Below, piece by piece: positions 1-64,000 of a stretch of DNA of 64,000 nt. The stretch is from a virus. Taxonomy: Duplodnaviria > Caudoviricetes. The DNA is taken from the IMG/VR virus record IMGVR_UViG_3300020045_004648, positions 20,369 through 84,368 of that record; one strand, 5' to 3'. Each line of letters begins with the position of its first letter. Position 1 is the first letter of the stretch. The translations under genes were made by a program, and so were the position numbers. The notes beneath the pieces are model-generated. The model ran no database searches and was not told the DNA's origin. It saw nothing but the letters and a program-made list of their open reading frames with translations.

Positions 1-792
1 CACCTTGTTTGTGACATCTTCAAGGATGTCTGCGTACATATCTAGAGGGACTTCTTCCATAGGCACACCACATACCACAGCAGCAATACGGAAATGCAAG
101 TTCTGAAAGTCTACCTCTACAACGGGCTTACCATCAATAGTAATATCCAAACGCTGATCACCATCTTTGGAGTGCAACTGAAGAATATCAGCACGATAAA
201 ACCTCCCGCCCAGATCAAATGACTCATTGAAGATTCGACTGTACACATTCGATAGTCTTTCACCATCTCTAGTTAGAACAGTGGCTTTCTCGTTCATTAA
301 GTTAAGTTTGACAACCAGTGACTTCATCTTTTCAGTCTTATCATTGTGAGCATAACGCACAGGCTCCTTTTCTTTGTTCCTAAGAATAATGCTTTCTACA
401 GCCTCAAGGTAGGCACGTTCAGTCTCCTCCATCTCAATTTCAGACAGGATAGGGAATTCTTTCATAAATTTCTCCGTTGGTAGGATTGTACTAATAGTAC
501 GGTTTTCAGGAATGGGTGAGCCTCTGCCAACCAAGTTAGTAATGTAGCCCTGTTCTTCAAGAAAGTCAACAGCGTTCATGACTTGCCATACAGAAATGCC
601 TCTCTTGGTTGTAGTGGAGTTCGATCCTTTGTTTCTAGAATACACAATAGCATTATTCTTTCGTATACCTGCTAAAAGATTAGTGATGACTACACCTAAC
701 ACTACAGTGTCTTTGTACCTAAATTTTCTTAGTTTGTTTCTTACATGTTGTGGTATGGTTATGTCATAAGTGAGTAGTTTAGTGTTGAACAT
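1..792 (-). CDS. Hypothetical protein with PolA/T7-RNAP-like palm motifs; runs off the left window edge
   Basis: Not in ORF track (no stop in window). Hand translation from ATG at 792 with AGGAGG SD gives 264 open codons: MFNTKLLTY...RIFNESFDLGGRFYRAD...ITIDGKPVVEVDFQNLHFRIAA. Confidence 0.75.
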   Translation of the reverse strand, partial: MFNTKLLTYDITIPQHVRNKLRKFRYKDTVVLGVVITNLLAGIRKNNAIVYSRNKGSNSTTTKRGISVWQVMNAVDFLEEQGYITNLVGRGSPIPENRTISTILPTEKFMKEFPILSEIEMEETERAYLEAVESIILRNKEKEPVRYAHNDKTEKMKSLVVKLNLMNEKATVLTRDGERLSNVYSRIFNESFDLGGRFYRADILQLHSKDGDQRLDITIDGKPVVEVDFQNLHFRIAAVVCGVPMEEVPLDMYADILEDVTNKV

Positions 793-981
793 CGCAATCG
801 CATTCCTCCTTGTTACGATAAAAACAAGAGTATAACACAAGCAGACGGACATCCTCGTCCCTTCGGTGTACCCATATAAGGAAACAATCCCACAAGATCA
901 TGTGGAACTTTCAACGCTAGAGCTGAATTTTTAGACAAATAAATCTCTATAATTGTCGTAAACAAACAACACTCATTTCAC

Positions 982-1011
982 TTGACCTCCTTTCTTTAAA
1001 GGTGCTATGAT
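982..1011 (+). promoter_or_regulatory. sigma70-type early promoter
   Basis: TTGACC-18 nt-TATGAT, with TG upstream of the -10. Confidence 0.6.
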
Positions 1012-1048
1012 AGCATAAATGAGACACGTCCTGCAAGTAAAATTTCTG

Positions 1049-1077
1049 TTGACGACCAGAAAAAGGTGTGTTACACT
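1049..1077 (+). promoter_or_regulatory. sigma70-type early promoter
   Basis: TTGACG-17 nt-TACACT. Confidence 0.6.
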
Positions 1078-1105
1078 GCAAATATCAATGTACAAAGGAG
1101 AAGAA

Positions 1106-1327
1106 ATGACACCAACAGCAGAACAAGGAACTTACCTACCCCAAGCACATCGTTGGTCGTGGTGTGACTTCTGTGAAGCAGAGATAGTGATTTGCGGTAC
1201 ATGCGGAAACAACTGCTGTAATGGTGGTTATGGTGAAGTTATGGGACCAGAACCTGGAACTACGATGACTTGCCCTGATTGTCCATCTGCTTATCTGCTG
1301 CAATCAAATGGCTTGACACCATCCTAA
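1106..1327 (+). CDS. Small Cys-rich, probably Zn-binding, early protein
   Basis: AAGGAG SD; CDFC, CGTCGNNCC, CPDCP; start moved from 1019 to the ATG at 1106. Confidence 0.7.
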   Translation: MTPTAEQGTYLPQAHRWSWCDFCEAEIVICGTCGNNCCNGGYGEVMGPEPGTTMTCPDCPSAYLLQSNGLTPS

Positions 1328-1341
1328 GATTCGTGCATAAT
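1313..1341 (+). promoter_or_regulatory. sigma70-type early promoter
   Basis: TTGACA-17 nt-CATAAT, TG upstream of the -10. Confidence 0.65.
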
Positions 1342-1377
1342 TTAAGCATATCAACAAACCAACTGAGAGGAACCTTC

Positions 1378-1578
1378 ATGAAAGTCTATACAATCCAAAT
1401 CAACTACAAATCCGGCATCTCTATGACTGCTGAATTTACAAAGTTCAGCGTCAAGAATGGTACATGGGAATGGGAAGTCTATAGCCCAAGTACCTCCAAT
1501 CCCGTGCTTCTCGGAGTGGACAACATTGAGTCTGTTTGGCAACTCTCTTTCCGTGAAGTACAGGAAGTATTAGAATGA
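1378..1578 (+). CDS. Hypothetical protein
   Basis: GAGG SD before ATG 1378; ATGA overlap with next gene. Confidence 0.65.
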   Translation: MKVYTIQINYKSGISMTAEFTKFSVKNGTWEWEVYSPSTSNPVLLGVDNIESVWQLSFREVQEVLE

Positions 1579-1880
1579 ACCTACATAGCGGACACAACAA
1601 AGTTGTATCCTTGCAACAAGCCCTAGACGCATCACGTTCTCTTGCAAAGCACAATCCCTTTGTTAGAATGACAGGGGATGAGCAAAAGATAGCTAACCAA
1701 GCTAGTGCTGTACTGAAGAAGGCCGCTAACAAGGCAGCAACACCGCCGGATGGCCTTCGGCCAGCAGAGCTGTCCTCACCGTTGGTGCCGCTTTGCACAG
1801 AAGAGTTACAGGATTTAATGAGAGGGATACCAAAGTGGCAGACTGAATGGAATAATGAAAAATACAAATCTTTGTTTTAA
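1575..1880 (+). CDS. Hypothetical protein
   Basis: ORF coupled to the upstream gene. Confidence 0.6.
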   Translation: MNLHSGHNKVVSLQQALDASRSLAKHNPFVRMTGDEQKIANQASAVLKKAANKAATPPDGLRPAELSSPLVPLCTEELQDLMRGIPKWQTEWNNEKYKSLF

Positions 1881-1925
1881 TTTAAGTGAGTAGCTTTGCT
1901 ACGAACGATACAGAAGGAGTAAATT

Positions 1926-2117
1926 ATGGATATCTATGCACTTAAAGGAACGAAAGTAAAATTCCTAAATGACAACGGTTATGACCATGACAGAAAATTT
2001 GCACTTGAAAAAGGGTTGGAGCAAGGACAAAATTACGAAGTGCAATTGTTCATATGTATTCCTTGCGGGATTCAATGTAGGGTTCAATACCGTAATGTTT
2101 TCACAAGAAGGTTATGA
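1926..2117 (+). CDS. Hypothetical protein
   Basis: AAGGAG SD. Confidence 0.6.
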   Translation: MDIYALKGTKVKFLNDNGYDHDRKFALEKGLEQGQNYEVQLFICIPCGIQCRVQYRNVFTRRL

Positions 2118-2151
2118 CGATTAATACAAAACTAAAGTTAAGGAGTAAATT

Positions 2152-2394
2152 ATGCCGAAAGTCATAGGTTATGAAACCAGTATGGATAAACATTACACTT
2201 GCAAGAGTTGTACTGCAATTAATGAGTTCACTCCAAATGATCTTCGAGATATCAATACGAACTATGACTATCTTGGAGACTATGATATCTACAAAGGTTT
2301 TAACTGTGCAGGTTGTGGTAAAGAGATTTTTACAGAAAGGGTAAATTATGCAAATACTAAAACCAGAATACTTCCACAACAAGACTTCGTATGA
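2152..2394 (+). CDS. Small Zn-ribbon-like protein
   Basis: AAGGAG SD; CKSC...CAGC. Confidence 0.65.
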   Translation: MPKVIGYETSMDKHYTCKSCTAINEFTPNDLRDINTNYDYLGDYDIYKGFNCAGCGKEIFTERVNYANTKTRILPQQDFV

Positions 2395-2677
2395 AGCATT
2401 CCTATACGCTCTAATCCTTGTTGATAAAATCAAGCAAGCACAGAGTGAAGGTGCTATCATCTACGACACAGAAGGAATCTTGACAGGAGAGTGGGTTGTG
2501 AGGTATGATCCAGATGAGCCCTGGATTGGTGTTAAACATGATAATTGCTGGTTTGGATATGTTGGTGGGTGCTGGGATGTACGCTCCGGCAGGATGTACT
2601 GCACCAAGAAAGAAGTCAAAGAGGCTTTCAAGGGTATTTCTTGGGTTTACCCCAAGGATTTTCATAAACTGTTTTAA
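2348..2677 (+). CDS. Hypothetical protein
   Basis: ORF in the co-directional early array. Confidence 0.6.
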   Translation: MQILKPEYFHNKTSYEAFLYALILVDKIKQAQSEGAIIYDTEGILTGEWVVRYDPDEPWIGVKHDNCWFGYVGGCWDVRSGRMYCTKKEVKEAFKGISWVYPKDFHKLF

Positions 2678-2929
2678 GGAATCACATGAGTTATATTATT
2701 GTCAAACATGCAGCAGATGGTGCTTGGGAGTCACACTTTGAAGACGACCCTAAAATTGGGTGTCACGTAAGTTATAGTGCACATAGCACTTACGCAGGTA
2801 AACAATGTGGCCTTCGTCGTTCTTACGCAACACTGGAATTTGCTACATGGGATTTAATGAGGATACTTGACAGAAACCCTTGCGGAAACTATGATATCTG
2901 TCCTGTGATTTCTTAAACTGTTTTAAGGA
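2665..2929 (+). repeat. 16-bp direct repeat TAAACTGTTTTAAGGA flanking one gene
   Basis: Exact copies at 2665-2680 and 2914-2929. Confidence 0.85.
2686..2916 (+). CDS. Hypothetical protein
   Basis: AAGGA SD; lies between the 16-bp repeats. Confidence 0.65.
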   Translation: MSYIIVKHAADGAWESHFEDDPKIGCHVSYSAHSTYAGKQCGLRRSYATLEFATWDLMRILDRNPCGNYDICPVIS

Positions 2930-2936
2930 GAATAAA

Positions 2937-3380
2937 ATGCACAAGAGTAAAGAAGATACAAACCCAGAGCAAGACGAGTTTCAGGTTGGTGATGTTGTGT
3001 GGGATGTTGCTATTGGAGAGGGTAAGGTCATCAACATCTATGAAAATGACTACTACCCGATACATGTGGAGTTTGTTGAGGGTAACTATGAAACTTATAG
3101 AAAAGGTGGAAATATTGATGACGGTAGACCTCGTACACTATTCTTCTCAGAACCAAAGATTGAAGCTGCAGTAACTCGACCTTTTGTTCCTACGTTAGTC
3201 GGGAAGAGGGTTGTTGTGGTTCCAAAATATGACACAAACCTACGTTGGCTTCATACGGTATATGAAGAATATGCAGATAGAATCTACATAAATGAAAGCT
3301 GTTCAGAGGGAAGCTATTACAGGAAAGAAGACCTCTACGCAATTTATGAAGTACAACCAGAAAACCTTTTGAAGAAGTAA
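2937..3380 (+). CDS. Hypothetical protein
   Basis: AAGGAG SD; FQVGDVVW SH3/KOW-like start typical of small phage proteins. Confidence 0.7.
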   Translation: MHKSKEDTNPEQDEFQVGDVVWDVAIGEGKVINIYENDYYPIHVEFVEGNYETYRKGGNIDDGRPRTLFFSEPKIEAAVTRPFVPTLVGKRVVVVPKYDTNLRWLHTVYEEYADRIYINESCSEGSYYRKEDLYAIYEVQPENLLKK

Positions 3381-3408
3381 AAACATTAGCCCAAAGTAAA
3401 GGATTAAG

Positions 3409-3840
3409 ATGACTAAGACAGAAGATATTTTCAAGACAAACGGTTGTCCATTTAATAACCGTTCACAAGGTATAGACACTCGCATTGTGTTTGTCTGTTC
3501 GGCTGGGATGTTACGTTCGCCAACAGCAGCACGTATTGCAGCAGAATACGGGGTCAATGCCCGTAGTGCAGGCAGTCATTTGCATTATGCGTTGATTCCT
3601 CTATCAGCAAACCTCATTAAATGGGCGCATTGGGTTGTATTCCTGAATCCTGAGAATGCATTAGAAGTTAAATCAAATATTTCTGACGTTGATTTATGGG
3701 ATGAGTTGCAGAGTAAAAGCATTGTGTGGGATATTGAAGACTGGTACAATTATATGGATGACGGGTTAGTGCGTAATCTTCGTGCTAACATTGAAAATAC
3801 TTTTGATGTAGCACTCAGTACAACATCTAGATCAGCATAA
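3409..3840 (+). CDS. Low-molecular-weight protein-tyrosine-phosphatase-like protein
   Basis: P-loop CX5R motif IVFVCSAGMLRSPTAA. Confidence 0.8.
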   Translation: MTKTEDIFKTNGCPFNNRSQGIDTRIVFVCSAGMLRSPTAARIAAEYGVNARSAGSHLHYALIPLSANLIKWAHWVVFLNPENALEVKSNISDVDLWDELQSKSIVWDIEDWYNYMDDGLVRNLRANIENTFDVALSTTSRSA

Positions 3841-3869
3841 AACTTCATCACTAAATTAAGGAGAACACT

Positions 3870-4235
3870 ATGAACACTACGCAAAAACCATTTCAACCCA
3901 TCCGTAATTTCTTTAAATCATTCTTCCAGCCAATCTGGAATGATGAACAAGAATATTGGTACACGTATACAGATCGTTCAAGATTTGGTTACTATCCTAA
4001 TGATTCGGCTTATTTGAGCCAACGTGAACTTCAATTACTTCAAAGTGTTCTAGCAAGGAATATCCGAGTAGTTGATCAAGTACGAAAAGAGATCAAAGAA
4101 GAAGCACTCATGTATGAAGTTGGTGATATCGGGCGTAGCCATCTTTTCAAAGAGCACCGAGAAGTTAAGGCTTACTTGAAGAAATTAGCAGAATTGCAAC
4201 ATCGGTTGAAGCATAAGATTGCGGCTATTGGTTAG
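3870..4235 (+). CDS. Hypothetical protein
   Basis: AAGGAG SD. Confidence 0.7.
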   Translation: MNTTQKPFQPIRNFFKSFFQPIWNDEQEYWYTYTDRSRFGYYPNDSAYLSQRELQLLQSVLARNIRVVDQVRKEIKEEALMYEVGDIGRSHLFKEHREVKAYLKKLAELQHRLKHKIAAIG

Positions 4236-4335
4236 AGGATCAGCAAGGCACTTTATAACCCCTACAAGCCTTGTTTAGGTACAAGGTAAGGGGTGTGTAG
4301 CTTAGATAGTAAATAATTAAATAGAAAGGGTTTAA

Positions 4336-4893
4336 ATGAAAGTACATATTGGAGATTACGTGCCGTGGTACGGTCCCTACCAAATTGCAAAATTGATTCT
4401 GTTTTGGAAAGATGAAGAGAAAGATGAAAGCGTGCATCAATTTGGTAAGTGGTTAGCAACTGATAAGAATGGTAACGAATCAGTGTTTGCTGAAGTATGT
4501 GAATGGTTGCATTCCAAAAAGAAGCGCAAGATCAAAGTTAGGATTGATGATTATGATTTATTTTCTATGGATAGCACTTTGTGCTATATCATTCATCCAA
4601 TGCTGATCAAACTCAAAGAAGCCAAAGCTGGAACACCAGCAGTAGACAAAGCAGATGTTCCTGAAGAACTACATAGCACTTATGGAACACTAGGAGATTT
4701 TACAGATACCTTCAGTGAAGAGGCTTGGTCGTGGGTACTAGATGAAATGACCTGGAGTTTTGATCCTGATTGGGAAGAAAAGTACGGGTTTGGTGCATCT
4801 GGTCATGACTTTGATAAGTACCAAGAGAATAACAAAAGGATGGAAAATGGGCATAGACTTTTTGGGTGTTACCTGTCTTCGATGTGGACATAG
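4336..4893 (+). CDS. Hypothetical phage protein
   Basis: 185-aa ORF with SD, in the array. Confidence 0.7.
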   Translation: MKVHIGDYVPWYGPYQIAKLILFWKDEEKDESVHQFGKWLATDKNGNESVFAEVCEWLHSKKKRKIKVRIDDYDLFSMDSTLCYIIHPMLIKLKEAKAGTPAVDKADVPEELHSTYGTLGDFTDTFSEEAWSWVLDEMTWSFDPDWEEKYGFGASGHDFDKYQENNKRMENGHRLFGCYLSSMWT

Positions 4894-4904
4894 GAGGATT
4901 TATT

Positions 4905-5063
4905 ATGGAATTCTATAGTGTTTACAAACTCTGTGAGGGTGGCGGTGGAGTTGGGTATGTGTACTTCTTGGACTTTGATAAGGCTCGTGAATGCCAAAAA
5001 GAGTGGCAAGAGTCAGAACCTTACAGCACTGTGTTGCTGGATTATGAATGCACGGAGGATTAA
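4905..5063 (+). CDS. Hypothetical protein
   Basis: AGGAGG SD before ATG 4905. Confidence 0.55.
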   Translation: MEFYSVYKLCEGGGGVGYVYFLDFDKARECQKEWQESEPYSTVLLDYECTED

Positions 5064-5504
5064 ATGCCAACACAACAAGAGACTGACTCTGTTTACATGG
5101 GAGTAGCATGGCTGCACGCTAGACTCTCTAAAGGAAAAAGACTCAAAGTTGGGGCTTGTCTCGTTCTTGAATCCGGTGTCATGATTGGGGCTACAAATGG
5201 ACTTCCTACTCAATTAGGGAATGAACTTGAACTGCTTGATGAGAGTACAAGAGAACTTGTTACCAAAAAAGAAGTTATTCATGCAGAACAGCAGTGCCTT
5301 AATAAGTCGTGTCTTGAGGGTGTTAGTACAAAGAACTCTAAAATGTGGGTAACGCACATTCCTTGTAGGCATTGCTGCTCAAACATGATTGCTGCAGGTG
5401 TAACACAGGTAACGTGGCAAGAAACATATAGGGACACATCAGGTCTTGATTTATTGAAAGAAGCTGGTATAATGCAGAGACAGTTTCAATTGAATAAGGA
5501 GTAA
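5064..5504 (+). CDS. dCMP deaminase (cytidine/deoxycytidylate deaminase family)
   Basis: Zn-binding HAE...PCRHC motifs. Confidence 0.85.
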   Translation: MPTQQETDSVYMGVAWLHARLSKGKRLKVGACLVLESGVMIGATNGLPTQLGNELELLDESTRELVTKKEVIHAEQQCLNKSCLEGVSTKNSKMWVTHIPCRHCCSNMIAAGVTQVTWQETYRDTSGLDLLKEAGIMQRQFQLNKE

Positions 5505-5509
5505 ACACT

Positions 5510-5998
5510 ATGACGTTAGCTTTTAGAGCAATGCAATTTGCACGAGAAGTTCACAAGGAGCAAGTACGAAAGTACACAGGAAATCCATACACAGATCATC
5601 TTGCAGAAGTTGCAGGGATTGTTTCTACAGTTTGTAAAGATAAATACAGTGTTGCGGTAGCATGGTTACATGATTGTGTAGAGGATTGTGATGTTACCGA
5701 ACAGCAATTGTATTACTTCTTCGATAATACAGTTACAAAAGGTGTTATGATGCTATCAGACCTTGAACAAGGAAATCGTAAAGAACGCAAGGCTGCATCT
5801 CGTGCAAGGCTTTGTACTGCACCAGATTGGATACAGACAATTAAAGTTGCTGATTTGATTAGTAACACAAGTTCTATCGTAAAGCATGATCCTAAGTTTG
5901 CTGAAGTTTATCTTGAAGAGAAGCGACTGCTTCTTGATGTTCTGACCAAGGCAGATCACGGATTACTTGAGATTGCACGTAATCAAGTGAAGGAGTAA
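5510..5998 (+). CDS. HD-domain hydrolase, RelA/SpoT/Mesh1-like (small alarmone hydrolase-like)
   Basis: FAREVHKEQVRKYTGNPYTDH, AWLHDCVED, KVADLISN. Confidence 0.8.
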   Translation: MTLAFRAMQFAREVHKEQVRKYTGNPYTDHLAEVAGIVSTVCKDKYSVAVAWLHDCVEDCDVTEQQLYYFFDNTVTKGVMMLSDLEQGNRKERKAASRARLCTAPDWIQTIKVADLISNTSSIVKHDPKFAEVYLEEKRLLLDVLTKADHGLLEIARNQVKE

Positions 5999-6000
5999 AC

Positions 6001-6249
6001 ATGCAATCAATCCTAGAATTCTTTCGAGAGAAGAAAGGGACTTTTGTAAAAACTAATGTCAGTCGTGAGAATTACACCCCAGCATGGGTTAATACACACA
6101 GCGCAACATGGTGGCCTTCACAGTGGGATGAAGTACAGGTAGAAGAAATTGACTGGGAAGCTTTTGAAGAAGCTGTGGTAGAATTTGAAGCGTCTTTCCA
6201 AAAAGGTGGAGAGAACTCACATCGTAATCCGTTGAATAAAGGAGAATAA
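6001..6249 (+). CDS. Hypothetical protein
   Basis: AAGGAG SD. Confidence 0.65.
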   Translation: MQSILEFFREKKGTFVKTNVSRENYTPAWVNTHSATWWPSQWDEVQVEEIDWEAFEEAVVEFEASFQKGGENSHRNPLNKGE

Positions 6250-6252
6250 ACA

Positions 6253-6888
6253 ATGCAAGATTTTAAAGTTGGTGATAAGGTAATTGTAGTGGAGCCTGAC
6301 GCTGCTCTGCTGATTGGTTCTGTTCATGTAGTGCACGATATCCGTGAAAACATGGGGTATACTTATGTGTATTTATCTGAGTCTGATAAGAGAGTTCACA
6401 AAGGATGGCTAGCTAGCCGATTTGTTAAATACGAAGAAAAGGGGAAGAATATGCAAGAGAACAACAAAGTTGCGAACGCTGTAAAAGTTGAAATGGGTAA
6501 GAAATACCGCAGGACTGGTACGCATGAATCTGTTAGGATTATTTGCACAGATAGGGAAGATACCCATATACCTTGTATTGGTCTATATCGGGGTGAGTCT
6601 GGAGGTGAAGGTGTACTATACCTCGATGCTTACGGTAAAGACCCATTTGATTCCAGTAAAGCCATTGAAGAAATCCCAGTAGTAGATTGGAGTAAAGTTA
6701 AAGTGGATGCACCGATTTGGATTCGAGATAGTCATTACTTAGATTTATATAAACGGCATTTTAATAAGTTTGATGGAAAATTTGTGTACTTCTGGCCTTG
6801 CGGTACAACTTCTTTTTCTTGTGAAGACCCTACACTTAGACTATATACTGCTAATCCAAAAAACTGCTTTCTTGAGGAACCAAAATGA
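6253..6888 (+). CDS. Hypothetical protein
   Basis: AAGGAG SD; FKVGDKV start. Confidence 0.7.
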   Translation: MQDFKVGDKVIVVEPDAALLIGSVHVVHDIRENMGYTYVYLSESDKRVHKGWLASRFVKYEEKGKNMQENNKVANAVKVEMGKKYRRTGTHESVRIICTDREDTHIPCIGLYRGESGGEGVLYLDAYGKDPFDSSKAIEEIPVVDWSKVKVDAPIWIRDSHYLDLYKRHFNKFDGKFVYFWPCGTTSFSCEDPTLRLYTANPKNCFLEEPK

Positions 6889-6913
6889 AAATGCAAGATG
6901 AAGGAGTACAATT

Positions 6914-7150
6914 ATGAAAGTATATTACGAAAAACCTGTACTTACAGCAGAGAAGTTAATCAAAGACATTTTAGAAATCTCTGAGAGGTATGAAACAATC
7001 ACAGGAAAAGCCCCGAATAAACTTGTGTTGACAAAGGAGGAGTTCATGGTACTTGATAAGTACTTCAGTCAATATCTTTCCTATCAAGCAGAGAAAGAAA
7101 AAGCAGATTATTTGATCTTTGAAGGAATGGAGGTTATCCTTGAGGAGTAA
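6914..7150 (+). CDS. Hypothetical protein
   Basis: AAGGAG SD. Confidence 0.65.
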   Translation: MKVYYEKPVLTAEKLIKDILEISERYETITGKAPNKLVLTKEEFMVLDKYFSQYLSYQAEKEKADYLIFEGMEVILEE

Positions 7151-7154
7151 ATAT

Positions 7155-7361
7155 ATGAAATCTTTTATTATTATTTTAGTCACTTGTGCTAGTCTAAGTG
7201 GTTGTTACCAGCAAACTAGTAACTTTGATATACATCGGGCTATTAAATTCTGTGGTTCAGTAGAGAATATTGCGTATATTAATGTAATGGCTGATGGTAA
7301 CGAATCTGTAAAGTGCATGGATCAAACATACTCACTGTTGCACGAGGTGAAGGGTAAATGA
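7155..7361 (+). CDS. Putative lipoprotein
   Basis: GAGGAG SD; MKSFIIILVTCASLSG-C lipobox. Confidence 0.65.
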   Translation: MKSFIIILVTCASLSGCYQQTSNFDIHRAIKFCGSVENIAYINVMADGNESVKCMDQTYSLLHEVKGK

Positions 7362-7678
7362 CAACCAAAATTTTCCCAAAAGACCTAGCAAAGGCTATGT
7401 CAAATGCATCCGAAAAGATGTACACTATCTACGAGTGTCAGGATTTCTTGGATATCTTTCGTAAGACGATTGAAGAACTTATGCTTGAAGGGTATCAGGT
7501 TAGTCTTACAGGATTTGGCACGTTCAGTCCAAAATACAGCAAGCCAAGGGTGATGCACTCAGGGCTTACGGGAAAGGATTATGAAGTTCCTGCTGGGATG
7601 ACAATGAAGTTTGTTGTGTCTCCTGCTTTTCAGGAGGAGATTAAGAGGAAGTTTTTGGAACGAAAGGAAGTATCATGA
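7358..7678 (+). CDS. HU/IHF-like DNA-binding protein
   Basis: VSLTGFGTF...RVMHSGLTGKDYEVPA...KFVVS pattern. Confidence 0.8.
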   Translation: MTTKIFPKDLAKAMSNASEKMYTIYECQDFLDIFRKTIEELMLEGYQVSLTGFGTFSPKYSKPRVMHSGLTGKDYEVPAGMTMKFVVSPAFQEEIKRKFLERKEVS

Positions 7679-7998
7679 GCATTCTGCACAATATGCCACT
7701 GAGACTTATTGAGATTTGTGGTGTACCTATTACAATCAGCAAGGACTACAAAGGAGAGTGGTATCTTGATTTCAACACTGGAATGAAATCAGAATTGCAC
7801 TTGTACTTTATTGATGGCAAATACATTGCTAAGTGCAGATATGGTCGTGAAGACGTTATTGAAACTTTTCATGATTTTCACTACTGCCTTAAACAGTGCA
7901 TGGCTGGCAGGGACTTTATGGGTGCAGGTTGGGTTGATATTTACAACGAGGGATTCGGGGAGTTTTCTTGGGATGACATTAAAGGAGACTCAAAATGA
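7675..7998 (+). CDS. Hypothetical protein
   Basis: ATGA-coupled ORF. Confidence 0.65.
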   Translation: MSILHNMPLRLIEICGVPITISKDYKGEWYLDFNTGMKSELHLYFIDGKYIAKCRYGREDVIETFHDFHYCLKQCMAGRDFMGAGWVDIYNEGFGEFSWDDIKGDSK

Positions 7999-8156
7999 GT
8001 GAAGATACACAAGATACACGGTCAGAGATAGAGAAGATGTATGATGCGATTGCTCTGAAGTTTGGTGTGAAGCGAAAGTTCAGCGAGTTACATCCTATGG
8101 AAGTACAGATGCTTTGTCAAGCAGCAACTATGGTTATGCAAGTCGTGAGGGATTGA
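7995..8156 (+). CDS. Small hypothetical protein (53 aa)
   Basis: Below the track cut-off; AAGGAG SD, ATGA overlap, fills the gap. Confidence 0.55.
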   Translation: MSEDTQDTRSEIEKMYDAIALKFGVKRKFSELHPMEVQMLCQAATMVMQVVRD

Positions 8157-8157
8157 T

Positions 8158-8550
8158 ATGGAAGATATTCAAGAACGTAAACTAATTGCTAATATTTGGC
8201 GTACACCAACTGGTGAAATTCTCCAGAGTAAACACAGACACGATTTTGTAATGGATGAGGATGGAAACTTCCTCGATGGTGGTATTGGGGATTATGCACG
8301 ACTTGGTGGATCACGTTCAGTAGACTGGGATAACCTTTGTGTGTATTCTGATGATTCTCACGAGAAGAAGCGGGAATCCTTCTTTTGGGGGACTCGTGGG
8401 CCTAGTGGAGATCAACCTATTAAGTGGTTGCTTTTAAAGGAAATGCACACAGATCACATCGAATCTATCCTTGAAACACAGTGGCATATCTCTGAGCATA
8501 TCCGGGATATGTTTGTTGATGAAATAGAATATAGGAAGGGGCTTGTATGA
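8158..8550 (+). CDS. Hypothetical phage protein
   Basis: 130-aa ORF in the array. Confidence 0.7.
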   Translation: MEDIQERKLIANIWRTPTGEILQSKHRHDFVMDEDGNFLDGGIGDYARLGGSRSVDWDNLCVYSDDSHEKKRESFFWGTRGPSGDQPIKWLLLKEMHTDHIESILETQWHISEHIRDMFVDEIEYRKGLV

Positions 8551-8627
8551 AAGGATTATTTACTTGGAGATGTCCATTTTGTGATCGTCCACAGTGGGAA
8601 TGTCGTTGTAGTGGTTGTAAGAAGTAA
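8547..8627 (+). CDS. 26-aa Cys-rich microprotein
   Basis: ATGA overlap; MKGLFTWRCPFCDRPQWECRCSGCKK fills the gap between two genes. Confidence 0.45.
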   Translation: MKGLFTWRCPFCDRPQWECRCSGCKK

Positions 8628-8636
8628 GGAACAACC

Positions 8637-8987
8637 ATGCTAACAGTACAAAATTGGCTTGACGCTGGCTATAAGCGTTATGACGGTAAGAATCTAAATC
8701 ACGCAGATTTCCTCTTGCAGAAACGTTTTGATGATACCGAAGGTAAGAAGTATTTCCTTGACGTATGGGCTTATGACAACAGAAAATTTGAGTTCTATAG
8801 GAATAATCCTGAGTTATCTGCTTGGAGTTATCAGCCTGAAGTGCAGTTTCAAAGACGAGATGATATTACTTTAAATATTACTCTATTGATAAATGAAAGT
8901 AGTACTATTCAGGAGATTGAACAAGAAGTTGAGAAACTGTGGTTGTTTTTGGAGAAACCTTATTATGAGAGATTCAACGAATGTTGA
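8637..8987 (+). CDS. Hypothetical protein
   Basis: AAGGA SD. Confidence 0.65.
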   Translation: MLTVQNWLDAGYKRYDGKNLNHADFLLQKRFDDTEGKKYFLDVWAYDNRKFEFYRNNPELSAWSYQPEVQFQRRDDITLNITLLINESSTIQEIEQEVEKLWLFLEKPYYERFNEC

Positions 8988-9023
8988 ATCAAACAAGTGA
9001 AACAGAGAAATGGATTGGATAAT

Positions 9024-9266
9024 ATGACAGTCAAAGTAAAAATCAAAGGTGATAAGATTAAAGTTCAAGCAGGAGAAGGATACTCTCATTTTGTAGAAGA
9101 CTTAATGCTCCTTAAGGATAACGGTAATGGATACTATGTAAAGACTAAGAGTTATACATCGGTTAATCCTGATCATACATTTAACTTGGATTATTCCGAA
9201 CTTGAGTATCTGTACTTTGCTTACAAGGCTATTCTGGAGAAAGAAGGTAAAAATGAAGAATCTTGA
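9024..9266 (+). CDS. Hypothetical protein
   Basis: ORF in the array; start uncertain. Confidence 0.6.
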   Translation: MTVKVKIKGDKIKVQAGEGYSHFVEDLMLLKDNGNGYYVKTKSYTSVNPDHTFNLDYSELEYLYFAYKAILEKEGKNEES

Positions 9267-9600
9267 AATCTACGATAATATATTCTACGTACTAAGCAGT
9301 GCTGCATATACTTTCGATAACCTTGATTTTATTCTTACATGTAGTGCTTGTCCTGAACAATACGATGTAGTCTTGGTTAAGGATTATAAACGCTATCAAG
9401 TAGGGTATGTTCGTCTACGTGGTGGAAGGCTCAGTGTGGAGTGCCCTGGTGTGTTCGGAGAAGAAGTCTACTCTTGTATTTTTGATGATGCTTGGAAGGG
9501 GTGCTTTGATGATGAAGAGGAGCGGTTAGAGTATTTGGAGAATGCAGCAGAAGCTATTCAGGAGTGGTTGAAAGGAGAGGATTATGAGTATTGCAGCTAA
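9253..9600 (+). CDS. Hypothetical protein
   Basis: GAAGG SD before ATG 9253. Confidence 0.65.
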   Translation: MKNLEIYDNIFYVLSSAAYTFDNLDFILTCSACPEQYDVVLVKDYKRYQVGYVRLRGGRLSVECPGVFGEEVYSCIFDDAWKGCFDDEEERLEYLENAAEAIQEWLKGEDYEYCS

Positions 9601-9868
9601 ACTAATATATGGGATTCGCTACAAATATCTACCAGAAGAAATAAAAGGTACAGTACAATATATGGTGGATAACGGTGAACTAGACTACGCCAGCCCTTAC
9701 TATGATTCAGAGATTGATTCCTGGATTGTTGGGGTGGAGATTCCTTGCCGGGGTAAGGATCAGTATGTTCTCGGGTGTGAAGTAAATCATGTAGATGATA
9801 CTATACCAGACATTCTTCGTAGGGATGATATTGAATTGTGGATGTATGTTACACCGCATGTGAGTTAG
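9584..9868 (+). CDS. Hypothetical protein
   Basis: GAGG SD. Confidence 0.65.
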   Translation: MSIAAKLIYGIRYKYLPEEIKGTVQYMVDNGELDYASPYYDSEIDSWIVGVEIPCRGKDQYVLGCEVNHVDDTIPDILRRDDIELWMYVTPHVS

Positions 9869-9876
9869 GGGGTTTA

Positions 9877-11529
9877 ATGAGTTATGATCGAAAGTTCAAC
9901 GAAAGGAGTGCAGTGCAAAAAACTACACCAAAAGAAACAGTAAAAGAAGTTCTCAAGTACCCGTTTGTAGAAGCGAAGGATCGTAAGGTTCGTAAGGAGA
10001 CTTGTGAACGCTTTGGCATCCGTGCAGCTTTATCTGAGAAAGATGGGAAGACTGTAGAGGCTTATTACTTTCCTTCTTATAATCAAAAGGGACAAGTTGT
10101 TGGCTTCATGAAGCAGGACATTACAAAGGGTAAAGAGGAAGATGGTCACTGGACAGCAGTAGGTTCTGTAAATATCCAGAATAAGCTCTTCGGTCAGGAT
10201 GTGGCTGAAAGTATTAACCGCAAGCGTGTTAACCTAGTTTGCACTGAAGGGGCCTGGGATTGTGCTAGCACATTTCAAGCACTTGTAGATAGTGTAAAGG
10301 GTACTAAGTACGAAGGTATGGAACCTCAAGTAGTTTCTATCCCTTTGGGCACAAAGAACGCAGTAGAAGCTATCCTTCACAATGAAGCCTACGTGACATC
10401 TCACGACGCTCTGACTATTTATTTTGATGATGATCACTGCACACCAGCAGAGACTAAGAAAGGCATCATGAAAGGCCATGAGGCTCGGGAGGCTGTGGCA
10501 GGGGCTTTGATTGATTCTGGGTTATCTATGATGACTGTAACGGCTCAAGATGGCTTTAAGGATGCTTCTGATTATTTGCAAGCTGGGAAATCTTCTGAGT
10601 TGGCTAAACTGGTGCAGTTTGGGAAGAAGGTGTTTAGCACTGAGAAGATTGTACGGGCATCTGAGATTAGTTTTGATACGCTCATTGAAGAACAGCCAAA
10701 GGGTGTTATGATTGATTGCTTCCCAAAGCTGATGGAGAGGCTCTACGGGTTCCGCGAAAAGGAACTCACAATGATTCTTGCCCCGGTAGGCGTCGGAAAA
10801 TCAACTGTATGTTCTATTCTTGCGGACAATTTCATGAAAGCAGGCCACAAGGTTGGGATGATCTTCCTAGAGGAAGGTAACAAGGATACTTTTCAGCGAT
10901 TGATTGCAGCAGAGCTGAAAGTTAATTATTTAAAGTTTAAACGAAACCCCCTCTCTGTATCTTCACGGGAAGCAATCAAGGAAGTTTACGATAAGATTAC
11001 GGGTAATAATCAACTTGTGCTTTTAGACCACTTCGGAAGTATGCCAATTGATAGCTTGATGTCTAAAGTCAAGCACATGGTTCTTGTAGAAGGTTGTAAG
11101 TACATTCTACTGGATCATCTTTCGATGGTCGTGTCCGGGAATGAAGTAGAAAACGAACGAAAAGAGTTGGACATGGTGATGACTGCACTTGCAAGTTTCT
11201 GTGCGGCCAACTCGGTCCACTTGATAGTTGTGTGTCACATTAATAGAACGGACTCTGCACAATTTCTTCCACCAAAAGGAAAAGAAGGAGAACCATTCTG
11301 GGTTAATGTGCGTAAAGAATCTGCACGGGGTAGCGCAGCGTTGGAGCAATGTAGTTGGAATATTTTAGGTATTGAACCTGAAATTCTTCCTGACTTCTCA
11401 CGAGGACGTGTTAGAATTAAAGTTCTGAAAACCCGGTTTGGGGATTCTTTAGGGATCGCGGATGTTTTCACGCTTAATCCAGATACATGGGAAGTGGTAT
11501 TGGATGATGGAGGTTCTGATAATTTTTAA
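9877..11529 (+). CDS. Primase/helicase, T7 gp4-like (TOPRIM plus SF4 helicase)
   Basis: TEGAWD, YFDDD, KDASD primase motifs; Walker A APVGVGKST; ILLDHL; RGSAALEQ; LKTRFG. Confidence 0.9.
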   Translation: MSYDRKFNERSAVQKTTPKETVKEVLKYPFVEAKDRKVRKETCERFGIRAALSEKDGKTVEAYYFPSYNQKGQVVGFMKQDITKGKEEDGHWTAVGSVNIQNKLFGQDVAESINRKRVNLVCTEGAWDCASTFQALVDSVKGTKYEGMEPQVVSIPLGTKNAVEAILHNEAYVTSHDALTIYFDDDHCTPAETKKGIMKGHEAREAVAGALIDSGLSMMTVTAQDGFKDASDYLQAGKSSELAKLVQFGKKVFSTEKIVRASEISFDTLIEEQPKGVMIDCFPKLMERLYGFREKELTMILAPVGVGKSTVCSILADNFMKAGHKVGMIFLEEGNKDTFQRLIAAELKVNYLKFKRNPLSVSSREAIKEVYDKITGNNQLVLLDHFGSMPIDSLMSKVKHMVLVEGCKYILLDHLSMVVSGNEVENERKELDMVMTALASFCAANSVHLIVVCHINRTDSAQFLPPKGKEGEPFWVNVRKESARGSAALEQCSWNILGIEPEILPDFSRGRVRIKVLKTRFGDSLGIADVFTLNPDTWEVVLDDGGSDNF

Positions 11530-11541
11530 AAAGGAATTTAG

Positions 11542-13773
11542 ATGGACATGAATGAAACTGTAGATATTGTGCATGATGCAGAAGCCTCTGGGCTTTTGGA
11601 TGATAGTACAGTAGACTACACAGCAAGTCCTTGGAAACTCAAGGACTCTTTTAAGATGCACATCGTGTCTGTTCAAGAGTTTCCAAGTCAAGAGTTTATT
11701 GCATTTTACGATGGTCCTAAAATTATTCTAGACGGAAGAACTCACAGTCAAGAAATTGAAGGCGTGGAATACAGGCTGGAGGATTACGAGCCGTTGGAAT
11801 ACAAGCATTTTCCACTTGCAAAGTTTAAGGATTACATCAAGAAGCGAAAGATTAATAAAGCTATTGCACACAATGGCATCAACTATGACTTGCTTGCGTA
11901 TAAGGCTTACTTTGGTCTTGACTATTCCGTACGGGAAGAAGGCGATACGTGGGCAGGTAATATTGTGGAACACGTTGACACAATGATCCTTTCAAAAGTA
12001 CTTAATCCAGATCGTATCGGTGGGCATAGTCTTGAGAATGTAGCCAAGCAGGCAGGAGGTGTGCAGAAGAAAGAGTTTCGTTATGGAATGTCTAAAGACC
12101 TTCGGTTTAAGCACTTTGCTGCGGACATGTTGCATTACAATCTGTTTGATTTGAAGTCTAATAAGTCCGTCTATAGCTACTTGATGAAGGAAAAGGGTAA
12201 TCATGATTGGAGTAGTGCTATCACTACAGAGAAGTGCATTGCCGATATCATTACGCGACAAGCCCACCGGGGGTTTGCTTTTGATGCAGAACTTGCGGAA
12301 AAGAATGTTAAAGAACTTGATGTAATGATGCATGAGGCACGTATTAAGGTTGAACCTATTCTTCCACCTAAGACTGCTACCAAGGGGTTCATGAAGGACT
12401 TCACGCCTCCAAAGAATCAATACAAGAAGGATGGTTCTTTGTCACATCACATGGAGAACTTCATTGAGAAGTTGCAAGCTAAGAAGATTGAGCAAGATGG
12501 TAAGGTTATTGGTATTGAATTCCAAGGTAAGACTTATGAACTTCCATTAGAAGAAGGAAAAGCCTTAGTAACAGAAGTCCCTGCTACCTTAAATGATACT
12601 ACTCACATCAAAGAGTGGTTGGTTAGTCTAGGATGGTCGCCATCAGAGTACAAGGAAAAAGACCTAACCCTGAAGACTGGAACTAAGATTAAACTAACAC
12701 AAGAGGAGTATACCAAGACGGTAGATAAGTACGTAGAACAGACTTTGAACTCTAGCCTCATGGAAGATCGTTGTGAGTTCTTAGAATGTACCCCTCGTAC
12801 CCTAAAAAGTAAATTACTTTCTGTTAAGAATGGTAGGGGTATGAGGGTACGTACTAATCCTAGTTTTACTAAAGGCCAGGACAAGGAAATGTGTACGCAC
12901 CTTGAGGCACTTGGAGAGAAGTTCCCGTTTGCTACTGATATTGTGAAATACTTGACGTATAAGCATAGGCGTAATTCTATCCTTGGGGGTGGTGCTGATT
13001 GGGACGATGAGGAAGATGCTGAGAAGGGCTTTATATCTGCTGTAAGGGCAGACGGACGAATCCCAACTCCAGCGGATACTTGTGGATGTGCTACCTCACG
13101 CATGAAGCACAAATTAGTAGCAAACATTGCTCGTGTAACTTCCCTTTATGGGGAGCCTATGAGGGCTATGTTTATGGCTGATCCAGAAGATTGCTACCAG
13201 ATTGGTTACGATTTTGCTAGTCTTGAGGCTGTTATTGAAGCGCACTATTGTTTTAAGTATGAAAGTCCTAATGAAGAAGGCACTAGAGAGTATTGCACAT
13301 CTCTTCTACAAGAAAAGCCTAATGATGTTCATACTAAGATGAGCCAGAAGATTTCAGGGATCATTGGAAGTAAGTTTGAACGTGGCCCTGCAAAGAGCGT
13401 AAAATATGGTTGTACCTATGGGGCACAAGCAGCTAAGGTTGCTAAGACAATTGGTTCAGATTTGCAGGTAGGTCAGCAAGTCTTTGATGCCTTCTGGCAA
13501 GCTGCAGCACCACTAAAGAGACTAAAAGATGCCTTGCAAAAGCACTGGGAGAGTAACGATAAAAAGTACATCCTTACTATGGATAATAGAAAGGTTCCTA
13601 CTCGTGCTGCACATGCCATCTTAAATAGTTTATTTCAGTCTGCTGGTGTTATTTGTGCAAAGAAGACGATGATTATCTGGGAGCGGAAGATGCGAGAGCA
13701 TGGACTACTAGTAGACTTCTGGACGGAGGATTGGAAGAACAAGTTGTGGGCACAACAGATGATAGCCTACCAT
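11542..13773 (+). CDS. polA: DNA polymerase family A, exon 1
   Basis: Exo motifs DAEA, HNGINYD; motif A GYDFASLE; motif B RGPAKSVKYG; ends at ...MIAYH, the first half of motif C. Confidence 0.92.
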
Positions 13774-14036
13774 AAATAATTGTGGCTTTGTATCGTGAGG
13801 TACATCGAAAAATCTTTTTAATTGCTGGAAAACTAAGGGCGAAAGCCTATGTCAATCAGCAGGGAAGCCTAGAAATAGGAACCTTCAGAGACTATCCCGA
13901 GAGGGAGTAGGTTGCAAGTGCAATCGAAATGGAAGAGGTCTTACTAAGTAAGATCGTGAGATAGTCCGATCCTGCGGGAAACCGTAAGGCTGCAAGTAAA
14001 GTTGCGGGAGAGATTAACGAACTCTCTGAACTGTTG
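13774..14036 (+). mobile_element. Group I intron (IA2-like), 263 nt, no internal ORF
   Basis: 5' exon ends in U within P1 (CCAUAA/UUGUGG, U-G pair); P AATTGCTGGAAA, Q AATCAGCAGG, R TCAGAGACTA, S GAGATAGTCC; two extra P7 stems; P9 GAAA loop; terminal G; splicing restores YH-DE. Confidence 0.93.
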
Positions 14037-14312
14037 GATGAGGCGCAAATCGAAGTGTCCAAGAAGTTGGTGAAATTTAAAACTTTTGCCAGCAAGGAAG
14101 AATGTAACGAGTTCCGAAAGGAACAATATGAGACTAATGGGTTAATTTGGGCTGAGACTCATGAAAGTCCAAAAGGTGGTTGGTTCACAGCCTATAGTTT
14201 ACCTGGGCAATTAGTAGTAGAGGCTGTAAGAGAGACAACGGAGTTTTATAAACTAAATTGTCCTTTATCCGCTGATTATGTTTTGGGAACCAGTTGGGCA
14301 AATTGCCATTAA
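14037..14312 (+). CDS. polA: DNA polymerase family A, exon 2 (spliced product 835 aa)
   Basis: Begins DEAQIEV, completing motif C; ends CPLSADYVLGTSWANCH, a typical PolA C-terminus. Confidence 0.92.
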   Translation, partial: DEAQIEVSKKLVKFKTFASKEECNEFRKEQYETNGLIWAETHESPKGGWFTAYSLPGQLVVEAVRETTEFYKLNCPLSADYVLGTSWANCH

Positions 14313-14326
14313 TAAAAAGGAAAAAG

Positions 14327-14908
14327 ATGAAACAAATAATTTTTAAAGGTAGAGTTGTAGATAAGTGGATCACTAAGGAGGGTAAAGTCCTAGACGCAGA
14401 AGGGGCGGAAATGCTACTGTCTGATAATGGAATGGGCTATCTATCTGCGTATCTTTACCCATATAAGAAGGATGGTGTGTGCAAAAGTCAGAGGGAGTAT
14501 GTGCATCGCTTAGTCGCAATGATGTTTCTTGAAAATCCAGAAAACTTGCCACAAGTAAACCACATAGATTGTGATAAATCTAACAATCATGTTGATAATT
14601 TAGAATGGGCAAGTAAACCATACAACATTGCAGAGGCACACAAAAATGGAAGAATGCAAAAGCGTTATGATGTTGGTCCTGTGGTATACTTAACACCAGA
14701 AGAAGTCAGAGATGTCTACACTTCTGTGGTCACTGGTAAAGAGGGCATATCTGAAGTAGGTAGACGGATTGGACGTTCACGTACTACAATCAGTAGTATT
14801 ATCAATAAGAGAAGCAGGAGGGACATCACTGACTTGATTGACAAGGAACTAAACTTATGCAAAAACCTTTCAAATACCTATACAACAACAAGTTTTCCTG
14901 TATACTAA
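14327..14908 (+). CDS. Free-standing HNH homing endonuclease (I-HmuI-like core)
   Basis: YVHRLVAMMF...VNHIDCDKSNNHVDNLEW; C-terminal HTH-like segment. Confidence 0.88.
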   Translation: MKQIIFKGRVVDKWITKEGKVLDAEGAEMLLSDNGMGYLSAYLYPYKKDGVCKSQREYVHRLVAMMFLENPENLPQVNHIDCDKSNNHVDNLEWASKPYNIAEAHKNGRMQKRYDVGPVVYLTPEEVRDVYTSVVTGKEGISEVGRRIGRSRTTISSIINKRSRRDITDLIDKELNLCKNLSNTYTTTSFPVY

Positions 14909-15028
14909 AGATAACTCAATCAGGGGAAATCGTCCAACGTTTCTTCATTCAGAGATGTGACCTGATGGCTCTAGCCTTGGTTTGCTGGGATAATTCAATT
15001 GATAAACTTAATTTAGAAATGGAATAAA

Positions 15029-15226
15029 ATGATTTGGGAAAAGACTGACTATGACGATAAATACCATCACTCTATTTGGTTTGCTCAATCTTCAAAGAGT
15101 GCTAATGATTGGATTCCTCCTGTTGAAGTGAGGTTCTCTGCAAGCACACTTGAAGGTTTACTGTCCCGCAGGCAAGAAATAATCAATAAAAAACTGAAAA
15201 GCTTTAAAATAGGAGTATGCGCATGA
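15029..15226 (+). CDS. Hypothetical protein
   Basis: ORF in the array. Confidence 0.55.
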   Translation: MIWEKTDYDDKYHHSIWFAQSSKSANDWIPPVEVRFSASTLEGLLSRRQEIINKKLKSFKIGVCA

Positions 15227-15576
15227 AAGATGTACTACAAAGAGAAGTCCAAGTTGGACATTACATCTGCTATGCTCTTACCGTTGGACGATCAGCGAAT
15301 CTTGCTGTATACCAAGTGAAGGAAGTACTTAAGGATAAGATTAAGGCTACTAAACTTGAATCATCTTATGGACATTGGGCCGATGGTATACATACATTTG
15401 CGTCTGGATTAACAGTTCCTTGGAAGTACATAAAGTGGGACAAGAAGCTTGAAGCGCATCTTGAAATGACTGAAGAAGAAAAAGATAAGGTCAATAACAA
15501 GACTTCAACTCTTTCTATGCCAGAGAGGATTTTTATTCTTGATGGGTTTACGCCGCAACTGTTTGAAAAGGAATAA
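15217..15576 (+). CDS. Hypothetical protein
   Basis: AGGAG SD. Confidence 0.65.
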   Translation: MRMKDVLQREVQVGHYICYALTVGRSANLAVYQVKEVLKDKIKATKLESSYGHWADGIHTFASGLTVPWKYIKWDKKLEAHLEMTEEEKDKVNNKTSTLSMPERIFILDGFTPQLFEKE

Positions 15577-15578
15577 TT

Positions 15579-15893
15579 ATGTCAGATACTAATGCTAAAG
15601 ATGAATTTATTAAACACGTTAAAGACCGAAAGATTCTTTGTGCTAAAGTCTCTCATGGAAGTGAGTGTGAGGAGTACGGTACTAAGTTCTTGCTTAAACA
15701 GGGTTATACCGGAACTGAATACCGGAGTTTTCTAAGGAAGTTAGACTTTGACTATGACTCAGGTTTTGGTGGTCAAGAACTCTACGGTTTAATTTGGTAC
15801 ACAGATGGAACTTGGAGTTCTCGTGGTGAGTATGATGGCTCTGAGTGGTGGGATTACAAACGTGTGCCGGACGTTCCAGAAGAGTTGAAATAA
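15579..15893 (+). CDS. Hypothetical phage protein
   Basis: AAGGA SD; YDSGFGGQELYG...RGEYDGSEWW. Confidence 0.7.
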   Translation: MSDTNAKDEFIKHVKDRKILCAKVSHGSECEEYGTKFLLKQGYTGTEYRSFLRKLDFDYDSGFGGQELYGLIWYTDGTWSSRGEYDGSEWWDYKRVPDVPEELK

Positions 15894-16063
15894 TGTCATT
15901 AGCATGTCTCCCTTGGTGGGTTTATGAAGTAGAATACGAAGAACATGAAGCAAGGATTCTAGGTGCTTTTGAAGAAGAACTTCAAGCGGGTTATGTAAGG
16001 AGTTTACCTATGTATGTTGTGGAAATGATACAAAGAGAGAAAAAGGAGAATACCGATGAGTAA
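15893..16063 (+). CDS. Hypothetical protein
   Basis: TAATG overlap with the upstream gene. Confidence 0.5.
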   Translation: MSLACLPWWVYEVEYEEHEARILGAFEEELQAGYVRSLPMYVVEMIQREKKENTDE

Positions 16064-16115
16064 AGTTACAAAATCTGTGCTATAATTCGGTTTAACAAAC
16101 ACGAAAGGAAATAAG

Positions 16116-16367
16116 ATGAAACAATTGTTAGTTATCGCAGCTATTGCGCTACTCTCTGCTGGTTGTACACAACCTGATCACGCTCTAAAAGTTCTTGAAT
16201 CACAAGGTTATACAGACATTCGTATGGGCGGGTATGACTGGTTGAACTGCTCAAAAGATGATACGTACCACGACAAATTTACAGCAAAAGGACCAACTGG
16301 TAAGGAAGTGTCTGGTGTAGTTTGTGCTGGGTTGTTCTTTAGGGGTTCGACTGTTCGGCTTGACTGA
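16116..16367 (+). CDS. Putative lipoprotein
   Basis: MKQLLVIAAIALLSAG-C lipobox; two further Cys. Confidence 0.75.
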   Translation: MKQLLVIAAIALLSAGCTQPDHALKVLESQGYTDIRMGGYDWLNCSKDDTYHDKFTAKGPTGKEVSGVVCAGLFFRGSTVRLD

Positions 16368-16386
16368 AATAAGACTATATTTAAAT

Positions 16387-16503
16387 GCTTCGGAGTCATT
16401 CTCCGATAATCTCGGAAGTCGTAACGACATCAGGAAAAACGAGTTGAACCAATAGGCCCTTTGACTCAAGATTAAGTTCTTAGAATACAGGGGTAAATCC
16501 TGA
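16387..16503 (+). ncRNA. Candidate structured, possibly pseudoknotted, RNA upstream of the tRNA mimic
   Basis: CGGAG/CTCCG, GTCG/CGAC, TCAGGA/TCCTGA, GAGTT/GACTC; loop CCCT complementary to AGGG. Confidence 0.4.
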
Positions 16504-16512
16504 CCATTTTTA

Positions 16513-16598
16513 GCAAGTGTGGTGGAATTGGTAGACATACGGTGAAATCCCGTCCGAGTAAAACTCGGTTGAAGGTTCAAGTCCTTCCGCTTGCACCA
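16513..16598 (+). tRNA. Leu-type tRNA-like RNA with an abnormal 13-nt anticodon arm
   Basis: GCAAGTG/CGCTTGC acceptor stem, GGAATTGGTAGAC D-loop, long variable arm CCGAG/CTCGG, GAAGG-TTCAAGT-CCTTC T-arm, A73 and CCA; anticodon arm is CGG-TGAAATC-CCG. Confidence 0.8.
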
Positions 16599-16707
16599 AG
16601 TTTCCTATTTAGTTAGAAATTTATGTAGTTAGTCCTTCTACTGTAAAGAGGACAAAGCAGTTATGAACGTTCTGCGGTAAAAACGTGCTTAACTTAAAGG
16701 AGAAAAT

Positions 16708-17730
16708 ATGTTTGAAGTTTATGGTGCAGCACAGAGTGCGGGTAAGAAGCAATCTAATGTTGACTGGGATGCTTATCATCAGTACATCATTGAGACAGCT
16801 AATCTGGAAAACAGGGAAGTGATGCAAGGTGTGATTACTTTCATGGCCGATCTGGGTGTACAAAAACAACCAGATGCAGAGTTTGTATTCACTGGCGATG
16901 AAGATGATGAAGCACTTGAGATTGAAAAGAATCCAGGGACTTATTTCAAGACTCAATTGAATCAAGAAACAAAGAAGATGGCACGGTTTAAGTGCTACCC
17001 TCAGAAGCCCATTCAAGCTGTTGCTATTGCAGTGGACTTCCCTGAGATTCAGCTTGATCATGGGCAGTTCTTTGGCGATACCTCTGGTCAAACAAAACCC
17101 TTGCGGATGTGGCTTGGGGGTAATTTCTATCAAGAGAACTTGGGAATGATTGTCGCACGACCAATGTTTCTGAAGGCCAATAAGAAACTTGGTAATTGGT
17201 CATTTGATCAAAAGAGCGTACCGTATCAAATTGCAGTGGCCTCTAAGATCATCAAACCGGGGGAAGTGTTTGATACTAAGCGTATCGGTGAGATTCTTGG
17301 TAAGACAGTGAATTGGACTGTTCAGGTGTACAATAAAGAAGCTAAAGGAAACAAGAGCTACTTTACTGAATACATCAAGTTTGCAAGCGGTTTGTCTCGT
17401 GGTCAGAAAGAAATTGATTACGAAGGTAAGTTGCATGTAACTGGTTTCAATCGTGATAATGACGAAGACTCCTTGAAGGAACTTCGTAATCACATTCGAA
17501 ACACCATGAAGGATGCATCTAACTACGAAGGCAGCAAGATTCAAAAACAACTTGATTCTTTGTATGACAACAGTCAACGGGATACACCTCAAGATGATGA
17601 TTCTGATGGTGCAGATGATGGTAATGGTGGTGAAGTGAAAGTGCCAGAGAAAGCAAAGGCTAAGGTTGTTCCGAAGAAGGCAGCACCCAAACCTACCTTT
17701 GATGACATGGACGATGACCTGCCGTTCTGA
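16708..17730 (+). CDS. Putative single-stranded DNA-binding/annealing protein
   Basis: AAGGAG SD; acidic tail ending DDMDDDLPF; in the replication module. Confidence 0.6.
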   Translation: MFEVYGAAQSAGKKQSNVDWDAYHQYIIETANLENREVMQGVITFMADLGVQKQPDAEFVFTGDEDDEALEIEKNPGTYFKTQLNQETKKMARFKCYPQKPIQAVAIAVDFPEIQLDHGQFFGDTSGQTKPLRMWLGGNFYQENLGMIVARPMFLKANKKLGNWSFDQKSVPYQIAVASKIIKPGEVFDTKRIGEILGKTVNWTVQVYNKEAKGNKSYFTEYIKFASGLSRGQKEIDYEGKLHVTGFNRDNDEDSLKELRNHIRNTMKDASNYEGSKIQKQLDSLYDNSQRDTPQDDDSDGADDGNGGEVKVPEKAKAKVVPKKAAPKPTFDDMDDDLPF

Positions 17731-17834
17731 TCTGATTTAAACGCCCTCAGTTAGACTTTCTAGGTTCAAGGTACGCACCCTTAGCCTAGATCGTTTAGGG
17801 GGCTTACAACAGGCTCTAGGGCCTTTAGATTGAC

Positions 17835-17909
17835 TCCCGATTCTTCTAACGGAAAAGAAACCCCTCTTCTAAAGGGGCAATGTTTGTTCGATTCAAACAT
17901 CGGGAACCA
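17835..17909 (+). tRNA. tRNA-Arg(UCU)
   Basis: TCCCGAT/ATCGGGA, TTCT/AGAA, CCCCT-CTTCTAA-AGGGG, GTTTG-TTCGATT-CAAAC, encoded CCA. Confidence 0.92.
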
Positions 17910-17956
17910 ATATAAGGGTCTTAGAGTAAATGAATAATTTTTGTAAAGGAGATTTT

Positions 17957-18112
17957 ATGCAAAACACAAAACAACGCTACGTGGCTAAGTTCGTAAATGG
18001 CTTCCACGTCTCATTCGACACAGAAGCCTACGAGAACACACGAGTGTTTTACTTGAAGCGTGATACCGATGAAGCGGTTAAACGGATGAACAACCAACAA
18101 GGAGGTAAGTGA
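17957..18112 (+). CDS. Small hypothetical protein
   Basis: AAGGAG SD before ATG 17957. Confidence 0.55.
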   Translation: MQNTKQRYVAKFVNGFHVSFDTEAYENTRVFYLKRDTDEAVKRMNNQQGGK

Positions 18113-18252
18113 AAATGAGTGAACAAGAGATTTTGGACGATATGCGCAAAGAAGCCAAAGGGCGTAACGAAGCGGAGAAGAAACGTGCAGCAGATCGTCT
18201 GCGTAAGAATGCAGAGTATAACAAGGCTAACAAACCTAAGAAGTAAAGGAAT

Positions 18253-18522
18253 ATGCAGGCAGTAACTTCGAGTATTGTTTCCCGTACAGCACATGAGTAC
18301 ATCAAGAGTACAGACGCATTAAGTTTTGGTGCTGGCTTACTTCACGGGATTAATCAAGTCTGTAGATGCTGTAAATCTACAGATACTAGACAACTTCATG
18401 GTGAAGAACTAAGACCTTGGAGTGAATTTTATACAACGTTAGAGTTCAAAGCCTATCGTTGTAATGTATGTGACTATCCATTTAGTTGGTATAAGGGGAA
18501 ACAGAATGAAACAAAGTACTAA
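18253..18522 (+). CDS. Small Zn-ribbon-like protein
   Basis: AAGGA SD; CRCC...CNVC. Confidence 0.6.
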   Translation: MQAVTSSIVSRTAHEYIKSTDALSFGAGLLHGINQVCRCCKSTDTRQLHGEELRPWSEFYTTLEFKAYRCNVCDYPFSWYKGKQNETKY

Positions 18523-18724
18523 AGTTAAAAATGCCATTAGCAAGGCAGCACGAGAAATTCCTATTATTGCATGGGCAGTAGAAGCAGATGGGATTATTAA
18601 TCCTGTATACGTTTACCGTACACGCTCAACAGCACGACAACTGTGTAATGACTTGGAGGTTTATGGAAAGGAAAGAAAAGTCCATGTTCGCAAAGTTGCA
18701 ATGTATGTTATTCCAGGGCGGTGA
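18506..18724 (+). CDS. Hypothetical protein
   Basis: AAGGGG SD before ATG 18506. Confidence 0.55.
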   Translation: MKQSTKVKNAISKAAREIPIIAWAVEADGIINPVYVYRTRSTARQLCNDLEVYGKERKVHVRKVAMYVIPGR

Positions 18725-18758
18725 TTATGAATACCAAGTTTGGAACAAAGGAGTTATA

Positions 18759-18935
18759 TTGAGTACTTACGAAAAATTCACTTGGGTAGTTGAGTACACC
18801 CTTTCAATAATCCTAATGTTGATTGTGTTTGGTGTAGGAGGTGTTCTTACACTTATATCAGTCGGAATTGTTATGGGTGTGCATTACTTGTTGTATGGAG
18901 TTAATTTACTGCTTGGTAAATTGTTGAAACGTTAA
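18759..18935 (+). CDS. Small membrane protein
   Basis: AAGGAG SD before TTG; long hydrophobic stretch. Confidence 0.55.
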   Translation: MSTYEKFTWVVEYTLSIILMLIVFGVGGVLTLISVGIVMGVHYLLYGVNLLLGKLLKR

Positions 18936-18952
18936 CTTAAAGGAAATTAAAA

Positions 18953-19225
18953 ATGAAAGAGAATAACGGAGTTATGAACAATGTGGCTGAAGAACAAAAG
19001 ATACATCAATCACAAAAAGATATTGTTGCACGCTTAGTGCGTTTGTACAGTGCACAGGATTCGATCAATGAGGAGGTGAAAGAAGTGAAAGGTGATGCCA
19101 AGAAAATTGGCTATAAATCTGCACTGCTTGCCAAAGTTGCAAAAGCGATCTGTGCAGCAAAGACTGGTGAGTTGCTTGCACAGTCTGAAGAGATTCAGGA
19201 GATTATTGAAGAGGTTCGGAGTTAA
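18953..19225 (+). CDS. dsDNA-binding protein, T4 DsbA/GapR(DUF2312)-like
   Basis: RLVRLYSAQDSINEEVKEVKGDAKKIGY helical pattern. Confidence 0.55.
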   Translation: MKENNGVMNNVAEEQKIHQSQKDIVARLVRLYSAQDSINEEVKEVKGDAKKIGYKSALLAKVAKAICAAKTGELLAQSEEIQEIIEEVRS

Positions 19226-19230
19226 AGATT

Positions 19231-19250
19231 GACCCTTCGGGGTCTTTCTG
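19231..19250 (+). terminator. Intrinsic terminator
   Basis: GACCC-TTCG-GGGTC followed by TTTCTG. Confidence 0.8.
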
Positions 19251-19268
19251 TGAAGAAAGGAGGGACTA

Positions 19269-20246
19269 TTGAGTAAGATTTTATGCTTCGATTACGATGC
19301 AGTGATTCACAGAAGTTCTGCAATGGCCCAAAAGAATAGTATTTCATGTTTGCACAAACCTACAGGAGAAGTTTTTACTTTTGGTACTCGCACTGAATTC
19401 TATGGGCGTGACAAGAAGAAATCTGGTGGGTGGTTATCTGGTCAAGATGGTTTTATTCTGGAAGACTTTGAAATTCAGAATGTAGTGACACCTGAACCTG
19501 TAGAAAATGCACTGCATACAGTCAAGGTAACTATTGGAGCTATTCTTGATAAGTTTGATTGCAAGAACTATTATGGTTATGTAGGTGGAACTGGAAACTT
19601 TAGACTTGACATTGCTACTTTACTTCCCTATAAGGGAAACAGAACAGCACCAAAACCAGTCCATCATGCAGCGTGTAGAGATTATGTGATTTCAAATCAT
19701 AATGCAAGAGTAGCTAACGGTTCCGAGAGTGACGATCATCTCGTGACTGATGCTTACAACGCATTAAAAGAGAAGAAGCCGTGGCTTGGGATTATTGCTG
19801 AAAAGGACTACAAAGGTTGTGACGGTGACTGGTATGATTACACCAAGCAGGATATGAAGAAGATCAGAGGTTTTGGTAAGTTATGGAGGGGACCAGATGG
19901 TGTCGATGGTTACGGTAGGATGTTTAAGTACTACCAGGCTTGCAGCTCTGACGATTCGGACAACTACAGAGCACATTGCTTCTCTGACAAAGAGAATGGT
20001 CCTGTAACAGCGTACAACGCCCTCAAGGACTGCAAGAACGACACAGAAGCTTTTATTGCTATGAGGGATCACTTTAAGTATCTATACCCTGAGCCGAAGG
20101 TAATCACAAATTGGCGTAACGAGTCTCTTGAAATTGATTGGTTTTATGTGATGCGTGAGATGTTTGATTTAGCACATCTACAAAGATGGCCTAATGACCG
20201 AATAGACCTAAAGAAAGCTTTTAAAGGATTGGGGGTTGAAATATGA
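19269..20246 (+). CDS. 5'-3' exonuclease, T7 gp6/FEN-like
   Basis: FDYD, NFR...YKGNR..KP, ESDD, EKD acidic motifs. Confidence 0.85.
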   Translation: MSKILCFDYDAVIHRSSAMAQKNSISCLHKPTGEVFTFGTRTEFYGRDKKKSGGWLSGQDGFILEDFEIQNVVTPEPVENALHTVKVTIGAILDKFDCKNYYGYVGGTGNFRLDIATLLPYKGNRTAPKPVHHAACRDYVISNHNARVANGSESDDHLVTDAYNALKEKKPWLGIIAEKDYKGCDGDWYDYTKQDMKKIRGFGKLWRGPDGVDGYGRMFKYYQACSSDDSDNYRAHCFSDKENGPVTAYNALKDCKNDTEAFIAMRDHFKYLYPEPKVITNWRNESLEIDWFYVMREMFDLAHLQRWPNDRIDLKKAFKGLGVEI

Positions 20247-20566
20247 ATAACTTTGAGAGCCTGCAAGACTGGTCTAAGAATTTTGGGGCTAAACAGGAAC
20301 GATTGCAAGGAATCTTAGACAGTAAATTCTTTAAAGGGTTAATTCAAAGAAGCCAAGCAAAGAAAGAAGAATCTTCTAATGTTACCTACATTTCAATTTT
20401 ACTTGCAGATTGTATACAGAACGGACAACTGATAGAGAAATCTGATGGGCAGTTTACAGGAGGTTATTCCGTTAGTGTATACCGTTACAATGATGAAGTA
20501 ATTGAGTTCGGATACCAAGATGGTAGGGTATATGATATGACTAGGTTTGATGGGGAGTTATATTGA
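20243..20566 (+). CDS. Hypothetical protein
   Basis: ATGA-coupled ORF. Confidence 0.6.
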   Translation: MNNFESLQDWSKNFGAKQERLQGILDSKFFKGLIQRSQAKKEESSNVTYISILLADCIQNGQLIEKSDGQFTGGYSVSVYRYNDEVIEFGYQDGRVYDMTRFDGELY

Positions 20567-21066
20567 CAAAAGAGTTGTACAACCCAAGGGATAAAGCAGA
20601 AGTACGAGATTTACTCCTTAAAGAGCAAGGAAACAAGTGCGTAATCACTGGCCTGCCACTAGACAAGCGTGAATCAGTTTTGGAACATGCTCACGACGAT
20701 GAGATGTTTGTACGTGGGGTAGCCAGTAGAGCAGCTAATAGCGCCTTGGGAGTACTAGAGAATGCGTTTAAACGGTATTGTGCGTGGTGGTTCCCCGGTA
20801 CACTCAGTGAGTTCTTGAGGAAGTGTGCAAGTTTCCTAGAACGCCCTGTTGATAAACGATTCAGGCATGATCAGTGGTTGAAGAAATCCGGGATTTTGTT
20901 CAACAAGTTATCAGAAGGACAAAAGAAAGAAGTTCTGCACTTACTAGGGCAACCTCAAGGAAGTAACGCTACTGAGCGTAAGAAACTCTTTCGTTCTGCC
21001 CTGATGACTCGAAAGTTTAGTTATGAAGATGTAAAGAAGATTATTCAACAAAGGAAACAAGCATGA
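20563..21066 (+). CDS. Recombination endonuclease VII-like resolvase
   Basis: KCVIT...VLEHAHD...VRG...AN..LG. Confidence 0.8.
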   Translation: MTKELYNPRDKAEVRDLLLKEQGNKCVITGLPLDKRESVLEHAHDDEMFVRGVASRAANSALGVLENAFKRYCAWWFPGTLSEFLRKCASFLERPVDKRFRHDQWLKKSGILFNKLSEGQKKEVLHLLGQPQGSNATERKKLFRSALMTRKFSYEDVKKIIQQRKQA

Positions 21067-21287
21067 AATTTAAACTACAATCCACAGATGGTGATGGTAC
21101 TATTGTCACGCACGAATTTGAGTCAGAAACTTGGTATGAAAGCCTTGATCAATTTGTAAGATTTCTCCGTGGTAGTGGATATCTTTTGAAGAATGACAGT
21201 GTAGGTATCAATCTTGCTGCAGGGCATAGGTTTGTTACAGAAGAAGAATATTACAATGTTACTTACTTTAATTCTGAGGAGGAATAA
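21063..21287 (+). CDS. Hypothetical protein
   Basis: Coupled ORF. Confidence 0.6.
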   Translation: MKFKLQSTDGDGTIVTHEFESETWYESLDQFVRFLRGSGYLLKNDSVGINLAAGHRFVTEEEYYNVTYFNSEEE

Positions 21288-21290
21288 GCA

Positions 21291-22211
21291 TTGTATTCAC
21301 AAGAAACAAAGGATAAATTTGTAGCCCTAAAGAAACTTGGGTTATCTTCTAGGGAAATTGCTAAGGCTGTCCTTGGGTCAGAAAGTAAAAAGAGTAGTGT
21401 GAATAACATTTTGAATTCGGGAAGCAAGAATACAAAGTCTGAACCTACTGAGAAGAAAGGCTTGAAGATTCTCTTCGTGCCTGACTGTCAAGTCCGTAAA
21501 GGTGTAGACACTACTTATCTTTCAGCGATTGGTCAGTACATCGTTGACAAGAAACCTGATGTCGTTGTAAATATAGGTGATTTCTATGATATGCCTAGTC
21601 TGTCAATTTACGATAAGGGTAAACTAAGTTTTGAAGGACGTAGGCTTGCTGAGGATATTGCTGCTGGTAAAGAAGGAATGAAGAAGTTCTTGAAACCTCT
21701 ACGAGATTACCAGAGGACTGATCCTTCATATCAACCCAGGATGGTATTCTGTTTAGGAAATCACGAAGAACGTTTGCAACGAGTTCCTAGCAACAACAGT
21801 GAATTTGAAGGTTTTATTGGGTATCACTTGCTTGAACTGGAGAAAGACTGGGAAGTTGTAGATTATTTAAAACCTATCAATATCCAAGGTATCAACTTTG
21901 TACATTACCTTAGCCATCCGATGACAGGTAAACCCTACGGGGGTACAGCAGCGTCAATGCTCAAGAATGTAGGATGTTCTTTCTGTGTTGGTCACAAACA
22001 AACACTTGAAGTAGCAATTCAACCTGTTATGGATGGTACAATGCGGCTAGGGATTGTTGCTGGAGCTAGCTACTTGTTTGATGAGCCTTATAAGAATGCA
22101 GGATTTGGTAATCTGCATTTCAGAGGTGTTGTAATGCTTCATGATGCTAAGAATGGATTTGCTGATCCTAGTTTTATTTCTACTAAGTTTTTAATAGAGA
22201 GGTTGGGATGA
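21291..22211 (+). CDS. Calcineurin-like metallophosphoesterase with N-terminal HTH-like segment
   Basis: PDCQ, GDFYD, GNHE, HY, GHKQ motifs. Confidence 0.82.
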   Translation: MYSQETKDKFVALKKLGLSSREIAKAVLGSESKKSSVNNILNSGSKNTKSEPTEKKGLKILFVPDCQVRKGVDTTYLSAIGQYIVDKKPDVVVNIGDFYDMPSLSIYDKGKLSFEGRRLAEDIAAGKEGMKKFLKPLRDYQRTDPSYQPRMVFCLGNHEERLQRVPSNNSEFEGFIGYHLLELEKDWEVVDYLKPINIQGINFVHYLSHPMTGKPYGGTAASMLKNVGCSFCVGHKQTLEVAIQPVMDGTMRLGIVAGASYLFDEPYKNAGFGNLHFRGVVMLHDAKNGFADPSFISTKFLIERLG

Positions 22212-22408
22212 AAATCAAAATAACAAATTGTAGTGATAGCCTCTTTTGGTATAGAGGTAATATCGGAAAAGTATTCCAAGTGTACCGACTAGACACAGAC
22301 AGATACTGGACTAGAGAGCAAAACGAAACAGGTTATCTTAACTTTGTTTTGTTTAAAGATTGTGAAGTTTATAAGGAGAAGCAGAAAGATGAGACTAATT
22401 GTCAATGA
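22208..22408 (+). CDS. Hypothetical protein
   Basis: Coupled ORF. Confidence 0.55.
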   Translation: MKIKITNCSDSLFWYRGNIGKVFQVYRLDTDRYWTREQNETGYLNFVLFKDCEVYKEKQKDETNCQ

Positions 22409-22649
22409 TACTTGCTATACTCACTTAATGTGGATGCTAACATTCAGATCGCGTGAGTTTTCAAAGGCTGTTTATAAGTATGAATGCAGTAGTCCAAGAT
22501 TTGATTTTGAAGGGATTGCTGGTTATATAGAATGTGAACTATCCTTTGAGATTCAAGACCTTGCACTGTTTTCTAAAATATTCTTTGAGTGGTATACTAC
22601 AGAAAATCGATCTGAGTTTTATGATCAGATTGTAAGAGAACAATGTTAA
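22389..22649 (+). CDS. Hypothetical protein
   Basis: ORF in the array. Confidence 0.5.
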   Translation: MRLIVNDTCYTHLMWMLTFRSREFSKAVYKYECSSPRFDFEGIAGYIECELSFEIQDLALFSKIFFEWYTTENRSEFYDQIVREQC

Positions 22650-22665
22650 TTTATAAGGAAGAAAA

Positions 22666-23136
22666 TTGAAAGAACTAACCTATCTATATGAGAACTCTTT
22701 ACGTGCTTGTGAGATGGCAGGACAAGATAAAGAGGTAACACCAAAGTACCGAAAACAACAACTATCTTATATCCAAAGTGAAGTAGCAGAACTACAAGAT
22801 TCTCTAGATTTTGAAGACCTCGCAGAAGAGTTAGACGCTTGTATAGACATCTTAGTAACTGTCTTTGGTTACCTCGGTAAACTAGAACGTCTAGGAGCAA
22901 GGGTTGATAAAGCAATGGTAAAGACTGCTGATAATAACCTCTCTAAGTTTCCAACAACTATTGAAGAAGTCAAACAGACACAGAAGTTTTACAACGAAGT
23001 TAAACACAAGGATACTACTTTCGGTTATAATTCTGACTACAAACGCTATGTGGTCCGAGATATGAATGGTAAGTACTTAAAACCAAGTAGCTTTGTAGAG
23101 AATGATTTGAGTGACTGTTTTAGTAAGGAGGATTAA
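22666..23136 (+). CDS. MazG-like/PRA-PH-like nucleoside triphosphate pyrophosphohydrolase
   Basis: SEVAEL...LDACIDILV...NNLSK EXXE/D metal motif. Confidence 0.75.
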   Translation: MKELTYLYENSLRACEMAGQDKEVTPKYRKQQLSYIQSEVAELQDSLDFEDLAEELDACIDILVTVFGYLGKLERLGARVDKAMVKTADNNLSKFPTTIEEVKQTQKFYNEVKHKDTTFGYNSDYKRYVVRDMNGKYLKPSSFVENDLSDCFSKED

Positions 23137-23501
23137 TGATTGAAGCAACAGGGATCAAAAATGACTCAGATAAACGCCAGTGGTGGTATATGGATTCTTT
23201 CTGGCCTGATCTTGAAGAGGTGGTAGAAGTTCTGGAGATTGGTGACACTAAGTATCCTGCAGAGGATGGCAGCAATTGGAAGCGTCTAGATAATCCCCAG
23301 AAACGCTTCAATGATGCTTTGTTTAGGCACATGAAGGAGTACAGAACAGGTAATAAAATTGATAGTGAAACAGGTAAGAGTCACCTTGCTCACTTGATTA
23401 CTAATGCACTATTTCTTATGTACTTTGACCGTCAGCAGGAGGACAGCAAAACTGTAGATCAAAAGGTTCTAAAGAAGTATTTGAAATGGAGTAAACAATG
23501 A
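23136..23501 (+). CDS. dATP/dGTP diphosphohydrolase-like protein (DUF5664)
   Basis: GIKNDSDK...GDTKY...NWK...ALFRH...IDSETGKSHLAH. Confidence 0.8.
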   Translation: MIEATGIKNDSDKRQWWYMDSFWPDLEEVVEVLEIGDTKYPAEDGSNWKRLDNPQKRFNDALFRHMKEYRTGNKIDSETGKSHLAHLITNALFLMYFDRQQEDSKTVDQKVLKKYLKWSKQ

Positions 23502-23725
23502 CACAAAAGATTGGCACTAACCCACCACCGACTTATTCAAAGCCACCTCCACCTAAAGCCAACAAGGGATATGAGGGGATGAGTAACGCAGAAGTATACG
23601 GAGCACTCGCTTTAATTTTGATCGAGTTGCAAGAGATTAACGCAAGGCTTGACAATATGGTCAATAGTAAAGAACCAACTGAGATTGGCATTACGTTTAA
23701 CAATACCATGAAAGGAACTAAATGA
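23498..23725 (+). CDS. Hypothetical protein
   Basis: Coupled ORF; Pro-rich N-terminus. Confidence 0.55.
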   Translation: MTQKIGTNPPPTYSKPPPPKANKGYEGMSNAEVYGALALILIELQEINARLDNMVNSKEPTEIGITFNNTMKGTK

Positions 23726-23928
23726 AAGAAGATAACAAAGCAGTGAGCGATAAGACTAAAGAACCCAAGAAAACCTCTGAGAAGAAAACCTATAAACTAA
23801 GGGATGAAGTGAAATACAAAGGGGGAGACTACAAAGTAGTTGAAGTGCTAGAAGATGAAAAGGTTCATTTGAAGAATCTGAATAGCCCTCGGAGTAGTTT
23901 TATTGTAAGTGAAAGTGAAATTGGATGA
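23722..23928 (+). CDS. Hypothetical protein
   Basis: Coupled ORF. Confidence 0.55.
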   Translation: MKEDNKAVSDKTKEPKKTSEKKTYKLRDEVKYKGGDYKVVEVLEDEKVHLKNLNSPRSSFIVSESEIG

Positions 23929-24860
23929 GTTTTAATTCAGTAAAAGTAATCCAAGATAGCATTAACACTTCCGGTAATCGCTTGATTACTTACGAGATTG
24001 AGACTTACCGCTACATTTGGGCAGAGGTGCTTACACACAAGATGCTCAATAAGAATGCGCAATCTTCCAGGGCTGTTCCTGTTAAGTCCGTCTTAAGTAT
24101 CAATGAATCTGATCCTATAACACCTATTGTATGGGGGAAGAACAAAGGGGGTATGTCAGCTACTGAACAGTTTGAGGGTGAAGAACTAAAAGTAGTTAAA
24201 GCCTTGTGGATAGAAGCAGCAAGGAATGCTTTTGATTCATCCAGAAAACTCTCAGAGGCTGGTCTACATAAGATGTGGGCAAATCGAGGCACAGAGGCTT
24301 ACAGTCGTATCAAGGTTGTAATGTCTGGTACAGAGTGGGATAACTTTGAATGGCTTCGAGATGATCCTGCTGCAGCACAACCTGAGATTGTTGACCTTGC
24401 ACGGAAAATTAAAGCGGCTAAAGCGGATAGTTCACCTTTTCTGTTATTCCCAGGACAAGCACATGTCCCTTACGTTGAAAGACAACCTTCAGATTTTGGT
24501 GATAATCCAAGGGATGTGCATTACTACATTCCCGGTGAAGGCAGGGTTGGATTAGACATCGCTTTGAAGATCAGTGCCAGTTGTACAGGGCAGATTTCAT
24601 ATAGAAAACTTGATGACTCTTTTGATAAAGCGATGCAAATTTATGACCGACTGTTCGATGGGCCTAAACCACATTTTTCCCCTTCGGAGCACCAGGGCAT
24701 TGCAATGCAAAATACAAAGCAAGGGTTAATCAGCCGTGTGTTTAATCTTCCTTGGGAAGAAGGTGTAAGCCATGTTGACCGAGAGGGTTACTTCTGGAGT
24801 GCAAATCTGAAAGGTTTTATTCAGCACCGAAAGTTGATTGAGAACCGAATTAACTTGTAA
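23925..24860 (+). CDS. thyX: Flavin-dependent thymidylate synthase-like protein
   Basis: AEVLTHKMLNKNAQSSRAVPV (variant of the RHRxxS motif), HKMWANR, AQPEI. Confidence 0.75.
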   Translation: MSFNSVKVIQDSINTSGNRLITYEIETYRYIWAEVLTHKMLNKNAQSSRAVPVKSVLSINESDPITPIVWGKNKGGMSATEQFEGEELKVVKALWIEAARNAFDSSRKLSEAGLHKMWANRGTEAYSRIKVVMSGTEWDNFEWLRDDPAAAQPEIVDLARKIKAAKADSSPFLLFPGQAHVPYVERQPSDFGDNPRDVHYYIPGEGRVGLDIALKISASCTGQISYRKLDDSFDKAMQIYDRLFDGPKPHFSPSEHQGIAMQNTKQGLISRVFNLPWEEGVSHVDREGYFWSANLKGFIQHRKLIENRINL

Positions 24861-24924
24861 TTATCATGAAGATATGGTAGAATTGAGGTTCTGCCGTTCT
24901 TCCTAAAAAGAATAAAGGAGTAAT

Positions 24925-25269
24925 ATGGCCCTAAATATTGCGGCAATAGTTTATATCAGTCTTAGCGAGATTCAAACGGTCGCTGACTGGATAACAGAGG
25001 AATTTATTGAAGAGAACCCGGATGTATTTCAGAAGATGCTATATGACTTAGGGATGGATATTTATAACTACCCCTGTTCTATTCAGAACGTAACACATCG
25101 TAATCGCTTCGGAAATCTTATCACTTGCCCACGGTGGGTTGGTAATGAACGAGTCGATCAAAATTGGGTGAGTAGTCCGTACAGTAGTGTTGAGGCTAGG
25201 GATAAGAGTTTGAACAACAGAATTTTGACTGACCTCTACAAGAGCAAGGGAATGGTAGAGATTGAGTAA
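24925..25269 (+). CDS. Hypothetical protein
   Basis: AAGGAG SD. Confidence 0.7.
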   Translation: MALNIAAIVYISLSEIQTVADWITEEFIEENPDVFQKMLYDLGMDIYNYPCSIQNVTHRNRFGNLITCPRWVGNERVDQNWVSSPYSSVEARDKSLNNRILTDLYKSKGMVEIE

Positions 25270-25293
25270 GATTTATAACAACAAAGGAAATTA

Positions 25294-27561
25294 ATGCAAC
25301 AAATTGATAATATTGGCAAGAAGATGCTATCTGAGAGTAAGTTTTTTATGGGTTACTCCCGCTGGGATGAAGTTGAAAATCGTTTTGAAACTTGGGATGA
25401 GGCGGTAGGTCGGGTGATGAACATGCACCGACAAAAGTACAAAACCAAGATGGCACCTCAACTTGAGGAACTTATCTCTTTTGCCGAAAAAGCGTATAAA
25501 GAAAAACGTGTGCTAGGTGCACAAAGAGCGTTGCAATTCGGGGGTGAACAACTGTTTAAACATGAAGCACGGATGTATAATTGCTGCGTAAGTCCAGCAG
25601 ATCGTGCAAGGTTTTTCCAAGAGACAATGTACATGCTTCTTTGTGGTTGTGGGGTGGGGTTTTCAGTTCAACACCAACATATTGCAAAACTCCCTAAGAT
25701 CAAGAAAAGGTTTGATAAGAAAAGTAAAGTATTTATTATCCCAGACTCTATTGAGGGGTGGGCAGATGCTTTTGGTGTTCTCCTATCAAGCTATTTTGTA
25801 GGTGGTGGTACTTTCCCAGAGTACGAAGGTTGTCAAGTACATTTTGATTTTAGTAAGATTCGCCCAAAAGGTGCATTGATTTCAGGTGGGTTTAAAGCCC
25901 CCGGTCCAGATGGGCTAAGGGATGCGCTAGTTAAGTGTGAACGACTACTGGACAACGAATTGAAGATTGCGGCTAAACTTGGCAAAGGTGGTGTACCGAA
26001 GATAGCAGGAGATGAAATTCCAATTCGACCCATCACGGCTTATGATTTTGTTATGCACATGTCAGATGCTGTTCTCTCTGGTGGTGTTCGCAGAAGTGCA
26101 ACTATTTGCCTGTTCAGTAAAGATGACAAGGAAATGCTTACTGCTAAGACGGGCAACTGGCATCTTGTTAATCCCCAGCGTGGTCGAAGTAACAACTCTG
26201 TGATGCTTATTCGTGATGAGGTAACTCGTGAAGAGTGGGCTGAAATTATGAAGAGTGTTAGGGATTTCGGTGAGCCGGGGTTTATCTTTACAGACAACTT
26301 AGACTTCCATTTCAACCCTTGCGTAGAGATTGGAATGTTACCTTTTGACCAACAAACAGGCGAAAGCGGCTGGCAAGTGTGTAACCTAACAGAGCAAAGC
26401 GGAGCACAATGTACGTCAAAAGAAGCCCTTATGATTTCTTGCAAAGCAGCAAGTATTCTAGGCACACTTCAAGCAGGTTACACGAATTTTAGCTACCTGA
26501 CACCTGTGTCAAAGAAGATCATTGAAAATGAAGCTTTGATTGGTGTATCAATCACCGGGTGGATGAACAATCCTGATGTGCTGTTTGACAAGCAGAACAT
26601 GATTGCTGCAGCAGAAGAAGTAAAGAAGTGGAACCGTGAAGTTGCTGGTTTGATTGGAATTAATGTTGCAGCTAGGACTACTTGTGTGAAGCCTTCTGGC
26701 AACGCATCTGTTCTGCTAAACACGGCATCTGGTATCCACGGTGAGCACTCTAAACGGTACTTTCGTAATGTCCAGATGAACGAACAAGACGATGTTCTTT
26801 CTTTACTTCAAGATGTAAATCCTGAGATGGTAGAGCCTAGTGTTTGGTCAAGTACTGGTACTGATTATGTTGTGAGTTTTCCTGTTGAGACTGTACCGGG
26901 GAGTATCACTAAAGATGAACTTCTTGGAGTCAAGCAGTTAGAGTATGTTAAACTTGCACAGCAGTACTGGGTTGAGCATGGTACAAATGTTGACTTGTGT
27001 GTTGACAAGAACCTTCGTCACAACGTCAGCAATACGATCACTGTAGACAACTGGGATGAAGTTGAGCAATACATCTTTGACAACCGTAAGTGGTTCGCTG
27101 GTATCTCTTTGTTGAGTGCAATGGGGGATAAAGCTTATCCACAAGCACCTTTCACTGAAGTGTTTACTGCAGAAGAAATTATGCAAAAGTACGGTGCTGC
27201 AAGTATGCTAGCAAGTGGCTTGATTGTAGACGCGCTGAGTACCTTTAATCAGAACCTATGGGGTGCTTGTGATACAGTGAATGGTTGGGGTGAAAAACTT
27301 GAAGCAGGACGTAAAGAACATCTTTTGAAGAATGATTGGATTCGCAGGGCAAAGAACTTTGCTGGTAATTATTTTAATGCTAATGTTCTTGAAATGACCA
27401 ACTGCTTGAAGGATTGCCACAACCTACACAAGTGGCTGACTGTCCAGCGTACAATGAAAGACATTTCTTTTTCGGAGGAATTGAAAGAAAAACACTTTGT
27501 TGATGCTGATACGCTTGCAAGTCAAGGGTGCGCTGGTGGGGTGTGCGAGATAGCGTGGTGA
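25294..27561 (+). CDS. nrdJ: Class II (B12-dependent, monomeric RTPR-type) ribonucleotide reductase
   Basis: YNCC, NPCVEI, CNLTE, TTCVKPSGNAS, C-terminal CAGGVCE; no small-subunit gene. Confidence 0.9.
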   Translation: MQQIDNIGKKMLSESKFFMGYSRWDEVENRFETWDEAVGRVMNMHRQKYKTKMAPQLEELISFAEKAYKEKRVLGAQRALQFGGEQLFKHEARMYNCCVSPADRARFFQETMYMLLCGCGVGFSVQHQHIAKLPKIKKRFDKKSKVFIIPDSIEGWADAFGVLLSSYFVGGGTFPEYEGCQVHFDFSKIRPKGALISGGFKAPGPDGLRDALVKCERLLDNELKIAAKLGKGGVPKIAGDEIPIRPITAYDFVMHMSDAVLSGGVRRSATICLFSKDDKEMLTAKTGNWHLVNPQRGRSNNSVMLIRDEVTREEWAEIMKSVRDFGEPGFIFTDNLDFHFNPCVEIGMLPFDQQTGESGWQVCNLTEQSGAQCTSKEALMISCKAASILGTLQAGYTNFSYLTPVSKKIIENEALIGVSITGWMNNPDVLFDKQNMIAAAEEVKKWNREVAGLIGINVAARTTCVKPSGNASVLLNTASGIHGEHSKRYFRNVQMNEQDDVLSLLQDVNPEMVEPSVWSSTGTDYVVSFPVETVPGSITKDELLGVKQLEYVKLAQQYWVEHGTNVDLCVDKNLRHNVSNTITVDNWDEVEQYIFDNRKWFAGISLLSAMGDKAYPQAPFTEVFTAEEIMQKYGAASMLASGLIVDALSTFNQNLWGACDTVNGWGEKLEAGRKEHLLKNDWIRRAKNFAGNYFNANVLEMTNCLKDCHNLHKWLTVQRTMKDISFSEELKEKHFVDADTLASQGCAGGVCEIAW

Positions 27562-27582
27562 TGTTGCTTTTCAGCAACCCAC

Positions 27583-27611
27583 TTGACAACTAAAATTTAA
27601 TGCAGTAAGAT
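27583..27611 (+). promoter_or_regulatory. sigma70-type promoter
   Basis: TTGACA-17 nt-TAAGAT. Confidence 0.6.
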
Positions 27612-27652
27612 ACCCAACATGGATCGCAAGGTCTTTGTTGGGTTTTCTTTTA
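27612..27652 (+). terminator. Terminator-like hairpin
   Basis: ACCCAACA...TGTTGGGT followed by TTTCTTTT. Confidence 0.6.
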
Positions 27653-27673
27653 TCTAAACGAAAGGAGTTTGAA

Positions 27674-27958
27674 ATGACTACACTAAGCGATGACCTGCCA
27701 AGTCTTTATGACATGACAGGCAAGATTACAGATCACAATACACTGCTGATCAATCGGAATACTCTGAGAAAATTGGAGGTTGAGGCTGTGATGTATCAGT
27801 TCCTCCGTAGGCATGTGGTTTTTGGCTATCCAAGTAGTGAAGGAAGTTCTAGTAAAGATGTATATCTTGTAGTTACCGGATATGGTGATTATGAAAGTGA
27901 TGTTTTGACTGACAAAGCCATTGACGTAAAAATGAAAGGCCAATCATGCAAGCAGTAA
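27674..27958 (+). CDS. Hypothetical protein
   Basis: AAGGAG SD before ATG 27674. Confidence 0.6.
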   Translation: MTTLSDDLPSLYDMTGKITDHNTLLINRNTLRKLEVEAVMYQFLRRHVVFGYPSSEGSSSKDVYLVVTGYGDYESDVLTDKAIDVKMKGQSCKQ

Positions 27959-28046
27959 TCACTTACACCATTATCTATCTCGTACTCTGCCCTATACTCG
28001 CTGTACTTGTGGGTAAGTGCATCAACTTTGGAATGGGGGATAAATA

Positions 28047-28241
28047 ATGATCCAAGCCATCTTAGCAATCTTGACAGTAGCATCCGCTTTAGGGGCAGAA
28101 ACACCTACGCTTGTCAAACCCTTCACATCAGTCGAATCTTGTTTGATTGAAGCACAGAAACAAAACAATCAAAACAGCGAAGAGTTACAAAAACAAGGTG
28201 CTGGGTTTGTTTGTTTAGTGCTTACTGCCCCTATGATTTGA
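28047..28241 (+). CDS. Small secreted/periplasmic protein
   Basis: Signal-peptide-like N-terminus (ASALGA); two Cys. Confidence 0.55.
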   Translation: MIQAILAILTVASALGAETPTLVKPFTSVESCLIEAQKQNNQNSEELQKQGAGFVCLVLTAPMI

Positions 28242-28250
28242 AAGGTAAAT

Positions 28251-28511
28251 ATGAAACAGAGTAAACCTAAAGTACAAGTTTATTTAAAGAAGCACGAGTA
28301 CATTATTGCAGTCACCCCTGAGTATTGCCATGGGCCAGGGTGGGGTAATTCTTTGTTAAAAGTACATATTGCAGACACTAACCTTTCAACTTATAGAGTA
28401 GAGTACATTCAGCCAGAGGATCAAAACAGAGATCAAGCAGTACTGTTCCATGCTGGTGAAGCAATGCAAAGAGCGTTGGTTGAGTCTTTAATAATTAAAC
28501 AGGAGAAGTGA
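28251..28511 (+). CDS. Hypothetical protein
   Basis: AAGG SD. Confidence 0.6.
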   Translation: MKQSKPKVQVYLKKHEYIIAVTPEYCHGPGWGNSLLKVHIADTNLSTYRVEYIQPEDQNRDQAVLFHAGEAMQRALVESLIIKQEK

Positions 28512-28647
28512 TGATCAATCTAACAAAACAAGAGATTGAATATTGTACACTACAGGCTCATGTCAAGATGTATCAAGAGTACATGATGTTATTGCAGGAT
28601 GGTATGGGAAGATGTTTATTGATGTTAAAACTAATATAGGGGGATAG

Positions 28648-28998
28648 ATGAAAGATTTAGTTAGAGTTCAGGACTACCAAGAGTACCTTCAAACACGATT
28701 GAAACACTGGGAGATTAAAAACGCCGAAGTGAAGTCACAATACACAAAATGTAAGGTTGTGTATGAAGATAAATTTCTGCCTAAATTACTAAGATGGAAG
28801 TTTGAAGATTCTTATGGTGGTGATACATCTTGGATTGGGTGTTGGGATTTCTTTGATGCTCAAGTAAATAATTGCAAAGCTGAAATTAGTCGGTGTGTAT
28901 ACCAAGGAAAAATTGGGCATACGTTCATCATCATTGGAGATAACTTTCTTCCTAGTGGATTTTATAAATGGTGTTCAGAGAATGGTATTCCATATTAA
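28648..28998 (+). CDS. Hypothetical protein
   Basis: GGGGGA SD. Confidence 0.6.
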   Translation: MKDLVRVQDYQEYLQTRLKHWEIKNAEVKSQYTKCKVVYEDKFLPKLLRWKFEDSYGGDTSWIGCWDFFDAQVNNCKAEISRCVYQGKIGHTFIIIGDNFLPSGFYKWCSENGIPY

Positions 28999-29021
28999 CA
29001 AAGTAAATTTTAGACAAAAGA

Positions 29022-29063
29022 AAACCCTACTATAGAGGCCGTAAAGCTTCCGTAGTAGGGTTT
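29022..29063. terminator. Bidirectional terminator between convergent early and late units
   Basis: AAACCCTACTA/TAGTAGGGTTT inverted repeat with A- and T-rich flanks. Confidence 0.75.
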
Positions 29064-29149
29064 AGTCATTTGGGGCATACTACCCCTTGGTTTTTATTCT
29101 AAGGCTCTTCTAGACCCGTTTAAATCGATTCTAGAGGCATTGCTTAGGG

Positions 29150-29674
29150 TCATTCAGCCTTGCTCTGGTTATCTCTCTTAAACTGGTCTAAGGTTTCCTT
29201 AGCAGTATCATAGGACTTATAGCAAGTCAGAAGTTCTTCTTTGATCAATTCTGCTCTGGCAGCTTCCCCGATAAAAGCAATTGCATCCTCTCGATAAAGC
29301 TGGGCTCCAGTTGCTCCTTGTTGATCTTCTTGAGTTCCGGGATTGTCGGAAACTCCGCTTGACTCTGCACGAGAGGGACGTGATTGCAAGCTGTTAACGA
29401 GAGAAGCAACACGAGTGTTAAGAGATTGGATTTTAGCATTCTTTTCCTTTTGAATATTATCGAAAGATTCTTGCAGAGCAATCTGAGTGTCCAAGGAACG
29501 TTCTTTTAGCCTGAAGTTTTCTTTTACTTGTTGAGTCTGGATATCTGATACGGCCTCTGTAACCGCTTCATGTACTAAGACTTTGTGGTAAGTGAATAGA
29601 CTAGCAAAAACAACTAACACAATAGCTAACTTAACTTTCCAATCAAGAAAGAATGTTAATACTTCTTTAATCAT
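29150..29674 (-). CDS. i-spanin (Rz-like)
   Basis: N-terminal TM helix, coiled-coil body, directly after the endolysin. Confidence 0.8.
   Translation of the reverse strand: MIKEVLTFFLDWKVKLAIVLVVFASLFTYHKVLVHEAVTEAVSDIQTQQVKENFRLKERSLDTQIALQESFDNIQKEKNAKIQSLNTRVASLVNSLQSRPSRAESSGVSDNPGTQEDQQGATGAQLYREDAIAFIGEAARAELIKEELLTCYKSYDTAKETLDQFKRDNQSKAE
29245..29439 (-). CDS. o-spanin (Rz1-like) embedded out of frame in the i-spanin gene
   Basis: MLKSNLLTLVLLLSLTA-C lipobox, Pro-containing mature part. Confidence 0.75.
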   Translation of the reverse strand: MLKSNLLTLVLLLSLTACNHVPLVQSQAEFPTIPELKKINKEQLEPSFIERMQLLLSGKLPEQN

Positions 29675-30210
29675 CTTACATCCTTTAAGCAGATATTCAT
29701 TTCATCAATTCTCCGATTGTGCAACCCTTTATAGAACTTCCCATCGGAATAGCTCCATGCTGGTGTTTTACCATCGTACTGATATGCCAGTAGTTGACAA
29801 CCAATTCTATAATTCCCTAGGTTCCATTGCTTCATAGCAACAGAACCACAAGTCTTATTTACACCAAAATTCCAAGCATGAGATGTAGCAGCGTCGAAGA
29901 CTGATTGGTAAGGTAATTTAGTAAAACACAAAGCAAGTTTATTCTGAAGATTTCCTAGAGCGTAATCTTCATTTTCATTACATTCTTGCTGTGTCCACTT
30001 GTCACCTTTGATTAGTTTCTTATCGCTCACTGCATTGGTTATACCGCTGCAGACTGTAAGCGTGTTAGAAGCAATCTTATCTTCGTACACATAAAGATGA
30101 GCATCAGGAGAACCCTTAGCAGGCTCCCACTTGTGTAGAATACCTAAAGTTGAAGCACTTGCTAAGATCAAGGAACCAGCAATATGCGGAAAGTATTTTA
30201 GTTTAGACAT
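29671..30210 (-). CDS. Endolysin, GH24 lysozyme, probably SAR type
   Basis: Weakly hydrophobic N-terminal segment, then E...D...T pattern (WE...YED...LTVCSGIT); SHAWNFG. Confidence 0.82.
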   Translation of the reverse strand: MSKLKYFPHIAGSLILASASTLGILHKWEPAKGSPDAHLYVYEDKIASNTLTVCSGITNAVSDKKLIKGDKWTQQECNENEDYALGNLQNKLALCFTKLPYQSVFDAATSHAWNFGVNKTCGSVAMKQWNLGNYRIGCQLLAYQYDGKTPAWSYSDGKFYKGLHNRRIDEMNICLKDVR

Positions 30211-30238
30211 ATACTGATTCCTTTTCTTTCTTTCTCTG

Positions 30239-30601
30239 TTACATCAACCCCAAGAACTTAGCTGCAAACATCCCAACTAAGGCTACGATACCTGTTACAG
30301 CACTGATAACCCAGTTACGAATCTGCCTGTTCATCGGAACATCTCTCTCGAGATCATCTAGGCGCTTTTCTAGTTCATCACATCGGGACACTTGCTTGTC
30401 TTGTAGTTCGACTAATCGTATATGAGCCTGCATCATGTGAACTTGCCCCTCTTCAATTTTGACTAACTTGTTTACAGCAGTAGCCATCTCTTTCATGCTT
30501 TCCTTCATTGAGTCTCTAAGGTCACTGATGTGACTATGAAGATTATCAATGCGTTCAGCGATTACTTGAACTGTGCTATCATCTTTTCGTTTATATTCCA
30601 T
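30239..30601 (-). CDS. Putative holin/lysis membrane protein
   Basis: Coiled coil plus a single C-terminal TM helix, just upstream of the endolysin. Confidence 0.55.
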   Translation of the reverse strand: MEYKRKDDSTVQVIAERIDNLHSHISDLRDSMKESMKEMATAVNKLVKIEEGQVHMMQAHIRLVELQDKQVSRCDELEKRLDDLERDVPMNRQIRNWVISAVTGIVALVGMFAAKFLGLM

Positions 30602-30630
30602 GATTTTTCTTGTGTACTATTTAAACAAAA

Positions 30631-33237
30631 TTAGATTGATGCAAGCATCAGGGCGTATAACTCATCGTACCGCACACCAAGGCGTTCAACAGCTTCTTGT
30701 GTAATGTTACCTTGCTCATCCCGTACTTCTGGTAGAGTATCAAGACAAAGAACGCCGTACTTAAAACCATCCAATCCCTCAGCGTCAAACAGTGCTTTAA
30801 CCTCTTGGGCAATAACACCAAAATGCAGCCGGGCATTGTCTCCCTTTTCGGCTACAGCAGACTTGTACTTGAATCTTCGTATCCTGATTGCACGTCCGAT
30901 GCGCAATTCGGCTTCTGATAGGTATTCACTATCCTGTTTTTCGCGTCCATCGGATGTGATGATGGTGCTGCTTGCGGCTCTAACGACACTCCATCGATTG
31001 AATTCACCCCCGAGAGACATCTGATTATCTACTGATGGTTGAAATACACTCAACACGCCCGCTGCCAGAAAGTCCACAAGTAACCCAGACAGAGGTGCAG
31101 GTGTGAGTTCACCAGTAGACAAATAAGCGGCGACAGGGATTGCATTGTGATAGCCAATACTCATTTTAACAGGGGCACCACCAGTACCTTTATTCACCAC
31201 TAAGGAGTACTGAACTGTACCACTCCCCGAATCAATCGCACCAGCACCTGCCCCAAACACTGCCAGTACTTTATTAGTGATTGCAGCACCATAACCTGCG
31301 TTGTAAAGACTACGCACGGGTGTGTCATTTGGCAGCGTCAACCCGTAACCGACTACAGAGCCCGCGTTGTACATGGCGGGCTTTTCACTAAGTGAAGAAT
31401 ATCCTGAGTATAGGTTAGTGTCTGCGATTGTGAGGTGTCCATTGGGACCTGTTATCCCAATCGCACCGCGAACTATTGATCCGGCGTTAGTCTCAATCAG
31501 GGTTTCGCCAGTCATATCAATGTCTGCCCAAAATTGGTCCACATAGGAAGCAATTCCAGAAGATACCGTAATCAATCCATTAGTACTGCCATACACTTCA
31601 TTGTTAATCAATCGGAAGTTTTGGGAGTACGCACTAAGCCAGAAACATGCCCCTTGGTGATTTTCGATGACTGTGTTATCCATTACCCCCTTGTACACCC
31701 AGCATGTAATCTGGTTAATACTAGTGTTGATTGACTGGACAAGTGCTCTAGCACCAGTTCCATCTTGTGTAATAGGTGTCCACTGCATAAAAGCGGAAGC
31801 ATCAGGCACATTGAACGTAGCAATACTACCCACAAGCAGATGTGATGATGGTGTCTGTGCAATAATCTGCCCGCATGTGTCTACCCAGTTTGTCTCAATG
31901 AGGAACGTATCATTGAAATTCCATGTTTCTGTAGGACTTGTTGGGACCGTCTTAGTACCAAATAAGCAGATGCCCATGTGGTTGTCTTTGACCGTCTGGA
32001 TAGACCCCGCTGGATGAACGCAGATATTAAACCCACGGATATCATTATTGTGTATAGAACCAGGATAGTATCCGCCGAACTGTGCCCCAACACCAATTGC
32101 GGTGTTCGTAGAATTCGCAGTCCACGTACCATCTATCCCAAGCCCATACAGTTCAGCACCAATACACCCATAGATATCATTACCATAGTCACCCACGTAC
32201 ACGATAGGATCAGTTGGATCACCACCAATAAATACACCACTTGTTCCTGTATAGCCAAGTCGTGTACCCGCAGCACCATCACCATAGAACTTCTGAAGCA
32301 CTCGCATGTGCAACCCACTATTGCACTTATAAGAGCCTGTAGGTGCATACACAAACAAACTAGCGTACAAAGCAGCTTGGATAAACAAGGTATTGTTTGT
32401 ACCACTACCTGTACCTATAACATAATCAGGTACAGCCCCAAACCACTGAATGCTAACTGCACCTTCATAGACACGCTTCCAACGGCGGCCAGATGCGTCA
32501 ACAATGAGGGTGCCTCCGTTGTCAACAGTCATTGACATTGAAGCAACCGTAGCCGATGCTGATAAGGTATAAGTACCAGTACCACCTGTGCCAGTTCCCA
32601 ACGCTGTAATCCAACCAATAAAAGCTCCAGTATCTGGGCGACTAACAGCCTGCCCTAATGAAAGAGTACCGTTCGTGATGACTGAAACAGTTAGTGTTGT
32701 TCCGCTTTGTGCTGCCGTGATAACCGCACCACTGGTAGTATCTGAATCATCGCGTAAAAAGAATCCTGCGACGCGTTTCTGTGTAACTCTGATTCCACTA
32801 GCCCGACCTGTGTATGCACGCATTGCTGTATAGCTTTGCATGGGCTTTGCATGATCGAGCACGTCTTGAACAGTACCATCATCAAACCCAATCAGGTCTG
32901 ATCCACCTGATGCACTCAATTCCTCGCGTGTTGCCCCTTGGTGAATCGTAACTTTTCCATCCGCAAGGTCAGCAGCTACCGTTGTTGATGTATGTGCTGT
33001 GACTGTGACATATGCATAGTCTAAATACGTGTAAACATCTTTGATTGCGTATGCCGTAGCACCAGCAAAAGCCCCTCTGGGATTGAAAGCCTTGAGGCTA
33101 TCAACTGCACCCTGTACGGTTGACTTGACATGACCGAGCCTATCTGTAGCTGTTGGAAGCTGGCTAGTTGCAACATCTGCAACGTGATCTACGTCAATCT
33201 TAGCATTATTGAGGTCACTAATAGTTATAGCTGTCAT
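30631..33237 (-). CDS. Tail spike/fibre with beta-helix and C-terminal intramolecular chaperone (peptidase S74)
   Basis: VSIQWFGA pectate-lyase-like start; TSDGREK...HFGVIAQEV...GVRYDEL. Confidence 0.85.
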
Positions 33238-33253
33238 TTTATTTTTACTTTCT

Positions 33254-36031
33254 TTAGTTTATAATAGAATCTCTGGAGGGCACTGGAGTAGTGTCTCCGA
33301 TATAATAAGTACTACTATAATTAATAGCACGTAGAGTAACGTATTGAGGATCAGTAATATCAACCTCTTGCACAAGATAAGCCATAGCACCTCGTGCAAT
33401 ATCTGCTGCAAAGCTAAAGATAGTACGGATACCAGATTGCCCGTATTGAGTAACAATACTCTCTGTAGGAAGGCTGGTTAGTATCACCTTATTAGTGGCA
33501 CTTCCTGCTGTACAAGTAATACTCTGCAAGCTACCATCTCTTCGCATTAGCATAATGCTGTGGCTAGTGCTAGGAGTAAACTCCACGTTTCGGCTTAATG
33601 TAAGTTCTAAACCACTTTGATTCAGTACTTCACCATCAAAGCTTTTGAATCGAGTGTTATCTACAATATCAATACGGCTGTTAGGTAGTAAACTACGAGC
33701 ATCAAGAGTAGTAGTAGTTTCAATACTAATACGTTGCCCTCGTAACTTAGCGTATTCTCGGCTAGCTCTGTACCAAGCTTGTGTGAAATTACGTATACCT
33801 GCAATCTCAAACTTCTTATACTTAGTAGCACTACCATCCACGGGAAGACTAATTGTTTCGCTAGTTTCACTATCTGGGTCTACGTATACAAACTCTACAC
33901 CGTCATAGTCAGCGTCGTTAGCAAACGTCCGAGTTATAGTTTCACTCTTTGGTTTTTTATTACGATGAGTAAATAAAGCAGTAGAGGAAGTTTGTAACTT
34001 ATCAAACGCTAAACGTACCTTACCATTTTGCCTGTAGGCAATGCAAAAACCTGCATTAGCAATCAGTACTAAAGCCTCTTCAAAACTTGTGTTGTCAGAA
34101 TCAAATGTATAATTGAACTGACCACACACTGGATTCCATGCATCTAGTTGCTGCTGAACACTCCATATTTGTGACATATCAATAGTTGTAGCAAGATTGC
34201 AATTCCCGATCTTTGGGTCTGCACTAACAGCACCAATGATGTCACATAGTTTGCTAGTAGCAGAGATAGTCCCTGAGATATGCAACCCATTCGCATCAAA
34301 GGCAGCACTTGCTGCACTGCCGTTGTATGTTGGAAGTAAGCGACTTGCAATACAATTAAGCTGGCGTGTCTTGACTGCTGTTGCACGGGTTGTGGCTTGA
34401 GTGACAGTATGTACTGTAGTTTTATTCCCGAAATGCATTTTGCTCACAGGAGTTATACTGTACAAATCAGACCATTTTATTTCATCCATTACAGTACCAC
34501 CCCATGCGTAGTCATAAGGAGTCGCCCTGCGCATTCTCACCCTTGCTGGGCCTGTCCATGCTGTAGTATGTTCAACGGTATCTGCACGTTCATCAGTTAC
34601 AGAGCCGGATAATGAACTTGTGACTGTTTCTACTACACCTATTGGTATGAAGGTAGTGGCATTTAGCTTCTCAATTTCAATGTCAAACTCTACAGTAGCC
34701 GTTGATTTTCCACCGTTGTCTTTATACATACCACTAGGTGCTGTAATATTGCACCACACTTGAGTACGATCTTTAGCTGGTAAAGTAACCCAGTCCGTCC
34801 ACTCGGCTACATCGGCCACTTGGACACTGCAAATCTTATCAAAAGAACGCGGCCATGTCGTACCCAGTAGAGTTACATTAGCGTCATCAATTATGTCTAT
34901 CTCATACGTTCCACTATAGTTTTGCGGAGGGATAGTAACTGTAACCGAAGGTGCTGTTTCATCAATCTGTAAACCTGTACTTACTGTAATCTCTCCAGAC
35001 ACCCACACTGAAAATGCAACAGACCCCGGAGTAAATGCTGTGACTGTAAATGTTCCATTATTACCAGGATTCACAAATCCTGAAATTGTCACACTATCTC
35101 CTACTTGGATACCGACAAAAGGGTTAGCTTCAGTATCTGAGTAAACTTTCGTCAGTGCCACTACTGAGACTTCACCAGTACTGGTAGGCTGATAATCCGT
35201 CATTGTAATTATCAGTTCATCACCAACACTAGCAATTGAGTTTAGGTTCGGTTGTCGAACTTCTTGTGTAATAGTTCCACTTACATCAAAATTATAAGTT
35301 GCGCTTGTTGGTAGTTGTATCTGATTGAGAGCCTTGAGTGTAATCCCATCGACTTCTACGGCCCTTGCTACTGTCAGCACATCATCAGTAATAGTATCAC
35401 CAACTTGTAGTATAGGTGTACCACTGTTAGGACTAGTGAATGGATGGTAAACAGCAGCACTAGCTCCTGTAATATCACTAATCAATGTATCACCATCCTG
35501 AAGGTCATCTACGTTGCAGTATCCACGGCTAATGCAATAATACCCATATTCGTACTTCTTGTGGCTGATATACTTGTTATACGTTGGCATCATTAGACTA
35601 GGGATACTTTTTACTGTACCGTAAATGTCCTCTACTCGCTCAAGCATTCGTACTTTGTTCTCCCGAGATGCTAGTGCATTATTGGGACTACTTTGAGTGC
35701 GATTAAACAGTGCACCGGGCATCTCTGGCTTAGGAATGAGGAGTATAGCTGCTGTAGCCGCGATGGCTACCCATACATACCATGCCCAACTTGCAGGATC
35801 AAAACCTCCAGGGCTTTGCAGCACCGTGTAAAACTCTGCATCACCTGCAATCAATGCACTGATGTTTTCAGTGATTTCACTCTCAGTACTTGGTTCACCA
35901 ATAAACACTTGTACTTTTACTGCAGGTGTTTCCCCATAGTAATCTAACAACCACTGCGCAAGGCTAGGGGCTTCAATTTCTTGCGGTGCTGTAACAACAA
36001 AGGGGTTCTCAAATAGTATAATTCTCGTCAT
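33254..36031 (-). CDS. Tail tip/central fibre (host-specificity J-like) protein
   Basis: 925 aa; [24 protein letters not shown]; follows NlpC/P60. Confidence 0.8.
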
Positions 36032-36399
36032 AGTTTAGCCCAAAATTGCACAACTTCAAATGTATCATTGACTACACTTAAAGGTTCAAACATAGTAATT
36101 CCTGGCATAGCGTGCAGTACTGAACCATCGTAGTAGATGCCACAATGATGAATACCTACACGGGCGTGTTTAGCTAACAACACAATACACAAGTCAATAG
36201 GTTCAATGACTTGTACGAAACCATGATTACTTTTATGTATTGCAAGACGAAAGGCAGAGGCCATTTCACGTACTGACCTGTTAACAGTCTTGTAGTCAAT
36301 CGGCAATGCCGAAAGTTCTGTGTTATATACGTCTGCCACCAATTCCCAGCACGGTTGAGGTCCGTAGGTCTTGGCTAGATAGTTATTGATATCAATCAT
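36028..36399 (-). CDS. NlpC/P60-like tail tip protein
   Basis: CWELV...HHCGIY...VLHA. Confidence 0.8.
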   Translation of the reverse strand: MIDINNYLAKTYGPQPCWELVADVYNTELSALPIDYKTVNRSVREMASAFRLAIHKSNHGFVQVIEPIDLCIVLLAKHARVGIHHCGIYYDGSVLHAMPGITMFEPLSVVNDTFEVVQFWAKL

Positions 36400-36890
36400 A
36401 GAAAACCTCTTAACATAGGGATATCACGCGGGGTATAGAGTTCACCTGTGCGTGTAACGTTGAAGCGTGGGGCTACTGCACTGATATTGGCAGCACCCTT
36501 AATGAAACTTACTGACTCAACTTGTAGGGTAGCCGTAGCTTCTGCTGCCGTTAAGTCATCGCTTAAAAACTCCCGGTAAATAATGATGATCTTTTCAGTA
36601 GTATTAATCGGGATGCTATCCATTTCTGTACGGAACTCATCTTCAATATCTACTGTACCTAGACTGATTTCATATTTCTGATCTAAGTTCCCCGTTGACC
36701 CTGCTAGTTTGATTTCAATATTACAAGGCTGCATAGTGTTTCCACCGGCCACTCCCACGTAAGGCTCACGCCATAAATGCCACACTTGGCTCATAGCACT
36801 ATGACTGATTTGTAGCGTAGCAATAGAATGTATAGTTTGTGGAGCACTTGCCAAGAAAGTACGCAAGCGTGTTTCTAAATCAAGACTCAT
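36396..36890 (-). CDS. Tail tip protein (DUF1833/gpL-like)
   Basis: Synteny; TLQISHSAM...TGELYTPRDIPML. Confidence 0.7.
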   Translation of the reverse strand: MSLDLETRLRTFLASAPQTIHSIATLQISHSAMSQVWHLWREPYVGVAGGNTMQPCNIEIKLAGSTGNLDQKYEISLGTVDIEDEFRTEMDSIPINTTEKIIIIYREFLSDDLTAAEATATLQVESVSFIKGAANISAVAPRFNVTRTGELYTPRDIPMLRGFL

Positions 36891-37375
36891 GGTAAATCCA
36901 GAACTAAAGTATCTACATTAGCAAACTGAGCAAGTCTAGCAAGCAGTGCATTAGTATCTTCACCGTACTCATCATATAGGTCAACTAGACTTTGGCCGTC
37001 AGTTTCAGTCATATCATAAACCTGATTTTCTGCTTCTACAATAAAAGAAACAATACTTGTGTTTACATTAGCACGAGTTACAGAATATGAACCAGGAATA
37101 ATAGTACTAGTATGCAGGCTCATACCAAAGCCACTATCAAGGGGCATCTCAAAACTGATTGACCCCTTTTTAATGACATGATGATAGAACGCAGTCCATA
37201 CTGAAAACCGCAGTTCACTCATAGCAAAAGTAACACTGAAACGTTGCGGACCACGATCCCACTCCATAGCGTAGCGAGGTGCACCACCTGCAACTTCAGT
37301 ACGCATTACGCCCCCCGGCTCGTCAATATTATAGCTAGAGACGATAGGATATAATCCACTTGGTAATGTAGGCAT
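36887..37375 (-). CDS. Distal tail protein-like
   Basis: Immediately after the tape measure; RTEVAGGAPRY. Confidence 0.7.
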   Translation of the reverse strand: MPTLPSGLYPIVSSYNIDEPGGVMRTEVAGGAPRYAMEWDRGPQRFSVTFAMSELRFSVWTAFYHHVIKKGSISFEMPLDSGFGMSLHTSTIIPGSYSVTRANVNTSIVSFIVEAENQVYDMTETDGQSLVDLYDEYGEDTNALLARLAQFANVDTLVLDLP

Positions 37376-40300
37376 TTATCGACTCCTTTGTATAGAGAAG
37401 TTACGGGACATCTGTTTGGATGTTTTACTGTTTGGATCAGACATTGCAGCGTTAATCCTTGCTTCAGCAGCTTGCGTTGCTTCTTCAATAATCAAAACAC
37501 GCTCACCGTCACTCATGCGTTGTTCGGTTACTTTTCCGATCTTTGCGCTGGTGTTGTTGACGATTGTTATGGTGCTGCTGCCTGTATTACCATTCTTTGC
37601 CATATCACGGATGACATTAGCTTGTGGTTTTGGTAGCACCATTTCTTGTTCATGTAGTTGTGTCATTGGATTAACACCTGCGGGGATGTCGTAACCGCCC
37701 TCTGCACTGGCAACACTAGCCATTGCCATGGCAGACGTTGTAGCTGCGAAGCCTTCTGCGATAGCCGTTGCAGTAGCAGCTGCCCCCGGAGCCATAAGAG
37801 GCCCAATCATTGGTATCGCAGCAGTAGCGGCAAATGCATTTAGCCCAGCCATAGCAACCATAGCCTGAGACTCCATAGCCATGGTAGCAGCATACCCAGT
37901 TTGTGCAGTCTTATCAATCAGCAGTTTTTGAATCTGAATCTTAATAAACGAAGTAATGAACGCATCGGCAACATTCATGGCTACACTTCGCAAGCTATCT
38001 TCTAGACTTTTACCTTGCAGAATAGCTGCTGAAATACTCGATGCTACACCATCAGTCATTCCTTGAAAAGCAGTAGTGAACATATCTGAAGTTGACTTAG
38101 CTATGTTTTGAGCTTCTGAGAAGTAATTAGCCATTGCTTCAGATGCGCCAACTGTCCAATCAGACTCTTGCTTCAATCGTTCTGCGTAGTAAGAGTCATA
38201 CTCAGATAAAGACGCCTCTTTAAACCGTTTAATACGATCTAGTTCATTGTTGTACTTATCTTGTGCATCAGCACCAAATGTTCCATTAATCTCAGCATCA
38301 CTCTTAGTCTTTTCTAGATTACGAAGTTGTAGAGAAAACTGGTCCTCTTTCTGGCTTCGACCGGATAAACGATTACGTTCAGCAGTTCCTAAACCTATTC
38401 CAGATAATTCACGGGTCTGAGCAAGACGTTGAGCATCCAGAGAAGATTGCGCAGCATATTCAGCATCCCTGTATGACTGTGCTAGTTTCTTGTTAGCATC
38501 TCCTTCTTGCAGAGATAGGAGAGTCATCTTGTGTGTAGATTTCTCTTTAGCAAGAGCAAGTTTAGCTGTTGCTTCTGCAATCTTCTTATCGTTATCAATC
38601 TTATCTGTACCTATAAGTACTTCTTTTTTAAGCCTATCTATTTCTTTTTGTAAAGCATCTTCACTGGCTTGATCAGTCAATTCAAGGAACATCTTTTTTG
38701 ATGTGTAGTAGTCTTGCATATCAACAAGACCAGCACTACGCAATGCTTCTAGAACGGATTCACCATCAGAGTAGGCTTTTACTTCAGCTTCTGATGTCTT
38801 TCGGATGTTAGATATATCTTTGTCTAGTTGATGCTTTGCAATATTTCCAGAGTCTAGTTTAGATGAACCTTTTTTCTGATTCTTCTTAAACTCAATACCA
38901 GCTTGCTTTTCTAGTAATGTTATCAGTTCAGTGTTGAGTTTAAGTTTTTCAACATCTACTCCTTTTTCCTTAGCTGCTTCTTTTAACTTATCCTCAACAA
39001 AAGACTTTCTAAAATCTGCAAGGGTTTGAGTTTTACCTGTTTCTTTTTCTATGGCATCCAAAGCACTCTTACGTATTTTAAGAGCAGCGTCTTCATACTT
39101 TGCGCTCTCTGCATTAGCAAGTTTGATCTTATCTTCTTCACCTTGTAATCTAACAGTTGCACTGATTCTGGACTGGAGGATTCTCTCTTGATCTTCAAGT
39201 CCTTTCAGTTCATCACCTCTCCCGAGCGAACCAAATGTTTTTATTTCCTTTATCTTACCTTGGATAATCCCTAATTGATTTTCAAGCTGTCTTGATGGTG
39301 AAGTTGATAGAAACAAAGCCTTAAAAGTATCACTGAAGAATTGTTTAATACCTTGACCAAGTTGAATTATAAACAAAGAAAAACCATTATAGTCTTCCTT
39401 CATTTGAGCTAACTTTTCTCTATTAACATCAGCATAAGTCTTCATAGCTAATGCAGCAGCATCAGAAGTCTTTCCTGCACGCTCAAGTTCCATTACCATC
39501 TTGATGATTTCAGGACTAACCATGCCGCTTGTCTTAGCGATTTCAAGCAAGGCTTCTACAGGTTTTTCTTTTAGCTTTGCAAATTCTTTTACGGTATCAC
39601 CGATTGCAATACCAAAGCCTTTTTGCATCTGAATTGCAGAATCACTTACAAGAAGAATTTCTTTAGATGTGAACGTACCTGCTTTAGCCATAGCTACTAA
39701 GGCTTCCGTGGCTTGCCCTGTGGTTGCACCGGAAGCAGCTAAGGTTTTGACGTAATCAATTACCTGAGCATGAGAGGCACCAATGGAACCACCAGATAAA
39801 GCGAAGGCTTTTGCTAGATCATTATTTTCTGTGATGACTTGTTTTATACCTACAGCAAGGGCAGCTAGACCTGCAATGATTACAAATATACCTGCACCGA
39901 AAGTTGCAGACGCCACTGTACCAAGAGTATTCAAGACTTTAGAGAATTGTGTAGCTCTGCCACCAACAAGAAAAAGTAAGTCATCAGTACTTTGGAGGAC
40001 CTTGTTCATCCCGGTTACATTACCAATGAAGTTTGTTATACCTTTACCGGCGTCGTAGAATAGACCGAAGATCAGTCCAGTTAACCCCTTAGCAACGGTA
40101 GCCATTGCTGGCACCATACTATAAAATGCACGCTTAGTCGCCTCTGCAAATTTATCAGCAGCTACACCAGAGAGTTGAAAAATATCTAATATCTGACCAG
40201 ATTGTTGCAGTAAAACAGTAAGTGGATTTTGCCCTGAGTATAATGAGACTCCAATATCGGTAAATTGTGCAGGCAGTGCCCGTGCTAAATGTTGCTCACT

Positions 40301-41233
40301 ACGTTTTGCCTCTTGTGCTTGAACTTGAGCAAGTTGAATCTTATATGTAGAAAGTTTTTGTGTAACTACATCTTGTGCAAGTCCTGATTTACGTAAAGCA
40401 GATTCATACCTTACAAGTGAATCTGTTCCTGACTTATCCAGAGCCATGTTGGAAGTGCTTAATGCAGCACTCATTTTTTGGTCTGCTGTGGTTAAATAAT
40501 TAGTAGCATTTACAGCATCCTTACGGCTTTTAATCACTGCATCTTCTGCTGATGTCATCTTATTGTAAGATGAAGCAAGAGTCACATATTCGTCATTGTG
40601 AGCACGGACAGCCTTACGGATATCTGAAAATGAAGCGCCTTCTACCTTCATCTTTTCAATCAGACGTTCTTTATCTCTAGCTAACTCCCGCGTTTGTTTT
40701 ACAGACAAATTAGAATCTGTTGCGTACTGACGAACAGACTCTTTAAGTTCAGTGTATTGATTTTGGAGAGATTTGATACCTGACAGGGACTTATCAAATG
40801 GGTCTGAACCCATCAGCTTACGTTGAGTTTCTAATACTTTTCCAAGTTCATTAATATCAGCAGATACAAGTCCAGCGGCTTTGCCGTAAGCTAAAATACT
40901 TGACTGTCCCTTGGAGAACCCTTGAGTCTGAAATTCAAGTATGTTCTTTTGGCGTTCAAGTATGCTCGTGTTTCTAGCCACTTCAGTGGCTGCACTTTTC
41001 TGAGCTTTTTCGGCGCTCTCAACAGCCTTAGCACTTACTACCTGAGCTTTAGCATTATTAACAGCGGCAGATGCGTTGTCCTTAGCAGCCTTAGCAAGAG
41101 TCGCTTCAGTTCTTGCTGCGGTTTGAGATGCCTTGTCAAGTTTTGCCATACTACTGACGACACCCTCTAAGGCTTTACCGGCCCTCTCAAGGCCCGAAGT
41201 TTCGGTTTTGAAGACCAGTGTACTCAAGTCCAT
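37376..41233 (-). CDS. Tail tape measure protein
   Basis: 1285 aa, Ala/Lys-rich helical; lambda-like QFTDIGVSLYSGQNPLTVLLQQ; C-terminal AEGGYD. Confidence 0.92.
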   Translation of the reverse strand: MDLSTLVFKTETSGLERAGKALEGVVSSMAKLDKASQTAARTEATLAKAAKDNASAAVNNAKAQVVSAKAVESAEKAQKSAATEVARNTSILERQKNILEFQTQGFSKGQSSILAYGKAAGLVSADINELGKVLETQRKLMGSDPFDKSLSGIKSLQNQYTELKESVRQYATDSNLSVKQTRELARDKERLIEKMKVEGASFSDIRKAVRAHNDEYVTLASSYNKMTSAEDAVIKSRKDAVNATNYLTTADQKMSAALSTSNMALDKSGTDSLVRYESALRKSGLAQDVVTQKLSTYKIQLAQVQAQEAKRSEQHLARALPAQFTDIGVSLYSGQNPLTVLLQQSGQILDIFQLSGVAADKFAEATKRAFYSMVPAMATVAKGLTGLIFGLFYDAGKGITNFIGNVTGMNKVLQSTDDLLFLVGGRATQFSKVLNTLGTVASATFGAGIFVIIAGLAALAVGIKQVITENNDLAKAFALSGGSIGASHAQVIDYVKTLAASGATTGQATEALVAMAKAGTFTSKEILLVSDSAIQMQKGFGIAIGDTVKEFAKLKEKPVEALLEIAKTSGMVSPEIIKMVMELERAGKTSDAAALAMKTYADVNREKLAQMKEDYNGFSLFIIQLGQGIKQFFSDTFKALFLSTSPSRQLENQLGIIQGKIKEIKTFGSLGRGDELKGLEDQERILQSRISATVRLQGEEDKIKLANAESAKYEDAALKIRKSALDAIEKETGKTQTLADFRKSFVEDKLKEAAKEKGVDVEKLKLNTELITLLEKQAGIEFKKNQKKGSSKLDSGNIAKHQLDKDISNIRKTSEAEVKAYSDGESVLEALRSAGLVDMQDYYTSKKMFLELTDQASEDALQKEIDRLKKEVLIGTDKIDNDKKIAEATAKLALAKEKSTHKMTLLSLQEGDANKKLAQSYRDAEYAAQSSLDAQRLAQTRELSGIGLGTAERNRLSGRSQKEDQFSLQLRNLEKTKSDAEINGTFGADAQDKYNNELDRIKRFKEASLSEYDSYYAERLKQESDWTVGASEAMANYFSEAQNIAKSTSDMFTTAFQGMTDGVASSISAAILQGKSLEDSLRSVAMNVADAFITSFIKIQIQKLLIDKTAQTGYAATMAMESQAMVAMAGLNAFAATAAIPMIGPLMAPGAAATATAIAEGFAATTSAMAMASVASAEGGYDIPAGVNPMTQLHEQEMVLPKPQANVIRDMAKNGNTGSSTITIVNNTSAKIGKVTEQRMSDGERVLIIEEATQAAEARINAAMSDPNSKTSKQMSRNFSIQRSR

Positions 41234-41270
41234 AATTTTCTTTCTTTACTGTCTTTGTTGTTTTTATGTA

Positions 41271-41299
41271 TTGACAACCTAAAAATTGTCTGATAGAGT
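41271..41299 (+). promoter_or_regulatory. sigma70-type promoter of a counter-oriented gene
   Basis: TTGACA-17 nt-TAGAGT. Confidence 0.65.
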
Positions 41300-41332
41300 C
41301 AAGCCTTCTTTTACCAACTAAGGAGTTTTCAA

Positions 41333-41632
41333 ATGAAGTTTATTAAATCGGCGATCATTGCACTCGTGCTGACTGCATCAACGGTAATCCATGCAGCAGG
41401 GATTGAGGAGACTTGTCAGGGATTTGTAGAGGCTGATGTGGCTGTTAGGCATCTACTTCAGATTAGCCCAGATGGGTTAGAAATCATGCTTCGCTCTACT
41501 GACAAAGAGAAAAACCCAAAGATTAAGTCAATCATGCGTGAACGTATATTCTGGACATCCAATCGTTTAGATTTACCCGAAGATACTTTTCGTCGTCTTT
41601 CGTTTCTGCGTTGTTTTATTGTTATGCAATAA
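41333..41632 (+). CDS. Secreted/periplasmic moron-like protein
   Basis: Own promoter, AAGGAG SD, signal peptide ending VIHA-A, two Cys; antisense to the tail operon. Confidence 0.75.
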   Translation: MKFIKSAIIALVLTASTVIHAAGIEETCQGFVEADVAVRHLLQISPDGLEIMLRSTDKEKNPKIKSIMRERIFWTSNRLDLPEDTFRRLSFLRCFIVMQ

Positions 41633-41673
41633 TTCTTACTATAGAGTCTATAAGTAAACTACACAGTAAGAAC

Positions 41674-41687
41674 GCCCCTTGCGGGGC
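41674..41687. terminator. Terminator hairpin
   Basis: GCCCC-TTGC-GGGGC between convergent genes. Confidence 0.6.
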
Positions 41688-41692
41688 TATCT

Positions 41693-42077
41693 TTATTTCT
41701 TCTTCAGTTCTTTTTCTTCTTGCTTTGAGTAGTGCCTCATGGCTACTCTATCAAATGCTTCAATGATTTCTATCTCGTAACTCTCAGGAGAAACATTAAT
41801 GAGTTCAAAGAAGTTACGCATTTCGGTATAAGAAATTGCTGATATCCCCATCCCTGAAGGTCTACGGTTAGAAAGTCTTAGAAACCAATTCCAGTATTCC
41901 TTCATACAAGCAGGTAGTTCAACTAAGTTCTCTAACTCTTTAGGTACTTTCCGAGTCTGCCTTTGTACATTAAGTAAAGCAGCTTTTAGAGTATTACCAT
42001 CAGGTTGTAATTCTGATAGTTGAAATTCCTGCTCTGCGTATTCTAGGGCTTGTTCTACGGCTTCAAGAACAAAAATT
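41693..42077 (-). CDS. Tail assembly chaperone extension (gpT-like), probably reached by frameshift
   Basis: Open frame overlapping the gpG-like end, no start codon for about 45 codons; YWNWFLRLSNRRPSGMG. Confidence 0.7.
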
Positions 42078-42470
42078 CTCAGAAGCGTTACTGACCTCCA
42101 GAACTTGAGCGCGAATCCAATCGTATTCTTCAAAGAGAGTAATTGCAGCTTCTACACTGAATGGAATATCAACACCATCCTTTTGGATTTTACGCCAAGA
42201 GATAACACGCATTGCTGCAGCTTCATTTGCGTTTTCAAGGTAGTCTTCTACAAGCTTAATCTTTGTTTCTTTATTGCCCTTACGTGCAGCAATAGCATCT
42301 TCTTTGAATTGTTGATTGATTTGCTTGCGTTGGTAAGCAACTACTTCTTTGCTGCGTTCGCCTCGAACGGTAATAAATCCATCAAGACCCTCACCTGTAT
42401 CGGGGTGGGTAATCTCGAACTCGAAACCGTTCTCGGCTGCTTTTGCAAGGTTATATTTAGAAATGTCCAT
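42063..42470 (-). CDS. Tail assembly chaperone (gpG-like)
   Basis: Between tail tube and tape measure; AAGGA SD before MDISK. Confidence 0.8.
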   Translation of the reverse strand: MDISKYNLAKAAENGFEFEITHPDTGEGLDGFITVRGERSKEVVAYQRKQINQQFKEDAIAARKGNKETKIKLVEDYLENANEAAAMRVISWRKIQKDGVDIPFSVEAAITLFEEYDWIRAQVLEVSNASENFCS

Positions 42471-42685
42471 GTGTTTTCCTTTCAATTTGTTAAAACGAAC
42501 AAAAGCCCTTGACTAAAAAGCGAAGGGCTTAAGTACTTGATTGACTAGATTTTATTATCTATCAAGACTCTATTATATCATATGGAAAACAAGAAAGCAA
42601 GGGAATTATTCAAGAGTACAAATGAAAAATCCTCCTAAAGCAATTAAGCTAAAGGAGGATTATATAAGAGTAGTTAGTTCGTCAA

Positions 42686-43897
42686 TTACAGAGTAGAATC
42701 CTGAATTGCAATAGTAGTTGCAGGGAGGCCTGCTGTAGTAACGGGATTTAGCAAGCCAACAAAACTATGTGATTGGATAATCCCAAGTTCTGCATCAGCT
42801 TTATCAGCAGAACCTACTTTAATTTTTGGAATTGTAAAACTCATCACATCAGCATTTTTATCACTGCTGGTGGTGAATGCAACAACCAAAGAAATAGTAG
42901 ACTCGTTATCAAAGTAATCACGGAACACAGCATCAGTAAAATACGTGCTAAAATTGCCAGTGACACGGATTCGACCAGTGAACATATCAGCAGCTACATT
43001 CTGTCCAACTACATTAGCAGCCTCAAGCCCACGTTCAATAGAAAAATCGGCTGCTGTTATTAAGCCAACAGGAGCACCATTAACAACCAAAGCACCAGAG
43101 ACTGCTGCAAAGATACCTGTAGTACCTGCTGCTGTAGGGGATGTGTGATAAGCCGAAGTACCCTTGATCGAACGGTCGCGGCCTTTGAAAGTAATATCAG
43201 TAGTAACCAATCCCGAGGTCGGCAGTTGTACAGCTACTGTACCAACCTTGTTGCCAACGTAGACTTCTGATTGAGCAATATCGGAATACCACTCTTCAAC
43301 CGTATACGCATCATCTGTATGACCAGTCAAGGGTGCATAGGTAACCTTACCACGGACAGTTGCAGTAACAGTAGAAATTGGGCCTTCAGCAACCAAAGTA
43401 GTGCTGGAAAGTACAGCAACAGTAGCAACAGTAGCAGACAAACCTACAGCCAAGAGGTTATTACTTACATTAGCAGCATTCAATCCTGCACCAGTAAGGG
43501 CAATTACATTACCAACGGTAACACCATCAGTAATCCATGATCCAGATGCACGAGTTACAGTAAACAAAGTACCTGATGTAGCAATGGTAACTGACAAACC
43601 AGTAATAGCAGTCACTGCTGTAAAATCCCGAGCCACAACAGATTGTAGAAAATCTGAATAAGAACCAGGGGAGAGTTCACCATTTAAAGAACCGTCAACG
43701 GTACGAATACCATGGCGCATATCTGCAACCTGAAAATCCTGGCGAATTTCGGCGGACTCATATTGTTCTTTTGTAAGATTAAAGTTAGACGTTACTCTAC
43801 GCAGTACCCTAGCACCAGTTGTAGCAGCAGGTGTACCCCATATCGTTTCTTTGAGGAATGTTACGCGTTTACTAACGCCTTTTCCGATTTGAGCCAT
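42686..43897 (-). CDS. Major tail tube protein
   Basis: 403 aa, Thr/Ala/Val-rich; LRRVTSNFNL; synteny. Confidence 0.85.
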   Translation of the reverse strand: MAQIGKGVSKRVTFLKETIWGTPAATTGARVLRRVTSNFNLTKEQYESAEIRQDFQVADMRHGIRTVDGSLNGELSPGSYSDFLQSVVARDFTAVTAITGLSVTIATSGTLFTVTRASGSWITDGVTVGNVIALTGAGLNAANVSNNLLAVGLSATVATVAVLSSTTLVAEGPISTVTATVRGKVTYAPLTGHTDDAYTVEEWYSDIAQSEVYVGNKVGTVAVQLPTSGLVTTDITFKGRDRSIKGTSAYHTSPTAAGTTGIFAAVSGALVVNGAPVGLITAADFSIERGLEAANVVGQNVAADMFTGRIRVTGNFSTYFTDAVFRDYFDNESTISLVVAFTTSSDKNADVMSFTIPKIKVGSADKADAELGIIQSHSFVGLLNPVTTAGLPATTIAIQDSTL

Positions 43898-43952
43898 TTT
43901 ATTTTCCTTATTTTAATTTGCAAATTAATTATCACACCCGGTAGGGTATTTA

Positions 43953-44360
43953 TCAGACCTCATAAATTTCCACAGTAAGCGGAATCAATACAGGAACAAT
44001 AATCCTATCGCTAGTGACTGAAGCACCAGCAATCTGAGGAGTCCTTAGTACATGCATACGAACTCCGCTTTCTTCTAACGTTAACCCCTTGTAGAACCAC
44101 TCCCTGAGCACTTCTGCTCTAGTGATAGCACCAGCAGTTCCAACGTCTAGTTTGTCAGCTACAAATATCTGAACTTGAATATTCTCTCTGTGATAGTAAG
44201 CACCGAAAGTAGGATCAGTTGGAGGGTTAATCACAAACTGTAATCTTTGGTACATTCCAGTAGGGGGTACAAAAGAGATACCTTCAAACGCTGTTGGTAA
44301 AGAGGGGGTAAGAGCGGCAAGTCTTCTTCGTACTGCTGTCTGAGCTGTAATAATACTCAT
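43953..44360 (-). CDS. Tail terminator-like protein
   Basis: Synteny just before the tail tube. Confidence 0.7.
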   Translation of the reverse strand: MSIITAQTAVRRRLAALTPSLPTAFEGISFVPPTGMYQRLQFVINPPTDPTFGAYYHRENIQVQIFVADKLDVGTAGAITRAEVLREWFYKGLTLEESGVRMHVLRTPQIAGASVTSDRIIVPVLIPLTVEIYEV

Positions 44361-44362
44361 TC

Positions 44363-44842
44363 TTAACCCTCCTTAAACAATCTGACTAAATCAACTTGGT
44401 ATGTTTGCATGATGTTGTCCAAGGTAGGCTGCATAATACCTAAGTTGTTTGTCTGTGAACTATAATTATTTTCAAGTGCTTTGATATAGAAACCTTTGTT
44501 TCCAACAAATACTGCCTGACCAAGTTTATAACTCGCAAGATCGGACTTTACTAATGAAAGAGCTTCAGTACCAGAATTAGCACCATATAATGCTTGCATA
44601 CTGAATTGACCAGAAGTATTAACTTGCCAAGAACCTCTTGCGAAGCCTTCTTCTGGCTCTAAGTACTTTCTGGATTGATACCACTCAAAATACTTTGTAG
44701 CATCACCTAATGGGGTCTTCTCAATTGCAGTCTTAGCAATCTGATAAGAGAAACCCTTCACCATATTCTCTAAGCGTCTGACAGTATCTTTGTGGTAATC
44801 TTCTAATTCTTTGAGCACCTTTGATACGTCTAGGGTTATCAT
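44363..44842 (-). CDS. Neck/tail completion protein (HK97 gp10-like)
   Basis: KTPLG...RGSW...YIKALENNYSSQ. Confidence 0.7.
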   Translation of the reverse strand: MITLDVSKVLKELEDYHKDTVRRLENMVKGFSYQIAKTAIEKTPLGDATKYFEWYQSRKYLEPEEGFARGSWQVNTSGQFSMQALYGANSGTEALSLVKSDLASYKLGQAVFVGNKGFYIKALENNYSSQTNNLGIMQPTLDNIMQTYQVDLVRLFKEG

Positions 44843-44844
44843 CG

Positions 44845-45198
44845 CTAACCCTTTACACCTAAGAGTTTGTACAGGATAGTTTTACCGTGAGCCGTGAATG
44901 CTTGGTAGGAGTTGATCCTATATACTTCACTTTGGTAGGTTATCTCATCAGAGACTTTCGGTGTGAAGGTTAAACCGTCTGCTGCTAGGTAGAATTGAAC
45001 TACAGTTTTACCTACTAAGTCTGGAAAGTTGTACTGATTCACAGAAAGTGGTTCTGGGTAAATCTTTAGAGTTACACTTGTAACAGACTCACTAGCTGAC
45101 CCTAGGATAGGATCAATGGTACGGGTGATGGTAGAGTAAGGGAGAGACTGTCCGTGACGCTCTAGGGCTCTTTTAGTTGATCTTACTGCCCATTCCAT
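44845..45198 (-). CDS. Head closure/stopper-like protein
   Basis: Synteny and size. Confidence 0.6.
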   Translation of the reverse strand: MEWAVRSTKRALERHGQSLPYSTITRTIDPILGSASESVTSVTLKIYPEPLSVNQYNFPDLVGKTVVQFYLAADGLTFTPKVSDEITYQSEVYRINSYQAFTAHGKTILYKLLGVKG

Positions 45199-45623
45199 TA
45201 GAACCTACTTCCTAGAGTGAAGTAATCTACTTGGTAGAGTTGATCAGTTTTACCGGGGTTGACTACGATGTTGTTGTCGGTGTTTGCTGCGTTTGATTCC
45301 ATGTCGGCGATGGAGATGCCTCCGAAGTAACCCTGCAAGTTACTGTATAGGGGGTTCAATTGGGGGTTCTTCACATACAACTCAAGAGCAAGTCTGTACT
45401 GCTCTGCAGCCTTTGACCCACGGATAGAAAAAATATCTACAGTTTCATCTGTACGTTGTGAAAGCACTAATAGGATAATTCTAGCAGCATCTACCGCTGC
45501 CCTTACTACAGAGTTATTATTCTTTGTGAGTATGTAGTCATAGTCAGCGTCTGATAGCAACGGAAATGCAGGATCAACATCGGCGACTTCTAACTTAACC
45601 TGCTGAGTCAATGTATACGCCAT
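45198..45623 (-). CDS. Head-tail adaptor-like protein
   Basis: First structural gene after the capsid and endonuclease; QVKLEVAD...LLSDADYDY. Confidence 0.65.
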   Translation of the reverse strand: MAYTLTQQVKLEVADVDPAFPLLSDADYDYILTKNNNSVVRAAVDAARIILLVLSQRTDETVDIFSIRGSKAAEQYRLALELYVKNPQLNPLYSNLQGYFGGISIADMESNAANTDNNIVVNPGKTDQLYQVDYFTLGSRF

Positions 45624-45647
45624 CGTAGGCTCCTTTTGTTTTATTCT

Positions 45648-46427
45648 TTAAGTGCCGTGGTTATCAGAGTAACCAGATTCGGTTTCTTTAGACTTACGGA
45701 ACTCAGAGGCTAACCTAAGTGCTTCATCAAATCCGAACTGTTTAATACCGAATCTTTTGCTTCTCCTTTTACCCTCGGAGTCAAACCAAGATGCTCTGCA
45801 TGACTGATTGTCAATGGTGACTCCGTTGATTCCTGAAGAATTATTTCTATTCTTACTTCTATTCTGGCAGTTCTTTTCTTGAGTAATTAATCTAAGATTA
45901 GAGATATTATTGTTTAAAGAGTTCTTATCTTTGTGGTCTACAACTAAACCAGATGGGATTGGGCCATTGGCGATTTCCCAAACAATTCTATGCACTTGAA
46001 CACTTTTATTTTTATACTTTATACGCCAAAACAACTGTCCACCAGTCCTCTTTGCTTTATAGCCGCAAGGCCCAAGACCCCCTTTGTGATAAGTACCGGT
46101 AAAGACACCTTGCTTCCTTGATAAACCACTAGGTGAGTTCACATCCACTATAAAGTAGTCAGCGTAATCTTCAAACTTTGTAGGGGTAAACATAAGTTTA
46201 TTTACCAGATCAGGCATGGATACAATCAAACTTTTCTCAAGTTCTAGGGCATCTTCTTCAAGTAGATTTTCACGGTATATCTCAATTGAATAACCATTGG
46301 CAGAAACTTCATTCCACCCTTTGCTTCTATTAGATTTGTTCCAAGCTCTTTTATTTCGTCCTTTGCCCACATAAAATGGCTTACCGTCTAAAGTCTTATG
46401 CAGGTACACGTAGTAATCGTTCTTCAT
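45648..46427 (-). CDS. Free-standing endonuclease: GIY-YIG-like plus HNH plus AP2-like domains
   Basis: YYVYLHK..DGKPFYVGKG..KR, VHRIVW...VVDHKDKNSLNNNISNLR, C-terminal SKRFGIK...EALRLASEFRK. Confidence 0.82.
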   Translation of the reverse strand: MKNDYYVYLHKTLDGKPFYVGKGRNKRAWNKSNRSKGWNEVSANGYSIEIYRENLLEEDALELEKSLIVSMPDLVNKLMFTPTKFEDYADYFIVDVNSPSGLSRKQGVFTGTYHKGGLGPCGYKAKRTGGQLFWRIKYKNKSVQVHRIVWEIANGPIPSGLVVDHKDKNSLNNNISNLRLITQEKNCQNRSKNRNNSSGINGVTIDNQSCRASWFDSEGKRRSKRFGIKQFGFDEALRLASEFRKSKETESGYSDNHGT

Positions 46428-46597
46428 TCTTATTATCTTCCCATCAAGAAAACACATCACTAAGAACAATTAGCAGGACGGTGATGAATCGTCTTTTCGG
46501 GGATCAGCCTAGCCATTGTTATATTCCTTAACACAGAACCCTGTTATTACAAGATTCTGCAGTAAGAAAGGATTCTTACGAATCCAATCAGAGTAGA

Positions 46598-47629
46598 TTA
46601 CAAAGCAGTTTTTGAACCACCACTGGTGAATCCTGGACGACGCATTACTTGAATTTGATTCATTTCTGCCTCAATAGTGACTTGAGTACCACGAGGGTCT
46701 TCATAGGTCCACATGTAAGTGGCTTCGGCAGTAGTGTTCACATAGCCGAAACGCTGGCAAGGACCATAATAGCTCATAAAAGCACCATCGCCATCGTCTG
46801 CAACGAACACAGCCTTGTCAGTATCAACCAAGGCAACACCATCAATGATTTGATTCACTTCAATGAACTCAATATTGCTAAATACGAAGCGGCGATAGAG
46901 GCCCATGCCACCTGCACGGTCACGACTGATTTGTTGTGGCGCTGTGGCAGAGTACAGATTATAAGCAGACTGAACCTTGACGTGCCCAATCAGTGCAGTG
47001 AAGAAACCTGGAGAGCAATAAGCAACTACGCGTTGGATTTCTTGACCTTCGGTAGCTTGCGCTTGGAAGTTAGCAATAACCGTTTGGCACTTATTGATAA
47101 TGTCAGACGAGGCATTTGTCAGGTCAAAATCAACGTTTTGGCGGGTAATTCCAAAATCCGTGAAAAAGTTCCCGCTGATAGTACCGTTTGGACTCCAAAC
47201 ATCGCCAGCAGCCAAAGTTCGGAAACGTGCAAAGTTCAGAGTACGGTCATAGGATTTACGAATCCGGTCCATCTTAACCATCAGAGCACGATCCTTAGTG
47301 TCCAACTCAGGAGTCAAAGCACCGGGGCGAAGCACGGTAGCAATATCTTGAGGCAACAGAGCATCCAAGAAAGGGTGATGTGACATGGGATAACTATGCA
47401 GTTTACGCAGATCATTACCAGTAGTCTGTGGAGCAGTACCACGGATTTGATCTTTGACAATAAACAAGTGACCAGAGCGTTCTTCAAAAGTAACAGTGTT
47501 AGTGGTGAGGAATTCATCCTTCCACATGCCACTGTCGTTCATCAAAGTCCAATTCTGTGGGAGTACCAGAATCTCGTTAGTGCGATCAACAACGTCAAAG
47601 TTGCTGGTAGGAGAAGTATACAAAGCCAT
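46598..47629 (-). CDS. Major capsid protein (lambda gpE-like)
   Basis: 343 aa; follows a decoration-like gene; terminator-like region downstream. Confidence 0.85.
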   Translation of the reverse strand: MALYTSPTSNFDVVDRTNEILVLPQNWTLMNDSGMWKDEFLTTNTVTFEERSGHLFIVKDQIRGTAPQTTGNDLRKLHSYPMSHHPFLDALLPQDIATVLRPGALTPELDTKDRALMVKMDRIRKSYDRTLNFARFRTLAAGDVWSPNGTISGNFFTDFGITRQNVDFDLTNASSDIINKCQTVIANFQAQATEGQEIQRVVAYCSPGFFTALIGHVKVQSAYNLYSATAPQQISRDRAGGMGLYRRFVFSNIEFIEVNQIIDGVALVDTDKAVFVADDGDGAFMSYYGPCQRFGYVNTTAEATYMWTYEDPRGTQVTIEAEMNQIQVMRRPGFTSGGSKTAL

Positions 47630-47654
47630 TTTTAATCCTTATATTTGTTATTGT

Positions 47655-48050
47655 TTAGATAGTAGTCAAGCATTGGATACCAAGTGCTTCGAGTGATTCA
47701 TAGACCACTGCTTTTTCAGCGTCCAAATCATAAGTAGCATCCAGAACCAAACCACCTTTGCTGATACCCATAGGACCACGGAAGTAAACCAATACTTGAG
47801 TGTCAGTAGAACCAGCAATAGTCTTTGCAGAAGCGACGATAGCAGCAGCAGTTTGAGAACCATCAGATGCTGATTGAACTGCACGCTTGAATTTGCCACC
47901 AGAAGTAACCTTACCCAAAACTTGGCCAATTGCCAATGTGCCAGCGGCATCATTTACTGTTACCAACTTGCGGCAATATGCGTAGTCAGCACCATATTCG
48001 TGTTTGACAACATTAGAAATAGTTTGGAGGCTTGTAGAAATTACGCTCAT
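47655..48050 (-). CDS. Head decoration protein (lambda gpD-like)
   Basis: GQVLGKVTSGGKF...ASDGSQTAAAI. Confidence 0.8.
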   Translation of the reverse strand: MSVISTSLQTISNVVKHEYGADYAYCRKLVTVNDAAGTLAIGQVLGKVTSGGKFKRAVQSASDGSQTAAAIVASAKTIAGSTDTQVLVYFRGPMGISKGGLVLDATYDLDAEKAVVYESLEALGIQCLTTI

Positions 48051-48065
48051 TTTATTTTCCTTTAA

Positions 48066-49007
48066 TTATTCTTTTACTTGATGTTTAGCCTTCAGAGCCT
48101 TCATCAGTTTCGTTTCACCGGGCTTATCTTCACCAGCTTCAGCACTAACGCCTTGCTCTGTAAACAGTGCAGATTTCTCAACCAGTGCATTCATGCTCTT
48201 GAACACTTCAACCAGTGCGTCAAAATCTTCTTGCGATTCCAAAGCCAAAGCAGCCTTCACAATCACAGCAGATTGCTTTTCATCTTTGACTACAGCCTTA
48301 ACAGCATCAGTCTTGGATTTAACAATTGCTTGTTTCTTTTCATCTTCAAATTGCTTTACCAGTTCTTTAGCCTTCTGCAATTCAACTTGCGTTTCTTGCA
48401 TGGCTTTTTCGATAGCGGTAAGAGCAGACTTCTCAACCATTTCGGTTTCTTGGGTCATTTGCTTTTCCTTAGTTTTCTTAGGTTTAGAGGCAGATGCCTC
48501 AACTTTTGTTTTCTCAACTTTAATTGAGGTATCTGACTTCTTTTTGTCAAATTCTTTTAGGGCTTTCTCGATTTCTACCTGATCGGTAATCAAATCAAGA
48601 TAGTCTTGTTCTGTTAGTTTTGAAAGAGATTCTGGAAGATTCTTTGCTTCGTGTAGTGATTTGATAATACTAAATGAAGTAAAACGATCTTCAACCCAAT
48701 TCATATATTCATCTTTAGCTTCTTGAACGTCTTCTTCAGGAGGCTCAACCCAACCCATAAGGCCAGCCAAGAACTTAGCGTCTTCGCCCCATATATAAAA
48801 GAACTTTTCAAGAAATTCGGGTAGTTGCATCGTGATCTGAATCTCTTGCATCTTCTGGATAAACTCAGGAGAGAAGTTGTGACCCTTCATGATCAACGCT
48901 TTATTCCAGTTATTAGCAGCACCTTGAGATTTGCTACACAGTGCCAAGTGAGCACCTTCGTGGTCAAAACTGATCTCGGAGAGTTTTCGTTTTGCTTTTT
49001 GTGTCAT
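48066..49007 (-). CDS. Scaffold/head assembly protein
   Basis: Charged coiled-coil C-terminal half; upstream of decoration and capsid genes. Confidence 0.65.
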   Translation of the reverse strand: MTQKAKRKLSEISFDHEGAHLALCSKSQGAANNWNKALIMKGHNFSPEFIQKMQEIQITMQLPEFLEKFFYIWGEDAKFLAGLMGWVEPPEEDVQEAKDEYMNWVEDRFTSFSIIKSLHEAKNLPESLSKLTEQDYLDLITDQVEIEKALKEFDKKKSDTSIKVEKTKVEASASKPKKTKEKQMTQETEMVEKSALTAIEKAMQETQVELQKAKELVKQFEDEKKQAIVKSKTDAVKAVVKDEKQSAVIVKAALALESQEDFDALVEVFKSMNALVEKSALFTEQGVSAEAGEDKPGETKLMKALKAKHQVKE

Positions 49008-49387
49008 TTAATTTCCTCTACCATTGCAAGTGCTCCGATACTTACACCGGAGAATTCCCCAGCATCAGCAGCAGCCCACAAGTCATCATCGTTAAATTGG
49101 AGATTGACAAGCCATGATCCAGCCTTTACAATCGCTTCACCTACTTGCATTTCAACAGGAGCGCAGTATGATTCAGCAACTGAAAAACCATCGGTTTGAA
49201 CCATATGGAATAGATTACTTGTTACTGCATGGCTACGGTTGAAGTTATGACAAGCTTTACGGACTTCATGAGCATCGTAAATATCCCCGTGAGCATCTAC
49301 AGTATCTGGTTCAAGAACCACGTATAATGCTTGCTTGAGAACACTATCTTTCTCTTTAGCAATAGGTACTTTTATTTTGTTTGTCAT
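49004..49387 (-). CDS. XkdF-like putative prohead protease
   Basis: VLEPDTVDAHGD...KACHNF...ESY...GSW...FSGVSIG. Confidence 0.7.
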   Translation of the reverse strand: MTNKIKVPIAKEKDSVLKQALYVVLEPDTVDAHGDIYDAHEVRKACHNFNRSHAVTSNLFHMVQTDGFSVAESYCAPVEMQVGEAIVKAGSWLVNLQFNDDDLWAAADAGEFSGVSIGALAMVEEIK

Positions 49388-49561
49388 CTTTTCCTTCTTA
49401 TAAGGCGACGACTAGGTTTAGCCGTCTTTTATTATTAGCATTCTAGATAACAGATAAATCAATTATATCATACTTTTGTAATAATTACAAGTGAATTTTA
49501 CTTATGTATTATTGATCTATCTGTTTTGTTAGATAATTTCTAATGTTTGTGCTTGAGGGGA

Positions 49562-49900
49562 TTAGATATTTGAGCCATCTACCGGAACCGGCCCAGGAAT
49601 CACACCTGCACAAAACGCCTCACACTCCGCCAGCGTAGGCGGCACCAAATCAGCCCACCTCTTGGCATAATCCTTAGCGCATTCGGTATGCAGAACTTCG
49701 GGGTGCATCAGCATATAACCGGCTTTAGCTGCAAAATCAGAGGTACACGGAGTTGTTGTGCTGATCGTGGTTTCGTTCAGATCGGGGCAGAACGACTTGT
49801 CGCCGCCAGTATCGGGATCAAGTGCACGCCCAATCTTGGCCGCGATCTCTGCGAGGGTGGCGGGTAGGCGGATCGTGATGGTTGCGTCGTAAGGTCTCAC
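49562..49900 (-). CDS. Hypothetical protein in the inserted cassette
   Basis: GTGA overlap with the upstream gene; GC-richer codons. Confidence 0.7.
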   Translation of the reverse strand: MRPYDATITIRLPATLAEIAAKIGRALDPDTGGDKSFCPDLNETTISTTTPCTSDFAAKAGYMLMHPEVLHTECAKDYAKRWADLVPPTLAECEAFCAGVIPGPVPVDGSNI

Positions 49901-50688
49901 AGTGTTACCCCCGAGAGATTGGCGACTAGGCGCTCAAGCAGTTTGAGCTTGTCGTCGGGCACTGTGCCTTTTATCGCTATGGTCGGGTATAGAGAGCCAT
50001 TGAAATGCGCCCCATCAAAACCCCCAATAGTCCCACCAGTCAAAACGTTTGTTTTTGATGGCACCGTACCAGAGCCAACAACAACCCCATTTTTTCGCAA
50101 GGAAAACGCGGTTGATCTGCATAACGTTGTTACGACAATAGCCTCGCCAATAGCCGTACTCCCTGCGTCTGAAATGGTAGTGTTTGGGTAATATCCATCT
50201 CCCAAAAATCTGGCACTCAGCTTGCCCGCCTCAAGGGATACACCGCCGACAATAGCCGCTGAACCTGATGCAACACACCATGCCCGTGTTGTCAGCGATG
50301 CAGCTTTTAGGCCACCGACAACACACCAGCTATCCGTCATATCAAACGACGGCGCGCTCAGGGCCAGTGAGTCATTGCTGCCATCAAATAGCCAGAAGTA
50401 TTTGCCACCGGATAGCTTCAGTTGTGGCTTGTTTGCCGTGGTCGGCTGGGTGGCAGCAATCGACCCGATAGCGTCAGACACTTTGCCAACGGGGTTATCA
50501 ACCGTTGCAGGCGTAGTACCAGCACTATCGAGCCAGTTCCCCGCAGTCAGGCCGTTGAGCGTGCCAACGCCGGGCAGCCAGACGTGGGCGTTTGCGCCGA
50601 GGCTTTGGAGGTAGGCGACAGCCTGGGTTGCCTCATCTACCCCCATGCTGGCTATGATTTGCGCTAGTAATGTCTTATTGAGACCCAT
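49897..50688 (-). CDS. Putative virion-surface protein with lectin/LamG-like beta-sandwich
   Basis: Start moved to MGLNK; YFWLFDGSNDSL..., SLRKNGVVVG, IGGFDGAHFNGSLY. Confidence 0.6.
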   Translation of the reverse strand: MGLNKTLLAQIIASMGVDEATQAVAYLQSLGANAHVWLPGVGTLNGLTAGNWLDSAGTTPATVDNPVGKVSDAIGSIAATQPTTANKPQLKLSGGKYFWLFDGSNDSLALSAPSFDMTDSWCVVGGLKAASLTTRAWCVASGSAAIVGGVSLEAGKLSARFLGDGYYPNTTISDAGSTAIGEAIVVTTLCRSTAFSLRKNGVVVGSGTVPSKTNVLTGGTIGGFDGAHFNGSLYPTIAIKGTVPDDKLKLLERLVANLSGVTL

Positions 50689-50693
50689 GATCG

Positions 50694-51200
50694 TTACGCC
50701 TTGGAGCCAACAACGTCGTAGGTATCGACGCCGGTCTGCGTTAAAGCTGCCCATGGGTTTGTTGCTCCAGTAGTGCGGACATCTGTCACTGTAGCTGACC
50801 CTGTGAATGTGATAACGCCCTTGAATGCAACGCCAAATCCAACCGGCAGGCCTGTGTTTACGGTTGCGACCTGAGCCGATGCACACACCAGAGTCTGCCC
50901 GTTGTCTGCGTCAGTCAGGGCGCGGAACGTAAATGCATACGGGCTGGCCGTGCCGCCTACCTGTACGCCGCCCGCCAAAATTCCAACCCCCCCGGTGACA
51001 GGATTAGTTCTTGCAGTAACAAACAAATCCCCTGTAGTTGCAGGAGCAAGATTAATCATCATCTCACCAGCAGCATTAACTGGGTTATACCCTTTAGGTA
51101 ACGTACCCGCTACTCCCCTACCACCTGTACCTAACCGTGCTACAACCTCTCCTTCTGTATTAACAGGTAGACCTTGAATTTCTGTAATATTATCTGGCAT
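50694..51200 (-). CDS. Chimeric protein: 67-aa conserved N-domain fused to a cassette-derived C-domain
   Basis: N-terminus clearly similar to 55958..56176; junction at TNP. Confidence 0.8.
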   Translation of the reverse strand: MPDNITEIQGLPVNTEGEVVARLGTGGRGVAGTLPKGYNPVNAAGEMMINLAPATTGDLFVTARTNPVTGGVGILAGGVQVGGTASPYAFTFRALTDADNGQTLVCASAQVATVNTGLPVGFGVAFKGVITFTGSATVTDVRTTGATNPWAALTQTGVDTYDVVGSKA

Positions 51201-51235
51201 TTGATTTCCTTAGTTTTTGTTTTACACGTTTTCGT

Positions 51236-51931
51236 TTAGTCAATGTATTCCCACCTGAACCCCATGTAAGATGGTTTTGTACCTCTACAAACTTTTGAGA
51301 TTGGGCTTGTTGAGCCTTCTACAAAGGAGGCTGCTTCGGAAACACTTTTAAAAATAACGCCTGTTTCTATGCATCTAACCCTTCTGCGCGTTGCTGCTGC
51401 CGTCTTTTCAATACTTTCTTTTGATTTCTTTTTACCAAAAAGAGGGTGGTTTTCACCGCAGAATCGCCCAACACGAGAATCAGATATTTTCTTTTTAGTT
51501 TCTTCTGATAAAATCCTGGTTCTATTACTCTCGGCAATCTTCTGTTTATGACTTTCTGAGAAGACACGTCCTTTTAACTTTTCTGATCTTTTCACATTAG
51601 ATTCGTCAGATGGTACGTACCCAGATTGCCCCTCTCCTCCATCTGTGAGATTGCACAGATACCCATGCCCAGTGTTTCGTCTTCCATACAATGCAATAAG
51701 TTGCTGTTCTACTTCAAAAGCAGCCCACTCTTGTAGCTTATCTCGGTGAATAATAACCTTGACCCCATACTTTTTTGCAGTTCTTTTCCACATAGGATTA
51801 CGGTCAAAATGGCCCTTGTACCTTTTTCTGCAACCTTTTCCTACATAAAATGGTTTACCATCTGTAGCCCTAACATGTACATAAACGTAGAAATCTTCTG
51901 GCTCTTGCTGAAATGTTTTTATAATCTCCAT
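51236..51931 (-). CDS. Free-standing GIY-YIG-like homing endonuclease with NUMOD3/NUMOD1-like repeats
   Basis: FYVYVH..TDGKPFYVGKG..KR; YLCNLTDGGEG; HSE/SEETKKKIS-type repeats; RVRCIETGVIFKSVSEAA. Confidence 0.85.
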   Translation of the reverse strand: MEIIKTFQQEPEDFYVYVHVRATDGKPFYVGKGCRKRYKGHFDRNPMWKRTAKKYGVKVIIHRDKLQEWAAFEVEQQLIALYGRRNTGHGYLCNLTDGGEGQSGYVPSDESNVKRSEKLKGRVFSESHKQKIAESNRTRILSEETKKKISDSRVGRFCGENHPLFGKKKSKESIEKTAAATRRRVRCIETGVIFKSVSEAASFVEGSTSPISKVCRGTKPSYMGFRWEYID

Positions 51932-51944
51932 CTTCCTCCCTAAA

Positions 51945-53405
51945 CTATCCAACATTTTCAAGATTGTTTGAAGATGTATCTTGACCACTTACATTAGTAG
52001 CAGTGCCCTCCCCAGGCGAAACCATACCATCAGAAGCCCTGCTAGTTTCAGGAGTCAACAAATCTTGCTGTGGAGGTAAATCTTCCGGTAATGGATCAAT
52101 ACCAATACCTTGACGCACTGCGTTAAGTACAGCACGATCTTTCTCAAGCAGACCAACAGACGCGACACGTTGCAAATATTTACTCAAGCTCTCGATGTCT
52201 GTATTATCCAAACCATCAAAATCAAGTTTACCCATACGTTCGGTCGGCCATGAATTAATTTCATACGTTTGCCGAATCAAGTCATTCTGGATGACTTCCG
52301 CAATATTAGAAATCAAACGTTCTGCATAAGCACCTGAGAGGCTATTTTTAATAGCACCTAAAGCAAAAGAGCCAGTGGTTCCGACTCCCTGTAAAAGTAT
52401 GTCTGCAAAAAGGGAGATAAAGATCAAACCACGGTAGTATTCTTTAATCTTATTTAGATCAAAGTTCTTCTTACCATCAGAAGAAAGCAACTTAATATCA
52501 TACAAGGGCTTACCTTGCTCATCATAAAGACTTGGTAAGATAATCCCCATCTGTTCACCAACTTGGAGATTGCGGATGGCATTTTCAAAGTATAGTCTCT
52601 GTTCCTGATCACCATCAGCAGCAAGTACTTGTGGAGGCAAACTCAAAACTGGAATTCCGTTCAAATCCTTAGCTACGCCTAATGCTTCAAGCTCTTCTAA
52701 CTGAGTAAGAAATCTCCAAGCAAGATATGCGTCACGCAAAGGAGACTTACCAAAAGGATCACCACGATGTTTTCCTGTGCGGAAAAGCATAAACTTACTC
52801 CGTGGAAGATTAATGAGATTACTACGCTTACTAAAACGGTTATAAATATCATTGATAGCAGAAAGATTCTGCTGTACCCCAATAACATCATTTCCATCTT
52901 CAGAGAAGATAAACTTAGAAATACTTTCTTGAACACGAATAGGAAGTCTCTTCCAACCGATAATACCGTCATCATAAAGACTGCCATTAGCCTTCAGACG
53001 CTTACGATATACCTTCTCATGCACAGAGAATCCAAATATGTTGGAGCTTAGGATATCTCGCACAAACTCAGGCCATGATTGATCCATGTCTTGCATCATT
53101 TGATTGATGATTTTGACTTGATTCTTCTCTTCTTCTGTAGCATTCTCTGGTGGTTTGTAAACCCAAGTAGCTCTAGAGATAATGTTTTCAAAAAGAGTCA
53201 ACGGGGCGTTGATAGCCGAATGGTACGACATTTCACGAAAAGTATTAATACTATGAGGCCAGTTCAACTCTCGTTTGAGTTCGTCTTGTGTAACTCCACT
53301 ATACACCCGAAGGCCAAGGCTACCAAGTTCACCTAGTCTAAACCTCTCTGGCTGATCCAAAGGACTAATAACTGCCTTTGTGACTGTTTTCTTTCTTGTG
53401 ACCAT
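51945..53405 (-). CDS. Portal protein
   Basis: 486 aa directly after terminase; DPFGKSPLRDAY, GSFALG. Confidence 0.85.
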   Translation of the reverse strand: MVTRKKTVTKAVISPLDQPERFRLGELGSLGLRVYSGVTQDELKRELNWPHSINTFREMSYHSAINAPLTLFENIISRATWVYKPPENATEEEKNQVKIINQMMQDMDQSWPEFVRDILSSNIFGFSVHEKVYRKRLKANGSLYDDGIIGWKRLPIRVQESISKFIFSEDGNDVIGVQQNLSAINDIYNRFSKRSNLINLPRSKFMLFRTGKHRGDPFGKSPLRDAYLAWRFLTQLEELEALGVAKDLNGIPVLSLPPQVLAADGDQEQRLYFENAIRNLQVGEQMGIILPSLYDEQGKPLYDIKLLSSDGKKNFDLNKIKEYYRGLIFISLFADILLQGVGTTGSFALGAIKNSLSGAYAERLISNIAEVIQNDLIRQTYEINSWPTERMGKLDFDGLDNTDIESLSKYLQRVASVGLLEKDRAVLNAVRQGIGIDPLPEDLPPQQDLLTPETSRASDGMVSPGEGTATNVSGQDTSSNNLENVG

Positions 53406-53414
53406 GAGTCTCCC

Positions 53415-54920
53415 TTATTTAATATTGAATGACGGTAACGTAAAAGAAGTTCTACCTTGGCCGTATGAATTGTGAAAAGATGGTAATGATTGACCAGTCA
53501 TTGAAAGATTAGGAAGTGTCATTAGTGGAATCTCTTTAATCTGATTTAGAACTAAAATAGCATCAGATAAAGTATCACAAATGTCATCGTGAAACCCGTT
53601 TTTAGCCCCCGTAAAGACTTCAAGTTCTTTAAAGCATTCTTCTAACCACTCTGCTTTTACGAACCTAACTCGATGGGCTTCAGCCAGAGATGAAAAAGGA
53701 AGAAAACGAGTTAACTTAGATTTCTGTGTTTTCACTAACTTAACATAAAATCCTAGTTCAGCAAGTCTTGCTTTCATGGAATTTGCATAAGCGATTCCTG
53801 CTGCACCTGGGTCAACAGCAAGTACAATTGTGACTCCAACACCGTCTTCTTTAGCAGTGTTGATAATCAACTCTTCAACTTTATGTGGTCTATCTCTAAG
53901 GCTTACAATATCTTCTACCGTGTAGAAACTACTTGCATCTTTACTAACGAGGCTTCCCCTAGTCCAATCAGGATCAGGCTGGGCAGTGCTGGGCAAGGAG
54001 GAACTTTGATCCCATACACGAACCCTTTTTCGTAGAGTGTCAGGGGGGTACAACAAAATATCACACCAATCTCTCTTAAAATACCCAGACTCTTCTTCTT
54101 TTGCCACCCATGATCCATCCAACATAATCCTACGGCGAATTGTTGGGTAACCTTGTAAGTTAGAAAGATACTCTGGGTTTGCTCTAAGTAGTGGTAGGTT
54201 ATCTGTTACGTGCGCACGGATAGACCTGAAGGAACGTGGAATAATCTTGTGTCCACCCGCCATTGGGATTGTATCACAGTATATCAGTGCGTCTTCTTTA
54301 GTTGCAAACCAAAGTGGTTTATCATTTTGTATTACAAACCATCTTTCAATATTTGATTTTTCTTTAAGAGGAATTCCATATTCATCAAGATAGAAGTCTT
54401 TAATCCAATGATAAATACCATGATCAAATTTTGGATTTGTAGACCAAAACATTTGAGGAACATACTTCGTTTTTGCACTACGTAATCGCCCAAGAAGTGG
54501 TAAAATGTAAGTCTCAAACGGGAAGGTGGTGGCCTCATCAAAGAAAATGGCTGAGTATTGGGCTCCAAGTGCTTTGTCTACATCAGATGGGTGCTGTAGT
54601 GATTTGAACTTCAGGTAGGAGTTTGTAGAAGGAACATATATTTCCAACTCGTTTGATCTAACCTTACAGTCTGGGAACATCTTACGGAAAATAGGTACGG
54701 CTTCTTGCCAAATACCCCCCGCATCTTTCATTTCGCCCATTGTTCTACGAAAACAGACTATGGTAGAATTTTGCATTGCTGCAAATTTAACCATGTTAAG
54801 CACAACAGCAAATGTCTTACCTGCACCTTGGGCTCCCGCATAGAGGGTGATAGTCGAGGTTGATGCCAAGAACTGCTCTTGTGGTACACTCGCTGGGGCA
54901 AGAATCATTTGTTCATCCAT
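53415..54920 (-). CDS. terL: Terminase large subunit
   Basis: GAQGAGKT Walker A, IFFDEAT Walker B, nuclease VWD...PDWT...HDDICD. Confidence 0.92.
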   Translation of the reverse strand: MDEQMILAPASVPQEQFLASTSTITLYAGAQGAGKTFAVVLNMVKFAAMQNSTIVCFRRTMGEMKDAGGIWQEAVPIFRKMFPDCKVRSNELEIYVPSTNSYLKFKSLQHPSDVDKALGAQYSAIFFDEATTFPFETYILPLLGRLRSAKTKYVPQMFWSTNPKFDHGIYHWIKDFYLDEYGIPLKEKSNIERWFVIQNDKPLWFATKEDALIYCDTIPMAGGHKIIPRSFRSIRAHVTDNLPLLRANPEYLSNLQGYPTIRRRIMLDGSWVAKEEESGYFKRDWCDILLYPPDTLRKRVRVWDQSSSLPSTAQPDPDWTRGSLVSKDASSFYTVEDIVSLRDRPHKVEELIINTAKEDGVGVTIVLAVDPGAAGIAYANSMKARLAELGFYVKLVKTQKSKLTRFLPFSSLAEAHRVRFVKAEWLEECFKELEVFTGAKNGFHDDICDTLSDAILVLNQIKEIPLMTLPNLSMTGQSLPSFHNSYGQGRTSFTLPSFNIK

Positions 54921-54928
54921 GCTGTCCT

Positions 54929-55318
54929 TTATTGGTTTTCTTCGTTATTTATAATCTTTAAGCTGAAAGTGGGTCTATTACTGGGCTGCACGTCTTCTAC
55001 CTTAGTTTCGCTTTCTGGTACTTCCCCATCCCCCGAAGGCGCATAGAGCTTATCCATACACAGCGTGAAATACTTCAAATAAATCTCAGCAGCCTTCAAC
55101 TTCGCAGCTTCACTTGCCTTTTCATTATTCAAAATCTTCAATGCTTCTTTCAGTGCAACTTGTGCGCCTGGTTTGAGCTTTCTCGCAAGGGTAAGCATCT
55201 CTTTATCTTTAGCTTCCCTTCGGGTGAGCGTTTTCTCGTCTTTCTTTAGAGGCCTCCCACGGGAATTTATCGCAGGATCGACCTTTCCACCATTGTCTTT
55301 TCGTGCTTTAAACACCAT
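54929..55318 (-). CDS. terS: Terminase small subunit (putative)
   Basis: INSRGRP motif; directly upstream of terL. Confidence 0.6.
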   Translation of the reverse strand: MVFKARKDNGGKVDPAINSRGRPLKKDEKTLTRREAKDKEMLTLARKLKPGAQVALKEALKILNNEKASEAAKLKAAEIYLKYFTLCMDKLYAPSGDGEVPESETKVEDVQPSNRPTFSLKIINNEENQ

Positions 55319-55338
55319 ATGTATTCTCCAAATACTAA

Positions 55339-55860
55339 AGCCCGAATTCTCGGGCTGAATGAAATCTAGGCTTGTCTTTCCAAGCTGCCATCTGTTTACA
55401 TCCGGTTTTAATCGTATGTCTTAACCTTTGCAGGTCATATGCGTGTAGCACTATGGGGCGCACAACAGAAACCCTCGACTGTGCTTGGTATTTACCAAGG
55501 CTGAATTAAATAGATACTAGTCAGACTCCACATTGAGCGTGTTCGCTTATAGAGTAAACTATATTGACGTGCTAGCCTAGTATCTAGAATATGTCTGCTT
55601 TTATAGTTGCTTAACAGCCCAACTTGTCATGACGCCTGCAATACTTTGGCGAGTATCGGCTGGAACCATAACGGCACCTAAGGTAGTTAGGATTGGGAGT
55701 TCACTTCACGACATTTCGACTATGATTGTCTGGTGTGGTACTTAGTGAACATAGAAGATGTAAGGCAGGCTGCACACATTATCATTAAGTTGCGCTTCGA
55801 TATTTAACGTGACCTTAGGTCATTCCGCAACGCCCTTTACCCGCACAGTTTCTGGCCTTA
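55339..55860 (-). ncRNA. Candidate large multi-helix non-coding RNA (about 520 nt)
   Basis: No ORF of 60 aa or more within 55359-55957; about ten hairpin and long-range helices; directly downstream of a tRNA-like element; strand inferred from context. Confidence 0.7.
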
Positions 55861-55866
55861 CAAAAC

Positions 55867-55940
55867 TGGATGCAGGTAGTGGTAACGCTTCACTCTCAGT
55901 AAGGCTTATGAGGCCTTCTGGGTCACTTGACCTACCTGCT
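55867..55940 (-). tRNA. Degenerate tRNA-like RNA, anticodon CAU
   Basis: GCAGGT/ACCTGC acceptor with 1:72 mismatch, AAGGC-CTCATAA-GCCTT anticodon arm, 3' CCA; 4-nt D-loop and non-canonical T-loop. Confidence 0.6.
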
Positions 55941-55957
55941 GTGATTTAGAAAGATAT

Positions 55958-56176
55958 CTAATGTTTGTGCTTGAGAGGATTAGTTTTAGCCGTTACAAAA
56001 GACTCCCCTGCTACCGCAGGGGCCAAGTTAACAACCATCTCACCTTGAAGATTAACCGGGTTGTAATCCCTTGGCAATGTACCTGTGATTGTCCTACCAC
56101 CTGTACCCATCCTTGCTACAACTTCCCCTTCAAGATTAATTGGAAGCCCATATTGTTCTACTACGTTATCAGTCAT
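55958..56176 (-). CDS. 72-aa protein, uninterrupted paralog of the 50694..51200 N-domain
   Basis: GLP.N.EGEVVAR.GTGGR...GTLP..YNPVN..GEM..NLAPA..G..FVTA.TNP shared. Confidence 0.8.
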   Translation of the reverse strand: MTDNVVEQYGLPINLEGEVVARMGTGGRTITGTLPRDYNPVNLQGEMVVNLAPAVAGESFVTAKTNPLKHKH

Positions 56177-56215
56177 TTAATTCCCTTAGTTGTGCCGTGT
56201 TAAAATTTTAATTAT

Positions 56216-56392
56216 TCAATCATAAAACACAGGCTTAGTAGCACCTGTTGGATTAAGCAAATGATCTACTTCTAATGTATCTTCATCATCAAACATTGGA
56301 ACTGTACTACTATAAGCGCACAAATCACAATGATCTGTATCGTTATAAGGAGACAACCTATAGTAGTTCTGACAAGTAAGGCAAGTAGGCAT
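56216..56392 (-). CDS. 58-aa Zn-finger-like protein
   Basis: Below the track cut-off; MPTCLTC...HCDLC. Confidence 0.55.
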   Translation of the reverse strand: MPTCLTCQNYYRLSPYNDTDHCDLCAYSSTVPMFDDEDTLEVDHLLNPTGATKPVFYD

Positions 56393-56429
56393 GATGTTTA
56401 TTATTATTGTTATAAGAGTGAAAAAAGTA

Positions 56430-56563
56430 ACCCTTCTGATGCGCTTCTCTGAGAGGCGTGAAGGGTTTGTATGTGAAGGTTATGGTTCCTTCTTCTGCCG
56501 CAGATGCCCAATTAGGCACGAACACAGACAGTTAGGCTTTACTCAGTGGCTCATCAGAAGGGT
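56430..56563 (-). ncRNA. Candidate ~135-nt structured RNA element
   Basis: 12-bp perfect closing stem ACCCTTCTGATG/CATCAGAAGGGT, three internal helices, T-run after the stem on the minus strand. Confidence 0.5.
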
Positions 56564-56694
56564 GAAGTGCATAATTACTCTAAGTTGAAAGGAGATTAAA
56601 GACTCAGAGTACGCACTAGAGGTCATTGAACTTGAGTAAAGCTTTAAGTCATTCAATTGCTAATCTTGATTATACCATCAAAATATCTAAAAGT

Positions 56695-57195
56695 CTAGTC
56701 AAATACACAATATTTAGTCAATATCTTACTATACTTCAATTGCAACTTTAATTGCTGCCTTCTAGCAACAACAATATCTTGAATAATCTTACTCTTCTCA
56801 ATTCCACCGTCAAAGTACTTCAAGATATAAGAGAACTGATCTGTAGCATGAGGAATAATATGTATTCCACCTGTAAGATTTCTATGAGCTTCTTTGATTT
56901 GCCTGAAAACTGCCCTAGATACCAAGGAAAGATTTTGGATTCTGTTGTCTTCTGTTGCAAGATTCTTGTGAAGAACCTTCTGATCTTCTCTTGGTATGAT
57001 AGAAAAAGCCAAGTAGTACGCTATGCGTTCTAGTTTATATTTTCTTGTTTTAGGCTTGGCTTTAGAATCAAAGATGACTACAATTCCATCGTTATCGCAC
57101 GTAAGAATACGATTAGACTTCTTTATAGTCACTTTACCAGTCTCAGGGTTATACTCCAGAAGCTCTTTTAGTCGCTCTAGAGATTGCTTATTCAT
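56695..57195 (-). CDS. HNH-endonuclease-like protein, possibly degenerate
   Basis: RLKELLEYNPETG start; VLHKNLATEDNRIQNL HNH-like remnant. Confidence 0.6.
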   Translation of the reverse strand: MNKQSLERLKELLEYNPETGKVTIKKSNRILTCDNDGIVVIFDSKAKPKTRKYKLERIAYYLAFSIIPREDQKVLHKNLATEDNRIQNLSLVSRAVFRQIKEAHRNLTGGIHIIPHATDQFSYILKYFDGGIEKSKIIQDIVVARRQQLKLQLKYSKILTKYCVFD

Positions 57196-57860
57196 TCCTG
57201 AGATGGTTCTTTCTTTTTACGTGGGGTCTTTGGAGTGACTTCATCTTTTTCTAGTGATTGCATCTCTTCTTCAAATCGTTGTTTACGAATTTCATCCCTG
57301 CGTGCAAGTCGCTCGTTAATCTGGTCGTAGTCTAGACGGAGTTCCAAACCAGAAAACACGGACTCCAATTCAGAAGGAGAAACGAAATCTTGGTATGCAT
57401 CAGTAAGAATCTTTCTGGCTTGTTTATCTACAAAAATAGTCTGACTCACCATATTTGATTGATGATTATACCCACCAAAACTTGCAGAGTGAATCATCAT
57501 AGTAGAGTACGGCTTGATACAAAGACCATCACATGATAAGAGAATTACTGTAGCAGCACTAGCCGCTTCTCCACTAAGAGTTCCGATCACAGGGGCTTCG
57601 CAGTCTCTAATTGCATTAATCAAATAAATCAAACCGTCGAGTCTTCCTCCTGGTGAATTTACTTTAAGATCAACAATATCATTTTCACTCAAAGACTCCA
57701 TTTCTTCAACTAAGTCAAAGTAGTGGTCGGGCCCCATGACTCCTTCATTCAAATTTACAATCAACTCAAAAGATGGGTATGCTTTTTTGTAGTATTGAAC
57801 TTTCTTTTTACTTGGTAAATCTTCATCTTCTTCATCATTACGTGCAAATTTTGTACTCAT
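57192..57860 (-). CDS. clpP: ClpP-like serine protease
   Basis: VNSPGG, EAASAA (catalytic Ser), MMIHS (His). Confidence 0.8.
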   Translation of the reverse strand: MSTKFARNDEEDEDLPSKKKVQYYKKAYPSFELIVNLNEGVMGPDHYFDLVEEMESLSENDIVDLKVNSPGGRLDGLIYLINAIRDCEAPVIGTLSGEAASAATVILLSCDGLCIKPYSTMMIHSASFGGYNHQSNMVSQTIFVDKQARKILTDAYQDFVSPSELESVFSGLELRLDYDQINERLARRDEIRKQRFEEEMQSLEKDEVTPKTPRKKKEPSQE

Positions 57861-58588
57861 TGCTTGTCCTTTCCGTGACTTTCTTTATAATCCCCATTCA
57901 GAATTAAATCTGCAAGTGCCTCTTCCCTTGCCAGTGCTGCCATTTGGAAAGCTGGTAAAAGCCCGTATTTATTAACACTGAAACATACAGATACCTTCTT
58001 CCCATCCAAACCTACCCATTGAGCGTAGGCTCCTGTGTAATTTCCCTGGTGTTTCCACCCGACACCCATAATATTAGAAGTATTATTAGATGGTCTTACT
58101 CTATTTTTTGACTGTTCGGCCTGTTTTGCCCACTTTACATTACCTTTGAGATAACCCTTGGTGGTATCGATCCTTTCAACACCCCATTCAGATGTATTCT
58201 CTGGTGGTTCTCCGATTTCTAGATAAAAAGCAAGAAAGTCATTCCTCCATTCTTCTTCCATCTTAATACCAGCAGCGCCGTACGTTGGGTAGTCTATGTC
58301 ACTGTGGTTATAACAACGTGCTTTTATGTGATTCCACGAACTATATACCTTTGTCTTGTGGGCCAAGCCATGCTTAAAATTTGCGTTAGCTTCTCCTCTT
58401 GGTTTAGAGCAACCACAAGATTTTGAAGCCCCTGAACGTAGGTCACTTTGCAATACTTCTTTCTCTAATCCGCAGATACATCTACACATCCATTTAGATT
58501 GTCTTGTGATTGGATTTCTGCTAGAAAAATACTGTACTTTCCAGTTACCCATTTCTTTACCTGAAAGATCAAGTTTCTTTTTCTGCAT
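57857..58588 (-). CDS. HNH/AP2-type homing endonuclease
   Basis: CRCICG, SKSCGC, SWNHIKARCYN...YG..GI, ERIDTTKGY.KGNVKWA, AP2-like tail. Confidence 0.82.
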   Translation of the reverse strand: MQKKKLDLSGKEMGNWKVQYFSSRNPITRQSKWMCRCICGLEKEVLQSDLRSGASKSCGCSKPRGEANANFKHGLAHKTKVYSSWNHIKARCYNHSDIDYPTYGAAGIKMEEEWRNDFLAFYLEIGEPPENTSEWGVERIDTTKGYLKGNVKWAKQAEQSKNRVRPSNNTSNIMGVGWKHQGNYTGAYAQWVGLDGKKVSVCFSVNKYGLLPAFQMAALAREEALADLILNGDYKESHGKDKQ

Positions 58589-59367
58589 TATCGTGACTTT
58601 CTAAACTGTTTATCTACATCAGCACGAGAAACTACAGTTTCCATCCCTTTTTCGTCTGCAATCATCTCTTCCTCGAATGCCACTACAAAATCACGGACTA
58701 CATCGGACCTGCAAATCTGATCACGAGTAAAAGTAATAAATTCACAATCTGGAATGTTGTACTTTTGTACAATCTTGTTGAGGTATGTCAGACCATCCAT
58801 CCCGTTCTTAACGTCTGTCTGATTGCCTGTATTATCACCACAGAAAATCATCTGTGCATTCTCACCAATACGAGTAGTCAGTGCTTGCACTTCAGGAACA
58901 AAAAGAGACTGGCTTTCATCTACAATAATAATTGCATCTGACCAACTACGACCACGGATAGTCTCAAGTGAACAAATTTCAATTGTCTTATTCTTAATGT
59001 GGATTTCAGTAGTAGCCTTACCTAGGAAGTCTTCAAAGTAATCTACCATCTGTTGATAGAATGGCAAAAGCTTCATATCTGCGTCCCCAGGCAGCATTCC
59101 AATTGTCCGTCCAGCTAGTGGCTGGTAGGCACGAATAAGAATAATCTTCTTGATGTCACCATAGTGCAACTTCTTAGCTGCGTGGTAGCAAGCAAGCAAC
59201 GTTTTACCAACACCTGCACTACCTTGAGCCACTACGATTGTGTTGTATTTAAGTGCCTCTTGTAAGTCCTTCTGTTTGTCGTTCAAAGGGTTCAACGATG
59301 GGAACTGGTTTCGTTGGAACTTTTCTTTTTGGACTCGGTCAGTCTGTACTTTTTGACTACGTTTCAT
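58588..59367 (-). CDS. phoH: PhoH-like ATPase
   Basis: GSAGVGKT, IRGRSW, IIVDESQ, TRIGE, CGDNTGNQTD. Confidence 0.9.
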   Translation of the reverse strand: MKRSQKVQTDRVQKEKFQRNQFPSLNPLNDKQKDLQEALKYNTIVVAQGSAGVGKTLLACYHAAKKLHYGDIKKIILIRAYQPLAGRTIGMLPGDADMKLLPFYQQMVDYFEDFLGKATTEIHIKNKTIEICSLETIRGRSWSDAIIIVDESQSLFVPEVQALTTRIGENAQMIFCGDNTGNQTDVKNGMDGLTYLNKIVQKYNIPDCEFITFTRDQICRSDVVRDFVVAFEEEMIADEKGMETVVSRADVDKQFRKSR

Positions 59368-59393
59368 TGAACCTCCTTTAAGTGTTATAAACC

Positions 59394-59750
59394 TTACTCG
59401 CTCTTAGCCTTACGCCCCCGCTTAGGAGCCTCTACAACCTCTTTTGTCACCTCTTGGCTACTATCCCCTTCCTGAGTGCTTTCAAGAGGCACAGAGACGA
59501 TTTTAAGGCTTTCTGTGGGGGTTGCTACACCATTCGTAACTTCTGCTGTAAACAACTCAATCTTTGGTTTGACTTCTTGTGGTTCTTGCTTTACCATTGT
59601 TGTAATCAGTTGATACCCAATCATCACAGGACACCGTGTGTTGTCCTTAAAGTCCAAACTAAAGCCATCCTTGACAGCCTTCTCAATTTCTGCTACAAAC
59701 GATAGGAGGTCGTAACAGTGAATCAATCGGGTTTCTTTAAAGTTTTGCAT
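59394..59750 (-). CDS. Hypothetical protein
   Basis: AAGGA SD. Confidence 0.65.
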   Translation of the reverse strand: MQNFKETRLIHCYDLLSFVAEIEKAVKDGFSLDFKDNTRCPVMIGYQLITTMVKQEPQEVKPKIELFTAEVTNGVATPTESLKIVSVPLESTQEGDSSQEVTKEVVEAPKRGRKAKSE

Positions 59751-59853
59751 TGTTGAATTATCCTTTCAGAGATAAGGTTAGATAAAATAGAAGATTTCTT
59801 CTGTGCTAAGATGTAATTATAGCATGTGAAACTGCATTTAACAAGGGGGGATA

Positions 59854-60246
59854 ATGATTATTTATAGACTAGAAAACTACAAAGGTAATGGTCCTTTTCA
59901 CGCCACACAAGGAATGGTGTCTGAACTTGTGCCGCACTATGACCCGACAGAGACGAAAATGTTGCACTCTAGTGGGATATGCTTAGAAGAATTTGAACGG
60001 ATTACTGACTGTGGTGCTGTCTTTGGTTGGGAAGATTCGGGTAAAATGCTGGCATTCTTTAAAGATATAAAGAGTGCTACAAAAACAGCAGCAAGGATGA
60101 GGTTCAAAATTTCAGTGTATGAAAGCAACACATTCTTCCGGTTTCTTGATGGGCAGGTTCTTTTTCTAAGATACGAATCTCCATTGTGTAGGTACACCCT
60201 GAAAGAACTGTCTGACAACAAGATAGACAAAGAAAGATTTGTGTGA
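59854..60246 (+). CDS. Hypothetical protein
   Basis: GGGGGA SD; IYRLE...GPF start. Confidence 0.65.
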   Translation: MIIYRLENYKGNGPFHATQGMVSELVPHYDPTETKMLHSSGICLEEFERITDCGAVFGWEDSGKMLAFFKDIKSATKTAARMRFKISVYESNTFFRFLDGQVLFLRYESPLCRYTLKELSDNKIDKERFV

Positions 60247-60276
60247 TAAACTTAGAGTTTTAAGAAAGGAACTTGA

Positions 60277-60564
60277 ATGAAACAAGGTTGGATTTGGAAA
60301 AGTGAAAAGTACGGTGTGTGGTTTCTTCCACGACAAACAGTGATTGACGACTGGAAGCAAGATCACAAATCAGCTTACAATGAAGATAGAGAGCCTGAAA
60401 ATGATGAAGTACGGATTTGGTTGGATGAACAAACGGGCTGGTGTGAAGTTGCTAATAATGGGGTTCAGATTAAAGAGCCTGATATGAACTACTGGAAGAA
60501 GTTGTTCCTTGAACAAATGAAAAGGGACACTAATTGGGCAGACAGTATTACGGAGGTAAAATGA
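60277..60564 (+). CDS. Hypothetical protein
   Basis: AAGGA SD. Confidence 0.65.
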   Translation: MKQGWIWKSEKYGVWFLPRQTVIDDWKQDHKSAYNEDREPENDEVRIWLDEQTGWCEVANNGVQIKEPDMNYWKKLFLEQMKRDTNWADSITEVK

Positions 60565-60851
60565 AACCAAGCGATATAATCAACCCACATGAAACATCTT
60601 TGCAAGGACGCAGCCCCGCTGTGGCCGCTTTACACGGAGACTATAAGTACATCAAGGCTGCACTTGAGAGTTTGAGTGCTACGGTATTAAATCAACAACA
60701 AAAGATTCAAAAGCTACAAGCCTTTGTTGCTTACTATGCAACCTGCCCTTGCTGTAATGAAGATGAAGAGTGTAGTGAAGGGTGTACGTTTAAAGAAGAT
60801 GACTGGAATGCTTATGATATGATGCAATTAGCAAGGGAGGCTATGAAATGA
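60561..60851 (+). CDS. Hypothetical protein with CPCC...CSEGC cluster
   Basis: GGAGG SD, ATGA coupling. Confidence 0.6.
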   Translation: MKPSDIINPHETSLQGRSPAVAALHGDYKYIKAALESLSATVLNQQQKIQKLQAFVAYYATCPCCNEDEECSEGCTFKEDDWNAYDMMQLAREAMK

Positions 60852-61129
60852 GTGAAAAACAAACAGAAGTACAACGACTTGCTAAACAGTTAGAAGACGA
60901 TTGGTACATTTATGAAGCAGGGCAATCAATACTAGATGCATCTGCTGAACTTATCAATATGCATACTGCAAACGCAGAGTTAGTCAATGCATTACGAGTA
61001 GCATTCCTTGCACTTGATGCAATCTCTAAGGAAATGACTGTAGGTGAACGCTACACAAACGCAGGGCAGTATTTGATTGATGCACTTCCAGTTGTTCGTG
61101 AAGCACTTGAGAAACATGGGGGTGAATAA
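60848..61129 (+). CDS. Hypothetical protein
   Basis: Coupled ORF. Confidence 0.6.
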   Translation: MSEKQTEVQRLAKQLEDDWYIYEAGQSILDASAELINMHTANAELVNALRVAFLALDAISKEMTVGERYTNAGQYLIDALPVVREALEKHGGE

Positions 61130-61407
61130 TGACTGAAGGTATAACACTACGAGATTACTTTATTGCTCATGCACCAACAGAACCTTGGGATTGGTTTGAA
61201 CCTGTAATGCCCCCAGCACCTAAACCTACACCTCAAAAGAACTTCTATGGTGACTGCAGGCACTTACCAGAGTACTTACAGTACCAACAAGATATTGCTA
61301 ATGCTCGTGATGAAATAGGCAAGTGGGATAAAGAGAAAGAAAGACAACGAATGATTCAATGGCCTATATTTTGGGCAGATACTATGTTGGAGGCACGTGA
61401 GAAATGA
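61129..61407 (+). CDS. Hypothetical phage protein
   Basis: TLRDYF...ADTML motif common in small phage proteins. Confidence 0.65.
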   Translation: MTEGITLRDYFIAHAPTEPWDWFEPVMPPAPKPTPQKNFYGDCRHLPEYLQYQQDIANARDEIGKWDKEKERQRMIQWPIFWADTMLEAREK

Positions 61408-62618
61408 CACAACAAATTGAAGTACTGGATGCTCTACCAGGATCAGGTAAGACGTACGCTATTCTAGAATACATCTCTAAGCACAAAGAAATTCCTTGGC
61501 TTTATATCACTCCAATGCTGAGTGAACTGGAGAACCGTATTCCAGAAATGTCAGATAGGCTTGATTTGGAGTTTATGATTCCAGAGAGCACGAGTTCTTA
61601 CACAAAAAGCAGTCAAGTCTTAGAATTCCTTCGTGAAGGTAAGCACATCGCTTGTACACACGAACTAACCTTGCGGTTTACACCTGAGCACATCAAAGAA
61701 ATCACAAGGCAAGGTTATCATGTAGTCTGTGATGAAGAACTTAGTTTGATTGAAGCATTCAAGCTGGGTAAAGATGATTTGGACTTCTTGCACAATCATA
61801 AACTTCTAGAGAAGGACACACAAAACTTAGGTAAAATGAAATTCCTTGATGAAGATATGAGTTATGAAGCTAAGTACGGTCAAGTAAAGAAACTCTGTGA
61901 TAGAGGTTGTCTTTATGGTGCTGTAGACAATGACAACATGCTTGTTACTTATCTCTCTCCTGATTTGATCTTAGCAGCAAAGAGATTTATTCTCTTGACC
62001 TATAACTTTGGTGGATCGGTCATGGGTGCATTCCTTGGTTTGCACAATATCACTCATTCTTACTTAGATATACCTTTGTATAGAGATAATTTAAATAATA
62101 AGCAAGAACTTATTGACTTGATTGAGTTTGTAGAACCTTTATCAGTAAAGAAATTCCTTGACAAGCAAGGCTTGTATGCCCTATCTGCTGGTTGGTGGGA
62201 TAGAAATATTACAGATAAACACATCAATCATGATAAGGTTAAGAAATTACTTGCAAGCTTACCTAAGACACAAAAGGTTCCAAGTGGTAAGGTATTCTAC
62301 ACAATTCCTGTTGGTGCACTACCGAAGGTAAAAAGTACAAATGCTTCTGCTTCTAATCTTTTGTCATTTAACATCAGAGCTACGAATGATTACGAAGATA
62401 AAGAATATGCTATTCATGCTCTGAATGTCTTCAGTAATGTAACCGTGAGTTCTTATTTGAAAGGTTATGGATTCGTCATTGATGAAGATGCTTACGCTTT
62501 GAACACAGCGATACAGTGGTTGTTCAGAGGGTGCATTCGTAAAAGAGAAAAGAAGATGAAAGTAACCTTCTTGTCTAAGAGGATGAATGCACTGTTTAAG
62601 AGTTGGCTTCTTATATAA
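61404..62618 (+). CDS. Helicase-like P-loop NTPase (SF2-like)
   Basis: ALPGSGKT, YITP, VVCDEE, QWLFRGCIR. Confidence 0.75.
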   Translation: MTQQIEVLDALPGSGKTYAILEYISKHKEIPWLYITPMLSELENRIPEMSDRLDLEFMIPESTSSYTKSSQVLEFLREGKHIACTHELTLRFTPEHIKEITRQGYHVVCDEELSLIEAFKLGKDDLDFLHNHKLLEKDTQNLGKMKFLDEDMSYEAKYGQVKKLCDRGCLYGAVDNDNMLVTYLSPDLILAAKRFILLTYNFGGSVMGAFLGLHNITHSYLDIPLYRDNLNNKQELIDLIEFVEPLSVKKFLDKQGLYALSAGWWDRNITDKHINHDKVKKLLASLPKTQKVPSGKVFYTIPVGALPKVKSTNASASNLLSFNIRATNDYEDKEYAIHALNVFSNVTVSSYLKGYGFVIDEDAYALNTAIQWLFRGCIRKREKKMKVTFLSKRMNALFKSWLLI

Positions 62619-62933
62619 ATTATGACCCCCTTCATAATAATTTCTAAAAAGTTCTTATAAATCAATGGTTTAGGAGGGAAAACCCTAAAAGATGAGAATA
62701 ATATAAAACAAAGACTCCTACATCCCACCTTCAGTGCTAAATCCTTACATCTGCACAAACAAATATCACCTTCATGCTTGCATGACTGAGTGAAATCGTG
62801 TACACTAGGCACAAAGTACAGCCTTCGTTGGTGCTTGGTTGAGTAAATAATTATTCTTAGAAGTTGTATTTTCTTTGATTTATATAACTGTATGGATATT
62901 TGTAAGTGTATTTTTAATAAAGAAAGGAAATAA

Positions 62934-63629
62934 ATGCGATACATGGGTGGTAAAGTACGTATAGCTAAATATCTTGTACCTGTACTACAAGAAAGACTAA
63001 AAGACAAAGAAACCTTTGTGGACTTATTCTGTGGAAGTTGTAATATAATAAGTGCAATAAAGGCACCTAAAAGGATTGCTAATGATCTGCACAAAGAACT
63101 TATTGCTTTACATAAAGCCGTGCAATCAGGGTGGGTTCCACCTTCGGTTATTACAGAACAAGACTACAAGCAAGCAAAGGATCAAGAGGATCATCTAAAG
63201 GCTTTCATTGGTTTTGGATGTAGCTTTAGTGGTAAATACTTTGGTGGGTATGCGAGAGGTGGTGAAGGTAGGAACTACGCTTTGAATGCTAAGAATACTC
63301 TTCTGAAGAAGCATGAGTCTATGAAAGACGTTCAGTTCTTTAATTTGTCTTACAATGAAGTGCAGATACCAGATAATTCTTTGGTATACTGTGACATTCC
63401 ATACAAAGGGACCACAGAGTACAGCACTATTTCATTCAATCATGAAGAATTCTATTCTTGGTGCAAAGACATGAAGATTAAAGGTCATGATGTTGTAGTG
63501 TCGGAATATCTTTGTAATGTTCCTGAAGGTTGGGAAGTAATCTGGAAGCATGAAAGTAAGAAAGACATGCGAAGTAAAGAAGGTGTGCAAGAAAGTACGG
63601 TTGAGGTGCTGATGGCACCTTCTTTATAA
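62934..63629 (+). CDS. N6-adenine DNA methyltransferase (D12/Dam-like class)
   Basis: RYMGGK, FVDLFCGS, ANDL, VYCDIPY (DPPY variant). Confidence 0.88.
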   Translation: MRYMGGKVRIAKYLVPVLQERLKDKETFVDLFCGSCNIISAIKAPKRIANDLHKELIALHKAVQSGWVPPSVITEQDYKQAKDQEDHLKAFIGFGCSFSGKYFGGYARGGEGRNYALNAKNTLLKKHESMKDVQFFNLSYNEVQIPDNSLVYCDIPYKGTTEYSTISFNHEEFYSWCKDMKIKGHDVVVSEYLCNVPEGWEVIWKHESKKDMRSKEGVQESTVEVLMAPSL

Positions 63630-63884
63630 GTGGGGTTATTCACAACCTTAACTTTTCTGTGCTTTATTGCACTTCTATAAATAAATCAACAAGAAATCTT
63701 TGTGTTAGGTCCGTAATCCTAGTCCTTAAGTCCATAAGGATTGTCTTTACGGACATAGCATACTCAGTTTAGGTATGATCAACCCTAGATTGGGTTTGTT
63801 TGAGTGTTGTGTAAATGATACAGCATAATTGATTAAGTTGTGCTAGAATAATTGCTATCTTAAATTTTAATGAAAGGATGTGAA

Positions 63885-64000
63885 ATGAACACCATTGACC
63901 GTATCAAAGGTTGTAGACTTATCTGGATCAACCAGAGGTGGAATCTTTACCTGCATGGGGATGAGTCTGTACGCTCTCTTGTAGATGAAGAATTCCAATA
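63885..64000 (+). CDS. Hypothetical protein, partial
   Basis: AAGGA SD; open to the window edge. Confidence 0.5.
   Translation, partial: MNTIDRIKGCRLIWINQRWNLYLHGDESVRSLVDEEFQ

Follow-up and report, generated by a model that had tools for sequence, protein, structure and literature searches.

Phage-associated, long non-coding RNAs that often lie next to tRNA genes include GOLLD and ROOL, which we take to be Rfam families RF01998 and RF03087, respectively. In T4, the tRNA region carries the homing endonuclease SegB. Phage PAK_P3 produces two sRNAs that are abundant late and lie within or beside its tRNA region (PMC4933390), and T4 makes the RNAs of bands C and D, as cited in the same paper (PMC4933390), while many candidate phage RNAs have been reported upstream of terminase genes (PMC10690425). 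For the locus considered here, a sequence-only reading had proposed that positions 55339-55860 form one highly paired RNA of ~520 nt, either GOLLD- or ROOL-like or new, located between a tRNA-like gene and the terminase genes. Our results point, on balance, to a chain of small modules with separate histories rather than one large fold, and we favor a model whereby the stretch is the mosaic non-coding trailer of a decayed tRNA cassette, situated in a hypervariable slot of a freshwater relative of Curvibacter phage P26059A.

The window, by which we mean the whole stretch of DNA analyzed, makes up the final 64 kb of an IMG/VR phage record of 84.4 kb that carries direct terminal repeats. All genes around the gap are on the minus strand and follow the order PhoH, HNH endonuclease, ClpP-like protease, second HNH, a 58-aa ORF (56216-56392), a 72-aa ORF (55958-56176), the gap, a 129-aa ORF (54929-55318), a T4-type TerL (53415-54920) and a Mu-type portal. 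The 129-aa ORF lies directly upstream of TerL and is a putative terS, assigned as small terminase by position only; it has no match in Pfam or PHROG, adjoins TerL in relatives too and has 351 homologues in public metagenomes. By TerL, the nearest cultured phages are P26059A (56% identical) and Limnohabitans phage DC31 (44%), with Pseudomonas myoviruses of the PAK_P1/PAK_P3 type further off (38%). In agreement with the claim that so long a non-coding gap is unusual, 55319-55957 is the largest internal ORF-free interval of the window, with 639 nt (599 nt at a 50-aa ORF cut-off), the next-largest being 200-300 nt or less. The proposed position was also borne out: a CAU cloverleaf-like element (55866-55940, minus strand) lies on one side and the putative terS and TerL lie on the other. 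Coding within the gap was rejected on the grounds that no ORF exceeds 46 aa, that the listed substitutions have no 3-base periodicity and that the tblastx match is only to the duplicated 72-aa gene; a 38-aa plus-strand ORF across 55629-55745 was likewise rejected, being cut to 17 aa by an indel in the relative L002 and lacking a Shine-Dalgarno (SD) sequence. As to the duplication itself, the 72-aa ORF with its 3′ tail (55927-56190) is a paralogue, with 67% amino acid identity, of the N-terminus of a 168-aa ORF (50694-51200), and 55927-56190 matches 50996-51215 joined to 49512-49565, the latter just past a 112-aa ORF at 49562; these two parts lie ~1.4 kb apart in the other copy. The 72-aa ORF also contains a strong terminator-like hairpin (56005-56022).

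All six long-range arm pairs and all five hairpins listed in the sequence-only reading are complementary where it placed them, and the inverted repeat 55511-20/55577-86 is a perfect 10 bp. The description as highly paired did not hold: the minimum free energy (MFE) of 55339-55860 is no better than that of dinucleotide shuffles on either strand (plus strand, z = -0.29, 21 of 60 shuffles folding as well; minus strand, z = -1.57, 4 of 60), and this comparison had been named in the reading itself as one that could refute it. For the 639-nt gap, z was -2.2 and -1.0, from 20 shuffles only, and the sub-blocks gave -1.04, -0.02 and -0.80 (200 shuffles), with -1.04 for 55623-55866 and -0.80 for 55357-55625, both on the minus strand. 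The relevant strand is the minus one, on which the flanking genes, the terminator and relatives' tRNAs also lie. A cmscan of 55100-56200 with Rfam 15 returned no match at the gathering threshold nor at E <= 10 with permissive filters; the models for GOLLD, ROOL, tRNA, tmRNA, RNase P and introns thus give nothing here, and GOLLD or ROOL membership is left without support. Across the window, Rfam 15 has a single match at the gathering level, a group I intron (13763-13988; RF00028, 77.5 bits) at the end of a 745-aa ORF (11542-13779).

Comparison with relatives argues equally against a single conserved RNA. Searches with TerL and terS brought 23 IMG/VR loci and 14 metagenome loci (numbered with L below), and we define the slot as the interval from the conserved 58-aa gene to the putative terS. 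The slot has 897 nt in the window, 210 nt and no tRNA in L002, L006, L026 and L027, 573 nt and four tRNAs in L003, about 1.3 kb with an HNH_3-AP2 endonuclease in L004, L005, L007 and L029 (1320 nt and a tRNA-Met in the first three), and 1.9 kb with five or six tRNAs in L009 and L010. By blastn, the fetched relatives share with the window only 55626-55686 (89% identity) and the terminator/RBS region, so the 520-nt stretch has not been conserved as a unit; relatives whose TerL is 84-93% identical have in common only 62 nt and the terminator hairpin, and the closest complete relative (TerL 93% identical) has 210 nt here, sharing the 62-nt piece and the terminator hairpin. The HNH_3-AP2 ORFs in the slots of L004 (1188-1979) and L029 (1398-2156) are of the homing-endonuclease type and differ from each other, and that of L004 adjoins the tRNA-Met. 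The presence of HNH genes in and around the slot fits endonuclease-driven reshuffling of the tRNA region. TerL is itself interrupted in several relatives (L011, L014, L015, L021, L023, L026 and L036, with matches in two to three pieces); one interruption in L023 is a group I intron (Rfam, 77.6 bits, 4597-4805), and the TerL of the window is uninterrupted.

On the minus strand, the first module is the tRNA-like element at 55866-55940, which is, as far as the letters can be read, a decayed or chimeric tRNA-Met(CAU) gene. It has an intact anticodon arm with the loop CUCAUAA, an encoded U-CCA end and a 6-bp acceptor stem with a 1:72 mismatch, together with a D loop of 4 nt and no T loop. ARAGORN made no tRNA call here at default or relaxed thresholds, and Rfam tRNA (RF00005) gave no match at E <= 10; the calls made under relaxed settings were rejected as they were only implausible, intron-containing ones. 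The 5′ acceptor strand of the remnant lies in the sequence duplicated from 49512-49565, and in metagenomic relatives (Logan contigs) identity with the window stops at 55875/55876 and is followed by a tRNA T-arm (GGTTCAAATCC...).

The adjoining block 55623-55876 is 94-97% identical in contigs of other metagenomes from three studies (runs X1/X2, X5 and X6; wastewater, aquatic and groundwater sources). The parts of terS found in runs X2, X5 and X6 have 88-93% identity, those of X5 and X6 being on separate short contigs, and in run X6 55690-55876 is present with a different downstream part. This identity could reflect purifying selection on a functional RNA of ~250 nt or recent lateral spread, and the block may by itself constitute a functional RNA. 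Its 5′ part, block D1 (55761-55860, minus strand), has predicted nested helices (55852-60 with 55761-68 and 55826-31 with 55789-94, enclosing hairpin 55810-22) of verified complementarity; D1 is likewise 94-97% identical in contigs of runs X1, X2, X5 and X6, and the few variants listed for it (position 55816; indels at 55781-86 and at 55815-16) are all in loops. No match to 55200-56100 was found by blastn in distant mode among 50,697 phage records, an exact-pattern scan of IMG/VR for two words of block D found none, and an 18-mer scan of genome contigs gave chance matches only, in GC-rich bacteria. None of the sequencing runs listed as holding the sequence is RNA, each holding a small share; the wastewater runs labeled RNA-Seq are probably DNA. 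One X1 contig joining 55320 to 56265, with 944 nt skipped, was left out as it has only 30 letters on one side.

Block D2 (55699-55750, minus strand) is a hairpin with a conserved apical region of ~32 nt, CCACACCAGRCAAUCANAGYCGAAAUGUCGUG, on a variable but compensated stem. It has an 85% match (E 1e-7) in a bacterial genome of the same family as a Variovorax sp. genome, and of the 401 genomes in the Variovorax-containing family, 3 carry the motif, which is absent from the reversed control. In the four sequences available, 91% of cells pair, a share that drops to 28-45% when partners are slid, and both sides have changed in 11 pairs. The motif has no Rfam match. The bacterial copies (L068:1483-1546; L069:1408-1471, minus strand; L070:1491-1546, minus strand) have different, fully compensated stems followed by U-runs, and their neighborhoods vary and are defense-like, with a MuF_C-domain gene, a ResIII helicase and an HATPase_c_4 protein.

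Toward terS, the block is followed by an indel cassette (55506-55623, minus strand), which holds the perfect 10-bp inverted repeat together with one arm of 55603-11/55447-54. In a 6-kb X2 contig, and likewise in X1, the cassette is replaced by 82 other letters. The long-range pairs of the sequence-only reading lack comparative support. A sigma-70-like match at 55586-55558 is weak (9 of 12) and is seen as often in shuffles. The variable spacer that comes next (55357-55505, minus strand) has local hairpins at 55484-99 and 55370-85 and no ORF above 45 aa; measured over 55337-55506, its identity in the X2 contig (record 9) is 86%, with 24 differences among 170 nt, and the 17 listed differences have no 3-base periodicity.

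The stretch ends in a putative intrinsic terminator (55333-55356, minus strand; terminator scan) with the form AGCCCG-loop-CGGGCU followed by UUUAGUAUUU. Its hairpin (55356-55339) has a 7-bp stem with five GC pairs and a TTAGTATTT tail and, as a GC-rich hairpin plus U-run that is conserved in place, qualifies as a predicted Rho-independent terminator. It lies 20 nt before the start codon of terS (55316-55318), with the SD sequence GGAG at 55326-55329, both on the minus strand. All near relatives have a hairpin and U-run in the same place, and distant relatives have other stems that still pair (GGCCCC/GGGGCU in L035, GCUCC/GGAGC in L036 and GCCCC/GGGGC in L038).

The 62-nt piece is what remains of a larger RNA. 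In most relatives, a non-coding element of ~190 nt lies immediately after the last tRNA and before the hairpin, U-run and terS, and RNAalifold predicts seven helices for it. We defined this family by the alignments A4 and A7 and the covariance models R1 and R2. Of its cells, 92% pair compared with 33-41% when slid, and 18 of 31 pairs change on both sides, a result that none of 500 shuffles reached; with 16 sequences, 25 of 34 pairs do so. R1 found members outside its training set (L009, L010, L012/L013, L017, L023 and phage P26059A), the copy in L023 beginning at the last base of tRNA-Thr, and R2 found phage DC31 with 118 bits, where the element lies directly after tRNA-Tyr and 12 nt before a terS-like gene. 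R2 had no match in Pseudomonas phages G1 (Nankokuvirus) or NoPa, and the family has no match in Rfam 15. Copies are found at L003:3349-3542, L004:2199-2387 and L023:2259-2451, and the cultured phages P26059A (L063:3855-4053, that is, 83354-83552 of the record) and DC31 (L064:2942-3134) have the RNA intact. Altogether, the RNA has seven to eight helices and the conserved loops CGCCA, ACGAAA and ...GUAA, the eighth being a hairpin with an invariant CGCCA loop that the automatic alignment had missed. In 13 sequences, including the window, this hairpin is 89% paired compared with 29% when slid, and all eight of its eight pairs change on both sides; the hairpin at 55641-56 with the loop GCCA that the earlier reading had picked out is one of the RNA hairpins maintained by compensatory changes. 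Pairing is possible between the family's CGCCA loop and the GGYG conserved within the motif CAGGYGUC; RNAalifold proposed these pairs, which have one-sided changes only, and this candidate pseudoknot would be the family counterpart of the GCCA-loop pseudoknot suggested for the window. For the window itself, an H-type pseudoknot in which the CGCCA loop would pair with the GGCG 3 nt downstream was discarded for presumed steric reasons.

In the window, the family is represented by a vestige (55626-55691, minus strand) that is 89% identical to L002, L006, L026 and L027. On this strand it retains the 5′ motif CUACCUUAGG (55677-55686; CUACCUURGG in the family), the hairpin with the invariant CGCCA loop (55637-55660), which fits the covarying 8-bp hairpin, and the motif CAGGCGUC (55631-55638), as well as the position before the terminator and terS; the seven-helix form of ~190 nt is absent, and all modeled helices are deleted in its R1 and R2 alignments. 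The window scores 4.4 bits with R1 and 8.3 bits with R2 (E 0.02 in 1.1 kb, filters off) at 55585-55691, compared with about 62-204 bits in intact members and 16-20 bits in the nearest clade (L002 type). The values of 4-8 and 16-20 bits indicate that the family RNA is degenerating in the lineage of the window.

The locus thus has a modular make-up, has lost the family RNA and has conserved three hairpins at the RNA level (55637-55660, 55699-55750 and 55339-55356), the three with comparative support; because these are maintained, the region is not inert. That the slot varies in content, that homing endonucleases lie in and around it, that its tRNA is broken and its family RNA degenerate, that its modules are differently combined in metagenomic contigs, and that neither folding energies nor Rfam give a signal all support the mosaic trailer that we consider the probable explanation. 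The sequence-only proposal stands in so far as this is a non-coding RNA locus with a tRNA-type neighbor and the packaging genes just downstream, parts of it being RNA hairpins that compensatory changes have maintained, and the single large RNA of the GOLLD or ROOL type falls. In our model, the region would be transcribed on the minus strand along with the upstream genes, the terminator hairpin would stop or pause transcription, with read-through feeding terS and TerL, and the homing endonucleases that occupy the slot in relatives would drive its reshuffling.

A functional modular RNA of ~250-530 nt is a possibility that we regard as tentative. Such an RNA would run from the CCA end of the pseudo-tRNA (~55866) to the terminator (~55335), or at least over 55623-55866, would be released by means of the acceptor/CCA stem and would have a role in trans, either as a late sRNA or as a sponge or decoy of host factors targeting tRNA or other RNA. 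In its favor, the ends are defined by a tRNA-like 5′ boundary common to relatives and by the conserved terminator, the block 55623-55876 is no less conserved than terS in contigs of three studies, the D2 and CGCCA-loop hairpins covary, and the late sRNAs of PAK_P3 and the band C and D RNAs of T4 provide precedents (PMC4933390). However, the folding energy does not exceed that of shuffles, the stretch is not conserved as a unit, with the closest complete genomes lacking blocks D and E altogether, and the core family RNA is only a vestige. Moreover, the pseudo-tRNA has no T arm, which RNase P and RNase Z normally use.

Going further, and with rather little confidence, we speculate that, in phages related to P26059A and DC31, the slot before terS serves as a cassette site where structured RNAs released from tRNA precursors are exchanged, and that these RNAs take part in an arms race as decoys against host defenses targeting tRNA or RNA, or else as antitermination elements of the packaging operon. 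The ~190-nt RNA would then be a new class, possibly with a CGCCA-GGYG pseudoknot, and the window would carry a re-assorted RNA of ~250 nt, with its D2 hairpin common to bacteria of the Variovorax-containing family.

It is unlikely that the stretch is a cis-acting leader that sets the expression of terS and TerL, whether by hairpins modulating terminator read-through in the manner of put-like processive antitermination or by holding late promoter or processing sites. The conserved terminator 20 nt before the terS start leaves no room for a promoter after it, suggesting that terS is expressed by read-through, all relatives have a structured RNA directly upstream of the terminator, and RNA candidates before terminase genes are in line with the literature (PMC10690425). 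Against such a role, the distance from the conserved RNA to the terminator varies between 0 and about 230 nt owing to inserted modules, unlike the fixed coupling of aptamer and expression platform in a riboswitch or attenuator; the conserved RNA is vestigial in the window, yet terS and TerL are intact; and the promoter-like match is weak and occurs as often in shuffles.

A DNA-level pac or cos site for the terminase, with the inverted repeats as protein-binding sites, is very improbable. Sites of the pac type often lie in or near terS in headful packaging, the stretch adjoins terS, and a Mu-type portal with a T4-type TerL fits this mode of packaging; but the stretch is hypervariable among phages with 74-89% identical terS and 57-93% identical TerL, and the conserved pieces keep their pairing by compensatory changes, which argues for RNA rather than a fixed DNA word. 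Membership in GOLLD or ROOL, to which context alone points (a phage, a tRNA-type neighbor and a long non-coding gap), has next to no probability and, within the reach of sequence and structure models, stands refuted, the stretch having neither a model match, nor conservation as a unit, nor a folding signal.

Removing this tempting false lead cautions that a long phage gap described as highly paired can be debris and cassettes in a hot spot for tRNAs and homing endonucleases. Two by-products emerged, namely a strongly covarying RNA family of ~190 nt, not in Rfam 15, between the tRNA array and the packaging genes, and a hairpin motif that has a 32-nt conserved apical part and is common to the phage and three bacterial genomes. 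As the former is found in two cultured freshwater phages, P26059A and DC31, its function is testable by deletion.

Placed beside known systems, the window shares with GOLLD and ROOL the association with phages, tRNA-type surroundings and non-coding length, and differs in consisting of separately inherited pieces in place of a multi-domain conserved fold kept as one unit of >500 nt across relatives. Compared with the terS-upstream RNA family, it has the same slot and strand, CUACCUUAGG, the CGCCA-loop hairpin, CAGGCGUC and the terminator, and it lacks five helices, having instead ~440 nt of unrelated modules (D1, D2 and E). As in T4 with bands C and D and in PAK_P3 with sRNA1 and sRNA2, non-coding RNAs would lie in or beside a phage tRNA cluster; these RNAs differ from ours in that no sequence or structure homology was found, R2 being without a match in G1, and in their size (~100-140 nt). 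The PAK_P3 relative G1 (Nankokuvirus) shows the same order, with a tRNA cluster upstream of the terminase genes: in Pseudomonas phage vB_PaeM_G1, an unannotated gap of 880 nt upstream of the terminase genes (L066:1714-2597) holds three tRNAs (Asn, Tyr and Gln) with spacers of ~200 nt, in synteny with the slot of the window, and probably corresponds to where the published PAK_P3 sRNAs lie. Finally, the window's slot differs from the tRNA region that hosts SegB in being without an endonuclease gene today, and it resembles SegB and other free-standing HNH systems in that HNH_3-AP2 genes occupy the same tRNA slot in L004 and L029 and that two HNH genes flank the slot in the window itself.
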